64,000 bases of DNA. Source: Burkholderiaceae bacterium (lineage in GTDB: Bacteria; Pseudomonadota; Gammaproteobacteria; Burkholderiales; Burkholderiaceae_C). The stretch covers positions 20 to 64,019 of the forward strand of contig JBEIHU010000001.1 in NCBI GenBank assembly GCA_040381175.1, given 5' to 3'. The position numbers and the translations under genes were made by a program. Below are positions 1 to 64,000 of this stretch, piece after piece. The notes beneath the pieces were generated by a model that did not search any database, was not told where the DNA came from, and saw nothing but the letters and a program-made list of their open reading frames with translations. Each line of letters starts with the position of its first letter. Within the stretch, counting starts at the first letter, position 1.

Positions 1-141
1 GTTCGCAACGACCTGACCGACCATCGGTCCGGTGCATTGGTGTAGCTCGGCACGCCTGCGGCGTGCAACCTACGTCATTGCAGGGGATGGGCCACCCGAA
101 CTTGCGAAGCCATTCTGTCTAGCCTGCACGCGGCCGACCGC

Positions 142-543
142 TCATTCGCGCTGGCGGTTCAGCGCGTCGATCTGGCGGTTCAGCGTCCAGTAGTCGTACA
201 GGTAGCCCAGGCCCAGTAGGCCCAGGCTCAGCAGGTACAGGATGCCGGTGAGCCACTTGCCCATGTACATGCGGTGCACGCCGAACAGGCCGAGGAAGGT
301 GAGCAGGATCCAGGCCACCGAGTAGTTGACGCTCCCGCCCTGGAAGCGCAAGTCGGCCTGCCGGTCCATGCCCGGGATCAGGAGCAGGTCGATCAGCCAG
401 CCGATGCCCAGCAGGCCGAGCGTGAAGAACCAGATCGTGCCGGTGACCGGCTTGCCGTAGTAGAAGCGGTGCGATCCGGTGAAGCCGAAGATCCACAGCA
501 GGTAGCCGATGGTCTTGGAATGGGTGTCGCTCGTCTGCGCCAT
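142..543 (-). CDS. TM2 domain (NINE) membrane protein
   Basis: Two TM2-like repeats (GFTGSHRFYYGK, GLFGVHRMYMGK) with hydrophobic helices. Confidence 0.85.
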   Translation of the reverse strand: MAQTSDTHSKTIGYLLWIFGFTGSHRFYYGKPVTGTIWFFTLGLLGIGWLIDLLLIPGMDRQADLRFQGGSVNYSVAWILLTFLGLFGVHRMYMGKWLTGILYLLSLGLLGLGYLYDYWTLNRQIDALNRQRE

Positions 544-567
544 GCGTGCTGCTCCTTCGAACCTTGT

Positions 568-1551
568 TCAGCGGCCGGTGAGCAGGTCTTCGATGGTCTG
601 CTGCACGGCCAGCGCCTCTGCAAAGCCTGGCAGGGCATGGGCGCGGCCCTCGATCAGCGCCACCCACTGCTCCAGCTGCGCGGCCTGGCCGGCGGCGCGC
701 ATCGCCGCAGCGTCGCCCACCGCCACCCAGTCCTGGCCGCCGCGCCGGCGGCTCAGCCCAAACCACTCGCGCAACTCGATCGCACCGTCGCTGCCCTGCC
801 AGCGCATGCGGTTGTGGTCCGCCGGCGCCAGCGCGGCGTCGACCCGGCCATCGCTGGACACCGGCACGCCGCCGGCCAGCAGGCGGGCCTGCAGCGCGGT
901 TTCCGCGCCGAGGCCGTTGCCGGGGTAGTCCACCGTGCTGGCCAGCACGCTGGCCGGCCCGAGCACGCGCTGCAGCACGAAGATGAAGTGCGACAGCACC
1001 TCTCGCGCGAAGCCGCCCTCGACGCGCTGCGCCAGCCAGGGCCCGGCCGCCGCCTGCCAGGGCCGCGGCCACGCGGTAAAGGCCAGTTCGATGTCCACCT
1101 GCTGCAGCCGGCCCAGCCCATGCGCGCCGGCGCCGCAGGCCTGCTGCAGCGCCTGCAGCCCCGGCGACGAGGCCAGCGAGAAGTTGACCGCGGCGCGCAG
1201 CCCTTCGCGCCCGATGCGCTCGATGCAGCGCCGCGCGGCCTCGAAGTCCACCGTCAGCGGCTTTTCGCACAGCACCGCCAGGCCGACATCGAAGGCCGCC
1301 TCGCTCAGCGCCAGGTGTGCCGCCGGCGGCGTGGCGATGTACAGGCCGTGCAGGCCCGGGGTGGCGATCAGCTGCTCGGCGTTGTCGGCGGCGCGCAGGG
1401 CCGGGCGCGCCGCCAGCGTGCGCCCAAGCGCCGCGACATCGGCGTCCCAGACGCCGGCGGCGCGCAGGCGCGGGTGGGCCTCGATGCGCTCCAGCATGCG
1501 CTGGCCCATCACGCCAAGGCCGACGATGCCGATGTTCAATGGGGTGCTCAT
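568..1551 (-). CDS. Gfo/Idh/MocA family oxidoreductase
   Basis: Start MSTPLNIGIVGLGVMG (Rossmann fold), YIATPP, CEKP motif. Confidence 0.85.
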   Translation of the reverse strand: MSTPLNIGIVGLGVMGQRMLERIEAHPRLRAAGVWDADVAALGRTLAARPALRAADNAEQLIATPGLHGLYIATPPAAHLALSEAAFDVGLAVLCEKPLTVDFEAARRCIERIGREGLRAAVNFSLASSPGLQALQQACGAGAHGLGRLQQVDIELAFTAWPRPWQAAAGPWLAQRVEGGFAREVLSHFIFVLQRVLGPASVLASTVDYPGNGLGAETALQARLLAGGVPVSSDGRVDAALAPADHNRMRWQGSDGAIELREWFGLSRRRGGQDWVAVGDAAAMRAAGQAAQLEQWVALIEGRAHALPGFAEALAVQQTIEDLLTGR

Positions 1552-1617
1552 GGGTGGGGCTGCAAAGACCGCGCAGCGCGTCAGTGTAGGGGGCGGCCCG
1601 CACAATCGCCGCCAGCC

Positions 1618-2343
1618 ATGTCCACCCCCGACCATCCTGCACGCGCGCTGCATTCGCTGCCCGACGGCTACCGCGCCGTGGTCATCGGCGCGCGTGGCGC
1701 GCTCGGCAGCGCCTTCGTGCAGCAACTTCAGGCCGACCCGCGTTGCGCCAGCGTGGCAGGGCTGCACCGGGCCTCGGTGCCGGCCATCGACTACGGGCGC
1801 GACGGCAGCGTCGCCGACGCCGCGGCCGCCTTGCGCGGCGACGGGCCCTTCCACTTGGTGCTGGTGGCCACCGGCGTGCTGCACGGCCCGGCGCTGACGC
1901 CGGAAAAGCGCCTGACCGACCTCGACGCCGCGGCACTGGCCGAGCTGTTGCACACCAACACCATCGGCCCGGCACTGGTGCTGAGGCACTTCGCGCCGCT
2001 GCTCGACCGCCAGCGCAGCCTGCTCGGCGTGCTGTCGGCCAAGGTGGGCAGCATCGGCGACAACCGGCTCGGCGGCTGGTACGGCTACCGCGCGTCGAAG
2101 GCGGCGCTGAACATGCTGCTGAAGACCGCGGCCATCGAGCTGCGCCGCACCCATCCCGGCGCAGTGCTGGCCGCGCTGCACCCGGGCACGGTGCGCTCGG
2201 CGCTGTCGCGGCCCTTCCGCGGCGACCAGATCGGCCGCGAGCCGGCGCAGGCCGCGGCCGAACTGCTGGCCGTGCTGGACGGGCTGCAGCCCGAGGACAG
2301 CGGCGCCTTCGTGGCCTACAGCGGCGAGCGCCTGCCCTGGTGA
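1618..2343 (+). CDS. SDR family oxidoreductase (C-factor/CsgA-like)
   Basis: GARGALG, SAKVGSIGDNRLGGWYGYRASK (YxxxK), LHPGTV. Confidence 0.85.
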   Translation: MSTPDHPARALHSLPDGYRAVVIGARGALGSAFVQQLQADPRCASVAGLHRASVPAIDYGRDGSVADAAAALRGDGPFHLVLVATGVLHGPALTPEKRLTDLDAAALAELLHTNTIGPALVLRHFAPLLDRQRSLLGVLSAKVGSIGDNRLGGWYGYRASKAALNMLLKTAAIELRRTHPGAVLAALHPGTVRSALSRPFRGDQIGREPAQAAAELLAVLDGLQPEDSGAFVAYSGERLPW

Positions 2344-2344
2344 G

Positions 2345-2803
2345 TCAGGCGCCGTCGCGGGCGCGCATCTTGGCGTGGATGTAGGCGCCGTGCGGCACGT
2401 GCAGCAGGTCCGACAGCCGCCACAGCGTGTGGCGCTCGTGCTCGCTGAGGTGGCCATCGGCATAGGCCACGCGCCACATGTATTCGACCATGCGGATCTT
2501 GGCCGGCATGTCGAAATGGGCGTTGATGTGCGAGGTGAACTCGAACCAGTCAGTCGCATCGCGCCGCGCCTGCTCGGCCAGATCGATCAGCCGCGCGGTC
2601 TCGTCGTCGGCCAGCGCGAACTTGGCGCGCAGCGCATCGATCACCGCGCGCCGCTCGGCGGCGTCGAAGTGGGTGTCCGCGCGCATCACCTCGATCAGCA
2701 TCACCGCGGTGGCCAGCTGCAGCGTGTGCTCCGCGGCCTGCGCGCCGGCCGCCGCCGAGGGCGGCTGCAGCGCGCCGAACAGTTCCTTCAGGGTTTGCAG
2801 CAT
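2345..2803 (-). CDS. TerB family tellurite resistance protein
   Basis: EVMRAD...E and VAYADGHLSEHE, the paired TerB motifs. Confidence 0.8.
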   Translation of the reverse strand: MLQTLKELFGALQPPSAAAGAQAAEHTLQLATAVMLIEVMRADTHFDAAERRAVIDALRAKFALADDETARLIDLAEQARRDATDWFEFTSHINAHFDMPAKIRMVEYMWRVAYADGHLSEHERHTLWRLSDLLHVPHGAYIHAKMRARDGA

Positions 2804-2875
2804 GGGGGTCTTTTGGGAGGGGTCAAGTGCGGGGGTGCTCTCGCAGGCACACTGGCGCATTGTCCGGTGCCTGCC

Positions 2876-4372
2876 ATGCCTGCCCACTTCATCTTCGACA
2901 ACAGTTACGCCCGCGAGCTCGAAGGCCTGTATGTGGCCTGGCCGCCCGCCAAGGTGCCCGAGCCGCGGCTGCTGTTCCTGAACCGCGATCTTGCCACCGA
3001 GCTGGGCCTGCAGACGGCCGCGCTCGACAGCGTCGAAGGCGCCGAGGTCTTTGCCGGCAACCGCGTGCCCGAAGGCGCCGCGCCGCTGGCCCAGGCCTAT
3101 GCCGGCCACCAGTTCGGCAGCTTCTCCGGGCAGCTGGGCGACGGGCGCGCCCTGCTGCTCGGCGAGGTCATCGACCGCCGCGGCCGGCGCCGCGACATCG
3201 CCTTCAAGGGCAGCGGGCGCACGCCTTTTTCGCGCGGCGGCGACGGCAAGGCCGCCGTGGGCCCGATGCTGCGCGAGGTGCTGATTGGCGAGTCGATGCA
3301 CGCGCTGGGCATCCCGACCACGCGCGCGCTGGCCGTGGCAGCCACCGGCGAGACGGTGCAGCGCGACAGCGTGCTGCCCGGCGCGGTGCTCACCCGCGTG
3401 GCCGCCAGCCACCTGCGCGTCGGCACCTTCCAGCTGTTTGCCGCGCGCGGCGAACTCGACAAGCTGCGCCGGCTGGCCGACTACAGCATCGCCCGGCACG
3501 ACCCGGCGCTGGCCGGCACGCCGCAGCGCCACGCGGCACTGCTGCGCGCGGTGGCCGAGCGCCAGGCGGCGCTGCTGGCGCAGTGGATGAACGTCGGCTT
3601 CATCCACGGCGTGATGAACACCGACAACATGACGATCTCCGGCGAGAGCATCGACTACGGCCCCTGCGCGTTCATGGAGGCCTACGACCCGGCGGCTGTC
3701 TTCAGCAGCATCGACCGCCAGGGCCGCTATGCCTTCGTCAACCAGCCGCAGATCGCGCGCTGGAACCTGGCCCGTCTGGCCGAGACCCTGCTGCCGCTGA
3801 TGGCCGCCGCGGACGACGAAGCCGCCGTCCAGCGCGCGGTGGCCCAGCTCACCGAGGTGATCGACGCCTTTCCCGCCTGGTACCAGGCCGCGCGGCTGCG
3901 CGGCCAGCGTGCCAAGCTGGGCTTGCAGCGGGCCGACGACGACGCGGGCGACAGCGCGTTGGCCGAGGACTTCCTTGCGCTGCTGCACGCGCAGCAGGTC
4001 GACCACACGCTGGCGTGGCGGCAGCTGGCCGATGCCGCGGCCGGCGACGACGCTGCGCTGCGCCGGCTGTTCGGAGAGCCGCAGGCGCTCGATGCCTGGC
4101 TGGCGCGCTGGCACGCGCGCGGCGCGGCCGAGCCGCTGCCGGCTGCGCCGCGCGCCGCGCTGATGCGCTTGGTCAACCCACGGGTGATCGCGCGCAACCA
4201 CCGGGTCGAGGAAGCGCTGGCCGCGGCCTCCGACGCTGCCGACCTCGGCCCCTTCGAGCGGCTGCTGGCCGCGCTGCGCCGGCCCTTCGACGACACGCCC
4301 GAGCACGCGGCCTATGCCGAGCCGGCGCCAGCGGCGGTGACGGCCTGCTACCGCACCTTCTGCGGCACCTGA
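2876..4372 (+). CDS. selO: Protein adenylyltransferase SelO (YdiU)
   Basis: YAGHQFG, QLGDGRA, KGSGRTPFSRGGDG, GFIHGVMNTDN, IDYGP; C-terminal TFCGT. Confidence 0.93.
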   Translation: MPAHFIFDNSYARELEGLYVAWPPAKVPEPRLLFLNRDLATELGLQTAALDSVEGAEVFAGNRVPEGAAPLAQAYAGHQFGSFSGQLGDGRALLLGEVIDRRGRRRDIAFKGSGRTPFSRGGDGKAAVGPMLREVLIGESMHALGIPTTRALAVAATGETVQRDSVLPGAVLTRVAASHLRVGTFQLFAARGELDKLRRLADYSIARHDPALAGTPQRHAALLRAVAERQAALLAQWMNVGFIHGVMNTDNMTISGESIDYGPCAFMEAYDPAAVFSSIDRQGRYAFVNQPQIARWNLARLAETLLPLMAAADDEAAVQRAVAQLTEVIDAFPAWYQAARLRGQRAKLGLQRADDDAGDSALAEDFLALLHAQQVDHTLAWRQLADAAAGDDAALRRLFGEPQALDAWLARWHARGAAEPLPAAPRAALMRLVNPRVIARNHRVEEALAAASDAADLGPFERLLAALRRPFDDTPEHAAYAEPAPAAVTACYRTFCGT

Positions 4373-4461
4373 AGCGCGGCCGCCGCCGCGCGGCGGTCCG
4401 GCGCCGGGCTGTTCGGGCTCAAGCAAGCGCCGCCGGTGCCGGGAACGGCCGAAGCGGTTTT

Positions 4462-5346
4462 CTAGGACGGCGGGCTGACGTCACGCGGCAGCGCAGCACC
4501 ACCCGCGCGGCCGTTGCGCAGATCGTCCAGGTACAGCGCCTCCAGCTCGCGCGCCGCGGCGAGCTGCGCACGCTCCAGCGGGCGGGTGTGCAGCGCCGAA
4601 CGCAGCACGAACAGCCAGCGCAACCAGCCGGGCACGAAGACCCTGCGCCGCCTGTGCAGCAGGCCGGCAGCGATCAGCGGCGCAGCCAGCTGCAGCGGGG
4701 TCTCGCGCTGCATCGGGCCGGCCATGCCCTGGCGCAGCCGCGCGAAGGCCAGACTGTCGCGCCCGCGCTCGACCATCGGCGTGCTCACCCACAGCGGATG
4801 GATGCAGCTGACACCCACGCCGTGATGCTCGAGTTCGATGCGCCAGCTGTCGCACATGGCCTCGGCCGCGGCCTTGGACGCGGCATAAGCGCTCATCGCC
4901 GGCGCATGGCCCAGGCTGGCGGCCGAGGCACTGACCGCAATGTGGCCGCGCCGCGCAATCAGCTGCGGCAGCGCCGCCTGCACGGTGTGCAGCACGCCGA
5001 ACACGTTGACCTGCAGCACCTGCATCCACTCGGCGGCATTGGCGTGGCGCAGCGGGGCCAGCGCACCGACGCCGGCATTGGCCCAGCACAGGTCGATGCC
5101 GCCGAAGCACTGCACGGCCTGCTCGACGGCGCGGGCGCAGTCTTCGGGGCGGGTCACGTCACCGGCCACGGCGAGCACCTCGCCTGCGCCGAGCCGGACC
5201 GCGGCCGCGCTCAGCGCCGGCTCGGCCAGGTCCATCAGCACCAGCTTCATGCCGCGGCGCTGCAGCAGTTCGGCCACCGCCAGGCCGATGCCGCTGGCGC
5301 CGCCAGTGATGAAGGCCACGCGGCCGGCAGCGTCAACGCCTGCCAT
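4462..5346 (-). CDS. SDR family oxidoreductase
   Basis: TGGASGIG, NAG, YAASK; ATG at 5346 taken as start. Confidence 0.85.
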   Translation of the reverse strand: MAGVDAAGRVAFITGGASGIGLAVAELLQRRGMKLVLMDLAEPALSAAAVRLGAGEVLAVAGDVTRPEDCARAVEQAVQCFGGIDLCWANAGVGALAPLRHANAAEWMQVLQVNVFGVLHTVQAALPQLIARRGHIAVSASAASLGHAPAMSAYAASKAAAEAMCDSWRIELEHHGVGVSCIHPLWVSTPMVERGRDSLAFARLRQGMAGPMQRETPLQLAAPLIAAGLLHRRRRVFVPGWLRWLFVLRSALHTRPLERAQLAAARELEALYLDDLRNGRAGGAALPRDVSPPS

Positions 5347-5584
5347 CGCGTCGCGCGCCGCCAGGGTATCGAGTACGCCGGCCAGAGGCTGCCCGAGCAC
5401 CGCTTCGAGGAGGGCAGCCGACGAATTCGGCGGTTTTGCCGCTGGCCTGCAGCAGCAGGCGCCCGCCCTCGGGCTGCATCGGAGGCGGCCCGGCGTGCGG
5501 CTGGACCGTGCCGATCTGGCGAATGGGCGCGGGGACGCACTCGCGCCACGCCTGTTCGAACTGCTCGGCATTCAAGGTCGGCAT
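5347..5584 (-). pseudogene. Probable bacteriophytochrome N-terminal (PAS_2) remnant
   Basis: Reads ECVPAPIRQIGTVQPHAG...GRLLLQASGKTAEFVGCP, then after a +1 shift LEAVLGQPLAGVL; resembles the CxxEPIHxxGxIQPHG...LQASxN...LLGxPL pattern. Confidence 0.5.
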
Positions 5585-5764
5585 CGGCTGTCCATCCATT
5601 TGATTCGGCAGCTTGAAGCCGGGATTATCTGCCGCGCGTCCCCGGCCCCTGCCGGTACGGGCCTGCCGCAGCGCCGCCCCGCGCAGCTCGCCGCGCGCAG
5701 CCCGTGCCGCCCGGCCGCCGGTGTCCGCCGGTGTCCGGCGCTGCGCTGCTACACTCAAGTTAGC

Positions 5765-5925
5765 TCTTGTTGGGGAGTAGCCAGCGGAGCCGGCGCCAGG
5801 ATTTCGGGCGCGGGTCCGCTGCAGCGTCGTCAATACGGCCGCAGTGCGCTGCACTTCGATCCGGCGCTGCAGGCCGCGATACCGGTCATCGACCGCGCGA
5901 TCGCCGGCACGGCAAGACCAGCCTT
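5765..5925 (+). ncRNA. yybP-ykoY (Mn2+) riboswitch
   Basis: GGGGAGTAGC (5772), CGTCGTCAATAC (5825), GGCAAGACC (5911) in order, upstream of a TerC/Alx gene; ends approximate. Confidence 0.8.
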
Positions 5926-6005
5926 GGGTCCTTGACGTCATCGCGACGTTCGCCGAACAGCGAACGGCGCGGCGGCGCCGTGCAACTCAGATCGAAAAGG
6001 CTGTC

Positions 6006-7016
6006 ATGCAATCCATCGGTTCGCCCCTCATGTGGTCCTTGTTCGCGGCGTTCGTGCTCGTCGCGCTGCTGGTCGACTTCTTCGCGATGAGCAAGCAGGG
6101 CGCGCACCGCGTCAGCACTCGCGAGGCGACCATCTGGTCGCTGGTCTGGGTCAGCGTGTCGTTCGTCTTCATGGGCTGGCTGTGGTGGCACCTGGGTGGC
6201 GCCGGCACGGACGAGGCCGCGCGCGAGCTGGCCAACACCAAGTCGCTGGAGTTCCTGACCGGCTACCTGATCGAGAAGGCGCTGGCCGTCGACAACATCT
6301 TCGTCTTCCTGATGCTGTTCACCTACTTCGCGGTGCCGGCGGAGTTCCAGAAGCGCGTGCTGATGATCGGCATCGTCGGCGCGCTGGTGCTGCGCGCGGT
6401 GATGATCCTGGTCGGCGCCTGGCTGATCACGCAGTTCCACTGGATCCTGTACGTGTTCGGCGCCTTCTTGCTGTTCACCGGCATCAAGATGTGGTGGGCG
6501 GCCGGCCAGGAGCCCGACCTGGACAACAACCCGGCGCTGAACTGGGTGCGGGGCCGCTTCAAGATCTCCCCCAACTATGATGGCGAGAAGTTCTTCACCG
6601 TGGTCGACGGCGTGAAGATGGCAACGCCGCTGCTGGTGGTGATCCTGCTGATCGGCATCGTCGACATCGTCTTCGCCGTCGATTCGATTCCGGCCATCTT
6701 CGCGATCACCACCGACCCGTTCATCGTGCTGACCTCCAACGTGTTCGCGATCCTCGGCCTGCGCGCGATGTACTTCCTGCTGGCCAACATGCACGATCGC
6801 TTCCACCTGCTCAGCTACGGCTTGGCGATCATCCTGGTGTTCATCGGCACGAAGATGCTGCTGATCGACATCTACAAGATCCCGGTGGCCTATTCGCTCG
6901 GGTTCACCGCGCTGACGCTGGTGGTGACGATGATCCTTTCGCTGAAGATCCCGGCGCCCGTGGGCAAGCCCGCTGGCGCGTACCCGTTCGGCTCCAAGAA
7001 GAGAAAGGACGATTGA
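6006..7016 (+). CDS. TerC family membrane protein (Alx-like, Mn homeostasis)
   Basis: GYLIEKALAVDNIFVF, DIVFAVDSIPAIFAIT, SNVFAILGLRAMYF. Confidence 0.9.
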   Translation: MQSIGSPLMWSLFAAFVLVALLVDFFAMSKQGAHRVSTREATIWSLVWVSVSFVFMGWLWWHLGGAGTDEAARELANTKSLEFLTGYLIEKALAVDNIFVFLMLFTYFAVPAEFQKRVLMIGIVGALVLRAVMILVGAWLITQFHWILYVFGAFLLFTGIKMWWAAGQEPDLDNNPALNWVRGRFKISPNYDGEKFFTVVDGVKMATPLLVVILLIGIVDIVFAVDSIPAIFAITTDPFIVLTSNVFAILGLRAMYFLLANMHDRFHLLSYGLAIILVFIGTKMLLIDIYKIPVAYSLGFTALTLVVTMILSLKIPAPVGKPAGAYPFGSKKRKDD

Positions 7017-7453
7017 GCACCGGCCGCTCGGCCGGGCCGCCGAGGCAGCCCCTGCCGCGGCTCGGGATGGCCGCGGCCTGGAACGCGGCCGTCTTCAGCC
7101 AGTCTGCCTGAAGGCCAACAGCGCCTGGTTGCGCGAGGTGCGCAGCAGGGCCAGCTCCCTCTCAACCAGCTCCAGGCTGCCGCGGGTGGGCATGTCGCCC
7201 TCGCAGCGAACGCGCTGCCGAGCGAAACGCTCGAAACCGGCAGGTTCGGCGAGCGCGGCAGTCCGGCCCGGCCCAGGGTGGGTGGTGATTGCCACGGGCA
7301 GGCCGAGTGGAGCGCGTGCGCGGCGGGCGGCACCGCGTCGAAGAGGCGGCTGTTTTCGGCGGCACTCGGCGACACAGCTGGCACGGTGCAAACTACGGCC
7401 AGCCCAAGCCTGCGGCCGGTACGCCAGACGACCGGCAACTCCAATGCATCAGG

Positions 7454-7530
7454 TGGTAGGCCGTGTTGGACTTGAACCAACGACCAAAGGATTATGAGTC
7501 CTCTGCTCTGACCAACTGAGCTAACGGCCC
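7454..7530 (-). tRNA. tRNA-Ile2 (anticodon CAT, lysidine-modified)
   Basis: GGGCCGTTAGCTCAGTTGG...GACTCATAATC...GGTTCAAGTCC...CGGCCTACCA; cloverleaf with encoded CCA; resembles ileX-type rather than Met tRNAs. Confidence 0.85.
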
Positions 7531-7649
7531 ACTGACAACAGTCACGGATTGTGCCCTCCGCGCAGCCCGAGTTCGCTTCGCTGTCGAGCCCACCTCGACG
7601 CCCGCGGCCGCGGCCCGTTCATCGACACTCGCTGGCGCACAATGCCGCC

Positions 7650-9668
7650 ATGGGTTGGTGGTCTGCCGCGCACGCTGTGTTTCTCGCCGAATGGGGCTTG
7701 CTGCAGCGGCATCGCAAGCTGGCATGGGCCTTTGCCGGCCTGCTTTTCGTGCCGGCGCTGTACGCGCTGATCTTTCTCTATGCGATGTGGGATCCGGCGG
7801 CGCACACCCGTGCGCTGCCAGCCGGTCTGCTGAACCTGGATAGCGGTGCGAGCTACCGGGAGCGCGAGCTGAACCTGGGCCGCGACGTTCTGGGGGCCAT
7901 CGAACGCCAGGGACAGTTCGCCTACCGCCGCTACATCGACCGCGAGGCCGCGCGTGCCGACGTGCGCCAGGGCCGCCTGGCCTTCCTGCTGGAAATCCCT
8001 CAGGATTTCAGCCAGCGGGCGCTGCCCGGCGAACAGCCGGGTGCCGCCAAGCTCACGCTTTACACCAGCGAAGGCAACAACTACAGCAGCGCCGCGTTTG
8101 CGCGCCGCTTTGCGCCCGAGGTGGCGCAGCGCGTGAACACCATGCTCGGCGAAGCGCGCTGGGAGCTGGTGCTGAGCACTGCAGCCGGTTCGCAGAAGAC
8201 CCTGGAGAGCCTGCACGCCGCCCTGGCCGGCCTGCACGCCGGCGCCGGCGAGTTGAGGCTGAAGCTGGACGTCGCGCGCGAGGGCACGGGCCAACTGTCG
8301 CTGGGCGCGAACCTGGCCGCCGACGCGGCCGCGCGGCAGCGCAGCGGCGCCAGCCAGCTTGCCGATGGCACACAGCAGGTCGCCAGCGGCGTGCGTCAGG
8401 CCGGTTTGGCGCTGCGCTCGCTCGACAGCCGGCGCCCGCCCGATGCCGATCTGCATCAGCTTCGGCAGGGCACACGCCTGCTGCTGGAGGGCCAACGCGA
8501 ACTCGGCCGCGGACTCGACGCGCTGGGCTTGGGCGCGGGCCAGTTGCAGGCTGGCGTCGGTCAGCTGAAGGCAGCCGCAAACGAGGTGCCGCTGTTCGGC
8601 AGCAAGCTGCTGGAAGGCATAGAGCCGATCGAGCTGGGCGCAAGCCAGCTCGGTCTGGGCCTGGGCCGCACCCAGGAGGGTCAGGCCCGGTTGACCCAGG
8701 CCGCGCTGCGCCTCGATGAGGAGCTGGCCACGCTGGTAGACGGCAGCATCGCCGCAGGCGCATCGGTCGGCACCTTGGCGGCACGTTGGCCCGATGACGC
8801 GCGCCTGGGCACGCTCGTGGAAGGTGCGCGCGAACTGGCCCGCAGCAGCGAGCAGCTGGCCGGCAGCCTGCGCCAGGCGGGCACCGGCGCCATGGTGCTG
8901 CACGATGGTCTGTCCATGCTCGGGGACGGGGCCCGCCGGCTGCACACCGGCCTCGAACTGGTGCGCAGCTCGCTGCCGGCCGCGGTGGACAGCCCCGGCG
9001 GCAGCGCCCAAGGGCTGGCACTGTCGGTGGAGCCGATGATCGAAATCGTGGCCCCGGTGCCCAACAACGGCATTGCGCTGACCCCCAACTTCGTGCCCAT
9101 GGCGCTGTGGGTGGGCGCGGTGATGACTGCGTTCCTGGTGCATTTCCGCCGCGTGCCCGAAGCGCTGGCGCCGCTGCCGCGCACCGCGCTGGCTGCAGGC
9201 AAGCTGGCGCTGCCTCTGGCTGCCGTGGTGCTGCAGGCACTGCTGATGCTGGCGATGCTGGTGGGCGTGCTGCACGTGCCGGTGCCGCAGCCGATGCCCT
9301 TTGCGGCCTTGCTTGTCGTGGCCTCGTGCACCTTCCTGGCCCTGGTGTGGGCGCTGGTGCGCGTGCTCGGCGATCTCGGCAAGGTGGTCGCCGTGCTGCT
9401 GTTGGTCGTGCAGGTTTCCGCTGCCGGAGCTCTGCTGCCCGTCGAGCTCAGTGACGAGGCTTTCCAGGCCATCCAACCCTACCTTCCGCTGACCTGGGTG
9501 GTGCACGCCTTCCGTGCGGTGCTCTTCGATGCATACGATGGCCAGTTTGCGCAGTCCTTCGCCGCCGTCGCCGCCGTCGGCATCGCGGCGGTGGTGCTCG
9601 GCACGCTGGCTGGCCGCTGGCGCGGGGTGCCGGCCGACCAATGGCGGCCGCCGCTGGACATAGAGTGA
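7650..9668 (+). CDS. YhgE/Pip family membrane protein
   Basis: N-terminal TM + WDP...LP..LLNLDSG, central xxxLxxG heptads, C-terminal VPNNG + 5 TMs with LPLTW. Confidence 0.85.
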   Translation: MGWWSAAHAVFLAEWGLLQRHRKLAWAFAGLLFVPALYALIFLYAMWDPAAHTRALPAGLLNLDSGASYRERELNLGRDVLGAIERQGQFAYRRYIDREAARADVRQGRLAFLLEIPQDFSQRALPGEQPGAAKLTLYTSEGNNYSSAAFARRFAPEVAQRVNTMLGEARWELVLSTAAGSQKTLESLHAALAGLHAGAGELRLKLDVAREGTGQLSLGANLAADAAARQRSGASQLADGTQQVASGVRQAGLALRSLDSRRPPDADLHQLRQGTRLLLEGQRELGRGLDALGLGAGQLQAGVGQLKAAANEVPLFGSKLLEGIEPIELGASQLGLGLGRTQEGQARLTQAALRLDEELATLVDGSIAAGASVGTLAARWPDDARLGTLVEGARELARSSEQLAGSLRQAGTGAMVLHDGLSMLGDGARRLHTGLELVRSSLPAAVDSPGGSAQGLALSVEPMIEIVAPVPNNGIALTPNFVPMALWVGAVMTAFLVHFRRVPEALAPLPRTALAAGKLALPLAAVVLQALLMLAMLVGVLHVPVPQPMPFAALLVVASCTFLALVWALVRVLGDLGKVVAVLLLVVQVSAAGALLPVELSDEAFQAIQPYLPLTWVVHAFRAVLFDAYDGQFAQSFAAVAAVGIAAVVLGTLAGRWRGVPADQWRPPLDIE

Positions 9669-9702
9669 CTCGTCGCCCGGGCCCGGCGCTGCGCAGGCAG
9701 CG

Positions 9703-10731
9703 CTACTTGGCGCTCAGCGCGTTGCTCACCAGGCGCGCCGTGATGTCGACGATCTGGATCATGCGGTCGTAGGCCATGCGCGTGGGGCCGATCACGCCCA
9801 GCGTGCCGACGATGCACCCGTCCACCTCGTAGGGCGCGGTCACGACCGACAGTTCCTCGAAGGGCACCACATGGCTCTCGCCGCCGATGTAGATGCGCAC
9901 GCCCTCGGCGCGGCTGCTGACGTCGAGCAGCCGCATCAGCTCGGTCTTTTGCTCGAACACGTCGAACAGCTTGCGCAGGCTGCCCATGTCGTTGCCGAAA
10001 GCCGGCACGTCGAGCAGCTTGCGCTCGCCGCTGACCACCACCTGCTCGGTGCTTTCCGCCAGCACCTCGGTTCCGGCCTGCACCGCGGCCTGCATCAGCG
10101 CCGCGATCTCGCCGCGCAGCGCCTCGATCTCGTGCTTCAGCCGCTCGCGCACCTCTTCGATGCTCAAGCCGGCGTAGTGCAGGTTCAGGTAGTTGGTGGC
10201 CTCGACCAGCTCGCCATGGCTGTGGTCGCGCGCAGTGAAGATCACCCGGTTCTGCACGTCGCCGTCAGGCGCCACCAGGATCACCAGCACGCGCCGTTCG
10301 CCCAGGCGCAGGAACTCGATGTGGTGGAAGACGCTGGCCTTGCGCGGTGCGGTGACCACGCCGACGAAGTTGGACAGGCTGGACAGCAGGCTGGCCGCCT
10401 GCGCGATGACGCGCTGCGGCTGGTCGGGGTGCAACTGCTCGCGCACCACCACCATTTCGGGCGGAACCTCGGCCAGGTTCACCGGCCGCGCCGTCAGCAT
10501 GGTGTCGACGAACAGCCGGTAGCCGCGCGCAGTGGGCACGCGCCCGGCGCTGGTGTGCGGGCTGGCGATCAGGCCCAGCTCTTCCAGGTCGGCCATGACG
10601 TTGCGGATGGTGGCCGGCGACAGCTCCAGCCCGCTGGCCCGCGACAGGGTGCGCGAGCCCACGGGCTGGCCCTCGGCGATGTAGCGCTCCACCAGGGCTT
10701 TGAGCAGGGTCTTGGCGCGCTCGTCCAGCAT
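9703..10731 (-). CDS. hrcA: Heat-inducible transcription repressor HrcA
   Basis: [40 protein letters not shown]. Confidence 0.96.
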
Positions 10732-10799
10732 GTTTTCATTGTACGGACATGGCCTGCGGCAGCGTGTCCGCCGCGGGTCCCTATGGTGTAATGGATCGC

Positions 10800-11675
10800 A
10801 TGCCGTCGCGTTTCCATCACGCTGCCATCGTGGGCAAATACCAGGCCCAGGGCATCCGGCCGCTGCTCGAGGACATCGCACATTTCCTGGTGCGCCTCGG
10901 CCTCGAGGTGTCCTTCGACTCGGCCACCGCGCTGAACACCGGGGTCGCCAACTACGAAGCGCTGTCGCCTTCGGAAATGGGCCGGCGCTGCGATATCGCG
11001 GTGGTGGTGGGCGGCGACGGCACCATGCTCGGCATCGCCCGCGAACTGGCGCGCCACAACCTGCCGCTGGTGGGCATCAACCAGGGGCGGCTGGGCTTCA
11101 TCACCGACGTGCCGCTGGCCCACTACCGCGAGACGCTGGAGAGCATGGTCGCCGGCGACTACGAGGAGGAGCACCGCAGCATGATCGAGGGCGGCGTCTG
11201 GCGCGATGGCGACAAGATCTTCGACGGCCTGTCGCTGAACGAGGTGGTGGTCAGCCGCGGCGCCACCGCCAGCATGGTGGAATTGCGCGTGGACATCGGC
11301 GACGAGTTCGTCGCCAACCTGCGCGCCGACGGGCTGATCATCGCCTCGCCCACCGGCAGCACGGCCTATGCGCTGTCGGCCGGCGGGCCGATCATGCATC
11401 CGGGCATCGGCGGGCTGCTGCTGGTGCCGATCGCCTCGCACACGCTGTCGAACCGGCCGATCGTGCTGCCCGACCACAGCGAGATCCGCATCGAGGTGGT
11501 GGCCGGGCGCGACGCGTCGGCCAACTTCGACATGCAAAGCCTGGCCAGCCTGCTGCACGGCGACCAGGTGCGCGTGCGCCACTCGGCGCTCAAGGTGCGT
11601 TTCCTGCACCCGCGCGGCTGGAGCTACTACGCCACGCTGCGGCGCAAGCTGCGCTGGCACGAAGGCGTGGTGTGA
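10800..11675 (+). CDS. nadK: NAD kinase
   Basis: [30 protein letters not shown]. Confidence 0.95.
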
Positions 11676-11838
11676 CCCCCTCCCGCAGCGCCTTCGGCCC
11701 GCCAGCCGGCTTGCAGTCCGGCTGGCCCTGGCGAGCGGGGAACGGTCCGCAGGGACCGTTCCTCGTCGATGCCCGGCCCCCCCGGGGAGGCGACGCCTGC
11801 AGCCCGGCAAAGCCGGTTCCGCGGCGTCTGCGGGATGG
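11676..11838. repeat. REP/MITE-like multi-hairpin intergenic element
   Basis: Outer inverted repeat tcccgcag/ctgcggga enclosing two hairpins; 11802-11826 matches the reverse complement of 51930-51954 at 23/25. Confidence 0.7.
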
Positions 11839-11873
11839 TGCCGCGGCGTGTCGCGGACGCGGCGGGGCCTGAG

Positions 11874-13577
11874 ATGCTGCGGCGCTTGTCCCTGCGCGAC
11901 GTGGTCATCGTCAGCGGGCTCGAGCTGGAGCTCGGCGCGGGCTTTTCGGTGCTGACGGGCGAGACCGGCGCCGGCAAGTCGATCCTGATCGATGCGCTGC
12001 AGCTGGCGCTGGGCGGCCGTGGCGACGCCGGAGTGGTGCGCGAGGGCTGCGCCCGCGCCGAGGTGAGCGCCGAGTTCGACACGCCGGCCTTGCTGCAGCC
12101 CTGGCTGGACAAGGCCGGCTTCGACGCCGGCGACACGCTGCTGCTGCGCCGCAGTGTCGATGCCCAGGGCAAGAGCCGCGCCTGGATCAATGGCAGCCCG
12201 GCCACCGTCGGCCAGCTGCGCGAGGCCGGCGAGCAGCTGGTCGACATCCATGGCCAGCATGCCTGGCAGAGCCTGACGCGGCCGGCCGCGGTGCGCGCGC
12301 TGCTCGACGAACAGGCCGGCGCCGACACCGCTGCGCTGGCATCGCTGTGGCAGGCCTGGAAGGCGGCCGAGGCAGCTTTGACCGACGCGCGCGCGCGCGG
12401 CGAGACCTTGGAACGCGAGCGCGAACGCCTGGCCTGGCAGATCGGCGAGGTCGACAAACTGGCGCCCGGCGACGACGAATGGGAGGAGATCAACGCCGAG
12501 CACCAGCGCCTGGCGCATGCCCAGTCGCTGCTCGACGGGGTGCGCAGCGCACTGTCCGCGCTGTCCGACGGCGAGCCGGCGGCCGATGGCCTGGCCGGGC
12601 GGGCGATCGATGCGCTGGAGGATCTGTTGCGCTACGACGCCAGCCTGGGCGCCGCGCTCGAAGTCCTGCAGGGCGCGCAGGCGCAGCTGCAGGATGCGGC
12701 GCACAGCCTGCACGCGTACCTCGGGCGCAGCGAACCCGACCCGGCACGCCTGGCCGAGCTGGATGCGCGGCTGTCAAACTGGCTGTCGCTGGCGCGGCGC
12801 CACCGGCGCCCGCCGGCCGAGCTGCCGGCCTTGCTGGCCGGCTGGAAGCAGGAGCTGAAGGCTCTCGACGCCGCCACCGACCTGGCGGCGTTGCAGTCGG
12901 CCGAGGAGCAGGCCCAGGCCGCATGGCGCGCGCAGGCCCGGCGCGTGGGCCAGCTGCGCCGCGCCGCAGCCCCCAGGCTGTCGGCCGCGGTGACGCAGGC
13001 GATGCAGCAGCTGGGCATGGCCGGCGGGCGCTTCGAGGTGGCGCTGACGCCGGTGCCAACGCCGCAGGCCTTCGGCCTGGAGAGCGCGGAGTTCCTGGTG
13101 GCCGGCCATGCCGGCAGCAGCCCGCGGCCGCTGGCCAAGGTGGCCTCGGGCGGCGAGCTGTCGCGCCTGGCGCTGGCGATCGCCGTGACCACCTGTCATG
13201 CAGGTGCAGCGCGGGGCTCCGCGGCGCCGACCTTGATCTTCGACGAGATCGACGCGGGCGTCGGCGGCAGCGTGGCCTACCAGGTGGGCCGCATGATGAA
13301 GCAGCTTGGCGCCAGCAGCCAGGTGCTGGCGGTCACTCACCTGGCGCAGGTGGCAGCCTGTGCCGACCACCACTTCGTGGTATCCAAGGCCCTGCAGGGC
13401 CGGGCCACCGTCAGCGACGTGCAGCCGGTGGCGGGCGAAGCCCGCGTCAGCGAGGTGGCGCGCATGCTCGGCGGCGAGCGGCTGGCCGGCACCAGCCGCG
13501 CCCATGCCCGAGCCATGCTCGGCGGTGAAGAAGGCGCCGATCCCCAGCCCGCGCGCAGCGCGCAAAGGCAGCGATGA
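11874..13577 (+). CDS. recN: DNA repair protein RecN
   Basis: [37 protein letters not shown]. Confidence 0.96.
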
Positions 13578-14521
13578 GCCCGCAGCAGCAGCCCGAAAGG
13601 CGCGCGGTGCCGCGCACCGCCTACGACGGGGCGCCTGTCGGCACGCCCCAGGACCGGCGCGAGGTGGTGCTGATCACCGGCATCTCGGGCTCTGGCAAGT
13701 CGGTGGCGCTGCATGCACTGGAGGACGCCGGCTTCTTTTGCGTCGACAACCTGCCGCCGGAGATGCTGCGCGAGTTCATCCGCCTGGAGCACGAACGCTT
13801 CACGCATCGCGTGGCGGTGGCGGTGGACGTGCGCAACGCCACTTCGCTGCCGCAGCTGGTGCCGCTGATCCTCGATCTGCAAAAAGAAGGCGTGCACATC
13901 CGATGCCTGTTCCTCGATGCCAGCACCGAGGCGCTGCTGCGGCGCTTTTCCGAGACCCGCCGGCCGCACCCGCTGTCGGCCAGCAGCGTGGGCAGCGATG
14001 CCTCGCGCGTGCTCACCGACGCCATCGAGCTGGAGCGCGAACTGCTGGCCGCTTTGCGCGAGGTCTCCACCGTGATCGACACCAGCCAGCTGCGCCCGGC
14101 GCAGTTGCGCAGCTGGGTGCGCGACCTGGTCGGCGCGCGCGGCACGGCATTGACGCTGGTGTTCGAATCCTTCGCCTTCAAGTACGGCGTGCCGCTGGAC
14201 GCCGACTTCGTGTTCGACGTGCGCGTCCTGCCCAACCCGCACTACATCCGCGAGCTGCGGCCGTTGACCGGCCGCGACACGCCGGTCGCCGCGTACCTGG
14301 AGGCCCAGCCCGACGCGATGGAGATGCTGGCGCAGATCGAGGCCTTCCTGCGGCGCTGGCTCGGTGCTTTCGAGGACGACCAGCGCAGCTACCTCACCGT
14401 GGCCATCGGCTGCACCGGCGGGCAGCACCGCTCGGTGTACCTGAGCGAGGCGCTGGCGCGGCGCTTTGGCGACCGCGGCGCCACGCTGGTGCGGCACCGC
14501 GAGCTGGATGCGCGCGAATGA
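13574..14521 (+). CDS. rapZ: RNase adapter RapZ
   Basis: [33 protein letters not shown]. Confidence 0.93.
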
Positions 14522-14540
14522 GCCGCGCCGCGAGCCGCTG

Positions 14541-15170
14541 ATGGCTGAGCCCGAGCACATCGCCGCGCTGCCGCTGTTCCCGCTGCGCTCGGTGCTGTTC
14601 CCGGGCGGGCTGCTGGCGCTGAAGGTCTTCGAGGCCCGCTACCTGGACCTGGTGTCCGACTGCCTGCGCCGGCAGCAGCCCTTCGGCGTCGTCTGCCTGC
14701 TGCAGGGCGGCGAGGTGCGCGCCGGCAAGGGCCCGGCCGTGCACTTCGAAAGCGCCGGCGTGCTGGCCCGGCTGGACGAGGTGGACAGCGAGCAGCCCGG
14801 CGTGCTGCGCGCGCGCTGCACCGGCACGCGCCGCTTCCGCCTGGCCGGTGCCACCACCCAGCAGGCCGACGGCCTGTGGGTCGGCAGCGCCGACTTGCTG
14901 GCCGACGACGAGGCGCTGGCGCCAAGCGCCGAGCTGCTGCCCACGGTGCAGGCGCTGGCCAATGCCATCGCCACGCTCAAGGCGCAGGGAGCCGAGCCCT
15001 TCAACCTGCCGCACCGGCTGGACGATGCCGGCTGGGTGGCCAACCGCTGGTGCGAGATCCTGCCGATCTCGCTGGGCGCCAAGCAAAAACTGATGGAGCT
15101 GGACAACCCGCAGGTGCGCCTGCAACTGGTGCACGACTACCTGCTCGGCAAGGGCGTGGTCAGCGGCTGA
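14541..15170 (+). CDS. LON peptidase substrate-binding domain protein
   Basis: LPLFPLRSVLFPGG..LKVFEARYLD; no protease domain. Confidence 0.85.
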   Translation: MAEPEHIAALPLFPLRSVLFPGGLLALKVFEARYLDLVSDCLRRQQPFGVVCLLQGGEVRAGKGPAVHFESAGVLARLDEVDSEQPGVLRARCTGTRRFRLAGATTQQADGLWVGSADLLADDEALAPSAELLPTVQALANAIATLKAQGAEPFNLPHRLDDAGWVANRWCEILPISLGAKQKLMELDNPQVRLQLVHDYLLGKGVVSG

Positions 15171-16203
15171 GCAGCTTGCGCAGCGGCGCTGGCAGGCCCA
15201 TCTGCAGCGCCTGGTCCTGGCCGACCCAGCGGCCCGGCGGCAGTTGCCGCATCACGGCAGCCAGGTGCCGCGCAGCCAGGCGCGGTGGCAGCGTCCAGCG
15301 CAGCGGTTGCAGCGTCCAGTCGAAGTGCGTCAGCGCGTGCTCTATCGCCGGCAGCGTTTCGCCATCGCCCGGCCAGCCCTGCAGCAACTGGCGCAGCGTT
15401 TCGGGCGTGTCGTATTCGGGCAGGCTCCACAGCCCGGCCCAAACGCCCTGTTCAGGGCGCTGCACCAGCCACAGCCGGTCGCCCTGCACCAGCCACAGCC
15501 AGGCATGGGCTCGCCTGCCGCGTTTCAGCCGGCGCTTCTTGACCGGGTAGGCCTCGGGCCGGCCTTCGCGCCGGGCCACGCACAGCGTGGCCAGCGGGCA
15601 GCGCTCGCAGGCCGGCTTGCGCGCGCTGCACAGCGTGGCGCCCAGGTCCATCAGGCCCTGGGTGTAGGCCTCGACGCCGCGCGCTGGCACCAGGTCCTGC
15701 GCCTGCTGCCACAGCGCGCGCTCCTCTGCCGCGACCGACAGGTCGCCGGCAAAGCCGAGCGCACGGCCGAGCACCCGCTTGACGTTACCGTCGAGGATGG
15801 CCACGCGCTCACCAAAACAGAATGCGGCGATCGCCGCAGCGGTGGAGCGGCCGATGCCCGGCAGCTGCGCCAGTGCCGCGCTGCTGGCCGGGAACACGCC
15901 GCCATGCTCGTGCTGCACGACCCGCGCGCAGCGGTGCAGGTTGCGAGCGCGGCTGTAGTAGCCCAGGCCGCTCCACAGCGCCAGCACCTCGTCCGGCGCG
16001 GCCGCGGCGAGCGAGGCCACATCCGGGAAGCGCTGCAGGAAGCGCGTGTAGTAGCCCAGCACCGTGGCCACCTGGGTCTGCTGCAGCATGATCTCGGACA
16101 GCCAGACACGGTACGGGTCCTTCGTGTCCTGCCAGGGCAGCCCCTGGCGGCCGAACTGCCGGCGCCAGCGCAGCACGCGCTGCGCGATGTCGCCGCCGGA
16201 CAT
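15160..16203 (-). CDS. mutY: A/G-specific adenine glycosylase MutY
   Basis: WLSEIMLQQTQV, GLGYYSRARN, LPGIG, DGNVKRV, 4Fe-4S Cys cluster. Confidence 0.96.
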   Translation of the reverse strand: MSGGDIAQRVLRWRRQFGRQGLPWQDTKDPYRVWLSEIMLQQTQVATVLGYYTRFLQRFPDVASLAAAAPDEVLALWSGLGYYSRARNLHRCARVVQHEHGGVFPASSAALAQLPGIGRSTAAAIAAFCFGERVAILDGNVKRVLGRALGFAGDLSVAAEERALWQQAQDLVPARGVEAYTQGLMDLGATLCSARKPACERCPLATLCVARREGRPEAYPVKKRRLKRGRRAHAWLWLVQGDRLWLVQRPEQGVWAGLWSLPEYDTPETLRQLLQGWPGDGETLPAIEHALTHFDWTLQPLRWTLPPRLAARHLAAVMRQLPPGRWVGQDQALQMGLPAPLRKLLSR

Positions 16204-18179
16204 CAGTGCGCGCGGCTCAGCAAGGGCCTGGCCAGATCGGGCTCGCCTGCCCCGGTGTCGGGAGCGGCCAGCGCCGCGGCAAGCACTTGGTCGACCAGCG
16301 AGTCGAGCCGCCATTGCAGGCCGGCCAAGCGCTTGTCCTGCTGCTCGACCTCGGCAACGCGCTGCTCCAGTTCCCCCGCGGCCGACTGGATGCGCTGCAG
16401 CGCCTCGTGCCGGCGCGCGAAGGCGCGGCGCCGCTCGCGCAGCTGCTGCTCGATCTGGGCCGACGCGGCCTTGCTCCACGACTCGACTTCGCCGGCCGCG
16501 TTCTCGAAGACCACGCGCAGCTTGGACAGCAGCATGCGCTGGAACTGATCCATGAAGCCGGGGCTGGACAGCCGCCAGGCCTGCATCGGACCGAGGTAGC
16601 GGCCGTAGCTGCGTTCGATCAGGTCCAGATCTTCGACGTAGCGCTCCAGCTGCGGCGCGCCGGCCAGCGCGAGGGCAAAGCCGAACTCCGCATTCAGCTG
16701 GTGATAGCTGGCGCGCAGCATCTGCTGGATTTCGTCGGACTGGTTGCGCGCCTTGGCCAGGGCGCGGCGCAGCCGCTCGCAGGTGGCGCCGAAGGCCTTG
16801 CGCGCGCCCAGCTGCAGCGGCGTCGCGGCCATCGCCAGCCGCAGGGCCTCCAGCTCGTCGCGCAGCGCCTCGGCCGACAGCGCGTCCAGGGCCTTGTGCA
16901 GCTGCCGCAGGTGCACCGCGCGCAGCGCCGCCAGCCGCGTGGTGCAGCGTTCGAAGTCGCCAATCTCGGCATCCAGCCGCATCAGCATGGCCTGCACCTT
17001 GGCATTGCTCTTGCCGCGCAGGCCGCGCAGCTCGAGCATCTGCTCGGCGTTGTGGCGGCGGCGTTCGCCAAGGCGCCTGGTGGCCGCGTGGCGCAGTGTC
17101 TGCACGGTGCCGGCAGCGGAGCGCGCCAGCAACTCGCGCCGGCGCGGCAGCAGTTGCGTGGCCAGCGCGGCCTCCAGCGCCGGCAGGCCGCGGCGCTCGA
17201 GCGCAGCGGCAACGCCGCCGACGCGCGCGGCCCGCGCGTCGCGCGCCGACAGCGCGGAGATGCGCGGCAGCGGCATCTCGAGCGTTTGTGCGATCTTGCG
17301 CCGCTGGTTGTCGAGTTGGGCAGCCACCGCGGCAGGCGTGGACAGCGGGTCGGCCAGGATGTCCGTCTTGTTGAGCACGACGAAGCGCTCGAGCGTGTCA
17401 TCTCCCAGGTGCTCGATCCAGATGGCGAGGTCGGAGCGCGACACGCCGGTGTCGGCCGCCAGCAGGAAGATGATCGCATGCGCCGCCGGCAGCAGTCCCA
17501 GCGTCAGCTCGGGTTCGGCCCCGACGGCGTTGAGCCCGGGCGTGTCGATGACCACCAGCCCGCGCTGCAGCAGCGGATGCGGATAGTTGATCAGCGCATG
17601 TCGCCAGGCCGGGACTTCGACACTGCCGTCATCCAGCCGAGGCGGGTTGTCCTGCGGATGCTCGTCGCTCCAGAAACCCAGCGACGCGGCCGTCGCCGTG
17701 CTGACGCGGCGCGTCTGGGTCACCAGCATCAGCGCCTCGGCCAGGCCGTCCGGGTTGCGCGGGTCCAGGCCCAGGCGCTGCCAGGCGGCAGGCTGCAGGC
17801 GCAGTTCGGCCAGAGACTGGCCGCCAAGGCGGGTATCGACGGGCAGCAGCGCCAGCTCCGGCGGCTGGCCGGCATGGAACTGAAGCTCAACCGGGCACAT
17901 CGTGGTGCGGCCCGGCGTGGCCGGCAGCACACGCCGGCCGGTGTCGGCGAAGAAGATGGCGTTGAGCAGCTCGGACTTGCCGCGCGACACTTCGGCCACG
18001 CAGGCCAGCACCAGCTTGTCGACGCCGAGCTTGCGGTACAGCGCATCCAGCGACATCTGGCCGGCGGCGTCGAGCAATTCATTCTCGGCCATGAAATCGG
18101 CCACAGAACGCACCCGGCGGCCGAGCGCGCGCCGCCAGGCCGAAAGGGCATCGAGTTGTCGGGCCAGGTTGTTGTTCAT
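16203..18179 (-). CDS. Dynamin-like GTPase
   Basis: G1 AEVSRGKS, G2 TTMCP, G3 DTPG, G4 NKTD, long helical C-terminus. Confidence 0.88.
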
Positions 18180-18353
18180 TTGCAAAGGCCACGGGCCGGG
18201 ACGGCCGCTGCATTCATGCTAGCGCAGGGTCCTCCGCCCGCAGGGGCCTGGAAACAACTGCTGACAACAAGCTTCGTGCAGCTTTGCGCAGACTGGATGC
18301 CGGGGCCTGGCGCCGCTGCGGCGCCGGCCTGCGGGCGGGCGCCGGTGACGCCT

Positions 18354-19202
18354 TCATCGCCGCTTCTGGCAGGCCGGGCAAAAGAATGTCGAGCGCTGCA
18401 CCTGCACGATGCGCCGTACGGTCGAGCCGCAGCGCCGGCAAGGCTGGCCGTCTCGGCCATACACCAGGGCCTCGGCCTGGAACTCGCCAGCGACGCCGTG
18501 CGCGTCGCTGAAGTCGCGCAGCGTCGAGCCTCCAAGTTCCAACGCCCGACCGAGCGTCTCGCGCAAGGCGGACAGCAGCCGCGTGCAGCGCGGCAGGCTC
18601 AAGCGGTCGCAGCGCGTGCGCGGGTCGATGCCGGCGCGGAACAACGCCTCGCAAGCATAGATGTTGCCGGCCCCGACCACCACCTGCCCGCTCAGCAACA
18701 GGCTCTTGATGGCCACCTTGCGGCGCCTGCAGGCTGCATGCAGCACCCGCGGGCTCAGCGACGGATCGAAGGGCTCGGCGCCCAGCCGCGCCAGCAGCCG
18801 TGCCGCCGGTGGCGCGTCGATAGCCGGTGACCACAACACCGCGCCAAAGCGCCGCGGATCGGTCAGGCGCAGCAGGCCACGGGTGGTGCCGAGGTCGAAA
18901 TGCGCATGCGGTCCCGGCGTGGCCGGTTCGTCGTGAAAGGCCAGCGAGCCCGACATGCCCAGGTGCAGCAGCAGACCGCCGTCCATGCCGGCAACTGGCG
19001 GGCCGGCATGGCGGCTCAGCGGCAGCCAGAGGTACTTGCCACGGCGCAGCACCTCGCCCAGGTGCGAGCCGAGCAGGCCTTCAGGCGCGATGCCCAGCGG
19101 CCAGCGCAACGGCTTGCCACAGCGCACCGACGTGACCTGCGCGCCGCGCAGCCGCTCGGCAATGCTGCGCCTCGTCACCTCCACTTCGGGCAGCTCGGGC
19201 AT
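18354..19202 (-). CDS. mutM: Formamidopyrimidine-DNA glycosylase MutM
   Basis: [25 protein letters not shown]-terminal zinc finger. Confidence 0.97.
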
Positions 19203-19244
19203 GACCCATTATGTGAGAATGAAGCTCAATCTCCTGGAGACCTG

Positions 19245-21065
19245 ATGACCGTCTCGAGCCTGCGGCGCCTTGCCGCATGCCCAAGGGCCGCGATTGCAGT
19301 CATTGCATTCCTCGGCCCGGCCGCGGCCGCCCAGCCGGCCGCGCCCGCAAGCCCTCCCGCCCCGGCCGCGTCGGCCCCGGCGCCGGTTGTCAACTCGGCG
19401 ATCGATGCGCCGCTGTTCTATCAGTTGCTGATTGGCGAGATCGAGCTACGCACGGGGCAGGCCGGCACGGCCTACCAGATCATGCTGGATGCGGCGCGGC
19501 GCACGGGCGACGAGCGCCCGTTCCGCCGTGCCACCGAGATCGCGCTGCAAGGGCGCGCCGGCGAGCAGGCGCTGGTCGCCACACGCGCCTGGCGCGCGGC
19601 ACGGCCCCAGTCGATGGAGGCGATCCAGCTGCAGCTGCAGATCCTGCTGTCGATGAACCGCATTGACGAACTGCCCGAACCGCTGCGAGCGCTGGTCGCC
19701 GGCACCCCGGCCGCGGAACGCGGGGCGGTCATCGCTGCGCTGCCGCGCTTCATGCACCGCGCCACCGAAAAGCGCCGCGTCGCCACGCTGCTCGAAGACG
19801 TGCTGCAGCCTTACCTGGCCGATGCCGGTACGCGCGCGGCCGCGCGCTCGGCGATCGGCCGCGCCTGGCTCGCTGCCGGAGAACCCGCCCGCGCTCTGGA
19901 ACTGGCACGCCAGGCGCTGGCCGCGGATCCGGCGGCCGGTGCCGCAGTGGAACTGGCGCTGGAGCTGATGCCCACCCGGCCCGAGGCGGAAGCGCTGGTC
20001 GCCGGTTACCTGAAGTCCGCCGCCGCGGACCCGGCGCTGCGGCGGGCTTATGCCGGCACGCTGTTGAGCCTGCAGCGCTACGCCGATGCGATTGCCCAGC
20101 TCCAGATCGTTACCACCCAGCAGCCTGATCAGGCGGCGCCCTGGCTGACGCTCGGTGCGCTGCAGTTGGAGCTGCGCCAGACCCAGGCGGCTGAACAGTC
20201 GCTGCAGCGTTACGTGGACCTGGTGCAGGCCCAGCCTGCTGCAGCGTCCGCCGGCGATGACAAAGATGACGACGACACGTCTGGCGACGGTACGGCGGAC
20301 CGGGGCCTGACTCAGGCCTGGCTGCTGCTGGCCAAGGCGGCCGAGCAGCGCGGCGACTTCGCCACCGCCGAGGCCCGCCTGGCCCGCGTGGACAGCCCGC
20401 AGCGCGCGCTCGAGGTGCAGACACGGCGCGCCTCGCTGCTGGCGCGGCAGGGCCGCGTGCCGCAGGCACGCGAGCTGGTGCGCAGCGCGCCCGAGCGCAA
20501 CCCTGGCGACGCCCGCGCCAAGCTGCTGGCCGAAGCGCAGGTGCTGCGCGAGGTCAAGCAATGGTCCGAGGCCTATGCGGTGCTGCAGGCTGCCAACCAG
20601 CGCTTTCCCAACGACTCGGACCTGCTGTACGAGCAGGCGATGATGGCCGAGAAGATCGACCGGCTCGGCGCGATGGAATCGTTGCTTCGCCAGGTGATGG
20701 CGCTCAAGCCCGATCATGCGCATGCGTACAACGCGCTCGGCTATTCGCTGGCCGACCGGAACTTGCGTCTGGGCGAGGCCAAGGCGCTGATCGAGCGGGC
20801 CTTGCAGCTGTCGCCAGGCGATCCATTCATCACCGACAGCCTGGGCTGGGTCGAGTTTCGCCTCGGCAACCGCGACGAGGCGCTGCGCCTGCTGCGCCAG
20901 GCCTACAACGCCCGGCCCGATGCGGAAATCGGCGCCCACCTCGGCGAGGTGCTTTGGGCCCTGGGCCAGCGCGACGAAGCCCGGCGCATCTGGGCCGAGG
21001 CCAGCAGCCGCGACGCTGGCAACGACGTGCTGCGCGAGACGATGGTCCGCCTGAAGGCGCAATAG
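19245..21065 (+). CDS. Tetratricopeptide repeat protein (exported)
   Basis: Signal-like N-terminus, NALGYSLAD, DSLGWV, EIGAHLGEVLW; usual position between mutM and lolB. Confidence 0.85.
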   Translation: MTVSSLRRLAACPRAAIAVIAFLGPAAAAQPAAPASPPAPAASAPAPVVNSAIDAPLFYQLLIGEIELRTGQAGTAYQIMLDAARRTGDERPFRRATEIALQGRAGEQALVATRAWRAARPQSMEAIQLQLQILLSMNRIDELPEPLRALVAGTPAAERGAVIAALPRFMHRATEKRRVATLLEDVLQPYLADAGTRAAARSAIGRAWLAAGEPARALELARQALAADPAAGAAVELALELMPTRPEAEALVAGYLKSAAADPALRRAYAGTLLSLQRYADAIAQLQIVTTQQPDQAAPWLTLGALQLELRQTQAAEQSLQRYVDLVQAQPAAASAGDDKDDDDTSGDGTADRGLTQAWLLLAKAAEQRGDFATAEARLARVDSPQRALEVQTRRASLLARQGRVPQARELVRSAPERNPGDARAKLLAEAQVLREVKQWSEAYAVLQAANQRFPNDSDLLYEQAMMAEKIDRLGAMESLLRQVMALKPDHAHAYNALGYSLADRNLRLGEAKALIERALQLSPGDPFITDSLGWVEFRLGNRDEALRLLRQAYNARPDAEIGAHLGEVLWALGQRDEARRIWAEASSRDAGNDVLRETMVRLKAQ

Positions 21066-21593
21066 GTGCGGCGCGCGGCCTGGCTGCTAGCGACGCTGGC
21101 CCTGGCCGGCTGCGCCGCGGTGCCGCCGGTGCCGGGCAGCCCGCCGGCGCTTTCCGGACGGCTGGCATTGCAGGTCGAGTCCATGCCCGACAGGCCTGCG
21201 CAGGCGATCAGCGCCAGCTTCGATCTGCGCGGCAGCGCCGAGCAAGGCGAGCTGCGGCTGAGCAGCCCGCTGGGCACGACATTGGCCGCGGCCTTCTGGG
21301 CGCCGGGCGTGGTGCGGCTGGTCACGCCGCAGGGCGAAAAGCGCTTCGCCGACCTGGACGCCCTGTCGCGGGAGGCCTTTGGCGAGAGCCTGCCGTTGCG
21401 CGCCCTGCCCGATTGGTTCCAAGGCCGGCCCTGGCCCGGGGCGGCCGAGCCGGCGCAACCGCTGCAGCCCGGCCCCGGCTTTTTGCAGCTGGGCTGGACC
21501 ATCGACTTGGCGCGCTTCGACAGCGGACAGCTGCAGGTCTCGCGCGCCGGACCTCCGGCCGTGCGGCTGCGCGCGCAGTTCGATGCGCCATGA
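21066..21593 (+). CDS. lolB: Outer membrane lipoprotein LolB
   Basis: Lipobox LAGC, SGRLAL, LSSPLG; directly upstream of ispE. Confidence 0.85.
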   Translation: MRRAAWLLATLALAGCAAVPPVPGSPPALSGRLALQVESMPDRPAQAISASFDLRGSAEQGELRLSSPLGTTLAAAFWAPGVVRLVTPQGEKRFADLDALSREAFGESLPLRALPDWFQGRPWPGAAEPAQPLQPGPGFLQLGWTIDLARFDSGQLQVSRAGPPAVRLRAQFDAP

Positions 21594-21617
21594 GCACGCG
21601 TTGCCCACGCTAGTCCA

Positions 21618-22487
21618 ATGAGCCTGAACGCACTGTTCGACGTGCCGGCCCCGGCCAAGCTGAACCTGTTCCTGCATGTGGTGGGGCGGCGCGCCGATGG
21701 CTACCACCTGCTGCAGTCGGTGTTCGTGCTGATCGACTGGTGCGACCGCCTGCATTTCGAACTGCGCCGCGACGGCAGCCTGTCGCGGCGTGACCTGGGG
21801 CCGGCCCTGCCGGTAGACGACTTGTGCCTTCGAGCGGCGCGCGCGCTGCAGCGGCACTCCGGCAGCAGCCTGGGCGCCGACATTTCGATCGATAAGCAAG
21901 TGCCCTGGGGTGCCGGGCTGGGCGGCGGCAGCTCCGATGCGGCCAGCACGCTGCTGGCGCTGAACCGACTGTGGGGCCTGCATTGGCCGCTCGAACGGCT
22001 GCTGGGCCTGGGCGCGGCGCTGGGCGCCGACGTGCCCTTCTTCATTGGCGGGCACAACGCGTTCGTCGAAGGCATCGGCGAGCGGCTCACGCCCGTCGTG
22101 CTGCCACCGCAGCGTTTTGCCGTGGTCAAGCCGGCCGCAGAGATCGCCACCGCGGACATCTTCCGCAGCCCGGAGCTGGTCCGCGACACCGAGCCTGTTA
22201 TACTTTTTGGCTCTTTTGCGAGCGCCGGGTTTGGCGAAGGTTTCGGCCGCAACGATTTGCAGCCGGTGGCCGAAGCGCACTGTCCCGAGGTACGGTCGGT
22301 CGCCGAATGGCTGCAGCGCAGATTCGGCAACAGCCGCATGACGGGATCCGGCAGCGCGGTGTTCGCAAGAGTCGGCGTGGATGATCGATCCTTGGCGACA
22401 TGGCCGGCGCAGTCCCTGCCCGGCCCCTGGGTTGGTCGGCTGTGCCGCAGCCTGGACCAACACCCTTTGCTGGGCTGGGCCGGCTGA
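21618..22487 (+). CDS. ispE: 4-(CDP)-2-C-methyl-D-erythritol kinase
   Basis: APAKLNLFL, GAGLGGGSSDAA, LGADVPFF, MTGSGS. Confidence 0.96.
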   Translation: MSLNALFDVPAPAKLNLFLHVVGRRADGYHLLQSVFVLIDWCDRLHFELRRDGSLSRRDLGPALPVDDLCLRAARALQRHSGSSLGADISIDKQVPWGAGLGGGSSDAASTLLALNRLWGLHWPLERLLGLGAALGADVPFFIGGHNAFVEGIGERLTPVVLPPQRFAVVKPAAEIATADIFRSPELVRDTEPVILFGSFASAGFGEGFGRNDLQPVAEAHCPEVRSVAEWLQRRFGNSRMTGSGSAVFARVGVDDRSLATWPAQSLPGPWVGRLCRSLDQHPLLGWAG

Positions 22488-22525
22488 ATAAGGTTCGAGG
22501 GCGCGGTGCGAGCCGGGTCCTGTGT

Positions 22526-22602
22526 AGGGGAGTCGCCAAGTTGGTTAAGGCATCGGATTTTGATTCCGACATGCGAGGGTTCGAGTCCTTCCTCCCCTGC
22601 CA
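22526..22602 (+). tRNA. tRNA-Gln (TTG)
   Basis: AGGGGAGTCGCCAAG...GGATTTTGATTCC...GGTTCGAGTCC...CTCCCCTGCCA; canonical ispE-tRNA-prs position. Confidence 0.95.
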
Positions 22603-22647
22603 AATCCTTCCGCCCGCCGCCGGCCACTGACCACGAGAGATTCCAAG

Positions 22648-23610
22648 GTGCTGTTCAACACCGTGCTGTTCACCGGCAACGCCAACCCGGCGCTGGCGCG
22701 GGAGATCGCCTCGCAGCTGGGCGTGGAACTGGGCCAGGCGCTGGTCGGCCGCTTTTCTGATGGCGAAGTGCGCATCGAGGTGCAGCAAAACGTGCGCGCC
22801 CGCGACATCTTCGTCGTGCAGCCGACCTGTGCGCCGACCAACGAGAACCTGATGGAGATGTGCATCCTGGTCGACGCACTCAAGCGCGCCAGCGCCAGGC
22901 GCATCACCGCGGTGATGCCGTACTTCGGCTATGCGCGCCAGGACCGCCGGCCGCGCTCGACCCGCGTGCCGATCAGCGCCAAGGTGGTGGCCAACATGCT
23001 GCAGAGCGTGGGTGTCGAGCGGCTGCTGACGATGGACCTGCATGCCGACCAGATCCAAGGCTTCTTCGACATCCCCGTCGACAATATCTACGCCTCGCCG
23101 GTGCTGCTGTCCGACCTGAAGAGCAAGAACTACCAGAACCTGGTGGTGGTGTCGCCCGACGTGGGCGGTGTGGTGCGCGCCCGCGCGCTGGCCAAGCAGT
23201 TGGGCTGCGACCTGGCGATCATCGACAAGCGCCGAGCCAACCCGAACGAATCCGAGGTGATGCACGTCATTGGCGACATCGACGGCCGGCACTGCGTGAT
23301 CATGGACGACATGATCGACACCGCGGGCACGCTGGTGGCGGCGGCCGAGGTGCTGAAGCAGCGCGGCGCCAAGCGGGTGTTCGCCTACTGCACGCACCCG
23401 GTTTTTTCGGGCCCGGCCATCGACCGCATCCGCGAGTCGCACATGGACGAGGTGGTGGTCACCAACACCATCCCGCTGAACGACAAGGCCAAATCCTGCA
23501 AGAACATCCGCCAGTTGTCGGTGGCCTTCCTGTTTGCCGAAACCATCCGCCGCATCAGCGACGGCGAGTCGGTGACTTCGCTGTTTGCCGAGCAGAACAG
23601 CAACTTCTAG
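22648..23610 (+). CDS. prs: Ribose-phosphate pyrophosphokinase
   Basis: [27 protein letters not shown]. Confidence 0.97.
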
Positions 23611-23620
23611 AAGCTAAAGC

Positions 23621-23668
23621 GGGCTCCCGTGGGGAGCCCTTTCCCAATGGCGCCTGGTCGCGGGCGCC
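23621..23668 (+). promoter_or_regulatory. Two hairpins upstream of rplY (terminator-like stem; GGTCGC-loop stem, possible L25 leader)
   Basis: gggctccc-gtg-gggagccc-ttt, then ggcgcct-GGTCGC-gggcgcc just before the RBS; the leader assignment is inference. Confidence 0.45.
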
Positions 23669-23688
23669 TTCTTGACTGGAGTGAAACC

Positions 23689-24336
23689 ATGAAGTTCGTC
23701 GCATTCGAGCGTACGCAGCAGGGGACCGGAGCGAGCCGCCGCCTGCGCGCCGCCAACAAGGTGCCCGGCATCGTCTATGGCGCCGGCACACCGGCCATGA
23801 TCGAGCTGGACCACAACGCGTTGTTCCACGCCCTCAAGAAAGAGGCCTTCCACTCCTCGATCCTGGAGATGGATCTGTCCGGCAACGTGCAGAAAGTGCT
23901 GCTGCGCGACTACCAGATGCACCCGTGGAAGCAGATCATCCTGCACATCGACTTCCAGCGCGTGGACGAGACCACGCGGCTGCACAAGAAGGTGCCGCTG
24001 CACTTCGTGAACGAGGAGAACTCGGTCGCGGTCAAGACCGACAAGTGCCTGGTCAACCACGTGCAGACCGAGCTCGAGGTGGAATGCCTGGCCTCGCAGC
24101 TGCCCGAGTTCATCACCATCGACCTGGGCCATTTGGTCAAGGGACAGTCGATCCACGTCAACGACCTGAAGCTGCCCGACGGCATCAAGGCCGTCAAGCA
24201 CGGCTCGCTGAACCCGGTGATCGTCTCGGCCAACCCGCCCCGCGTCGAGGAAGAGGCTGCAGCCGCTCCTGTGGTGGTTGCCGCCGCCGCGCCGGCGGCC
24301 AAGGCCAAGAAGAGCGAAAAGCAGAACAAGAAGTAG
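23689..24336 (+). CDS. rplY: 50S ribosomal protein L25/Ctc
   Basis: [25 protein letters not shown]5-type C-terminal domain. Confidence 0.96.
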
Positions 24337-24356
24337 CCGCGGTGGCGGCTTCCGGC

Positions 24357-24384
24357 GAACCCCACTGCGGTGGGGTTCTTCTTG
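24357..24384 (+). terminator. Intrinsic terminator after rplY
   Basis: gaaccccac-tgcg-gtggggttc followed by ttctt. Confidence 0.6.
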
Positions 24385-24468
24385 TCCGCGCGACGCTCCT
24401 GCAGGACCGTTGCGCCCAGCAGCGGAACGTAGAATCCTCTCGATCCGTCCGAAGTTCCTGGATTGCGC

Positions 24469-25107
24469 ATGATCCGCCTGCTGGTCGGCCTGGGCAACCC
24501 GGGCCCGGAATATGAAGCCACGCGGCACAACGCCGGTTTCTGGTGGCTTGATGCCGTGGCGCGCAAGCTGGGCTGCAGCCTGTCGCCGCAGCGCAGCTAC
24601 TTCGGCCTGGCCGCGCGGGCAAGTGCGGCGCGCGGCCCGGTCTGGTTGCTGCAGCCAATGACCTACATGAACCTGTCCGGCAAGTCGGTGGCGGAGCTGG
24701 CGCGTTTCTACAAGATCGAGCCGAGGGAGATCCTGGTCGCCCATGACGAGCTCGACTTGATGCCTGGTCAGGTAAAGCTCAAGTTCGGCGGCGGACATGC
24801 CGGGCACAACGGCCTGCGCGACATCCATGCGCAGCTCGGGTCGGCCGACTACTGGCGGCTGCGCCTGGGCATCGGCCACCCTGGCGTCAAGGCCGAGGTC
24901 GTCGACTACGTGCTGCGCAAGCCGGCACCCGAGCAGCGCGAGCTGATCGAGCAGACCATCGCCCTCACGGTCGCTTCGCTCGACCTGCTGCTGGCCGGCG
25001 AGATGGAGCGCGCGATGATGAAGGTGCATGTGAAACCGGCCCGTGCGAAGGCAGCATCGCCTGAGCCCGCCGCCGCGCTGCAGCCCGACCTTGGCCCGCC
25101 GCGATGA
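24469..25107 (+). CDS. pth: Peptidyl-tRNA hydrolase
   Basis: GLGNPG, TRHNAG, TYMNLSG, HDELD, GHNGLR. Confidence 0.96.
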
Positions 25108-25535
25108 AGGCAAGGGGGCTCTTGCAGCTGCGCCGGCTGGCCGGTGGCCTGCTGGCCATGGCCTGGATGGCTGCGCAATCGGCTCCGCCGCAGACGGTGT
25201 ACCGTTGCGGCCCGGAAGGCCGGGTCTATTCGCAGACGCCCTGCGCGGACGGCAAGGCCCTGAGCGTGGAAGACCCGCGCTCGCCCAGCCAGCAGAAGGC
25301 CGCGCGCGATGTCGCAGCCCGCGATGCCGAGCGGGCAAACAAACTGGCTGACGAGCGGCGTCGGCGCGAAGAGGCAGCCAGGGGCCAGCAGGCGGCGGGC
25401 TTCAATGCGCCAGTGCCGGCTGGCCCGGCCTCGGCGCCGCCGCGCAAGGGCAAGGCCAAGGCGCCGCCGCCTGCCGAACCATCGCCGATGAGCCCGGCGA
25501 TGCGCGTGCCGGCACAGGCCAGCCCGGGCAAATAG
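25104..25535 (+). CDS. Hypothetical exported protein (DUF4124-like N-terminus)
   Basis: Signal-like N-terminus, VYRC...YSQTPC, coiled coil; ATGA overlap with pth. Confidence 0.6.
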
Positions 25536-25814
<279 letters not shown>

Positions 25815-26318
25815 TCAGCTTTCGGACTGGCTGACGCGCTCTTTCAGGCGCTTCAGTACCGAGGGTGCCACGAACTTCGAGACATCACCGCCAAGCATGG
25901 CAATTTCGCGCACGAAGGTTCCGCTGATGAACTGGTACTGGTCGGAGGGCGTCAGGAACAGCGTCTCCACCTCGGGCATCAGCTGGCGGTTCATGCCGGC
26001 CATCTGGAACTCGTAGTCGAAATCGCTCATCGCGCGCAGGCCGCGCACCACCACGTCGCCACGCGAGCCGACGACGAAGTCGCGCAGCAGGCCGCGGAAG
26101 GGTATGACCTCGACGTTCGGGTAGGGCGAGGCGATCTCTGCGGCCATCTGCAGCCGCTCGTCGATGGTGAACATGGTGCGCTTGTGGTGGCCCACGGCCA
26201 CCGCCAGGATCAGCCGGTCGAACAGGTGCGCGGCACGGCGCATCAGGTCCTCATGGCCCAGCGTCATCGGGTCGAAGGTGCCGGGATAGACGGCGGTGAG
26301 CGGTGTAACGGTGGTCAA
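25815..26318 (-). CDS. coaD: Pantetheine-phosphate adenylyltransferase
   Basis: [24 protein letters not shown]; TTG start with GGAG RBS. Confidence 0.96.
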
Positions 26319-26916
26319 GGCTCGTGTCTCCTGGGCAGGCCGCCTGGGCCGGGAGTGTAGCCGTCGCGCTTGCGCTGCAGCAGGTGGAAGTGCACGGCGC
26401 CGGCGCGGGTCTGGCGGTGGATGGTCCAGCCCTCAGGCGGATCCGGCAGGGCCTGGCGCGCCTCCAGGTAGATGAATCCATCGTCGGCCACAAGCCGCGT
26501 CGCCAGCGGCAGCGACAGCTCGCCGAGGCCGCTGTCGAAGGGGGGGTCGAGCAGCACCAGGTCGAAGCAGCCGCCGGCGGCGCGGCCCATCCAGGCGATG
26601 GCGTCGCTGTTCTCGACACGCAGGGCTTCGGCCTTCAGTCGCTGCCGGCTGTGGTGCAGGCTGGCCGCGAGCGCCGGATCGCGCTCCAGCAGCACCACCT
26701 CGGCCGCACCTCGCGAAGCGGCCTCGAAGCCCAGCGCGCCGCTGCCGGCAAAGGCATCCAGGCAGCGCCAGCCGGTCAGGTCCTGGCCCAACCAGTTGAA
26801 CAGCGTCTCGCGCACCCGGTCGGGCGTGGGCCGCAGCCCCGGCTTGTCGGCCACCGGCAACTTGCTGCGCTTCCACTGCCCGCCGATGATGCGCACTTCG
26901 TGCCCAGCACCGGCCT

Positions 26917-26920
<4 letters not shown>
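26315..26920 (-). CDS. rsmD: 16S rRNA m2G966 methyltransferase
   Basis: [35 protein letters not shown]. Confidence 0.95.
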
Positions 26921-27678
<758 letters not shown>

Positions 27679-27679
27679 G

Positions 27680-27752
27680 TTCTACCGCGGGGCCGCCCCG
27701 AAGCAGACCGCGCCCCCTCGGAGGGCCGCGACCGCAGCGAGCCAGGGGGCCA
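27680..27752. repeat. REP-like GC-rich palindromic element between hisA and hisF
   Basis: gccgccccgaag...gccccctcggagggc...gggggc; shares the gccccctcg hairpin start with 51965. Confidence 0.45.
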
Positions 27753-27758
27753 AGATCA

Positions 27759-28499
27759 TCAGGCGCCGAGCTCGTCGGCGCGCACCTGCGCCGCCGTGAA
27801 ATCGAGCGAGCCGGTGTAGATGCTGCGGCCGCAGATCACCGCCTCGATGCCTTCGGATTCCACCGCGCACAGCCGCTCGATGTCGCCGATGTCGGACACG
27901 CCGCCCGAGGCGATGACCGGGATGCTCAGCGCCTGCGCGAGCCTGACCGTGGCCTCGATGTTGACGCCGGTGAGCATTCCGTCTCGGCCGATGTCGGTGT
28001 AGATGACGCCCTCGACACCGTAGTCCTCGAACTTCTTCGCCAGGTCGATGACCTCGTGGCCGGTGAGCTTGCTCCAGCCGTCGGTGGCGACCTTGCCGTC
28101 CTTGGCATCGAGCCCGACGATGATGTGGCCGCCGAAGGCGCTGCAGGCGTCCTTCAGGAAGCCCGGGCTCTTGACCGCCGCGGTGCCGATGATGATGTAG
28201 GACACGCCGTCGTCCAGGTAGCGCTCGATGGTGTCCAGGTCGCGGATGCCGCCGCCCAGCTGCACGGGGATCTGGTCGCCCACCTCGCGCAGGATGCTCT
28301 TGATTGCCGGCTCGTTGACCGGCTTGCCGGCGAAGGCACCGTTCAAGTCCACCAGGTGCAGGCGCCGCGCGCCGGCATCGAGCCAGCGCCGGGCCATCGC
28401 GGCCGGGTCTTCGCCGAACGTGGTGGAGGCCTTCATGTCGCCTTGCTGCAGGCGGACACACTTGCCGTCCTTGAGGTCGATGGCCGGTATCAGCAACAT
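27759..28499 (-). CDS. hisA: ProFAR isomerase HisA
   Basis: [29 protein letters not shown]. Confidence 0.97.
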
Positions 28500-28531
28500 G
28501 GCGTCGAGCGGGATTGGGGAGGAAACAGCGC

Positions 28532-29191
28532 TCAGGGGTTCCAGGAGAGGAAATTGCGGTACAGGGCCAGGCCGTGGTCGGCACTCTTCTCGGGATGGAA
28601 CTGCGTGGCAAAAATGTTATCGCGGGCGATGGCGCTGGTAAAGCTGGCGCCGTACTCGGTGCGCCCGGCCGCATGCCGCGGGTCGCTGGGCTGCACATGG
28701 TAGCTGTGCACGAAATAGAAGTAGGCCGCATCGGGCACGCCGTGCCACAGCGCATGCGCCCGGCCGTCGTGCGCCTGCTGGAACACCCGGTTCCAGCCCA
28801 TCTGCGGCACCTTGTAGCGGCTGCCGTCGGCCTGGCGCTGGCCGTCCAGCCGGAAGCGTTGCACCCGGCCGGGGATCAGCCCCAGCCCGGGCGTGTCCTG
28901 TTCCTCGCTGTGCTCCAGCAGCATCTGCATGCCCACGCACACGCCCATCAGCGGCTTGGCGGCCGCGGCTTCCAGCACCGCGTGCTTGAGGCCGGAATCA
29001 TGCAGCTCACGCATGCAGTCGCGCATCGCGCCCTGGCCGGGCAGCACCACGCGCTCGGCCGCGCACACGTCTTCCGGGCGCTGGGTGACGATGACCTCGA
29101 AACCACTGCCCTGGGCCACGTGCAGCACGGCCTGCGACACCGAGCGCAGGTTGCCCATGCCGTAGTCGACGACGGCCACCGTGCGGGTCAT
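28532..29191 (-). CDS. hisH: Imidazole glycerol phosphate synthase subunit HisH
   Basis: DYGMGNL, GVCVGMQ, FVHSY, QFHPEKS. Confidence 0.96.
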
Positions 29192-29257
29192 GTCAGCCCT
29201 TCGCCCATGGGGGTGCGGGCCGGCTTGGGGCGGCCCGGCGCTCGGCCCGCCCCGCAG

Positions 29258-29848
29258 TCACAGTGTGCCCTTCGTCGACGGGATGAGGCCGGCCGAGCGC
29301 GGGTCGGGCGTCAGCGCCATGCGCAGCGCGCGGGCGAAGGCCTTGAACACCGTCTCGCACTGGTGGTGCGCGTTCTGGCCCTTCAGATTGTCGATGTGCA
29401 GCGTGACCAGCGCATGGCTGGAGAATCCCTGGAAGAACTCGAAAGCCAGCTGCGTGTCGAAGCCACCGATCATGCCGGCCTTGAAGGGCACATCCATGTG
29501 CAGCCCCGGGCGGCCGGAGAAGTCGATCACCACCCGCGACAGCGCCTCGTCCAGCGGCACGTAGGCGTGGCCGTAGCGGGTGATGCCCTTCTTGTCGCCG
29601 ACGGCCTGCGCCACCGCCATGCCGAGGGTGATGCCCACGTCCTCCACCGTGTGGTGGCCGTCGATGTGCAGGTCGCCCTTCGCGTCGATGTCCAGGTCGA
29701 TCAGCCCGTGGCGGGCGATCTGGTCGAGCATGTGGTCGAAGAAGCCGATGCCGGTGGCCAGTGCGGCCTGGCCGGTGCCGTCCAGATCGACGCGCACGCG
29801 GATCTGCGTTTCCTTGGTGTCGCGGCGGACTTCGGCGATGCGGTTCAT
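29258..29848 (-). CDS. hisB: Imidazoleglycerol-phosphate dehydratase
   Basis: [27 protein letters not shown]. Confidence 0.97.
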
Positions 29849-30930
29849 AAGCTGGCCTTCAGCGCCTGGATCATGGCGTCATTTTCCTCGGGTGCGCCCA
29901 CCGTCAGGCGCAGGCAGTTCACCAGCAGCGGGTGCAGGCCGGCGATGTGCTTGACCAGCACGCCGCGCGCCTTGATGCCCTCGAAGCAGGCCTTCGAATC
30001 GGGCACGCGCACCAGCAGCATGTTCGCCTCGCTGGGAAACACCTTCACGCCAGGCAGCGCGGCCAGCGCTGCCGACAGCCGCGCGCGCTCGCTGCGCAGC
30101 AGGGCGGCCTGGCGCGCGTATTCGTCGGCATGGTCCAGCGCGAACAACGTGGCCTCGGCATTGAGCACGCTGATGTTGTAGGGCGGCCGCACCTTGTCGA
30201 CCTCGTCGATCAGCGCCGCCGGGCCGCACAGGTAGCCCAGGCGCACGCCGGCCAGGCCGAACTTGCTGAGCGTGCGCATCACCAGCACATGCTCGTGCTG
30301 CGCCAGCTTCGGCAGCCAGCTGCGCGACGAGAAGGGCTGGTAGGCCTCATCGAACACCACCAGCCCTCGCTGCCGGCCCACTGCCGCGACGATTCGCTCG
30401 ACGATGGCCTCGTCGAACAGGTTGGCCGTCGGGTTGTTGGGATAGGCGATATAGGTCAGCGCCGGGCGGTGCTGCTCGATCGCGGCCAGCATCGCCCCCT
30501 CGTCCAGCTCGAAGTCCTGCGTCAGCGGCACGCCGACGAAGTTCAGCCCGCGCAGCTGCGCCGACATCTGGTACATCACGAAGCCCGGCAGCGGTGCCAG
30601 CAGCGTGGCGCCCGGCACGTCGCAGGCCACGCTGAGCATGTCGATCAGCTCGTCAGAGCCGTTGCCCAGGATCATCTCGCAGCCGGCCGGCAGCTCCACG
30701 TACTTCGACAACGCGGCCATCACGTCGGCCGTGCTCTGCACCGGATAGCGGTTGAGGGCCACGCGGCCCAGGCGCTCGCCCAGCTCGCGTTGCAGCGCCT
30801 CGCTCAGGCGGAACGGGTTCTCCATCGCATCCAGCTTGATCAGCCCGCGGCTGTCCTGGATGGCATAGGCATGCATCGACTTCACGTCCTGGCGGATCGT
30901 CCGGCGGATGCGTTCGTCCAGCGTGCTCAT
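29845..30930 (-). CDS. hisC: Histidinol-phosphate aminotransferase
   Basis: [31 protein letters not shown]. Confidence 0.96.
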
Positions 30931-32312
30931 GCTTGCGCCCCTGGAATCTTGACGTCCTTGAGCCGCATCTCGGCGGCGCGGGCATGGGCCTGCAGGCCCT
31001 CGCCGTAGGCCAGCTCGGCGGCGATCGGCCCCAGCACCTGCGCGCCGCGCTGGCTGACCTCGATCAGGCTGCTGCGCTTGACGAAGTCGTACACGCCCAG
31101 CGGCGAGCTGAAGCGCGCGGTGCCCGAGGTGGGCAGCACGTGGTTGGGCCCGGCGCAGTAGTCGCCCAGGCTCTCGCTGGTGAAGGCGCCGAGGAAGAGC
31201 GCGCCGGCATGGCGCAGCAGCGGCTCCCAGCGATGCGGCTCGCGCGAGCTGATCTCCAGGTGCTCCGGCGCGATGCGGTTGCTGAGGGCGCAGGCCTCTT
31301 CCATGCTGTGCGTCTGGATCAGCGCGCCGCGGCCTTCCATCGAGGCGCGGATCACCTCTCGCCGTGGCATGGCCGGCAGCAGCCGCTCCATGGCTGCACG
31401 CACCGCGGCGATATAGGCCGCGTCGGGGCACAGCAGGATGCTCTGCGCCAGCTCGTCGTGCTCGGCCTGGCTGAAAAGGTCCATCGCCACCCAGTCGGGC
31501 GGCGCGCTGCCGTCGGCCAGCACCAGGATCTCGCTGGGCCCGGCGATCATGTCGATGCCCACCTGGCCGAACACATGCTTCTTGGCGCTGGCCACGTAGG
31601 CATTGCCCGGGCCGGTGATCTTGTCGACCCGCGGCACGCTCTGTGTGCCATAGGCCAGCGCGGCCACCGCCTGCGCGCCGCCAATGGTGAAGGCCCGGCT
31701 GATGCCGGCCACCGCGGCTGCGGCCAGCACCAGGTCGTTGCGCTCACCCACCGCGGCGGTGGCGCCGCCGTGGCCGCCAGTGGCCACGCTGCCGCGCACT
31801 GGCGTGGGCACCACCATGATGATCTCGGCCACGCCGGCCACTTGCGCCGGCACCGCATTCATGATCAGGCTGGACGGATAGGCCGCCTTGCCGCCGGGCA
31901 CGTAGATGCCCACCCGGTCCAGCGGCGTGACCTTCTGCCCCAGCATCGTGCCGTCGGCATCGCGGTAGCTCCAGCTCTGGCAGCAGGCCTCGCGCTGGCG
32001 CTCGTGGTAACTGCGCACCCGCGCGGCCGCCTGCTCCAGCGCCGCGCGCTGCGCCGGCGTGATGCGGCCCAGCGCCGCGCTCAGCTCGTCGGGGCCGATC
32101 TCGAGCGCAGCCATGCTCGCGGCCTGCAGGCCGTCGAAGCGCGCCGTCAGCTCCAGCACTGCGGCATCGCCGCGCGCGCGCACGTCGGCAATGATCTGCG
32201 CGACGCGGTCCTCGATGGCAGCGTCGGTCTCCGCAGACCAATGCAGCAACCGCTGGAGCTGCGTCTGGAAGTCCGGCGCATCGGTGCGCAGCTGGCGCAG
32301 GCGCAGCGTCAT
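30927..32312 (-). CDS. hisD: Histidinol dehydrogenase
   Basis: [44 protein letters not shown]. Confidence 0.97.
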
Positions 32313-32949
32313 GGTCGGCCGTCCACTGCAGCGCCGAGGGCATCGATCAGCGCCCTCATCGGCTCGCGCTTGAGCTTCAGCGCCGCCTGGTTGACCACCA
32401 GCCGGGCCGAGATATCCATGATGCGTTCCACCTCGACCAGATGGTTGGCCTTGAGCGTGGCGCCTGACGAGACCAGATCGACGATGGCATCGGCCAGGCC
32501 GGTCAGCGGCGCCAGCTCCATCGAGCCATAGAGCTTTATCAGGTCGACGTGCACGCCCTTGTCGGCAAAGTGCTGCCGGGCCGTGCGCGTGTACTTCGTG
32601 GCCACGCGCAGGCGCGAGCCCTGGCGCACCGCCGCCGCGTAGTCGAAGTCGTCGCGCACGGCCACGCTCATGCGGCATTCGGCGATGCGCAGATCCAATG
32701 GCTGGTAAAGCCCTTCGCCGCGATGTTCGATGAGCACGTCCTTGCCGGCCACGCCCAGGTCGGCGCCGCCGTACTGCACGTAGGTGGGCACATCGCTGGC
32801 ACGCACCAGCACCACGCGCAGGTCGGGACGGCTGGTGCCGCTGATCAGCTTGCGGCTCTTTTCCGGGTCCTCCGCCATGCGCACGCCGGCGGCTTCGAGC
32901 AGCGGCAGCGTCTCGTCGAAGATGCGTCCTTTTGAGAGCGCCAGCGTGA

Positions 32950-32953
<4 letters not shown>
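32309..32953 (-). CDS. hisG: ATP phosphoribosyltransferase (short form)
   Basis: [25 protein letters not shown]; ~214 aa with no C-terminal regulatory domain. Confidence 0.95.
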
Positions 32954-34215
<1,262 letters not shown>

Positions 34216-34315
34216 GATGGCTGTGGCTCGGGCTCGTCAGCGCACCGTGGGGGGCCTTGGGGCGTCGGCGCAGCGGCGACGGCCAGTGACCACCCGCAGC
34301 GCGCCGCGGGCCGGA

Positions 34316-34597
34316 TCAATGGGGGTGGTGGGCGGGCGACGACTGCCCAGCCGCGCCTTGCGCAGCCCATTCGGCAGGTGTGAGGGTCTTCATCGACAGC
34401 GCGTGAATCTGCTCGCGCATTCTATCGCCCAGCGCAGCGTAGACCTGCTGGTGCCGCGCCACACGCGAGCGCCCCGCGAAGGCCGAGGAGACGACGGTGG
34501 CGAAGAAATGGCGGCCGTCGCCCTGGACCTCGAGGTGCTCGCAAGACAGTCCGGCGGCAATGAACTCGCGCACCTGCTGGGGGGTCGGCTCCGACAT
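34316..34597 (-). CDS. BolA family protein (IbaG-like)
   Basis: GDGRHF, RHQQVY, IHALS; directly upstream of murA. Confidence 0.9.
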   Translation of the reverse strand: MSEPTPQQVREFIAAGLSCEHLEVQGDGRHFFATVVSSAFAGRSRVARHQQVYAALGDRMREQIHALSMKTLTPAEWAAQGAAGQSSPAHHPH

Positions 34598-34694
34598 GAT
34601 GAGCGCAATTATGTCCGAGCCTCAGCCCGGTCGCTGGCATCGCTTCCGGTCCTTCGCCAGCCGGCGCTTGCCTCCCGGCCGGCGCCCGGCGGGC

Positions 34695-35450
34695 TCAGTG
34701 CCGCAGCTTGTAGCCGGTCTTCAACAGCCGCAGCGCCAAGGCCGACACGATCAGGAAGCTGCCGCCGACCACACCCAGGCTGAGCCAGGGCGACACATCG
34801 CTGACGCCGAAGAAGCCGCGGCGAAAGCCGTCGATCATGTAGAAAAAGGGGTTCAGGTGGCTGACCTGGTACCAGAAGCTCGGCAGCGAATGCACCGAAT
34901 AGAACACGCCCGACAGGAAGGTCATCGGCATGATGATGAAGTTCTGGAAGGCTGCCATCTGGTCGAACTTGTCAGCCCACAGGCCGGCAATCAGCCCCAG
35001 CGCGCCGAGCATTCCCGCACCCAGCAGCGCAAAGGCTACGATCCACACCGGCTGCGCCAGCCCTGGCGGCGAAAACCAGGCGGTGACCGCGAACACGCCC
35101 AGGCCCACGCACAGCCCGCGCACCACCGACGCACCCACGTAGGCCGTGAACCAGGCCCAGTGCGAAAGCGGCGTGACCATCAGGAACACCAGGTTGCCGG
35201 TGATCTTGCTCTGCACCAGCGAGCTGCTGCTGTTGGCGAAGGCGTTCTGCAGCACGCTCATCATCACCAGCCCAGGGATCAGGAAACGGGTGTAGCCGAC
35301 GTTGTCGAACACCTGCACCTTGTCCGACAGCACATGGCCGAAGATCAGCAGGTACATCACCGCCGTCAGCACCGGGGCGGCCACCGTCTGGAAGCCCACC
35401 TTCCAGAAGCGCAGCACCTCCTTGTAGAGCAGCGTGCGCACGCCGTTCAT
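34695..35450 (-). CDS. ABC-2 transporter permease (YadH-like)
   Basis: PGLVMMS, FLSGVFYS, NPFFYMIDGFR. Confidence 0.9.
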   Translation of the reverse strand: MNGVRTLLYKEVLRFWKVGFQTVAAPVLTAVMYLLIFGHVLSDKVQVFDNVGYTRFLIPGLVMMSVLQNAFANSSSSLVQSKITGNLVFLMVTPLSHWAWFTAYVGASVVRGLCVGLGVFAVTAWFSPPGLAQPVWIVAFALLGAGMLGALGLIAGLWADKFDQMAAFQNFIIMPMTFLSGVFYSVHSLPSFWYQVSHLNPFFYMIDGFRRGFFGVSDVSPWLSLGVVGGSFLIVSALALRLLKTGYKLRH

Positions 35451-35535
35451 GCCTGCCCCCCGCCCGGCGGGCACGCCAGTCGATCCGCCGAGAGGATGCG
35501 GGCCGGCTTGCGAGCGGCCCGGCGCTCGGCCCGTC

Positions 35536-36444
35536 TCACGCGGCAACCCCCTGCATGATCTCCAGGAACACGTCCTCCAGATCGGCCCGGCCGATCTCCA
35601 GGTCTTCGACCTTGATGCCGCCGCTGCGCAGCGCGGCCAGCAGCGTTTCGACCTCGGCCGCGTCGTGGGCCTTCAGCTGCACGATGCGGCCGGTGACGCG
35701 CGCTGAGCGCGCCAATGCCGCCGGCAGCGACTGGTCGGTCTTGAAGCGCAACATCGTGCTCGCGGTGCCGGCCAGCAGATTGGCGGTGCGGTCCAGCGCC
35801 ACCACCCGGCCCTGCTTGAGCATGGCAATGCGCGAGCACAGCGCCTCGGCCTCTTCCAGGTAGTGCGTGGTCAGCAGCACGGTATGGCCTTCGCGGTTCA
35901 GCCGGGCGATGAACTGCCACAGCGTCTGGCGCAGTTCCACGTCGACGCCGGCGGTGGGCTCGTCCAGCACGATCACCGGCGGCCGGTGCACCAGCGCCTG
36001 GGCCACCAGCACGCGGCGCTTCATGCCGCCGGACAGCTGGCGCATGTTGGCGCCGGCCTTGTCGGCCAGGCCCAGCTCATGCAGCAGCTCGTCGATCCAG
36101 GCGTCGTTGTGCTTCAGGCCGAAATAGCCGCTCTGGATGCGCAGCGTCTCGCGCACGCTGAAGAAGGGGTCGAAAACCAGCTCCTGCGGCACGATGCCCA
36201 GCGCCTTGCGCGCGGCGGCGTAGTCGGCCACCACGTCGTGGCCCATCACCCGCACCGCGCCGCTGCTGGCCCGTGTGAGGCCGGCCAGGATGCTGATCAG
36301 CGTGGTCTTGCCGGCACCATTGGGGCCGAGCAGTCCGAAGAACTCGCCTTGCTGGATGTCGAAGGACACCTCGTCCAGCGCACGCAGCGTGCCGCGCGCA
36401 CCCTGATAAGTCTTGCAAACGTGCTGGAACGACACCGCGGGCAT
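35536..36444 (-). CDS. ABC transporter ATP-binding protein (YadG-like)
   Basis: GPNGAGKTT, LSGGMKRR, LDEPT. Confidence 0.9.
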   Translation of the reverse strand: MPAVSFQHVCKTYQGARGTLRALDEVSFDIQQGEFFGLLGPNGAGKTTLISILAGLTRASSGAVRVMGHDVVADYAAARKALGIVPQELVFDPFFSVRETLRIQSGYFGLKHNDAWIDELLHELGLADKAGANMRQLSGGMKRRVLVAQALVHRPPVIVLDEPTAGVDVELRQTLWQFIARLNREGHTVLLTTHYLEEAEALCSRIAMLKQGRVVALDRTANLLAGTASTMLRFKTDQSLPAALARSARVTGRIVQLKAHDAAEVETLLAALRSGGIKVEDLEIGRADLEDVFLEIMQGVAA

Positions 36445-36502
36445 GGCCAGGATTGTAGGCAGGCGGCACCCCGGCGCGACTTGATGCTAGATTGCCGCCA
36501 CC

Positions 36503-37162
36503 ATGGCCACCAAGAAACCGCGGCGCACCGCCGAGCGCATCCTCGAAGTCACGCTCGAGCTGTTCAACCGCTTCGGCGAACCCAACGTCAGCACCACGCT
36601 GATCTCGGCCGAGCTGAACATCAGCCCGGGCAACCTGTACTACCACTACCCGGCCAAGGACGAGCTGATCAACTCGCTGTTCGACCGCTACGAACGCGCG
36701 CTGAACGAGCTGCTGCAGGCCGCCGAGGGCGTGCGCAACATCGAGGACGCGTGGCTGTTCTTCCACATGCTGTTCGAGCTGATCTGGCAGTACCGCTTCC
36801 TCTACCGCGACCTGAACGACCTGCTGTCCAAGAACCGCCGGCTGGAGACGCATTTCCAGTTCGTGCTGAAGAACAAGTCGCGCGCGGTGCAGCTGGTGCT
36901 CGACGCGCTGTCGACCGGCAGCGCATTGCCCATCGATCGGCGCCAGGCCGAGCCGGCGGCCAATGCCATGGTGGTGGTGCTGACCTATTGGCTCAGCTAC
37001 GAGTACGTGCGCGACCCGCGCAAGGCGCTGGAACCCGAGAACGCCGCCGCGGCGCTGGCGCGCGGCGCTTATCATGTGCTGTGCCTGTTGATGCCCTACC
37101 TGGACGAGGCCTCGCAGCAGCACCTGCACTCGCTTGCCGACGACTACCTGAAGAGCGCCTGA
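36503..37162 (+). CDS. TetR family regulator (YiaG/PhaD-like)
   Basis: HTH ISAELNISPGNLYYHY. Confidence 0.88.
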   Translation: MATKKPRRTAERILEVTLELFNRFGEPNVSTTLISAELNISPGNLYYHYPAKDELINSLFDRYERALNELLQAAEGVRNIEDAWLFFHMLFELIWQYRFLYRDLNDLLSKNRRLETHFQFVLKNKSRAVQLVLDALSTGSALPIDRRQAEPAANAMVVVLTYWLSYEYVRDPRKALEPENAAAALARGAYHVLCLLMPYLDEASQQHLHSLADDYLKSA

Positions 37163-37171
37163 GATCCGGGG

Positions 37172-38581
37172 CTACGCGGCCCAAGGCAGCATCAGCGTCA
37201 GCCACAGCAGCTTGTCGAGCTCGGGCGCGAAGCGCTCGACGATCTTCTGCGGCTCCGGACAGAGCCTGCGGTCGGTGATCAGCGCGAACTGCACGCCGCC
37301 CGCATAGGAAAAAATGCTGACGCCCATCGCCACATCGCCCGACTGCGGCACCCAGAAGATGCTCTGGCGCAGCGTCGAGCCGCAAAACCGCAGCAGTTGC
37401 GTAGGCCCGGGCACGTTGGTCATGACTGCGGTGGCCTTCTTCGCAAACAGGTTGAGCAGCGCATCCTGACCGCTCTTGTTCAACAGCCCGGCCACGGCCA
37501 GCACGCCGAAGGCCAGCACCGGCTGGTAGCTGCCCTTCAGCTCGCCCATGCGCGCGCGCACCGCATAGACCCGCTCGACCGGATTGCCGATGCCGATGGG
37601 CAGCACCAGCGGCGCCAGCCCGAAGCGGTTGCCCAGTTGGTGGGCTTCACCCAGCGGGCGCAGGTTCACCGGCACCATGGCGCGGATGCCCTTGCCGGCG
37701 GGGTCGTCGCCGACCTCGCGCAGGTAGTCGCCGATGGCGCCAGCCACGCAGGACAGCAGCACGTCGTTGATCGACGCGTGAAGCGCCTTGCCGATGCTCT
37801 TGACCACGTCCAGCGGAATCGGCTCGCCCCAGGCGACGATCTTGCGACCCTCCGGCTTGCCCTTCAGCCGGGTGGGCGAATCGTCGTCCATCAGCGCCAG
37901 CGCCGCCAGGTCGTTGGCCACGCGGTAGCCGATGCGCGCCAGCTCGCGGCTGCCGTCCTGCGGATGGGCCACCAGATCCATCGCACCGGCCACGCCTTCG
38001 CCGGACAGGTCGATAGCCTTCACCGCCATGTCGGTCAGCGGCCTGATCAGGTGGGCCGACAGCCACTCGTCATCGCCGTGCTCGGCATGCGGGCCGTGCG
38101 GCGGCGGCAGCGCGCCGCCGTCGGTGATGGACAGCACCACCGAGGTCAGCGAGATGCCGTCGCCAATGCAATGGTGGATGCGCACCATGATCGCGCTGCC
38201 GCCTTCGTAGCGCTCGACCAGGTGAAACTGCCAAAGCGGACGCGCCGGGTCGAGCGGCGTGGTCGCCAGTGCACCGCAGCGCTGTTGCAGCGCCGCGCGC
38301 TCGCTCTGGCCGCGCTTGCGCGGAAGGTGTTCGCGCAACACGTGGCGGCGGATATCGAAGTCCTCGTCCTCCACCCAGCTGGCGCCGAGCATGTCCTCGA
38401 CCACCTTCTGGCGGAAACGCGGGTACTGCAGCAGCCGCTGCTCGATACGCTGGCACACCGCCTCGTAGGCCACGCCCGGCTGCAGCAACCACACACCGAC
38501 GATCATCATCAGGTTGACGTCGCTGTCCATGCGCAGCCAGGCGTTGTCCACGCGGCTCATGCGCTCTGATGGGGCCGGCAT
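37172..38581 (-). CDS. Wax ester synthase/diacylglycerol acyltransferase (WS/DGAT)
   Basis: PLW, catalytic HHCIGDG, NDV, TNVPGP. Confidence 0.92.
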   Translation of the reverse strand: MPAPSERMSRVDNAWLRMDSDVNLMMIVGVWLLQPGVAYEAVCQRIEQRLLQYPRFRQKVVEDMLGASWVEDEDFDIRRHVLREHLPRKRGQSERAALQQRCGALATTPLDPARPLWQFHLVERYEGGSAIMVRIHHCIGDGISLTSVVLSITDGGALPPPHGPHAEHGDDEWLSAHLIRPLTDMAVKAIDLSGEGVAGAMDLVAHPQDGSRELARIGYRVANDLAALALMDDDSPTRLKGKPEGRKIVAWGEPIPLDVVKSIGKALHASINDVLLSCVAGAIGDYLREVGDDPAGKGIRAMVPVNLRPLGEAHQLGNRFGLAPLVLPIGIGNPVERVYAVRARMGELKGSYQPVLAFGVLAVAGLLNKSGQDALLNLFAKKATAVMTNVPGPTQLLRFCGSTLRQSIFWVPQSGDVAMGVSIFSYAGGVQFALITDRRLCPEPQKIVERFAPELDKLLWLTLMLPWAA

Positions 38582-38668
38582 CTGATTGCTCCTTGGACGG
38601 CTCTTGTTCGCCCGGCTCGGTAAGATGGCTGCACGACCGAGCCATTTTCACCCACAGGAGACGCACCC

Positions 38669-38923
38669 ATGGCCAGCCTGAAAGCCAAGTTCGACAAGGC
38701 CGTCACCGACAGCAAGAAGCTGCCGGAAAAGCCCGACAACTCGACCCTGCTGAAGATCTACGCGCTGTACAAGCAGGCCAGCGAGGGCGACGTCGAAGGC
38801 AAGCGCCCCGGCATGACCGATTTCGTCGGCCGCGCCAAGTACGACGCCTGGGCCGGCATGAAGGGCAAGTCGGCCAACGAGGCGATGCAGGAATACGTCG
38901 ACCTGATCGAATCGCTGAAGTAG
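38669..38923 (+). CDS. Acyl-CoA-binding protein
   Basis: LYKQASEGD, RAKYDAW, AMQEY; AGGAG RBS. Confidence 0.92.
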   Translation: MASLKAKFDKAVTDSKKLPEKPDNSTLLKIYALYKQASEGDVEGKRPGMTDFVGRAKYDAWAGMKGKSANEAMQEYVDLIESLK

Positions 38924-38940
38924 CCGCTGCCTCCGGCGCC

Positions 38941-39283
38941 TCAGCGGCCGCGCGCGGCCAGCACGTTGCGCAGCGATGCCGGGCTCACCGAAGGCGGCCC
39001 GTCCGGTTCCTCGCGAGCCAGGCCTCGCCGTCGAAGCCGGCCGCGGCGAAGTACGCGCTGCGTGCCACGCCGCAGGCGACGCCAGCGGCCCGGCACTCGT
39101 CCATCAGGCGCAGCACGCCCGGGCGGGCGCGGATGCCGCCTTTGCGTCAGCAGATCGGCATGGATGGCGTTCTTGCGCGGCCGCAGCCTCGCGCCAGGAC
39201 CTCGCGTTCGGACCGGCGACAGGGCGCGTCACTGCGGCGCTGCATGCAGCCCAGCATGCGCTCGCGCCGACCGTGGCTCACAT
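38941..39283 (-). pseudogene. cbbY: CbbY (HAD-family XuBP phosphatase) remnant
   Basis: Frameshifted fragments GRRERML...EREVLAR / RKNAIHADLL / GGIRARPGVLRLMDECRAAGVA / SAYFAAAGF; HAD motif I absent. Confidence 0.6.
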
Positions 39284-39325
39284 GGCGCTCGCCGCAATCG
39301 GGGCAGTTGGTCAGTTTCGAGCCGG

Positions 39326-39813
39326 TCAGGCCGGCGCTGCCACCGAACCGTGCCCCGGGCCGTTGCGCTCGCGCGCCAGCATCTTTTCGGCCAGCGCGAA
39401 GCCGACCGCGTTGCCGACGCCCTGGCCGGTCGGGCCAGTGGTGGCGTCGGCCCCCGGCGTCAGACCCGGTTCCGGCTGACGCGCTGGCTTGCTGTGCAGC
39501 TTGCGGAAGCTTTTGATCTCATCGATCGGCAGCTCGTGGCCGCCCAGGTGCGGCAGCTCCCACGGCAGCATCGACGCGCGGCCGTTGCTGAGCAAGAAGC
39601 GGCGCGGTCCGGCCGGTGCGGCTTGGCCGGGTTGCGGCGCAGGTGGCCGGTGCACAGCGCCACCGCCGTCTCGGCCATGCCTATTGGCGCGCCGGGGCGG
39701 CCGGAGTTGACCTGCTGCACGGCGTCCAGGGCCAGCGCGCGCAGCGCGTCGGCACGCGCATCGGTCGGTGCCCGGCCACTGCACAGCCCCTTGACGTTGG
39801 AGGCTGAAGCCAT
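39326..39813 (-). pseudogene. cbbT: Transketolase (CbbT) N-terminal remnant
   Basis: ADALRALALDAVQQVNSGRPGAP, -1 shift near 39603, RFLLSNGR, TTGPTGQGVGNAVGFALAEK; ~160 codons left, conserved His lost; TGATG-coupled to prk. Confidence 0.88.
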
Positions 39814-40697
39814 CACAGCGCTCCCTGGGCGCGCTTGCGACGCTCCATCATGCGCCAGATGAAGGGCGTGAAGATCAGCTGCATCGCCAGCTCCATCTTG
39901 CCGCCGGGCACGACGATGGTGTTGGCGCGCGACATGAACGAGTCGCCGATCATGTTCAGCAGGTAGGGAAAGTCGATGCCCTTGGGGTTGGCGAAGCGGA
40001 TGACGACGAAGCTCTCGTCGGCGGCAGGGATCTCGCGCGCGATGAAGGGGTTGCTGGTATCCACGCAGGGCACGCGCTGGAAGTTGACATGCGTGTGCGC
40101 GAACTGCGGGCAGATGTAGTGCACGTAGTCGGGCATGCGGCGCAGGATGGTGTCGGTCACCGCCTCGGTGGAGTAGCCGCGCTTGGACTTGTCTCGCCAC
40201 AGCTTCTGTATCCATTCGAGGTTGATCACCGGCACCACGCCAATCAGCAGGTCGGGATAGCGTGCCACGTTGACCTCGGGCGTGATCACCGCGCCGTGAA
40301 GCCCCTCGTAGAACAGCAGGTCGGTGCCGCCGGGCACGTCCTCCCAGGCGGTGAAGGTGCCGGGCTCCTGGCCATGGGGAGCGGCCTCGTCGGCATCGTG
40401 CAGGTACAGGCGGCGCCGGCCGGTTCCGCTTGCGCTGTAGCTGCGGAACAGCTGTTCGAGCTCGGCGAACAGGTTGTTCTCCGGACCGAAGTGGCTGAAG
40501 TGCTTGTTGCCCGCCGCCTCGGCCTCGGCCTGCCGCAGCTTCATCTCCTTGCGCTCGTAGCGGTGGAAGCTGTCGCCTTCGACGATCGCGGCAGTGACGC
40601 TCTCGCGCCTGAAAATGTTTTCGAAAGTGTGCGTCACCGAAGTGGTACCCGCGCCCGACGATCCGGTGACGGCAATGATGGGATGGCGCTCGGACAT
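39813..40697 (-). CDS. cbbP: Phosphoribulokinase (proteobacterial type), intact
   Basis: GSSGAGTT, EGDSFHRYER, FYEGLHG, WIQKLWRD..RGYS, ILRRM, VPGGK; 294 aa uninterrupted. Confidence 0.95.
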   Translation of the reverse strand: MSERHPIIAVTGSSGAGTTSVTHTFENIFRRESVTAAIVEGDSFHRYERKEMKLRQAEAEAAGNKHFSHFGPENNLFAELEQLFRSYSASGTGRRRLYLHDADEAAPHGQEPGTFTAWEDVPGGTDLLFYEGLHGAVITPEVNVARYPDLLIGVVPVINLEWIQKLWRDKSKRGYSTEAVTDTILRRMPDYVHYICPQFAHTHVNFQRVPCVDTSNPFIAREIPAADESFVVIRFANPKGIDFPYLLNMIGDSFMSRANTIVVPGGKMELAMQLIFTPFIWRMMERRKRAQGAL

Positions 40698-40716
40698 GGC
40701 GGCGTGCTTTCGTTGT

Positions 40717-41808
40717 TCAGTCACGGAACAGGCTGCGTTCGGCAAACAGCGGGTTCCGGGTCTCATTGGCGGGTTCGCGGTGGTAGCGCTCGATGCGCTC
40801 GACCTCGTGGCGCGAGCCGAAGACCAGCGGAACGCGCTGGTGCAGCGAGCCGGGCGCCACGTTCAGGATCGGCTGGCGCCCGGTGCTGGCGCGCCCGCCG
40901 GCCTGCTCGATGATGAAGCCGATCGGGTTGCCCTCGTAAAGCAGGCGCAGCCGGCCGGGCTTGGACGGGTCCTTGGTGTCGCGAGGGTACAGGAAGACGC
41001 CGCCGCGCATCAGGATGCGGTGCGCCTCGGCCACCATGCTGGCGATCCAGCGCATGTTGAAGTCCTTGCCGCGCGGCCCGGTGCGTCCGGCCAGACACTC
41101 GTCGACATAGCGCTTGACCGGCGGCTCCCAGAAGCGGCTGTTCGAGCTGTTGATGGCGAACTCCTGCGTGTCGGCCGGCACGCGGATGTCCGGGTGCGTC
41201 AGGACAAACTCGCCCAGGTTCGGGTTCAGCGTGAAGCCGCTGACGCCGTTGCCCACGCTCAGGATCAGCATCGTGGTCGGGCCGTACAGCGCGTAGCCGG
41301 CGGCCACCTGCTGCACGCCCGGTTGCAGGAAATCGGCCTCGCCAAGGTGGCGGCCGCTGTCCACCGCCTCCTGCGGCGCGCGCAGGATCGAGAAGATGCT
41401 GCCGACCGAAAAGTTGACGTCGATGTTCGACGAACCATCGAGCGGATCGAAGACCAGCAGGTACTTGCCGCGCGGGTACTGCGCCGGGATCTGCAGCAGG
41501 TCGTCCATCTCTTCCGAGGCCATGCCGGCGAGGTGGCCGTTCCACTCGTTCATGCGGATGAAGACTTCGTTGCTGAGCTCAACCAGCGGCTTCTGCACAT
41601 CGCCCTGGACGTTGATTCGGCCGTCCTGGGTCGGGCCAGTGTCGGCCAAGGAATCGTGCAGTTCGCCGAAGGCCACGATACGGGCGATCGCCTTGCACGC
41701 CAGCGCGATGTCCAGGATCAACGCGTTCAGGTCGCCGCTGGCTTGCGGAAAGCGGCGGCGCTCCTCGATCAGGTGACGGGTCAGGGTCCAGCGCTTGGAC
41801 ATGGGCAT
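40717..41808 (-). CDS. cbbF: Class 1 fructose-1,6-/sedoheptulose-1,7-bisphosphatase, intact
   Basis: [39 protein letters not shown]; 363 aa uninterrupted. Confidence 0.95.
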
Positions 41809-41825
41809 GGTCGCGGCTTTCCGGT

Positions 41826-43081
<1,256 letters not shown>

Positions 43082-43315
43082 GCGTTTGCTTCGCTGCGCG
43101 GCATTGGGTTTGACCTGGCAATGACCTCGCTCTGGGTTCGGGTCTTGTTGATTGAAAGCCAGACTTGCTTTCCGCGCAGATGACAAACGCTCAGCAAGAA
43201 GGTGCGGACGACGGAATGCCGGTGTGTCGATGTGCCAATGCTCAGCAGCACAGGAGACCCCGAACCACGGCCGAGGCGCCGCCGCGGCGGGGCGAAGGCG
43301 CCGGCGGCAAGCGCG

Positions 43316-43657
43316 CTACTTGCGCGCCTTGCGCACCTCGGCCGCCTTCCTGGCAGGGGCGGAGGCCCCGGCGGTGAGCAGCTTGTCGAGATTGCGCTCG
43401 ATCTCGGTTTCGATCGTACGGCTGAACGCGCCGAGCAGGAAACCGAGCTTGGCGTTGAGGTCGAAGTGGTCGGCCGCGACGATGAGCGTGCCCTTGACGC
43501 CCGAGCGGGTGAATTCGATCGTGTCGCTGAAATCGCCCTCGATCACGCTGCACTGCATGTCGAAGTTCTTCTCAACGTCCTCGGCCCACTGCCAAGCCAC
43601 CTTTCGCGCCTTGGACAAGCCGAGCTTGTGCTCGCGATGAATGCGAATCTCCGCCAC
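43316..43657 (-). CDS. Polyhydroxyalkanoic acid system protein (PHA granule region family)
   Basis: IHREHKLG..AR, FTRSGVKG, KLGFLLG; AGGAG RBS before GTG. Confidence 0.82.
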   Translation of the reverse strand: MAEIRIHREHKLGLSKARKVAWQWAEDVEKNFDMQCSVIEGDFSDTIEFTRSGVKGTLIVAADHFDLNAKLGFLLGAFSRTIETEIERNLDKLLTAGASAPARKAAEVRKARK

Positions 43658-43674
43658 GAGGTCTGCTCCTGAAT

Positions 43675-44763
43675 CTATGGAATGGCGCGTAGTGTGGCGT
43701 GGCGCTGCGCCTTCGGCAAGGCGGCGATTTCGGCCGCCCGGGCATGGAAGCGCTCGAGGTCGCCCCCCTGCTGCACGAACAGGCGCTCGAAGTCGCCGGC
43801 CAGTTCGTTGTAGGCCGCCAACACGCCCAGCGAGGCGTTGTTGACCTGCTCGAACCACGCGTCGTAACCGGCAAACCCTCCCCAGCGCTGCTGCTTCATC
43901 TGCGCATAGTCGGCGCGCAGCCGGGCAATCAGCTCGGCCTTGGCGCTGCGCTTGGCCGCGTCGCCGAGCTCGCTGTCGTACAGGTGCTCGAACCGTTCGC
44001 GGTAGCGCGCCGTCAGCTCGCGGAAGTCCTGCCTGCGCTGCAGGCCGTCAAGGTACTGCGCGCGCGCAGCCTGGCTGCCATGCCGCTCGAGCCACAGCCG
44101 CGTGCCGATCCGTTCCACCGCGGTGGCGAAGGACTCGTTGTACATGGTGTCGCCGGCGACATAGAGCTTCTGGTGCGCCAGCTCATGGAAGATCATTCGC
44201 GCCAGCTCGGCTTCGGAGCCGTTGACGAAGGTGTTGAGCAGCGGGTCGCCGCCGATCCAGTTGCTCCAGCCCAGCGTCGAGTAGGCTGGCACGCCGTAGA
44301 CGCCAACGTCGTAGCCTTGATCGCGCACGTGCGCAGCGAAGTCATCGGCCTGCGCACGGTCGAAGTAGCCGCGATAGCCGACGCAGCCGGCCACCGGAAA
44401 GCACCAGGTCTTGAGCTGCAGCGACAACGCTGGCGCGGCCACCACGTTCCATACCGCAGCCGGCCGCTGCAGGTCGGCATAGGCGCGGTAGCTGGCGTTG
44501 TCGGGCAGCTTCAGCACCTGGACCGAGAACTCGCGCATCTGCTGCGACAGCGCCAGGCGCTGTTTCAGCGCGGCCGGCGTGTCGGCCTGAGCGATCCAGT
44601 CGTCCACCGGCTTGGCACGCGACATCAGGTCGAGGTGGCCGCCCACCGACTGGCGGTAGTAGCCCAGCTCGCTGCAGCCGCTGCCCAGGCACAGCGCGCC
44701 CACGGCCAGCAGCGCCGTGCCGGCAAGCCCGAGCCCGGCCATCAGCCAGTGGCGCCGCGCCAC
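43675..44763 (-). CDS. Putative zinc aminopeptidase (DUF2265-like)
   Basis: WCFPVAGCVGYRGYF, AYSTLGW, HELAH...NES. Confidence 0.85.
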   Translation of the reverse strand: MARRHWLMAGLGLAGTALLAVGALCLGSGCSELGYYRQSVGGHLDLMSRAKPVDDWIAQADTPAALKQRLALSQQMREFSVQVLKLPDNASYRAYADLQRPAAVWNVVAAPALSLQLKTWCFPVAGCVGYRGYFDRAQADDFAAHVRDQGYDVGVYGVPAYSTLGWSNWIGGDPLLNTFVNGSEAELARMIFHELAHQKLYVAGDTMYNESFATAVERIGTRLWLERHGSQAARAQYLDGLQRRQDFRELTARYRERFEHLYDSELGDAAKRSAKAELIARLRADYAQMKQQRWGGFAGYDAWFEQVNNASLGVLAAYNELAGDFERLFVQQGGDLERFHARAAEIAALPKAQRHATLRAIP

Positions 44764-44767
44764 CGCC

Positions 44768-46822
44768 TCACGCCGCCACCGCCTCGACCTCGACCAGGCA
44801 GTCGTAGAACGACGGCGCGCGGCCGATGTCGGTGAGCCGCTGGTGCGTCAGCTCGTTGACATTGCGGCCGTCCAGCCCGAGCTTGCGCCACCAGATGCCC
44901 AGGCCGTTGACCACGCCCGGGCGGGCGCGGCTGCCGACCCGGCAGCGGCAGCGGATGCTGCCGCGGTCGTTGAAGACGCGAACCAGGCTCTGGTCGGCAA
45001 TGCCGCGCGCCGCGGCGTCCTCGGCATGCATCTCCAGCAGCGGCTCGCCTTCGATGTCGCGCAGGCTCTTCACGTTGACGAAGGTCGAGTTCAGGAAGTT
45101 GCGCGCCGGCGGCGAGATCATCGCCAGCGGATAACGCTGCGCCAGCTCCGGCGCCGAGGCCCGGCTTTCGTAGCTGGGCACGTGGTCGGGCACGCCCAGG
45201 CCTGGCGCATCGGCCAGGGCCTTGCCGCCGGGGGTGGGGAAGCCGCCCTCGGCGAAGGGCGCGTCGGGCAGGTCCAGCTTGACCCAGCCCCGCGCGCGCA
45301 GCAACTCGAAGTCCACCCATTCAGGCTTCAGCGCAACACGCGCCAGCGCTTCGTCGTCATCGGCAAAGCAGGCGTCGGTGAAGCCCATGCGTGAGGCCAG
45401 GTCACGGAAGATCTGCGTGTTCGGCCTGGCCCGGCCCACCGGCCGGACAGACGGCTCGTTGATCAGGGCATAGGTATGCCCGTAGGAGGTATGGACGTCG
45501 AGATGCTCGAGCTGGGTGGTCGCGGGCAGCACGTAGTCGGCAAGGTCGGCGGTGTCGGTCATGAAGTGCTCGAGCACCACGGTGAACAGGTCTTCGCGGG
45601 CAAAGCCCGCCACGACCTCGCGGCTTTGCGGCGCCACCGCCACCGGGTTGCTGTTGTAGACGACCACAGCCTCGATCTTCGGCCCGAAAGCCGCCGAGGC
45701 AGGGCGAAGCAGGTCGCTGCCGATGGTGCTCATGTTGATGATGCGCGGCTGCCGTCCGGCCAGCAGGTCGGGGCGCTGCAAAGCGAAGTCGTCGCGCACC
45801 GGCGCAAACCAGCCCGAGGACGACAGCAGCAGTCCGCCGGCGCGGTGCCGCCAGGCGCCCACCAGGCAGGGCAGCAGCGCGATCAGCCGCACCGCATTGC
45901 CGCCGCCGCGCGCGCGCTGCATTCCGTAGTTCAGGCGGATGGCCGCGGGCCGGGTCGTGCCGTAATCGCGGGCCAGGGCGCGGACCTGCACCACCGACAG
46001 GCCGCACAGCTCGGCCGCACGCTCGGCCGGCCATTGCAGGGCGCGCTCGCGCAGCGCGGGCCAGCCCTGCACGTGGCGGTCCAGGTAGTCGTGGTCCAGC
46101 CAGTCGTGGGTGATCAGCTCGTGCATCAGGCCCAGCGCCAGCGCGCCGTCGCTGCCAGGCAGCAACGCCAGGTGCTCGTGGCACTTTTCGGCCGTCTCGG
46201 TGCGGCGCGGGTCGATGCACACCAGCTTGGCTCCGGCCCGCTTGGCCTCTTGAGCGAATGTCCAGAAATGCAGGTTCGAGGCGATCGAGTTGCTGCCCCA
46301 GATCAGGATCAACCTGCTGTGCGCATAGTGCTCGACATGCATGCCGACCTTGGCGCCGTAGGTGGCGGTCAGCGCTTCGCCGCCGGCACTGGCGCAGATG
46401 GTGCGGTCCAGCCGCGACGCGCCCAGTTTGTGGAAGAAGCGTGCCGCCATGCTCTCGCCCTGCAGCAGGCCCATCGTGCCGGCGTAGCTGTAGGGCAGCA
46501 CTGCCTGCGGGTCGCGCGCGGCGATGGCCTTCAGCCGCGCGGCGATGTCGTCCAGCGCCTCGTCCCAGCCCACTTCTTCGAAGCGGCCCGAACCCTTGGG
46601 CCCGACGCGCTTGAGCGGTTGCAGCACCCGCTCGGGGTGGTAGCTGCGCTCGGCATAGCGCGACACCTTGGTGCACAGCGCGCCATGGGTCGTGGGGTGC
46701 GCGGCGTCGCCCTGCACGCGTACCGCACGCCCGGCCTGCACGGTGACGAGCATCGCGCAGGTATCGGGGCAGTCGTGCGGGCAGGCGGCACGCACCACCC
46801 GGCCGGTCTCGGGCGGATTCAT
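44768..46822 (-). CDS. Molybdopterin oxidoreductase family protein
   Basis: CPHDCPDTC...LCTK Fe-S motif, SNP, TDTADLADYVLPA, molybdopterin C-terminal domain. Confidence 0.9.
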   Translation of the reverse strand: MNPPETGRVVRAACPHDCPDTCAMLVTVQAGRAVRVQGDAAHPTTHGALCTKVSRYAERSYHPERVLQPLKRVGPKGSGRFEEVGWDEALDDIAARLKAIAARDPQAVLPYSYAGTMGLLQGESMAARFFHKLGASRLDRTICASAGGEALTATYGAKVGMHVEHYAHSRLILIWGSNSIASNLHFWTFAQEAKRAGAKLVCIDPRRTETAEKCHEHLALLPGSDGALALGLMHELITHDWLDHDYLDRHVQGWPALRERALQWPAERAAELCGLSVVQVRALARDYGTTRPAAIRLNYGMQRARGGGNAVRLIALLPCLVGAWRHRAGGLLLSSSGWFAPVRDDFALQRPDLLAGRQPRIINMSTIGSDLLRPASAAFGPKIEAVVVYNSNPVAVAPQSREVVAGFAREDLFTVVLEHFMTDTADLADYVLPATTQLEHLDVHTSYGHTYALINEPSVRPVGRARPNTQIFRDLASRMGFTDACFADDDEALARVALKPEWVDFELLRARGWVKLDLPDAPFAEGGFPTPGGKALADAPGLGVPDHVPSYESRASAPELAQRYPLAMISPPARNFLNSTFVNVKSLRDIEGEPLLEMHAEDAAARGIADQSLVRVFNDRGSIRCRCRVGSRARPGVVNGLGIWWRKLGLDGRNVNELTHQRLTDIGRAPSFYDCLVEVEAVAA

Positions 46823-46972
46823 GCCTCAATCATGGCATGACGGGCCGCAGCGGCAGGATCACACGTCGCGCAGCACCCGCCGGGCACCGCGGCTCGCGCA
46901 CAATGCTACAAACCGGGCTGGCAGGCTTGCAAAGCGGCCAGGCCATCCGACCCGACCACCCGAAAGACCGCG

Positions 46973-47761
46973 ATGACCCAGCTGATGTTTTGCGAGCGGC
47001 CGGTCGCCCTGAACCGCGAGCGGCACAAGGCGCTGCGCCTTGCGCCTGCGGATAGCCACTTCGCCTTCGCGGCCAAGACCAACGCCGTGCCGATCGCCAG
47101 CACCGAGTTCGCCGAGGCCGCGCGCGACTACCCGCTGGTCTTCGTCGGCGTGGAGGGCGGGGCCTTCAACGTCGCCGCGCTGGTCGGCCTGCGCGACGGC
47201 CAGAACCTGATGGTCGATGCCCAGGGCGTGTGGGCACCCGGCTGTTACGTGCCTGCCTTCGCCCGCCGCTACCCTTTCGTTCTGGCCAAGACCGACGACA
47301 GCAGCAAGCTCACGGTATGCATCGACGAGGTCTACCCCGGTCTGGGCACGCAGCAGGGCGAGGCGCTGTTCAACGACGACGGCAGCGAGACGCCCTACTT
47401 GAAGCGAGTGCTGGATTTCCTGCAGTTGTTCCATGCAGAGACCCAGCGCACCGCCACCTTCGCCACGCGACTGAAGGAACTTGGGCTGCTGGTGCCGAAA
47501 GTGATCAATGTCGAACGGGGGGGAGAGCGCCAGAGCGTCGGCGGCTTGTGGATCGTGGACGCCGCCAAGCTGCGCGGCATCGACGACGCCCGCGTGCTGG
47601 AGCTGTTCCGCGCCGGTTACCTGGCATGGATCGAGGCCCACCTGCTTTCGCTGGGCAGCCTGTCGCGTCTGATGGAACGCATGCAGGACACCGCCGGCAG
47701 CAGTGCCGCCGCCAACGCAGCCGCCAACGCAGCCGCCAGCGCAACCGCCAGCGCGGCCTGA
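46973..47761 (+). CDS. SapC family protein
   Basis: EF..AARDYPLVF, YVPAFARRYPF, HLLSL. Confidence 0.85.
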   Translation: MTQLMFCERPVALNRERHKALRLAPADSHFAFAAKTNAVPIASTEFAEAARDYPLVFVGVEGGAFNVAALVGLRDGQNLMVDAQGVWAPGCYVPAFARRYPFVLAKTDDSSKLTVCIDEVYPGLGTQQGEALFNDDGSETPYLKRVLDFLQLFHAETQRTATFATRLKELGLLVPKVINVERGGERQSVGGLWIVDAAKLRGIDDARVLELFRAGYLAWIEAHLLSLGSLSRLMERMQDTAGSSAAANAAANAAASATASAA

Positions 47762-47777
47762 GCGCCGCATCCGCGCC

Positions 47778-47993
47778 GTGACCGCCCTGTCTCTGGCCGC
47801 GCTGAGCGCGCAGGCCAAGGACATCGTCGATGCCGCCGTGGCCGCCGGCGAGGTCAAGACGTCGCAGGGCCAGTAGCTGACCGCGGGCACCAGCGGCAGC
47901 ATGACGGTCGACGCCGCCAAAGTGACTGCGGCGCACATCACCGCCGACAACGGCCTCATCCACGTGATCGACACGATGTTCTAGCCGAAGAAG
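47778..47993 (+). pseudogene. Fasciclin (FAS1) domain protein remnant
   Basis: AQAKDIVDAAVAAG|EVKTSQGQ*LT...ADNGLIHVIDT; central FAPTD region and start codon missing; TAG at 47874 and 47982. Confidence 0.8.
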
Positions 47994-48063
47994 TTGGCCT
48001 GCTGCGCGGGCATGACGGGGGCGGGCTGCTCGGGGCGCCCGCCCTCTGTCTTTTCCGGCGGGT

Positions 48064-49497
48064 TCAGGCTGGCGAGGAACAGGCTTCTCGCAGCCGCAAA
48101 TGCAGGCCCACCGGGTTCATCGTAAAGGCCATGCGCTCCTCGGCCGGCCCGCCACCGGGCGTGTCCACTGAGACGATGTCGAAGCCGGACAGCAGCATGG
48201 CCATCGCCATCTTCATCTCCAGCAGGGCGAGGTATCGCCCGGGGCACATGCGCGGCCCCGAGCCGAAGGGCATGGCCGCGCGCCTGGCAGCCGCGCCCAC
48301 CGGCGGATCGGAAGACTCCAGCCAGCGCTCCGGCTCGAAGGCCGCAGGCCGGTCGAACAACCGCTCGCCCACGCTGTCATGGCGAAGCACGCCCCAGATG
48401 TGCGTGCCCTGGGGAACCGCGACATCGCCGACCACGGTGTCACGCAAGGCCTGCAGCGCGATGAACGGCGCCACCGGCTTCAGCCGCATGGTTTCGCTGG
48501 CGCAGGCTTCCAGGTAAGGCAGCTGCTCCATTTGCTCGAAGCCATAGGCTGCCGGATCGGGGGCCCGCGTGCGCACCTCGTGCAGCGCCCGCTGCAGCGC
48601 CTGCGGGTGGAGATACAGCAAGTGGATCATCCAGGCCAGGGTGTTGGCGGTGGTGTCCTCGCCGGCCAGCAGCATGGTCAGCACGTTGCCGGCGACATGG
48701 CGGTCGTCGAGGCCGCTTTGCGGCTGGTCGGCGGCCACGATCATGGCTTCGAGCAGGTTGCGCGGCTGCTCACGCAGCGCGGCATCGGCGCGCAAGCGCT
48801 GCCGCGCCTGGCCGACGAAGTCGAGGATGGTGCTGTTGATCACCGCCACGCTGTGCTCCAGATCGCGGTCGGCGGCCGTCTTGAACCAGCGCCAATAGGG
48901 CACGACCGACAGCACGCGGCGAAAGATCGCGGGCAGCACCTTGTCCAAGTGGCGCTGGATCACGTCCTCGCCCGACTCCAGCGTGTTGATGTCCTTGCCG
49001 AAAGCCAGGCCGGCGATGGCATCGACGGTAAAGCGCATCAGGTCGGCCTGCAGCGGGATGTGGCGGCCCTCGCGCGCGGCTCGGCGCCAGCGCCCCTGCA
49101 ACCGCAGCGTGACCTTGAGCAGCGACGGGAAATAGGCGCGCACATGTCCAGGCGCAAAGCTGGCCATGACCATGCGGCGCTGCCTGCGCCAGTCTTCGCC
49201 CTCGGCGCTGAACAGCCCCTGTGGCAGGCCCATCTCGATACCCACACGGCTGGTGAAGGGGCTGCGGCGGAAGCCCTCGGGCCGCTCGCGCATGACCTTG
49301 GCCAGCAGGTCGTGGTCGGCCACCACGAGTTGCTCGTGCCGACCCAGGCGCATGCGGAACAGCGGGCCGAACTCGTCGGCCCAGCGCTCCACGTCCAGGT
49401 GGATGCGCGCCGGCCTGACTTGCAGCGTATTGCCCAGCAAAGGCCAGCCGCGGGGTCCGGGCAGGTCCTTCAGTTGGCGCAACGTCGCGGGGCCCAT
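48064..49497 (-). CDS. Cytochrome P450
   Basis: AGEDTT I-helix, ETMR (ExxR), FEPERW, PFGSGPRMCPG heme motif. Confidence 0.93.
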   Translation of the reverse strand: MGPATLRQLKDLPGPRGWPLLGNTLQVRPARIHLDVERWADEFGPLFRMRLGRHEQLVVADHDLLAKVMRERPEGFRRSPFTSRVGIEMGLPQGLFSAEGEDWRRQRRMVMASFAPGHVRAYFPSLLKVTLRLQGRWRRAAREGRHIPLQADLMRFTVDAIAGLAFGKDINTLESGEDVIQRHLDKVLPAIFRRVLSVVPYWRWFKTAADRDLEHSVAVINSTILDFVGQARQRLRADAALREQPRNLLEAMIVAADQPQSGLDDRHVAGNVLTMLLAGEDTTANTLAWMIHLLYLHPQALQRALHEVRTRAPDPAAYGFEQMEQLPYLEACASETMRLKPVAPFIALQALRDTVVGDVAVPQGTHIWGVLRHDSVGERLFDRPAAFEPERWLESSDPPVGAAARRAAMPFGSGPRMCPGRYLALLEMKMAMAMLLSGFDIVSVDTPGGGPAEERMAFTMNPVGLHLRLREACSSPA

Positions 49498-49619
49498 GGC
49501 AACGGTTCAGGCAAAGCGGTGATCGTAGCGTCGGTGCGGGCATCGGGGGCGTTCCAGGACAGCGCGAGGGCTGCGGGGTAAGATAATTTGCTTATTCAGC
49601 CGCCACTGCCGGAGTCTGT

Positions 49620-50810
49620 ATGCATCTCATCGAATCCATCCTCGCCGATGCCGCCAGCATCACCAGCATCCGCCGCGACATCCACGCCCATCCGGAACTG
49701 TGCTTTCAGGAAGAACGCACTGCCGATGTCATCGCCAGGGCGCTGACCGACTGGGGCATTCCGATCCACCGCGGCATGGGCAAGACCGGCGTGGTCGGCA
49801 TCGTGAAGAGCGGCGCGTCCAGCCGTGCCATCGGGCTGCGCGCCGACATCGACGCCCTGCCGATGACCGAGCACAACCACTTCGCCCATGCCAGCACCCA
49901 GCCCGGCAAGATGCACGCCTGCGGCCACGACGGCCACACCGCCATGCTGCTGGCAGCGGCCCGCCATCTGTCCAGGCACCGCAACTTCGACGGCACGGTG
50001 TACCTGATCTTCCAGCCGGCCGAAGAAGGCGGCGGGGGCGCGCGCGAGATGATGAAGGACGGCCTTTTCGAGAAGTTCCCGATGGAGGCCATCTTCGGCA
50101 TCCACAACTGGCCAGGCATGAAGGTCGGGCAGTTTGCGCTGAAGAGCGGCCCGGTGATGGCCAGCTCCAATGAATTCAAGATCACCATCCGCGGCAAGGG
50201 CAGCCATGCCGCGCTGCCGCACAACGGCATCGACCCGGTGCCGGTGGCCTGCCAGATGGTGCAGGCCTTCCAGACCATCGTCACGCGCAACAAGAAACCG
50301 GTCGACACCGCGGTGATCTCGGTGACGATGATCCACGCCGGCGAGGCCACCAACGTCGTGCCGGACTACTGCGAGATCCAGGGCACGGTGCGCACCTTCA
50401 CCACCGAGGTGCTGGACCTGGTCGAACGGCGCATGAAGACCATCGCCGAGAGCACCTGCGCCGCGTTCGAGGCGGGCTGCGAGTTCCACTTCAAGCGCAA
50501 CTATCCACCGACCATCAACCACGCCGCCGAAACCGACTTCACCCGCAGCCTGTTAGGCGAGGTGGTCGGCCCGGGGAACGTGCTCGAGTTTGAGCCGACG
50601 ATGGGCTCGGAGGATTTCAGCTACTTCCTGCAGGCCAAGCCTGGCTGCTATTTCCTCATCGGCAACGGCGACGGCACGCACCGCGAGGGCGGGCATGGAC
50701 TGGGCCCGTGCATGCTGCACAACCCCAGCTACGACTTCAACGACGAACTGATCCCGCTGGGCGCCACCGTCTGGGTGCGGCTGGCAGAGAAGTGGCTGGC
50801 CGCGCGCTGA
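49620..50810 (+). CDS. M20 family amidohydrolase (hippurate hydrolase-like)
   Basis: RADIDALP, MHACGHDGH, QPAEEG, SEDF, LHNP. Confidence 0.92.
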   Translation: MHLIESILADAASITSIRRDIHAHPELCFQEERTADVIARALTDWGIPIHRGMGKTGVVGIVKSGASSRAIGLRADIDALPMTEHNHFAHASTQPGKMHACGHDGHTAMLLAAARHLSRHRNFDGTVYLIFQPAEEGGGGAREMMKDGLFEKFPMEAIFGIHNWPGMKVGQFALKSGPVMASSNEFKITIRGKGSHAALPHNGIDPVPVACQMVQAFQTIVTRNKKPVDTAVISVTMIHAGEATNVVPDYCEIQGTVRTFTTEVLDLVERRMKTIAESTCAAFEAGCEFHFKRNYPPTINHAAETDFTRSLLGEVVGPGNVLEFEPTMGSEDFSYFLQAKPGCYFLIGNGDGTHREGGHGLGPCMLHNPSYDFNDELIPLGATVWVRLAEKWLAAR

Positions 50811-50820
50811 GAGCGGCGCG

Positions 50821-51903
50821 ATGAATGCCTCCGGCTTCTTTGCGCAGAGCTACGCCGAGGCACGACGCAAATTCATCGACGCGAGCTTGGCGGCCGGCCA
50901 GGAGCCCGTGGCCCACCCGCATCCGCTGATCGGCCGCGACGGCGAGCACTTGGCCATGGATGTGGCCCGTTTCGGCGCGGCCGACGCCCAAGCGCTGCTG
51001 CTGCTGAGCAGCGCCTGCCATGGCGTTGAGGGCTTCTGTGGGTCGGGCGTGCAGAACGCGCTGCTCGCCGACAAGGGCTTCCACGCCGCGGCCGCCCGCG
51101 CCGGCGTGGCCCTGCTCTACATCCACGCGCTCAACCCCTACGGTTTCTCGTGGATCCGCCGCACCACGCACGAGAACGTGGACCTGAATCGCAACTTCCA
51201 GGACTTCGACAAGCCGCTGCCTCGCAACCCGGAATACGACAGGCTGGCGCACCTTCTCGTGCCGGCCGCCTGGCCGCCAACGCCCGACATCAAGGCGGGG
51301 ATGGCCCAGTTTCTTGCCGAGCACGGCGCCAAGGCGCTGCAGGCAGCCGTCTCGCGCGGGCAGTACGAGCACCCGCAGGGGCTCTTCTACGGCGGCCACA
51401 ACCCCACCTGGAGCCAACAGGCACTGCGCCGTGTGCTGCAGGACCATGGGCGGCGTTGCCGCCGGCTGGGCTGGATCGACCTGCATACCGGCCTCGGGCC
51501 CAGCGGCCATGGCGAACGCATCTGGGCCGGCCCGGACGATGCCGCGGCGGTGGCACGTGCGCGCGGCTGGTGGGGCCGGGACGTGACCTCGATCTACGAC
51601 GGTTCGTCGGAATCGGCTCTGCTCACCGGGCTGATGTGGTTTGCGGCCGGACAGGAATGCCCGCAGGCCGAGTACACGGGCATCGCCCTGGAGTACGGCA
51701 CCGTGCCCTTCGAGCAGGTGATGGATGCGCTGCGCGCCGAGCAGTGGCTCGAAAACCACCCCGAGACGCCGGCGGCGCAACGCCGGCAGATCAAGCGCCA
51801 GATGCGCGACGCCTTCTACACCGACACCGATGCCTGGAAGACGCGCATCGTCGAACAGGGCGTGGAAGCTGCGTACCAGGCGGTGGCTGGCCTGGACAGC
51901 TGA
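50821..51903 (+). CDS. M14-like metallopeptidase (DUF2817)
   Basis: HGVEG, NPYG, NVDLNRN, IDLHTG. Confidence 0.85.
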   Translation: MNASGFFAQSYAEARRKFIDASLAAGQEPVAHPHPLIGRDGEHLAMDVARFGAADAQALLLLSSACHGVEGFCGSGVQNALLADKGFHAAAARAGVALLYIHALNPYGFSWIRRTTHENVDLNRNFQDFDKPLPRNPEYDRLAHLLVPAAWPPTPDIKAGMAQFLAEHGAKALQAAVSRGQYEHPQGLFYGGHNPTWSQQALRRVLQDHGRRCRRLGWIDLHTGLGPSGHGERIWAGPDDAAAVARARGWWGRDVTSIYDGSSESALLTGLMWFAAGQECPQAEYTGIALEYGTVPFEQVMDALRAEQWLENHPETPAAQRRQIKRQMRDAFYTDTDAWKTRIVEQGVEAAYQAVAGLDS

Positions 51904-51924
51904 ACACAGCTCGCCCTCCCTCAG

Positions 51925-52005
51925 GCGACCGCCTCGGAACCGGCTTCGCCGGGCCGCCGGCGGAGCCCCCTCGAGGGGGAGCGGCGAAGCCGCTTCGGGG
52001 GTGGT
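51925..52005. repeat. REP-like element between convergent genes
   Basis: ggaaccggcttcgccgggc, ccccctcgaggggg and agcggcgaagccgct palindromes; inverted relative of 11802-11826. Confidence 0.7.
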
Positions 52006-52009
52006 CCCC

Positions 52010-52753
<744 letters not shown>

Positions 52754-52779
52754 GACGGGCTTTCCGGATGGTCACGCGA

Positions 52780-53886
52780 TCAGCGGGTGCGGCTGACCGA
52801 CACCTGCTTCTCGACCCACAGGCTGTAGCGCGACATGGCGAAGCAGAAGGCGAAGTAGATCGCGGTGATGAACAGATAGGCCTCGATCTTGAACGGGCGC
52901 CATTCGACGTCGGAGTTCAACGCCAAGCCCAGCGCGCCGGTGAGTTCGTAGAGCGAGACGATGGTCACCAGCGAGGTGTCCTTGAAGATGCTGATGAAGT
53001 TGTTCATCATGCTCGGCACCACCATCGCCAGCGCCTGTGGCAGCACGATCTTGCGCTGTGTCTGCCAGTAGCTCAGGCCCAGCGTGTCGGCCGCCTCGAG
53101 CTGACCCTTGGGTATGGCTTGCAGCCCGCCACGCACGATCTCGGCCATGTAGGCGGCGGCGAACAGCGTGATGCCGATCAGCACCCGCACCAGCACGTCG
53201 ATGCTGGTGCCCGCCGGCATGAACAGCGGAAACATGAAGCTGGCCATGAACAGCACGCTGATCAGCGGCACGCCGCGGATCAGCTCGATGTAGACCACGC
53301 AGGCGGTTCGGATCGCCGGCAGGTGGCTGCGCCGGCCCAACGCCACCAGCACCGCGATCGGGAAGGCGAGGAAGATCGACAGCGTAGCCAGCATCACCGT
53401 CAGCGGCAGGCCGCCCCAGAGGTCGGTGCGCACCGGCTCCAGGCCGAGGATGCCGCCGCCCATCAGCGTGAAGAACACCGCCAGCACCGCCACCCACAGC
53501 AGGGCCAGCCATGGCTTCCAGAACCAGCGCACGCAGCTGGCCACCAGGGCCAGCACCATCAGCAGCGTGGCGACCTCGGGCCGCCACTGCTGCTCGAAAG
53601 GGTAGCGACCGAAAACGATGATGCGCCACTTCTCAGTGACCACGCCCCAGCAGGCACCGGTGCCGCGCGCAGCTTGGCAGGCATCGGCATTGGCAGTGAA
53701 GACCGCCTGGAACAGCCCCCACTGCGCCAGCGACGGCAGCAGATACAGCACCAGAGCGACCAGCGCGACGGTGGTCAGCGAGCTTTTCCAGTCGCCGAAC
53801 AGGTTGCGCCTGAGCCAGGGCAGCAAGCCCTCGGTGCGTACCGGCGGCGGGCGCGGCGCGATCGGCTCGAAGGTGTCGGCAGCCAT
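52780..53886 (-). CDS. aapM: Amino acid ABC transporter permease
   Basis: GACW, WGGL, RGVPLI, AYMAEIVRGG, FKDTSLV. Confidence 0.85.
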   Translation of the reverse strand: MAADTFEPIAPRPPPVRTEGLLPWLRRNLFGDWKSSLTTVALVALVLYLLPSLAQWGLFQAVFTANADACQAARGTGACWGVVTEKWRIIVFGRYPFEQQWRPEVATLLMVLALVASCVRWFWKPWLALLWVAVLAVFFTLMGGGILGLEPVRTDLWGGLPLTVMLATLSIFLAFPIAVLVALGRRSHLPAIRTACVVYIELIRGVPLISVLFMASFMFPLFMPAGTSIDVLVRVLIGITLFAAAYMAEIVRGGLQAIPKGQLEAADTLGLSYWQTQRKIVLPQALAMVVPSMMNNFISIFKDTSLVTIVSLYELTGALGLALNSDVEWRPFKIEAYLFITAIYFAFCFAMSRYSLWVEKQVSVSRTR

Positions 53887-55097
53887 CAGCGTTCCTTGAT
53901 GGCCACGCGCTTGTTGTACCAGTTCATCAGCGCCGAGGTGCTGAGCGACGTGCTCAGATACACCAGCATGATGATGGCGATGCACTCCACCGCGCGCCCG
54001 GTCTGGTTCAGCGTCGTGTTGGCGATGGAGACCACGTCGGGGTAGCCGATGGCCACCGCCAGAGACGAGTTCTTGGTCAGGTTCAGGTACTGGTTGGTCA
54101 GCGGCGGGATGATTACGCGCAGCGCCTGCGGCAGGATCACCATGCGCATCGTCTGCCGCCTAGACAGGCCGAGCGCGCTGGCGGCCTCGGTCTGGCCGTG
54201 CGACACCGACTGGATGCCGCCGCGCACGACTTCGGCAACGAAAGCGCCGGTGTACATCACCAGGCCGATCAGCACCGCCATGAACTCAGGCGTGGCGCTG
54301 ATTCCGCCATCGACCATGAAGGCCAGCTGCTCCGGCAGGGACCATTCGCGCGGCGCGCCGCCGGCCGCCCAGCCGGCCAGCGCCAGTCCGAAGAACGCGA
54401 GCAACGGCACCAGCCAGCGGTTGCGATCCTGCCCGGTGCGCTCGAACTCGCGCTGAGCCCGGCGCCGCCAAGCCACGCCGGCCACCAGGCCGAGCAGCGC
54501 GCCCAGCGCCATCCACGCATAGCCCGGCGCCCACACGGGCGCCGGCATCGAGAAACCGCCCTTGCTCAGGTAGAACATGTCGCCCAGGTTCCAGGCCGCC
54601 TGCGGCGCGGGCAGCACCTCGACGAAGAACAAGTACCACATCAGCAACTGCAGCAAAATCGGCACGTTGCGGAACAACTCCACGTAGCCGTAGCACAGGC
54701 CGCGCACCAGCGCGTTGTGCGAGAAGCGCCCTATGCCCATCAGCACGCCAAGGATCGTCGTCAGCACGATGCCGATGACAGCCACGCGCAGCGTGTTCAG
54801 CACGCCAACCCACAGCGCCCGGCCGTAGCTTTGGCTCGGGTCGAAGGCGATCACGGTCTCGCCGATGTCGAAGCCCGCAGCTTGTCCAAGGAAGTCGAAG
54901 CCGCTCTGGATGCCCCGCACACGCATGTTCTCCTGCGTGTTGTATGCGAGGAACCAGACCACGCCGCCGATCAGCAGCACGGCCAGGGCCTGATAGACCC
55001 AGCCGCGCACGACGCGGCTGCGCCAGGACCATTCGACGGGCTTCTTCTTCGGTGCGCTTGCGCTCAAACCGGGCTCCACGATACGGCGCGTTGTCAC
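53886..55097 (-). CDS. aapQ: Amino acid ABC transporter permease
   Basis: GFDFL..AGFDI, FRNVP, AEVVRGGI, KNSSLAVAIGYPD; start uncertain. Confidence 0.85.
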   Translation of the reverse strand: MTTRRIVEPGLSASAPKKKPVEWSWRSRVVRGWVYQALAVLLIGGVVWFLAYNTQENMRVRGIQSGFDFLGQAAGFDIGETVIAFDPSQSYGRALWVGVLNTLRVAVIGIVLTTILGVLMGIGRFSHNALVRGLCYGYVELFRNVPILLQLLMWYLFFVEVLPAPQAAWNLGDMFYLSKGGFSMPAPVWAPGYAWMALGALLGLVAGVAWRRRAQREFERTGQDRNRWLVPLLAFFGLALAGWAAGGAPREWSLPEQLAFMVDGGISATPEFMAVLIGLVMYTGAFVAEVVRGGIQSVSHGQTEAASALGLSRRQTMRMVILPQALRVIIPPLTNQYLNLTKNSSLAVAIGYPDVVSIANTTLNQTGRAVECIAIIMLVYLSTSLSTSALMNWYNKRVAIKER

Positions 55098-55146
55098 GCA
55101 CCGGAGCGCGCCGCGGGCACGGTCTGGCTCGCGACGCGGAGGCGGC

Positions 55147-56175
55147 TCAGCGCACCGGCGGGGCGTACATCAGCCCGTCCTTCGTCCACAGGTTGTTGCT
55201 GCCGCGAGGCAGGCCGATCGGCGTCTTCTCGCCGACATGGCGCTCGAAGATCTCGCCGTAGTTGCCGGTGGTCTTGACGATGCGGTAGGCCCATTCCTTG
55301 TCCAGGCCGAGCAGCTTGCCGGTGTCTTCGGTGCCAGAGCCCAGCAAGCGCATCACGCCGGGGTTCTTGCTGTCCTTCTTCATCTGCTCGACGTTGGCCT
55401 GCGTGATGCCAAGCTCCTCGGCCTCGAGCAGGACGTTCAGCACCCATTTGCTGATGGCGAAGAACTCGTCGTCGCCGCGGCGGATCGACGGACCCAGGGG
55501 CTCCTTGGAGACCAGTTCGGGCAGGATGATGTGGTCATCGGGCTTTTGGGCCTCCTTGCTGCGCACCGAGGCCAGGCCCGAGGCGTCGGTGGTGTAGGCC
55601 TGGCAGCGTCCGGAGAAATAGGCACCGGTTGCCGCTTCCACCTTCTCGAACACCACCGGCTTGATCTGCAGGTTGTTGGCGCGCGAGTAGTCGGTCAGGT
55701 TCAGCTCGGTGGTGGTGCCGGACTGCACGCAGACGGTGGCGCCCTTCAGCGCCTTGGCGCTTTTCACGTTCAGGCTCTTCGGTACCATGAAGCCCTGGCC
55801 GTCGTAGAAGGTGATGCCTACGAAGTGCATGCCCAGCGAGGCATCGCGCGTCAGCGTCCAGGTGGTGTTGCGCGACAGCACGTCGACTTCGCCGGACTGC
55901 AGTGCCGTGAAGCGCTGCTGCGCGGTCAGCGGCGAATAGCGCACCTTGTTGCCATCACCCAGGATGGCCGCGGCCAGCGCGCGGCAATAGTCGACGTCCA
56001 GGCCGCTCCAGCGGCCCTGGCTGTCGGCGGCGGAAAAACCGGCCAGGCCGGTGTTCACACCGCACACCAGGGTACCGCGGGCCTTGATGGCGTCGAGGTC
56101 CTTGCCGGCGAAGGCAGCAGGGGCGGTGCTCAGGCCAGCGGCCAAGAAAGCGGCGGCAAAGAGGGTCTGTCGCAT
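55147..56175 (-). CDS. aapJ: Amino acid ABC transporter substrate-binding protein
   Basis: Signal peptide, RFTALQSGEVD.LSRNTTWT, SKEPLGP, GLMYAPP; AGGAG RBS. Confidence 0.88.
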   Translation of the reverse strand: MRQTLFAAAFLAAGLSTAPAAFAGKDLDAIKARGTLVCGVNTGLAGFSAADSQGRWSGLDVDYCRALAAAILGDGNKVRYSPLTAQQRFTALQSGEVDVLSRNTTWTLTRDASLGMHFVGITFYDGQGFMVPKSLNVKSAKALKGATVCVQSGTTTELNLTDYSRANNLQIKPVVFEKVEAATGAYFSGRCQAYTTDASGLASVRSKEAQKPDDHIILPELVSKEPLGPSIRRGDDEFFAISKWVLNVLLEAEELGITQANVEQMKKDSKNPGVMRLLGSGTEDTGKLLGLDKEWAYRIVKTTGNYGEIFERHVGEKTPIGLPRGSNNLWTKDGLMYAPPVR

Positions 56176-56237
56176 CGGGGAGATCTCCTGGAAAAGGTGA
56201 ATGGTCGTGCCTGGCGGCAGCAACGGCGGGGACTGCA

Positions 56238-56253
56238 AGCAAGAAAGGGGCCT
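56238..56253 (-). promoter_or_regulatory. Possible sigma-54 -24/-12 promoter of aapJ
   Basis: Minus strand AGGCCCCTTTCTTGCT gives GG-N10-GC with TTGC, ~63 bp upstream of the ATG. Confidence 0.35.
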
Positions 56254-56375
56254 TTCGTCCAGGTGCATCGACGGATGGTCGGCCCTGCTCCACTTGGTGG
56301 CACGGAATCTGCCCTGACTTCCTGCGTCCCGCAAGTCGCAGAAACACCAATGCGCAATCCGGCACGCGGCCGCTC

Positions 56376-56990
56376 TCAGGCCCAACCGTGTCGGCGCAGT
56401 TGTTCCTCGCAGTCGGCGGCGTCGACGAAATGCACCGCGTTCCAGCCGGCGTGGCGCGCCGCCTGGACGTTGGCCGCCACGTCGTCGATGAAGACCAGTT
56501 GCTCCGGCGGCACGCCGAAGCGCCGCGCCGCGAGCGCAAAGATTTGCGGTTCGGGCTTGATCAGGTGGACGCGCGCGGAGAACACGCCATCGACGAACCA
56601 GCCAATGAAGGCGTTTTCGCGCTCCAGATGCACCGCATAGGGCTGCGGCATGTTCGAAAGAAAGTACATCCTGTGTCCGGCGGCGTGCAGGCGACCGAGC
56701 AGGGCCACCGTCTGCGGCTGCGGCTGCAGTTCGGCCGGCACCGCATCGACCACGGCCTGGACCTGTGCGGGCGACAACCCGGTGCGCGCGCTGATGCGTC
56801 GCACCAGTTCAGGGACTTCGACCCGGCCGCGGTCGAATTCAGCCCAGTCGCCGCCATAGCCCTGGAAGATGGCTTCGGCCCACCGACGCGCGGCGGCCTC
56901 GTCGCCGGCAAGATGCGGCAGCTCGCGCTGCACCAGCCGGTATGGCTGCCAGTGGAACAGCACGCCGGCGAAATCGAACACGATGTTCAA
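56376..56990 (-). CDS. HAD family phosphatase (YihX-like)
   Basis: TTG start after GGAGG; VFDFAGV, LSN, KPEP, FIDD...N. Confidence 0.85.
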   Translation of the reverse strand: MNIVFDFAGVLFHWQPYRLVQRELPHLAGDEAAARRWAEAIFQGYGGDWAEFDRGRVEVPELVRRISARTGLSPAQVQAVVDAVPAELQPQPQTVALLGRLHAAGHRMYFLSNMPQPYAVHLERENAFIGWFVDGVFSARVHLIKPEPQIFALAARRFGVPPEQLVFIDDVAANVQAARHAGWNAVHFVDAADCEEQLRRHGWA

Positions 56991-57294
56991 GCAGGCCTCC
57001 TTGCCCGGGACTGCAACGCCGCCTGTCGCGGCACCGGCATTGTCATTCGCCCGGCATCGCCTCCCGGGCGCCGCGACACCGGCGCTGGGCCGGTGCCGGG
57101 CTCCAGGCCTGGGCGCCAGGCCCGTCTGTAGAGGCCGCTGCCCGCCCGGCCGGTCCGAGGTTGTAGGCCGTGGCAGGCCATTTTCAGCCGGGCCGCGGCC
57201 CACGAAGGCACCACCACTCTCTGCCCGCACCACGTCACACCGCAGCGATGATGATGACGATTGACCGGGCTTTGGAACTGTTGCATTATGGATT

Positions 57295-57311
57295 TTGTAA
57301 CAAAATTACGA
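57295..57311. promoter_or_regulatory. HexR operator
   Basis: TGTAACAAAATTACG matches the TGTAA-N5-TTACA palindrome; ~22 bp upstream of zwf, hexR adjacent. Confidence 0.7.
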
Positions 57312-57332
57312 ATCAGATAGTTCTGCGCATCG

Positions 57333-58155
57333 ATGTCTTTCGACCTCTTGCTCTTCGGCGGCACTGCAGATCTGACCCGGCGCAAGCTGATGCCGGCATG
57401 GTTCCAGGCCTTTCGCCACGGCAAGCTGCCCCAAGGCGGACGCATCCTCTCGGTGGCACGAGATGAGCGCAGCGACGAGAAGCTGAAGGTGCTGAAGTCG
57501 CTGAAGCCCTTCACGCCCGAGAGCGTGGCGCGCGACGTGGTGGGCGGCCAGTACAAGGCCGGCACCGTGGAAGGCAAGGCAGTGCCCGGCTACCTGGTCG
57601 AGGCCAAGGTGCGGGCCGCCAGCCGCTGCGAGACCTTCGTCGCGCTGCGCACGGAAGTGCGAAACTGGCGCTGGGCCGGCGGCGTGCCCTTCTACTTGCG
57701 CACCGGCAAGCGCCTGGCCGGACGCGAGGCGCACATCGTCGTCAAACTTCCGCGAGGCGCCGCACCCGATCTTCCCTGGCGCCAACCGTGCCAACAAGCT
57801 CGTCATCAAGCTGCAGCCCGAAGACGGGCTGCAGCTGCACCTGATGGCTGCCAAAGGCAGCGGCCCTGGCGAGCTGCTGGCGCCGGTGTCGCTGGACCTG
57901 AACTTCGACAAGGCCTTCCCCAGCGACCGCGTCGGCGGCTACGAGCGGCTGTTGCTCGACGCCATCGCCGGCCGGCTGAACCTGTTCGTGCGCAGCGACG
58001 AGCAGGAGCAGGCTTGGCGCTGGGTGGAGCCAGTGCTCGACGCCTAGGCCAGGGACACGAGCGGCCCAAGAACCTACACTGCCGGCAGCTGGTGCCCCGT
58101 GGCGGCCAGCGCCCTCATCGCCAGGGACGACTGCGCCTGGGCCGAAGAGCAATGA
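57333..58155 (+). pseudogene. zwf: Glucose-6-phosphate dehydrogenase pseudogene
   Basis: FGGTADL..RKLMP fused to DEKLKVL (RIDHYLGK core missing); FYLRTGKR; +1 shift near 57745; YERLL, LFVR.DE; internal TAG at 58045. Confidence 0.92.
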
Positions 58156-58273
58156 CGGCCGTTCGCCGCATGAGTGCATGGGTCGATCCCCAGGGTCCGG
58201 CAAAGTCCCCTGCCGGCCCCCCGGGAACCGGCCTTGCCCGAGAGCGGCCCGGCGCAGCAACCCGGCATTCGTC

Positions 58274-59146
58274 ATGATGCTGGACCGCATCCGCGCCTGC
58301 CTGTCTGCGCTGCCACCGGCCGAGCAGCGCGTGGCCAAGCTGGTGCTGGCCGATGTGCGCGGCTTTGCCACCTTGCCGGTGGGCGAACTGGCCGCGCGCG
58401 CCAGCGTCAGCAAGCCGACGGTCGTTCGCTTTTGCCGCAGCGTCGGCTACGACGGGCTGGCCGACTTCAAGCGCAAGCTGGCTGGCAGCGTCAACGAAGG
58501 CGTGCCCTTCGTGCACCGCGCGGTGGACGACGACGACGGCGCCGCCGAGATCGTGGTCAAGGTGATCGACAACGCCGTCAGCGCGATGCTCAAGTACCGC
58601 AACGCCGCGGCCGGCCATGCCTTTGAGCGCGCGATCGCCGCGCTGGCCGAGGCCGGCCGCGACGGCAAGCGCATCGAGTTCTATGGCGTCGGCAACTCCG
58701 GCATCGTGGCGCAGGATGCGCAGCACAAGTTCTTCCGCCTGGGCGTCAACTGCGCTGCCATCAGCGACGGCCATGTTCAGGTGATGAGTGCCACGATGCT
58801 CAAACCCGGCGACGTGGCCGTGATCATCAGCAACTCCGGGCGCAGCCGCGACCTGCTGGACGTGTGCGAGATTGCGCTGCGCAAGGGCGCCACGGTCATC
58901 GTGCTCAGCGCCAGCGGCTCGCCGCTGGCGCTTCAGGCGCAGGGGTCCAACCGCATCCTGCTGGCCGCCGACCACCCCGAGGACCACGACCGCTACAGCC
59001 CGATGGTGTCGCGGCTGCTGCACCTGCTGATCATCGACATCCTGACCACAGGCGTGGCGCTGCGGCTGGGCAGCGGCGGATTGCGGCCGCTGTTGCAGGA
59101 GATCAAGAAGAACCTGCGCAGCAAACGCTACGCCGGATCGCCGTAG
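58274..59146 (+). CDS. hexR: RpiR family regulator HexR
   Basis: VSKPTVVRFCRSVGYDG, SIS domain GVGNSGIVAQDAQHKFFR, SPMVSR; next to zwf. Confidence 0.88.
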   Translation: MMLDRIRACLSALPPAEQRVAKLVLADVRGFATLPVGELAARASVSKPTVVRFCRSVGYDGLADFKRKLAGSVNEGVPFVHRAVDDDDGAAEIVVKVIDNAVSAMLKYRNAAAGHAFERAIAALAEAGRDGKRIEFYGVGNSGIVAQDAQHKFFRLGVNCAAISDGHVQVMSATMLKPGDVAVIISNSGRSRDLLDVCEIALRKGATVIVLSASGSPLALQAQGSNRILLAADHPEDHDRYSPMVSRLLHLLIIDILTTGVALRLGSGGLRPLLQEIKKNLRSKRYAGSP

Positions 59147-59424
59147 CGCGCTTCGCCGGCCGGGGCCAGGCCCAGCAGCCCGGCCACCCCGTACAGCTGG
59201 GCCAGCTGGGCCAGCTTGGGTGGCGCCCCATTCACCTCGAAGGGCCGGCCCGTGGACTGCGCCAGTCGCCGGGCCTGCAGCAGCAGCGCCAGAGCCGTGG
59301 TGTCGAAATCCGCCAGCCCGGACGCGTCGATGGCCAGCGTTCCCTGGCCGCCGGCTGCCGAAGCGCGCAGCGTGCCCAGCGTCTCAGCGGCCCGGTCGAG
59401 CGTCAGCGCGGGTGGCAGCTTCAT
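59128..59424 (-). CDS. mlaB: STAS domain protein MlaB
   Basis: DASGLADFDTTALALLL, LAQLYGV; last gene of mla operon. Confidence 0.82.
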   Translation of the reverse strand: MKLPPALTLDRAAETLGTLRASAAGGQGTLAIDASGLADFDTTALALLLQARRLAQSTGRPFEVNGAPPKLAQLAQLYGVAGLLGLAPAGEARYGDPA

Positions 59425-60029
59425 CAGCTCTTGGGCGCGCTCTTGTTGCGCTCGGCCAGCTTGGCGATCAGTCCGTCAATGCCGCCGGCGCTGATCTCCT
59501 GGTTGAAGGACACGCGGTACTGCTCCACCAGCCACACGCCGAGCACGTTGACGTCATAGATCTTCCAGCTGTCGCCGCTCTTCTCCAGGCGGTAGTCCAG
59601 CTGCACCGGCTCGCCCTTGCCCTTGACCTCGGTGCGCACCACCACCTCGGCGTCGCCGGGGTTGGAGCGCATCGGCCTGAGCTGCACGGTCTGGTCCTTC
59701 ACCTGCGTCAGCGCACCGGCATAGCTGCGAACCAGCAGGGTCTTGAACTCCTGTTGCAGCCGCTTTTGCTGCTCGGGCGTGGCGCTGCGCCAGTTACGGC
59801 CCACGGCCGAGGCCGTCATGCGCTGGAAGTTGACATGCGGCATCACCTTGGTGTCGACCAAGGCGATGATGCGGCTGACGTCGCCGGCCTGGATCGCAGG
59901 GTCCGACTTGACGGCGTCGATGACCTCGGTCGACACCTGGCGGATCAGTTCGTCGGGGGCCGTGCCGGCGCGCGCCGGCATGGCGGCCGAGACCGCCAGC
60001 GCGCAAAACACAAACCAGAGCTTCAGCAT
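59424..60029 (-). CDS. mlaC: Phospholipid-binding protein MlaC
   Basis: AVGRNW, LLVRSY, WKIYDVNVLGVWL. Confidence 0.9.
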   Translation of the reverse strand: MLKLWFVFCALAVSAAMPARAGTAPDELIRQVSTEVIDAVKSDPAIQAGDVSRIIALVDTKVMPHVNFQRMTASAVGRNWRSATPEQQKRLQQEFKTLLVRSYAGALTQVKDQTVQLRPMRSNPGDAEVVVRTEVKGKGEPVQLDYRLEKSGDSWKIYDVNVLGVWLVEQYRVSFNQEISAGGIDGLIAKLAERNKSAPKS

Positions 60030-60099
60030 CGTCGTCCTCTGTGGGTGGTGCTGCGGGGCCAAGACGATAGCGCGGCCGCGACCCGAGGTCCGCGCAGGG

Positions 60100-60900
60100 T
60101 CATTGCCTGTCGGACCCGCCAGGCTTGGCAGGCTCGGCTTCGGGTGGGTCGCCGTCGTACACCAGGCGCAGGCGCCGGCTGAGGAAGGCATCGCGCACGA
60201 AGCTGTACCTGTCCAGTGCGATGGTGTCCAGCAGCTGCGTCGCCGACAACAGCTGCGAGCGCCCGTTCAGCACGCCGAGCACGGTAACGGCGGGCCTGAA
60301 GGCTGCGTTGTTGACCGAATAGTAGGGCGAGGCGACCACATCCAGAGGCAGCCCGGCCGCATCGCGCAGCGTCGAAGGCCCGAACAGGGGCAGCACCAGG
60401 TACGGCCCGGGCGCCACACCCCACACGCCCAGGGTCTGTCCGAAATCCTCGGGCCAGCGCTCCATGCCCACCGCGGTGGCAACGTCGATCAGGCCGAGCG
60501 CTCCGAGCACGGTGTTGGTAGCGAAGCGCATTGTCATGATCACCGACTGCTCGAACTTGCCCTGCATCAGGTTGTTGGCCGCCGACCAGATGTCCTGCGC
60601 ATTGGCGAAGAAGTTGCCGATGCCGATGCGAGCGAGTTCCGGCACCAGCGTCACATAGGCGTCGGTCCACGGCAGCACCAGGCCCTGGTCCAGGTCCTGG
60701 TTGAAGCGGAACATCGCGCGATTGAAAGGCTCCCAGGGGTCGGCAAGCTGCCCCGGCGTGAGCTCGTCGTCGGCCGGCCCGTCGAGCACCGACATGATCG
60801 GTGCAACGCCCGAGGTCGGCTGCGCCTGCGCCGTGGCGGCCAGGCACAGCGCCAGCAGCAACAGCAACGCGCGCAGTTGCGACACTGCAGAACGAATCAC
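60100..60900 (-). CDS. mlaA: MlaA/VacJ family protein
   Basis: DPWEPFNR, EDFGQTLG, GPYLVLPLFGPSTLRD. Confidence 0.9.
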   Translation of the reverse strand: MIRSAVSQLRALLLLLALCLAATAQAQPTSGVAPIMSVLDGPADDELTPGQLADPWEPFNRAMFRFNQDLDQGLVLPWTDAYVTLVPELARIGIGNFFANAQDIWSAANNLMQGKFEQSVIMTMRFATNTVLGALGLIDVATAVGMERWPEDFGQTLGVWGVAPGPYLVLPLFGPSTLRDAAGLPLDVVASPYYSVNNAAFRPAVTVLGVLNGRSQLLSATQLLDTIALDRYSFVRDAFLSRRLRLVYDGDPPEAEPAKPGGSDRQ

Positions 60901-61379
60901 TTTTTGGCTCCGTCGGTGCTGCCCGCTTCGGCGGCCCTGTTGAACAGCATCTGGCCGATCAGATTCTCCAGCACCAGTGCCGACTGGGTCTGGGTGATGG
61001 TGGCGCCCGCCGCCAAGTTTGCCTCGTCGGCGCCCGGCTCCAGACCGACGTACTGGTCACCGAGCAGCCCGGCGGTCAGGATCTTGGCCGAGCTGTCCTT
61101 CGGAAACTTGAAGCCCTCGCGGATGTCCATGCTCACGACGCCCTGGAAGGTCTTGGGGTCGAGCGTGATGGCGGTGACGCGCCCCACCGTCACGCCAGCA
61201 CTGCGAACCGGCGCGCGCACCTTGAGCCCGCCGATGTTGTCGAAGCGCGCCGCGATCGGGTAGGTGGCCTCGGTGTTGAAGTTGCCCAGGTTGGCAGCCT
61301 TCAGCGCCAGGAAGAACAGCGCTGCCAGGCCGAGCAGCACGAACAGGCCGACCAGCGTTTCGGTGGATCTTCTCGTCAT
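60897..61379 (-). CDS. mlaD: MCE protein MlaD
   Basis: FDNIGGLK, GVTVGRV, TAGLLGDQY. Confidence 0.93.
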   Translation of the reverse strand: MTRRSTETLVGLFVLLGLAALFFLALKAANLGNFNTEATYPIAARFDNIGGLKVRAPVRSAGVTVGRVTAITLDPKTFQGVVSMDIREGFKFPKDSSAKILTAGLLGDQYVGLEPGADEANLAAGATITQTQSALVLENLIGQMLFNRAAEAGSTDGAKK

Positions 61380-61406
61380 GGTCTGGTGGTGGCGGTCGAG
61401 CCGGGC

Positions 61407-62189
61407 TCAGGGGGTGGAAAACATCAGCGCCGTCAGTATGAAGTCCATGCCGAGCACGGCGAGCGAGGCGATGACCACGGTGCGCGTCGTGGCGTGGGCC
61501 ATGCCTTCGGGCGTGGCCTCGGTTTCATGGCCCTGGTACAGCGCCACGAAGGTGCAGATGAGGCCGAAGACCGCGCTCTTGACGATGCCGTTGCCCAGGT
61601 CGCGCCACACGTCCACGCGGTCCTGCATGATCGACCAGAAGTTGCCCGCGTCCACGCCGATCAGCAGCACCGCCACCACATAGGCGCCCAGTATGCCCAC
61701 GGTGGAGAAGATCAGCGCCAGGATGGGCATCGACACGATGCCGCCGATGAAGCGCGGCGCCAGCACCCTGGCACGCGGGTCGATGGCCATCAGCTCCATC
61801 GCCGCCAGCTGCTCGCCGGCCTTCATCAGACCTATCTCGGCGGTGAGCGAGGTGCCGGCGCGCCCGGCGAACAACAGTGCCGTGACCACCGGGCCGAGCT
61901 CGCGCACCAGCGCCAGGTTGACGATCAGCCCCAGGCTCTCGGCCGCGCCATAGGTGACCAGCGCGTAATACATCTGCAGCGCCAGCACGAAGCCCACCGC
62001 CAGCCCCGAAGCTGCGATGATGACCAGCGAGCGGTTGCCGATGGCATGCACCTGCGCCAGCACCAGGTCGAAGCGGCGCAACGCCGCGGGCGAGAAGCGC
62101 AGCAGGTCGACGAGGAAGAAGGCCGAATGGCCGAGCGAGCGCAGCCAGTCCAGCGAAAGGCGGCCAAGCCGCGCCAGCGCCTGCGTCAT
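61407..62189 (-). CDS. mlaE: Permease MlaE
   Basis: RELGPV, GTSLTAEIGLMK, ATTRTVV. Confidence 0.93.
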   Translation of the reverse strand: MTQALARLGRLSLDWLRSLGHSAFFLVDLLRFSPAALRRFDLVLAQVHAIGNRSLVIIAASGLAVGFVLALQMYYALVTYGAAESLGLIVNLALVRELGPVVTALLFAGRAGTSLTAEIGLMKAGEQLAAMELMAIDPRARVLAPRFIGGIVSMPILALIFSTVGILGAYVVAVLLIGVDAGNFWSIMQDRVDVWRDLGNGIVKSAVFGLICTFVALYQGHETEATPEGMAHATTRTVVIASLAVLGMDFILTALMFSTP

Positions 62190-62998
62190 GCCTGCAGGCC
62201 CAGATCCTGCGCCAGCGGCGGCGCAGGGTAGTGGAAGCGCACCGGGCCGTCGGGCTCGCCGCCGATGAACTGCCGCACCTCGGGGTGGGCAGACGCGCGC
62301 AGTTCGTCCGGTCGGCCGTGCGCCACCACGCGGCCCTGCGCGGACAGCAGGTAGGCGTAGTCGCAGATCGAAAAGCACTCCTGCACGTCGTGCGAGACAA
62401 CGAGCGAAGTGGCGCCGGTGGTGTCGTTGAGCTTGCGGATCAGGTTCGCAGCCACGCCCATCGAGATCGGATCGAGCCCCGCAAAGGGTTCGTCGTACAT
62501 GATCAATTCGGGGTCGAGCGCGATCGCCCGGGCCAAGGCGATGCGTCGCGCCATGCCGCCAGAAACCTGTGAGATGCGCAGCGGCGCCGCCCCGCGCAGC
62601 CCCACCGCATTGAGCTTCATCAGCACGATGTCGCGAACCATGCTTTCCGGCAGTTTGCCGTGCTCGCGCAGCGGGAAAGCCACGTTGTCGAAGACGCTCA
62701 GGTCGGTGAACAGCGCGCCGAACTGGAACAGCATGCCCAGGCGGCGGCGCAGGCGGTACAGCTGCTCGCGGTTGGCGGCATCGACGCGCTCGCCATCGAA
62801 CATCACCTGTCCCTGCGTCGCCGGGTAGACCCCGGCGATCAGGCGCAGCAGCGTGGTCTTGCCGCAGCCCGAGCCGCCGAGGATGGCCGTGACCTTGCCG
62901 CGCGCGAAGCGCAGCGACACGTCGTTCAGGATCGTGCGCGACGCGTCATAGCCGAAGCTGACGTGGTCGATCTCGATCAGGGGTTGGTCGTTGGACAT
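62186..62998 (-). CDS. mlaF: ATP-binding protein MlaF
   Basis: GGSGCGKTT, FQFGALF, SGGMARR, YDEPFAGLDP. Confidence 0.93.
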   Translation of the reverse strand: MSNDQPLIEIDHVSFGYDASRTILNDVSLRFARGKVTAILGGSGCGKTTLLRLIAGVYPATQGQVMFDGERVDAANREQLYRLRRRLGMLFQFGALFTDLSVFDNVAFPLREHGKLPESMVRDIVLMKLNAVGLRGAAPLRISQVSGGMARRIALARAIALDPELIMYDEPFAGLDPISMGVAANLIRKLNDTTGATSLVVSHDVQECFSICDYAYLLSAQGRVVAHGRPDELRASAHPEVRQFIGGEPDGPVRFHYPAPPLAQDLGLQA

Positions 62999-63196
62999 CG
63001 AGCAGCTGCAGCAAGCGCGGGATTGTCCCATGCACCCCCGCATCGAATCACCGTGAACCCGCCAGCTCCACCGTTGACCAGGAAATCCACCCGTGAGGCG
63101 CAGCCGCCGAACGACGCACCGCTTTGCCGACTGTTCCTCGACTTCGGGCGCCGCCCAGGGCCCGGCCGCCGGCGGCCGCAAGCGCGCAGCCGCGGC

Positions 63197-64000
63197 CTAG
63201 TTCGGCAGATCGCTGCGACCCATCAGGTGCAGATCGACGGCACGCGCCGCCTGGCGGCCCTCGCGGATGGCCCAGACGATCAGCGACTGGCCGCGGCGCA
63301 TGTCGCCGGCAGCGAAGACCTTGTCGACACTGGTCTTGTAGGCGCCGGCCGAATCGGTGGGCGCCCTGGCGTTGCCGCGCGCATCGCGCTCCACGCCGAA
63401 GGCCTCGAGCACGCTGCCCACCGGGCTGACGAAGCCCATCGCCAGCAGCACCAGGTCGCACTTGTAGTCCTTCTCGGACCCCGGCACTTCCTGCATCTTG
63501 CCGTTGACCCATTCGACACGCACGGTGCGCAACGCCGTCAGCTTGCCCTTGCTGCCGACAAACTCCTTGGTGGCGATGGCGAACTCGCGTTCGCAGCCTT
63601 CCTCGTGGCTGGAACTGGTGCGCAGCTTGTACGGCCAGTACGGCCAGGTCAGCGGCCGGTTCTCCTCTTCGGGCGGCATCGGCATCAGCTCGAACTGCGT
63701 CACGCTGGCCGCGCCGTGGCGGTTGCTGGTGCCCACGCAGTCGCTTCCGGTGTCGCCACCGCCGATCACCACCACATGCTTGCCGGTAGCCAGGATCTGG
63801 CCCTTGAGCTTGTCGCCGGCGACGACCTTGTTCTGCATCGGCAGGAACTCCATCGCGAAATGCACGCCCTGCAGTTCGCGGCCGGGCACCGGCAGGTCGC
63901 GGCTGTGCTCGGCGCCGCCGGTCAGCAGCACGGCGTCGAACTCGGCCTTCAGCTGCTCGGGCGAGACCGTGTCCTTGGCGTCGTTGGTGACCCTGCTGTC
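63197..64000 (-). CDS. gltD: Glutamate synthase small subunit (5' end outside window)
   Basis: [36 protein letters not shown]; frame open to the window edge. Confidence 0.93.

Follow-up and report, generated by a model that had tools for sequence, protein, structure and literature searches.

An intact phosphoribulokinase gene in a decayed cbb locus of a Burkholderiaceae bacterium and its proposed link to 3-hydroxypropionate genes

Sequence comparison of the cbb locus of a Burkholderiaceae bacterium indicated that the gene for phosphoribulokinase (prk), the kinase that supplies the substrate of Rubisco, is retained by selection despite the lack of any visible Rubisco. Taking the gene content of the host and its relatives together, we lean towards the reading that prk is kept for small amounts of RuBP, which would act as a signal inducing 3-hydroxypropionate (3-HP) genes via a CbbR-type regulator. 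The chances appear about even for the wider proposal that, in freshwater Burkholderiales, the 3-HP pathway has replaced Rubisco repeatedly while the control circuit of the Calvin cycle was kept, with NADH-activated PRK making RuBP solely as a second messenger and a CbbR taken over from a form IA Rubisco operon sensing it to induce the 3-HP genes.

Decay of the cbb locus and selection on prk

The host assembly (G000) comprises 4.0 Mb in 324 contigs and is 88.9% complete, and the window, the whole stretch of 64,000 nucleotides that was analysed, corresponds to its contig C1. Decay of the locus was read against the nearest relative, G014, which is syntenic and has a PRK 94% identical to that of the host. 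In comparison to the G014 order, cbbR is deleted, cbbL is a relic, cbbS is deleted, cbbX is a relic, fbp and prk are intact, and tkt and cbbY are relics, giving the following features in window coordinates:

39075..39268, minus strand: relic of a cbbY-like HAD phosphatase gene, frameshifted and mostly deleted
39261..39813, minus strand: tkt (cbbT) relic with frameshifts and large deletions, pN/pS 1.03, its start overlapping the prk stop
39813..40697, minus strand: prk, intact proteobacterial-type phosphoribulokinase of 294 aa, open from ATG to TGA, under purifying selection
40717..41808, minus strand: fbp, intact cbbF-type class 1 fructose-1,6-bisphosphatase of 363 aa, pN/pS 0.23 on the G000 branch
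41826..42484, minus strand: cbbX relic with two deletions, one of them internal, its start lost, and 17 of 142 invariant columns changed
42483..43081, minus strand: form IC cbbL relic with a frameshift and two stops, its 3' half deleted along with cbbS
43182..43315, no strand assigned: scar of the divergent cbbR that is present in G014 and deleted here

The roughly 960 bp that include cbbR in G014 are reduced to about 135 bp in the window, and none of cbbL, cbbS and cbbR, which a working cbb operon would carry intact, is intact at the locus. The initial annotation had described an intact prk beside a dead Rubisco, and this description held, as a frameshift and two stops disrupt cbbL, whose 3' half is missing, and cbbS is gone. 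The same broken locus was found on contigs of three other sequencing studies, and a single contig of run X2 covers positions 42234-44500, including both the junction of cbbL with cbbX and the site of the cbbR deletion, which argues that the broken locus is no assembly artefact. Loci of the two nearest relatives (L033:3880-6407 and L057:833-5978) carry single frameshifts in cbbR, cbbL, cbbX or fbp that may be sequencing errors or early decay. A sigma-70 promoter search around the prk locus gave no match.

The prk product scored 507.7 bits on the NCBIfam phosphoribulokinase model NF011997 (cut-off 362) and matched the Rhodobacter sphaeroides PRK structure 1A7J with an E value of 5.5e-118. The motifs GSSGAGT, GDSFHRYER, EGLHG, KLWRDKSKR and ILRR are present, so that of the motifs listed initially the P-loop, GDSFHRYER, EGLHG and ILRR stand as given, and only the spacing of KLWRD..R needs correction, three residues lying between D and R. 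All R. sphaeroides PRK residues that were checked are kept (the P-loop, D42, H45, R49, K53, Y98, H100, E131, K165, R168, D169, R173, R187, R221, R234 and R257), and we take these to be catalytic and allosteric positions.

Pairwise dN/dS values against G014 were 0.11 (prk) and 0.17 (fbp), in comparison to 0.37-0.61 for the relics and 0.08-0.25 for flanking genes. With changes on the host branch polarised by seven outgroups, pN/pS was 0.15 for prk, 0.23 for fbp, 0.50 for cbbL, 0.73 for cbbX and 1.03 for tkt, and invariant columns had changed at 4 of 204 sites in prk versus 65 of 396 in three relics (cbbL, cbbX and tkt) combined (Fisher p 9e-9). The low level of change in prk against the decay of cbbL, cbbX and tkt indicates that prk stayed under purifying selection on the host lineage. 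Relative to the window, the strains of runs X2-X4 diverge at 38600-39800 by about 4%, with additional indels and a skip of 40 bases, confined to the tkt and cbbY relics, and by less than 1% over the remainder of the stretch. This strain variation (about 48 letters plus indels in 1.3 kb of the tkt and cbbY relics versus 3 in 670 of prk) was dropped as evidence of selection because the cbbL and cbbX relics are nearly as invariant as prk. RNA runs contained only 0.05-0.08 of the sequence words.

A CbbR-type regulator facing propionyl-CoA synthase

The sole CbbR-type protein of the assembly is encoded on contig C241 (C241:3302-4201), divergent from a gene whose product matches propionyl-CoA synthase (Pcs, PDB 6EQO) with 1587 bits. 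This pcs comprises the first 1034 aa in an open frame that ends at the contig end, and a DNA pattern for extending the contig had no matches in the metagenome collection. The regulator is 43% like CbbR, the next best protein in the genome reaching 30%, and CbbR is its best family at 291 bits, which lies under the NF045990 cut-off of 450; its closest structures are NdhR and CmpR. In a 46-protein tree, regulators linked to 3-HP genes nest among form IA-linked CbbRs with support of 98-100, and by this placement the C241 regulator is a descendant of a form IA CbbR. Among 80 related metagenome loci, 33 face a form IA-type cbbL, and the closest of the 80 lie in 3-HP clusters, with meh in 23, smtA in 16 and pcs in 9. 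The available part of one source gives K106, S226 and N227 as the contacts of CmpR to RuBP (PMC13249358). The corresponding residues of the C241 regulator are N, T and N. The absence of the lysine that binds RuBP in CmpR speaks against the signal reading, although of 14 CbbRs linked to form IA Rubisco, 13 likewise have N at this position.

The full 3-HP bi-cycle was not found in the host genome. The assembly lacks mcr, mcl, mch, smtAB and meh, both sides of the host control region are without smtAB, mct, mcl, mch and meh, and elsewhere there is only a mct-like paralogue of 49%. A mesaconyl-CoA-isomerase-like paralogue at L207:3503-4720 (G000:C207) scored 449 bits against a cut-off of 725 and lies outside any 3-HP cluster. 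In five relatives (G101, G006, G126, G183 and G119) the regulator and meh face a run of smtA-smtB-mct-mcl-mch-pcs, which is followed by mcr in all except G119; the names meh, mch and smtAB come only from family likeness and gene position. The host, G035 and L250 have lost the middle genes, and there the regulator directly faces pcs. The layout regulator-pcs-mcr is seen in G035 and L250, whose regulators are 90% identical to that of the host, and not in the host assembly, where pcs is cut by the contig end. Despite this loss of the middle 3-HP genes, a control region of about 110 bp is retained. Its best-kept 17 bases, in the pcs promoter, are ambiguous as an operator, since they end in a start codon and contain AGGA, and may be only a ribosome-binding site.

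Distribution of prk, Pcs and the regulator

The genus survey covered 163 genomes at least 85% complete, with prk present in 95 and not found in 68. Of these 95, 85 also matched Rubisco of form I or II (some matches being partial at contig ends, and that of G014 frameshifted), and eight had prk without Rubisco on contiguous DNA at the locus (G000, G006, G011, G016, G101, G126, G142 and G144); two further genomes were set aside, G095 for a contig break and G164 for a divergent prk on a 3-kb contig. The initial annotation had proposed surveying such Rubisco-less genomes for co-occurring genes. Pcs was present in 7 of the 8 versus 5 of the 85 Rubisco-keeping genomes (9 of 68 prk-negative genomes), and the regulator, at 69% identity or more, in 6 of 8 versus 4 of 85 (1 of 68). 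Ten of the 11 genus genomes with the regulator also have prk. The 15 mcr-positive genomes divided into nine with both regulator and prk, five with neither and one ambiguous case, G103 (p 0.0005-0.002, values that are overstated because the genomes are kin and not independent). G103 was rejected as a joint loss of prk and regulator, as its cbbR-fbp ends at a contig end and its prk is probably just unassembled. The exceptions were G016, with prk and no Rubisco, Pcs or regulator; G099, with the regulator and no prk; and G142, which has no C241-type regulator and keeps its own cbbR. No prk was found in G074, which has form IA Rubisco, indicating that absences can be false. A cbb-type fbp kept with prk deleted was found in 0 of the 68 prk-negative genomes, so the survey offers no control for the ease with which prk disappears.

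A tree built from gyrB and parE of 30 chosen genomes (parE alone for G000, G006, G014, G143 and G182) placed Rubisco-less prk in at least three separate clades, with weak deep support. The host adjoins G035, which keeps Rubisco, has no local cbbR and carries regulator-pcs-mcr; at L047:2164-2637 this genome has an intact-looking cbbLSX-fbp-prk-tkt-cbbY with no cbbR upstream, and its 3-HP-linked regulator may have taken over Rubisco control. As a tree marker murA was replaced by gyrB and parE, since 20 of the 30 genomes had no close match to it. The window copy of murA (32950-34215) has a close match in 10 of the 30 and a best full-length match of about 31% in 5 of 5 others checked, which suggests from sequence likeness that MurA was replaced in much of the genus.

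A mct match was found in 12 of 400 family genomes, and in all four of the closest, which were examined, the regulator and prk were present or absent together. Two near-complete genomes of two other genera, G242 (99%) and G201 (100%), have a full 3-HP cluster, the regulator and prk, and no Rubisco, while relics of cbbL or cbbX are present. G470 has a full 3-HP cluster, the regulator and prk plus Rubisco, and G316 (99% complete) has neither regulator nor prk and no Rubisco. G316 carries a smtAB-mct-mcl-mch-meh block at L354:10369-17157, with pcs and mcr absent in the 40 kb examined. G201 carries another CbbR-like gene (42%) immediately downstream of mcr (L358:14-166; G201:C39:5296-6165). Two contigs titled Gemmatimonadales (L077 and L111) carry a Burkholderiales-like cbb operon with a PRK 84-86% identical, which may reflect transfer or mislabelled bins.

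A proposed role for RuBP and its alternatives

The favoured explanation is a redox-responsive circuit. In R. sphaeroides, according to the part of the source available, PRK activity is raised by NADH and lowered by AMP, and CbbR is activated by RuBP (PMC4806589). Excess reducing power in the host, whose genome includes an aerobic CO dehydrogenase, would likewise let NADH-activated PRK make RuBP, upon which the C241 regulator would induce pcs and probably mcr. Pcs and Mcr would then convert carboxylated acetyl-CoA to propionyl-CoA, providing a CO2-using electron sink in Rubisco's place. The C241 regulator may also drive fbp-prk because the local cbbR is gone. Among the uses of RuBP suggested initially, signalling through a CbbR-like regulator is the one favoured, as the sole CbbR-type protein faces pcs and co-occurs with prk in relatives.

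The form I aerobic CO dehydrogenase cluster lies at L364:2886-6685 (G000:C9) and is a possible source of reducing power. A PQQ dehydrogenase is encoded on contig C5, and no photosynthetic reaction centre was found in a search of the genome. Isocitrate lyase is encoded, a biotin carboxylase is read as a probable propionyl-CoA carboxylase, and a methylmalonyl-CoA mutase fragment lies at a contig end. Methylotrophy was rejected, as methanopterin cyclohydrolase (MCH) was found in 0 of 5 genomes tried.

Alternatively, RuBP may only keep fbp-prk switched on by feedback through CbbR, with 3-HP making Rubisco dispensable and not being controlled by RuBP. The compact cbbR-fbp-prk-cbbY cassette without cbbLSX in G011, G101, G126, G142 and G144 fits this, as does the constant pairing of fbp with prk, no case of a cbb-type fbp without prk having been seen, and the cbb-locus fbp is the sole class 1 FBPase in the assembly. 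We nevertheless regard it as doubtful, for the local cbbR is deleted in the host and missing in G006 and G035, all three of which have the 3-HP-linked regulator, G103 retains its cbbR-fbp cassette despite a housekeeping fbp, and the place of CbbR inside 3-HP clusters would be left unexplained. That the whole genome has no other FBPase was given up as unproven: the gene that usually adjoins the housekeeping fbp sits at a contig start, and the housekeeping fbp may therefore lie within an assembly gap. For the same reason gluconeogenesis, which had been offered as the explanation for keeping fbp, is unproven.

An intact Rubisco of form II or form IA in the unassembled part of the genome, leaving PRK to do its ordinary job, is unlikely. 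Such an arrangement does exist in relatives, as in G071 (form IA) and G106 (form II) Rubisco is encoded elsewhere than at the Rubisco-less cbbR-fbp-prk locus, and G182, G010, G086, G090 and G105 have form II near it, and the host assembly at 88.9% leaves room for it: the full gyrB was not found, and gaps cut methylmalonyl-CoA mutase and pcs. Across that assembly, however, the RuBisCO_large and RuBisCO_large_N profiles each match only the cbbL relic. A second Rubisco, as raised initially, is not seen in the assembled part and may, at low probability, lie in a gap. Furthermore, the cbb transketolase and cbbR, which are retained where another Rubisco has replaced the local one, are destroyed in the host, and the same state recurs in two genomes of other genera (99-100% complete) and in seven more of the genus (87-96%). 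Contigs of four runs on the cbbM region of G182 (80% likeness) gave summed depths over the cbbM bins of 6-24 in X2 and 17-19 in X3, against about 115-124 and 209-228 for contigs of the host organism, and these cbbM depths were left uncounted because cover is thin.

PRK may instead have a general role that requires neither Rubisco nor CbbR, acting on another sugar or with a protein partner as an analogue of the orphan prkB of Escherichia coli K-12, whose product is 61% identical with the same motifs. Four of ten prk-positive genomes from other families of the order likewise had no Rubisco match. We consider this improbable, since the 68 of 163 genus genomes in which prk was not found argue that there is no general need for PRK, and the host gene has its origin in a cbb operon and follows the distribution of 3-HP genes.

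Metabolic consumption of RuBP without Rubisco, for example through ribose-1,5-bisphosphate to PRPP as the initial annotation had suggested, is very unlikely and has in its favour nothing beyond the need for some RuBP sink. The sole IF-2B-family match is methylthioribose-1-phosphate isomerase (MtnA), which scores 355 bits on NF004326 (cut-off 271) and 119 against the R15P isomerase model, short of its cut-off of 314; no Rubisco-like protein was found in a search of the assembly, and one PhnN motif, a weak test, had 0 matches in the genome. As to a possible RuBP sink, the cbbY gene is retained in six Rubisco-less cassettes of the genus, dead in the host and absent beside prk in G242.

Finally, that prk is functionless and simply still undecayed is scarcely credible, even though it sits within a pseudogenised operon and G016 is possibly such a case, given its 14 nonsynonymous to 29 synonymous changes on the host branch versus 114 to 51 in the relics (p 2e-5) and 0 indels or stops in its 294 codons versus several in the operon neighbours on both sides. 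The G016 fragment (L048:5905-9887) comprises a truncated cbbX, cbbY, a phosphatase, fbp and a divergent prk (72%) with no Rubisco, and adjoins apparent bacteriochlorophyll and carotenoid genes.

Significance and comparison with known systems

If the RuBP-signal explanation is true, the hallmark metabolite of one CO2-fixation pathway would control a different one, and the 3-HP cluster would be wired as a redox-responsive CO2 sink, providing to our knowledge the first regulatory model for the proteobacterial 3-HP cluster. RuBP signalling would also gain an independent second example, one in which the Rubisco relics are still visible. The proposal gives a testable reason for the survival of PRK without Rubisco, and prk alone would be a poor Calvin-cycle marker in genome surveys; PRK was the entry marker in the part of the Burkholderiaceae survey PMC9802188 that was available.

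The host prk can be compared with four known systems. E. coli has no Calvin cycle, and we know of no function for its orphan putative phosphoribulokinase gene prkB (b3355); this gene resembles the host prk in identity and motifs, but lies in the order yheT-yheU-prkB-yhfA-crp and not in a cbb relic. The Burkholderiales form IC cbb operon (cbbR, cbbLSX-fbp-prk-tkt-cbbY-fba) shares its ancestral gene order and PRK family with the host locus, which differs in that all but fbp and prk are deleted or broken and which cannot fix CO2.

The 3-HP bi-cycle cluster was already known from Burkholderiaceae MAGs, as far as the accessible text of the source describes it (PMC9802188). Relatives of the host share meh, smtAB, mct, mcl, mch, pcs and mcr with those clusters and the host shares Pcs, but in the host only the reduced regulator-pcs(-mcr) form is present. 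The portion of the supplement covered here had 0 matches for CbbR or LysR, the accessible text of the paper drew no link to PRK, and the literature searched, a partial set with few subscription papers, held no link of PRK or CbbR to 3-HP.

The closest parallel is Methylorubrum, in which control of the serine cycle by Prk, RuBP and QscR was reportedly described for M. extorquens (Ochsner 2017). In the parts of the sources at hand, RuBP acts via QscR on serine-cycle genes of this species (PMC8388818, PMC9727194), and QscR is a CbbR homologue (PMC2680597). Both systems have PRK without Rubisco (for the host, as far as its assembly shows) in a regulatory role, a CbbR-homologous LysR regulator and a target in non-Calvin carbon assimilation, the regulatory role and the target being predictions for the host. 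The host differs in being betaproteobacterial, in its predicted target of pcs/mcr and the 3-HP cluster, and in its lack of methanopterin cyclohydrolase; a serine-cycle target as in the methylotroph is not seen, as the regulator faces pcs and MCH is absent from 5 of 5 genomes tried. The regulator moreover appears to have been recruited from a form IA Rubisco operon, and the relics point to recent and repeated loss of Rubisco. The initial description of an undescribed system was therefore too broad, since PRK without Rubisco is already annotated in E. coli and a RuBP signal has been reported for Methylorubrum. PRK without Rubisco and the 3-HP cluster in Burkholderiaceae were already known, and what appears to be new is the proposed link between them.
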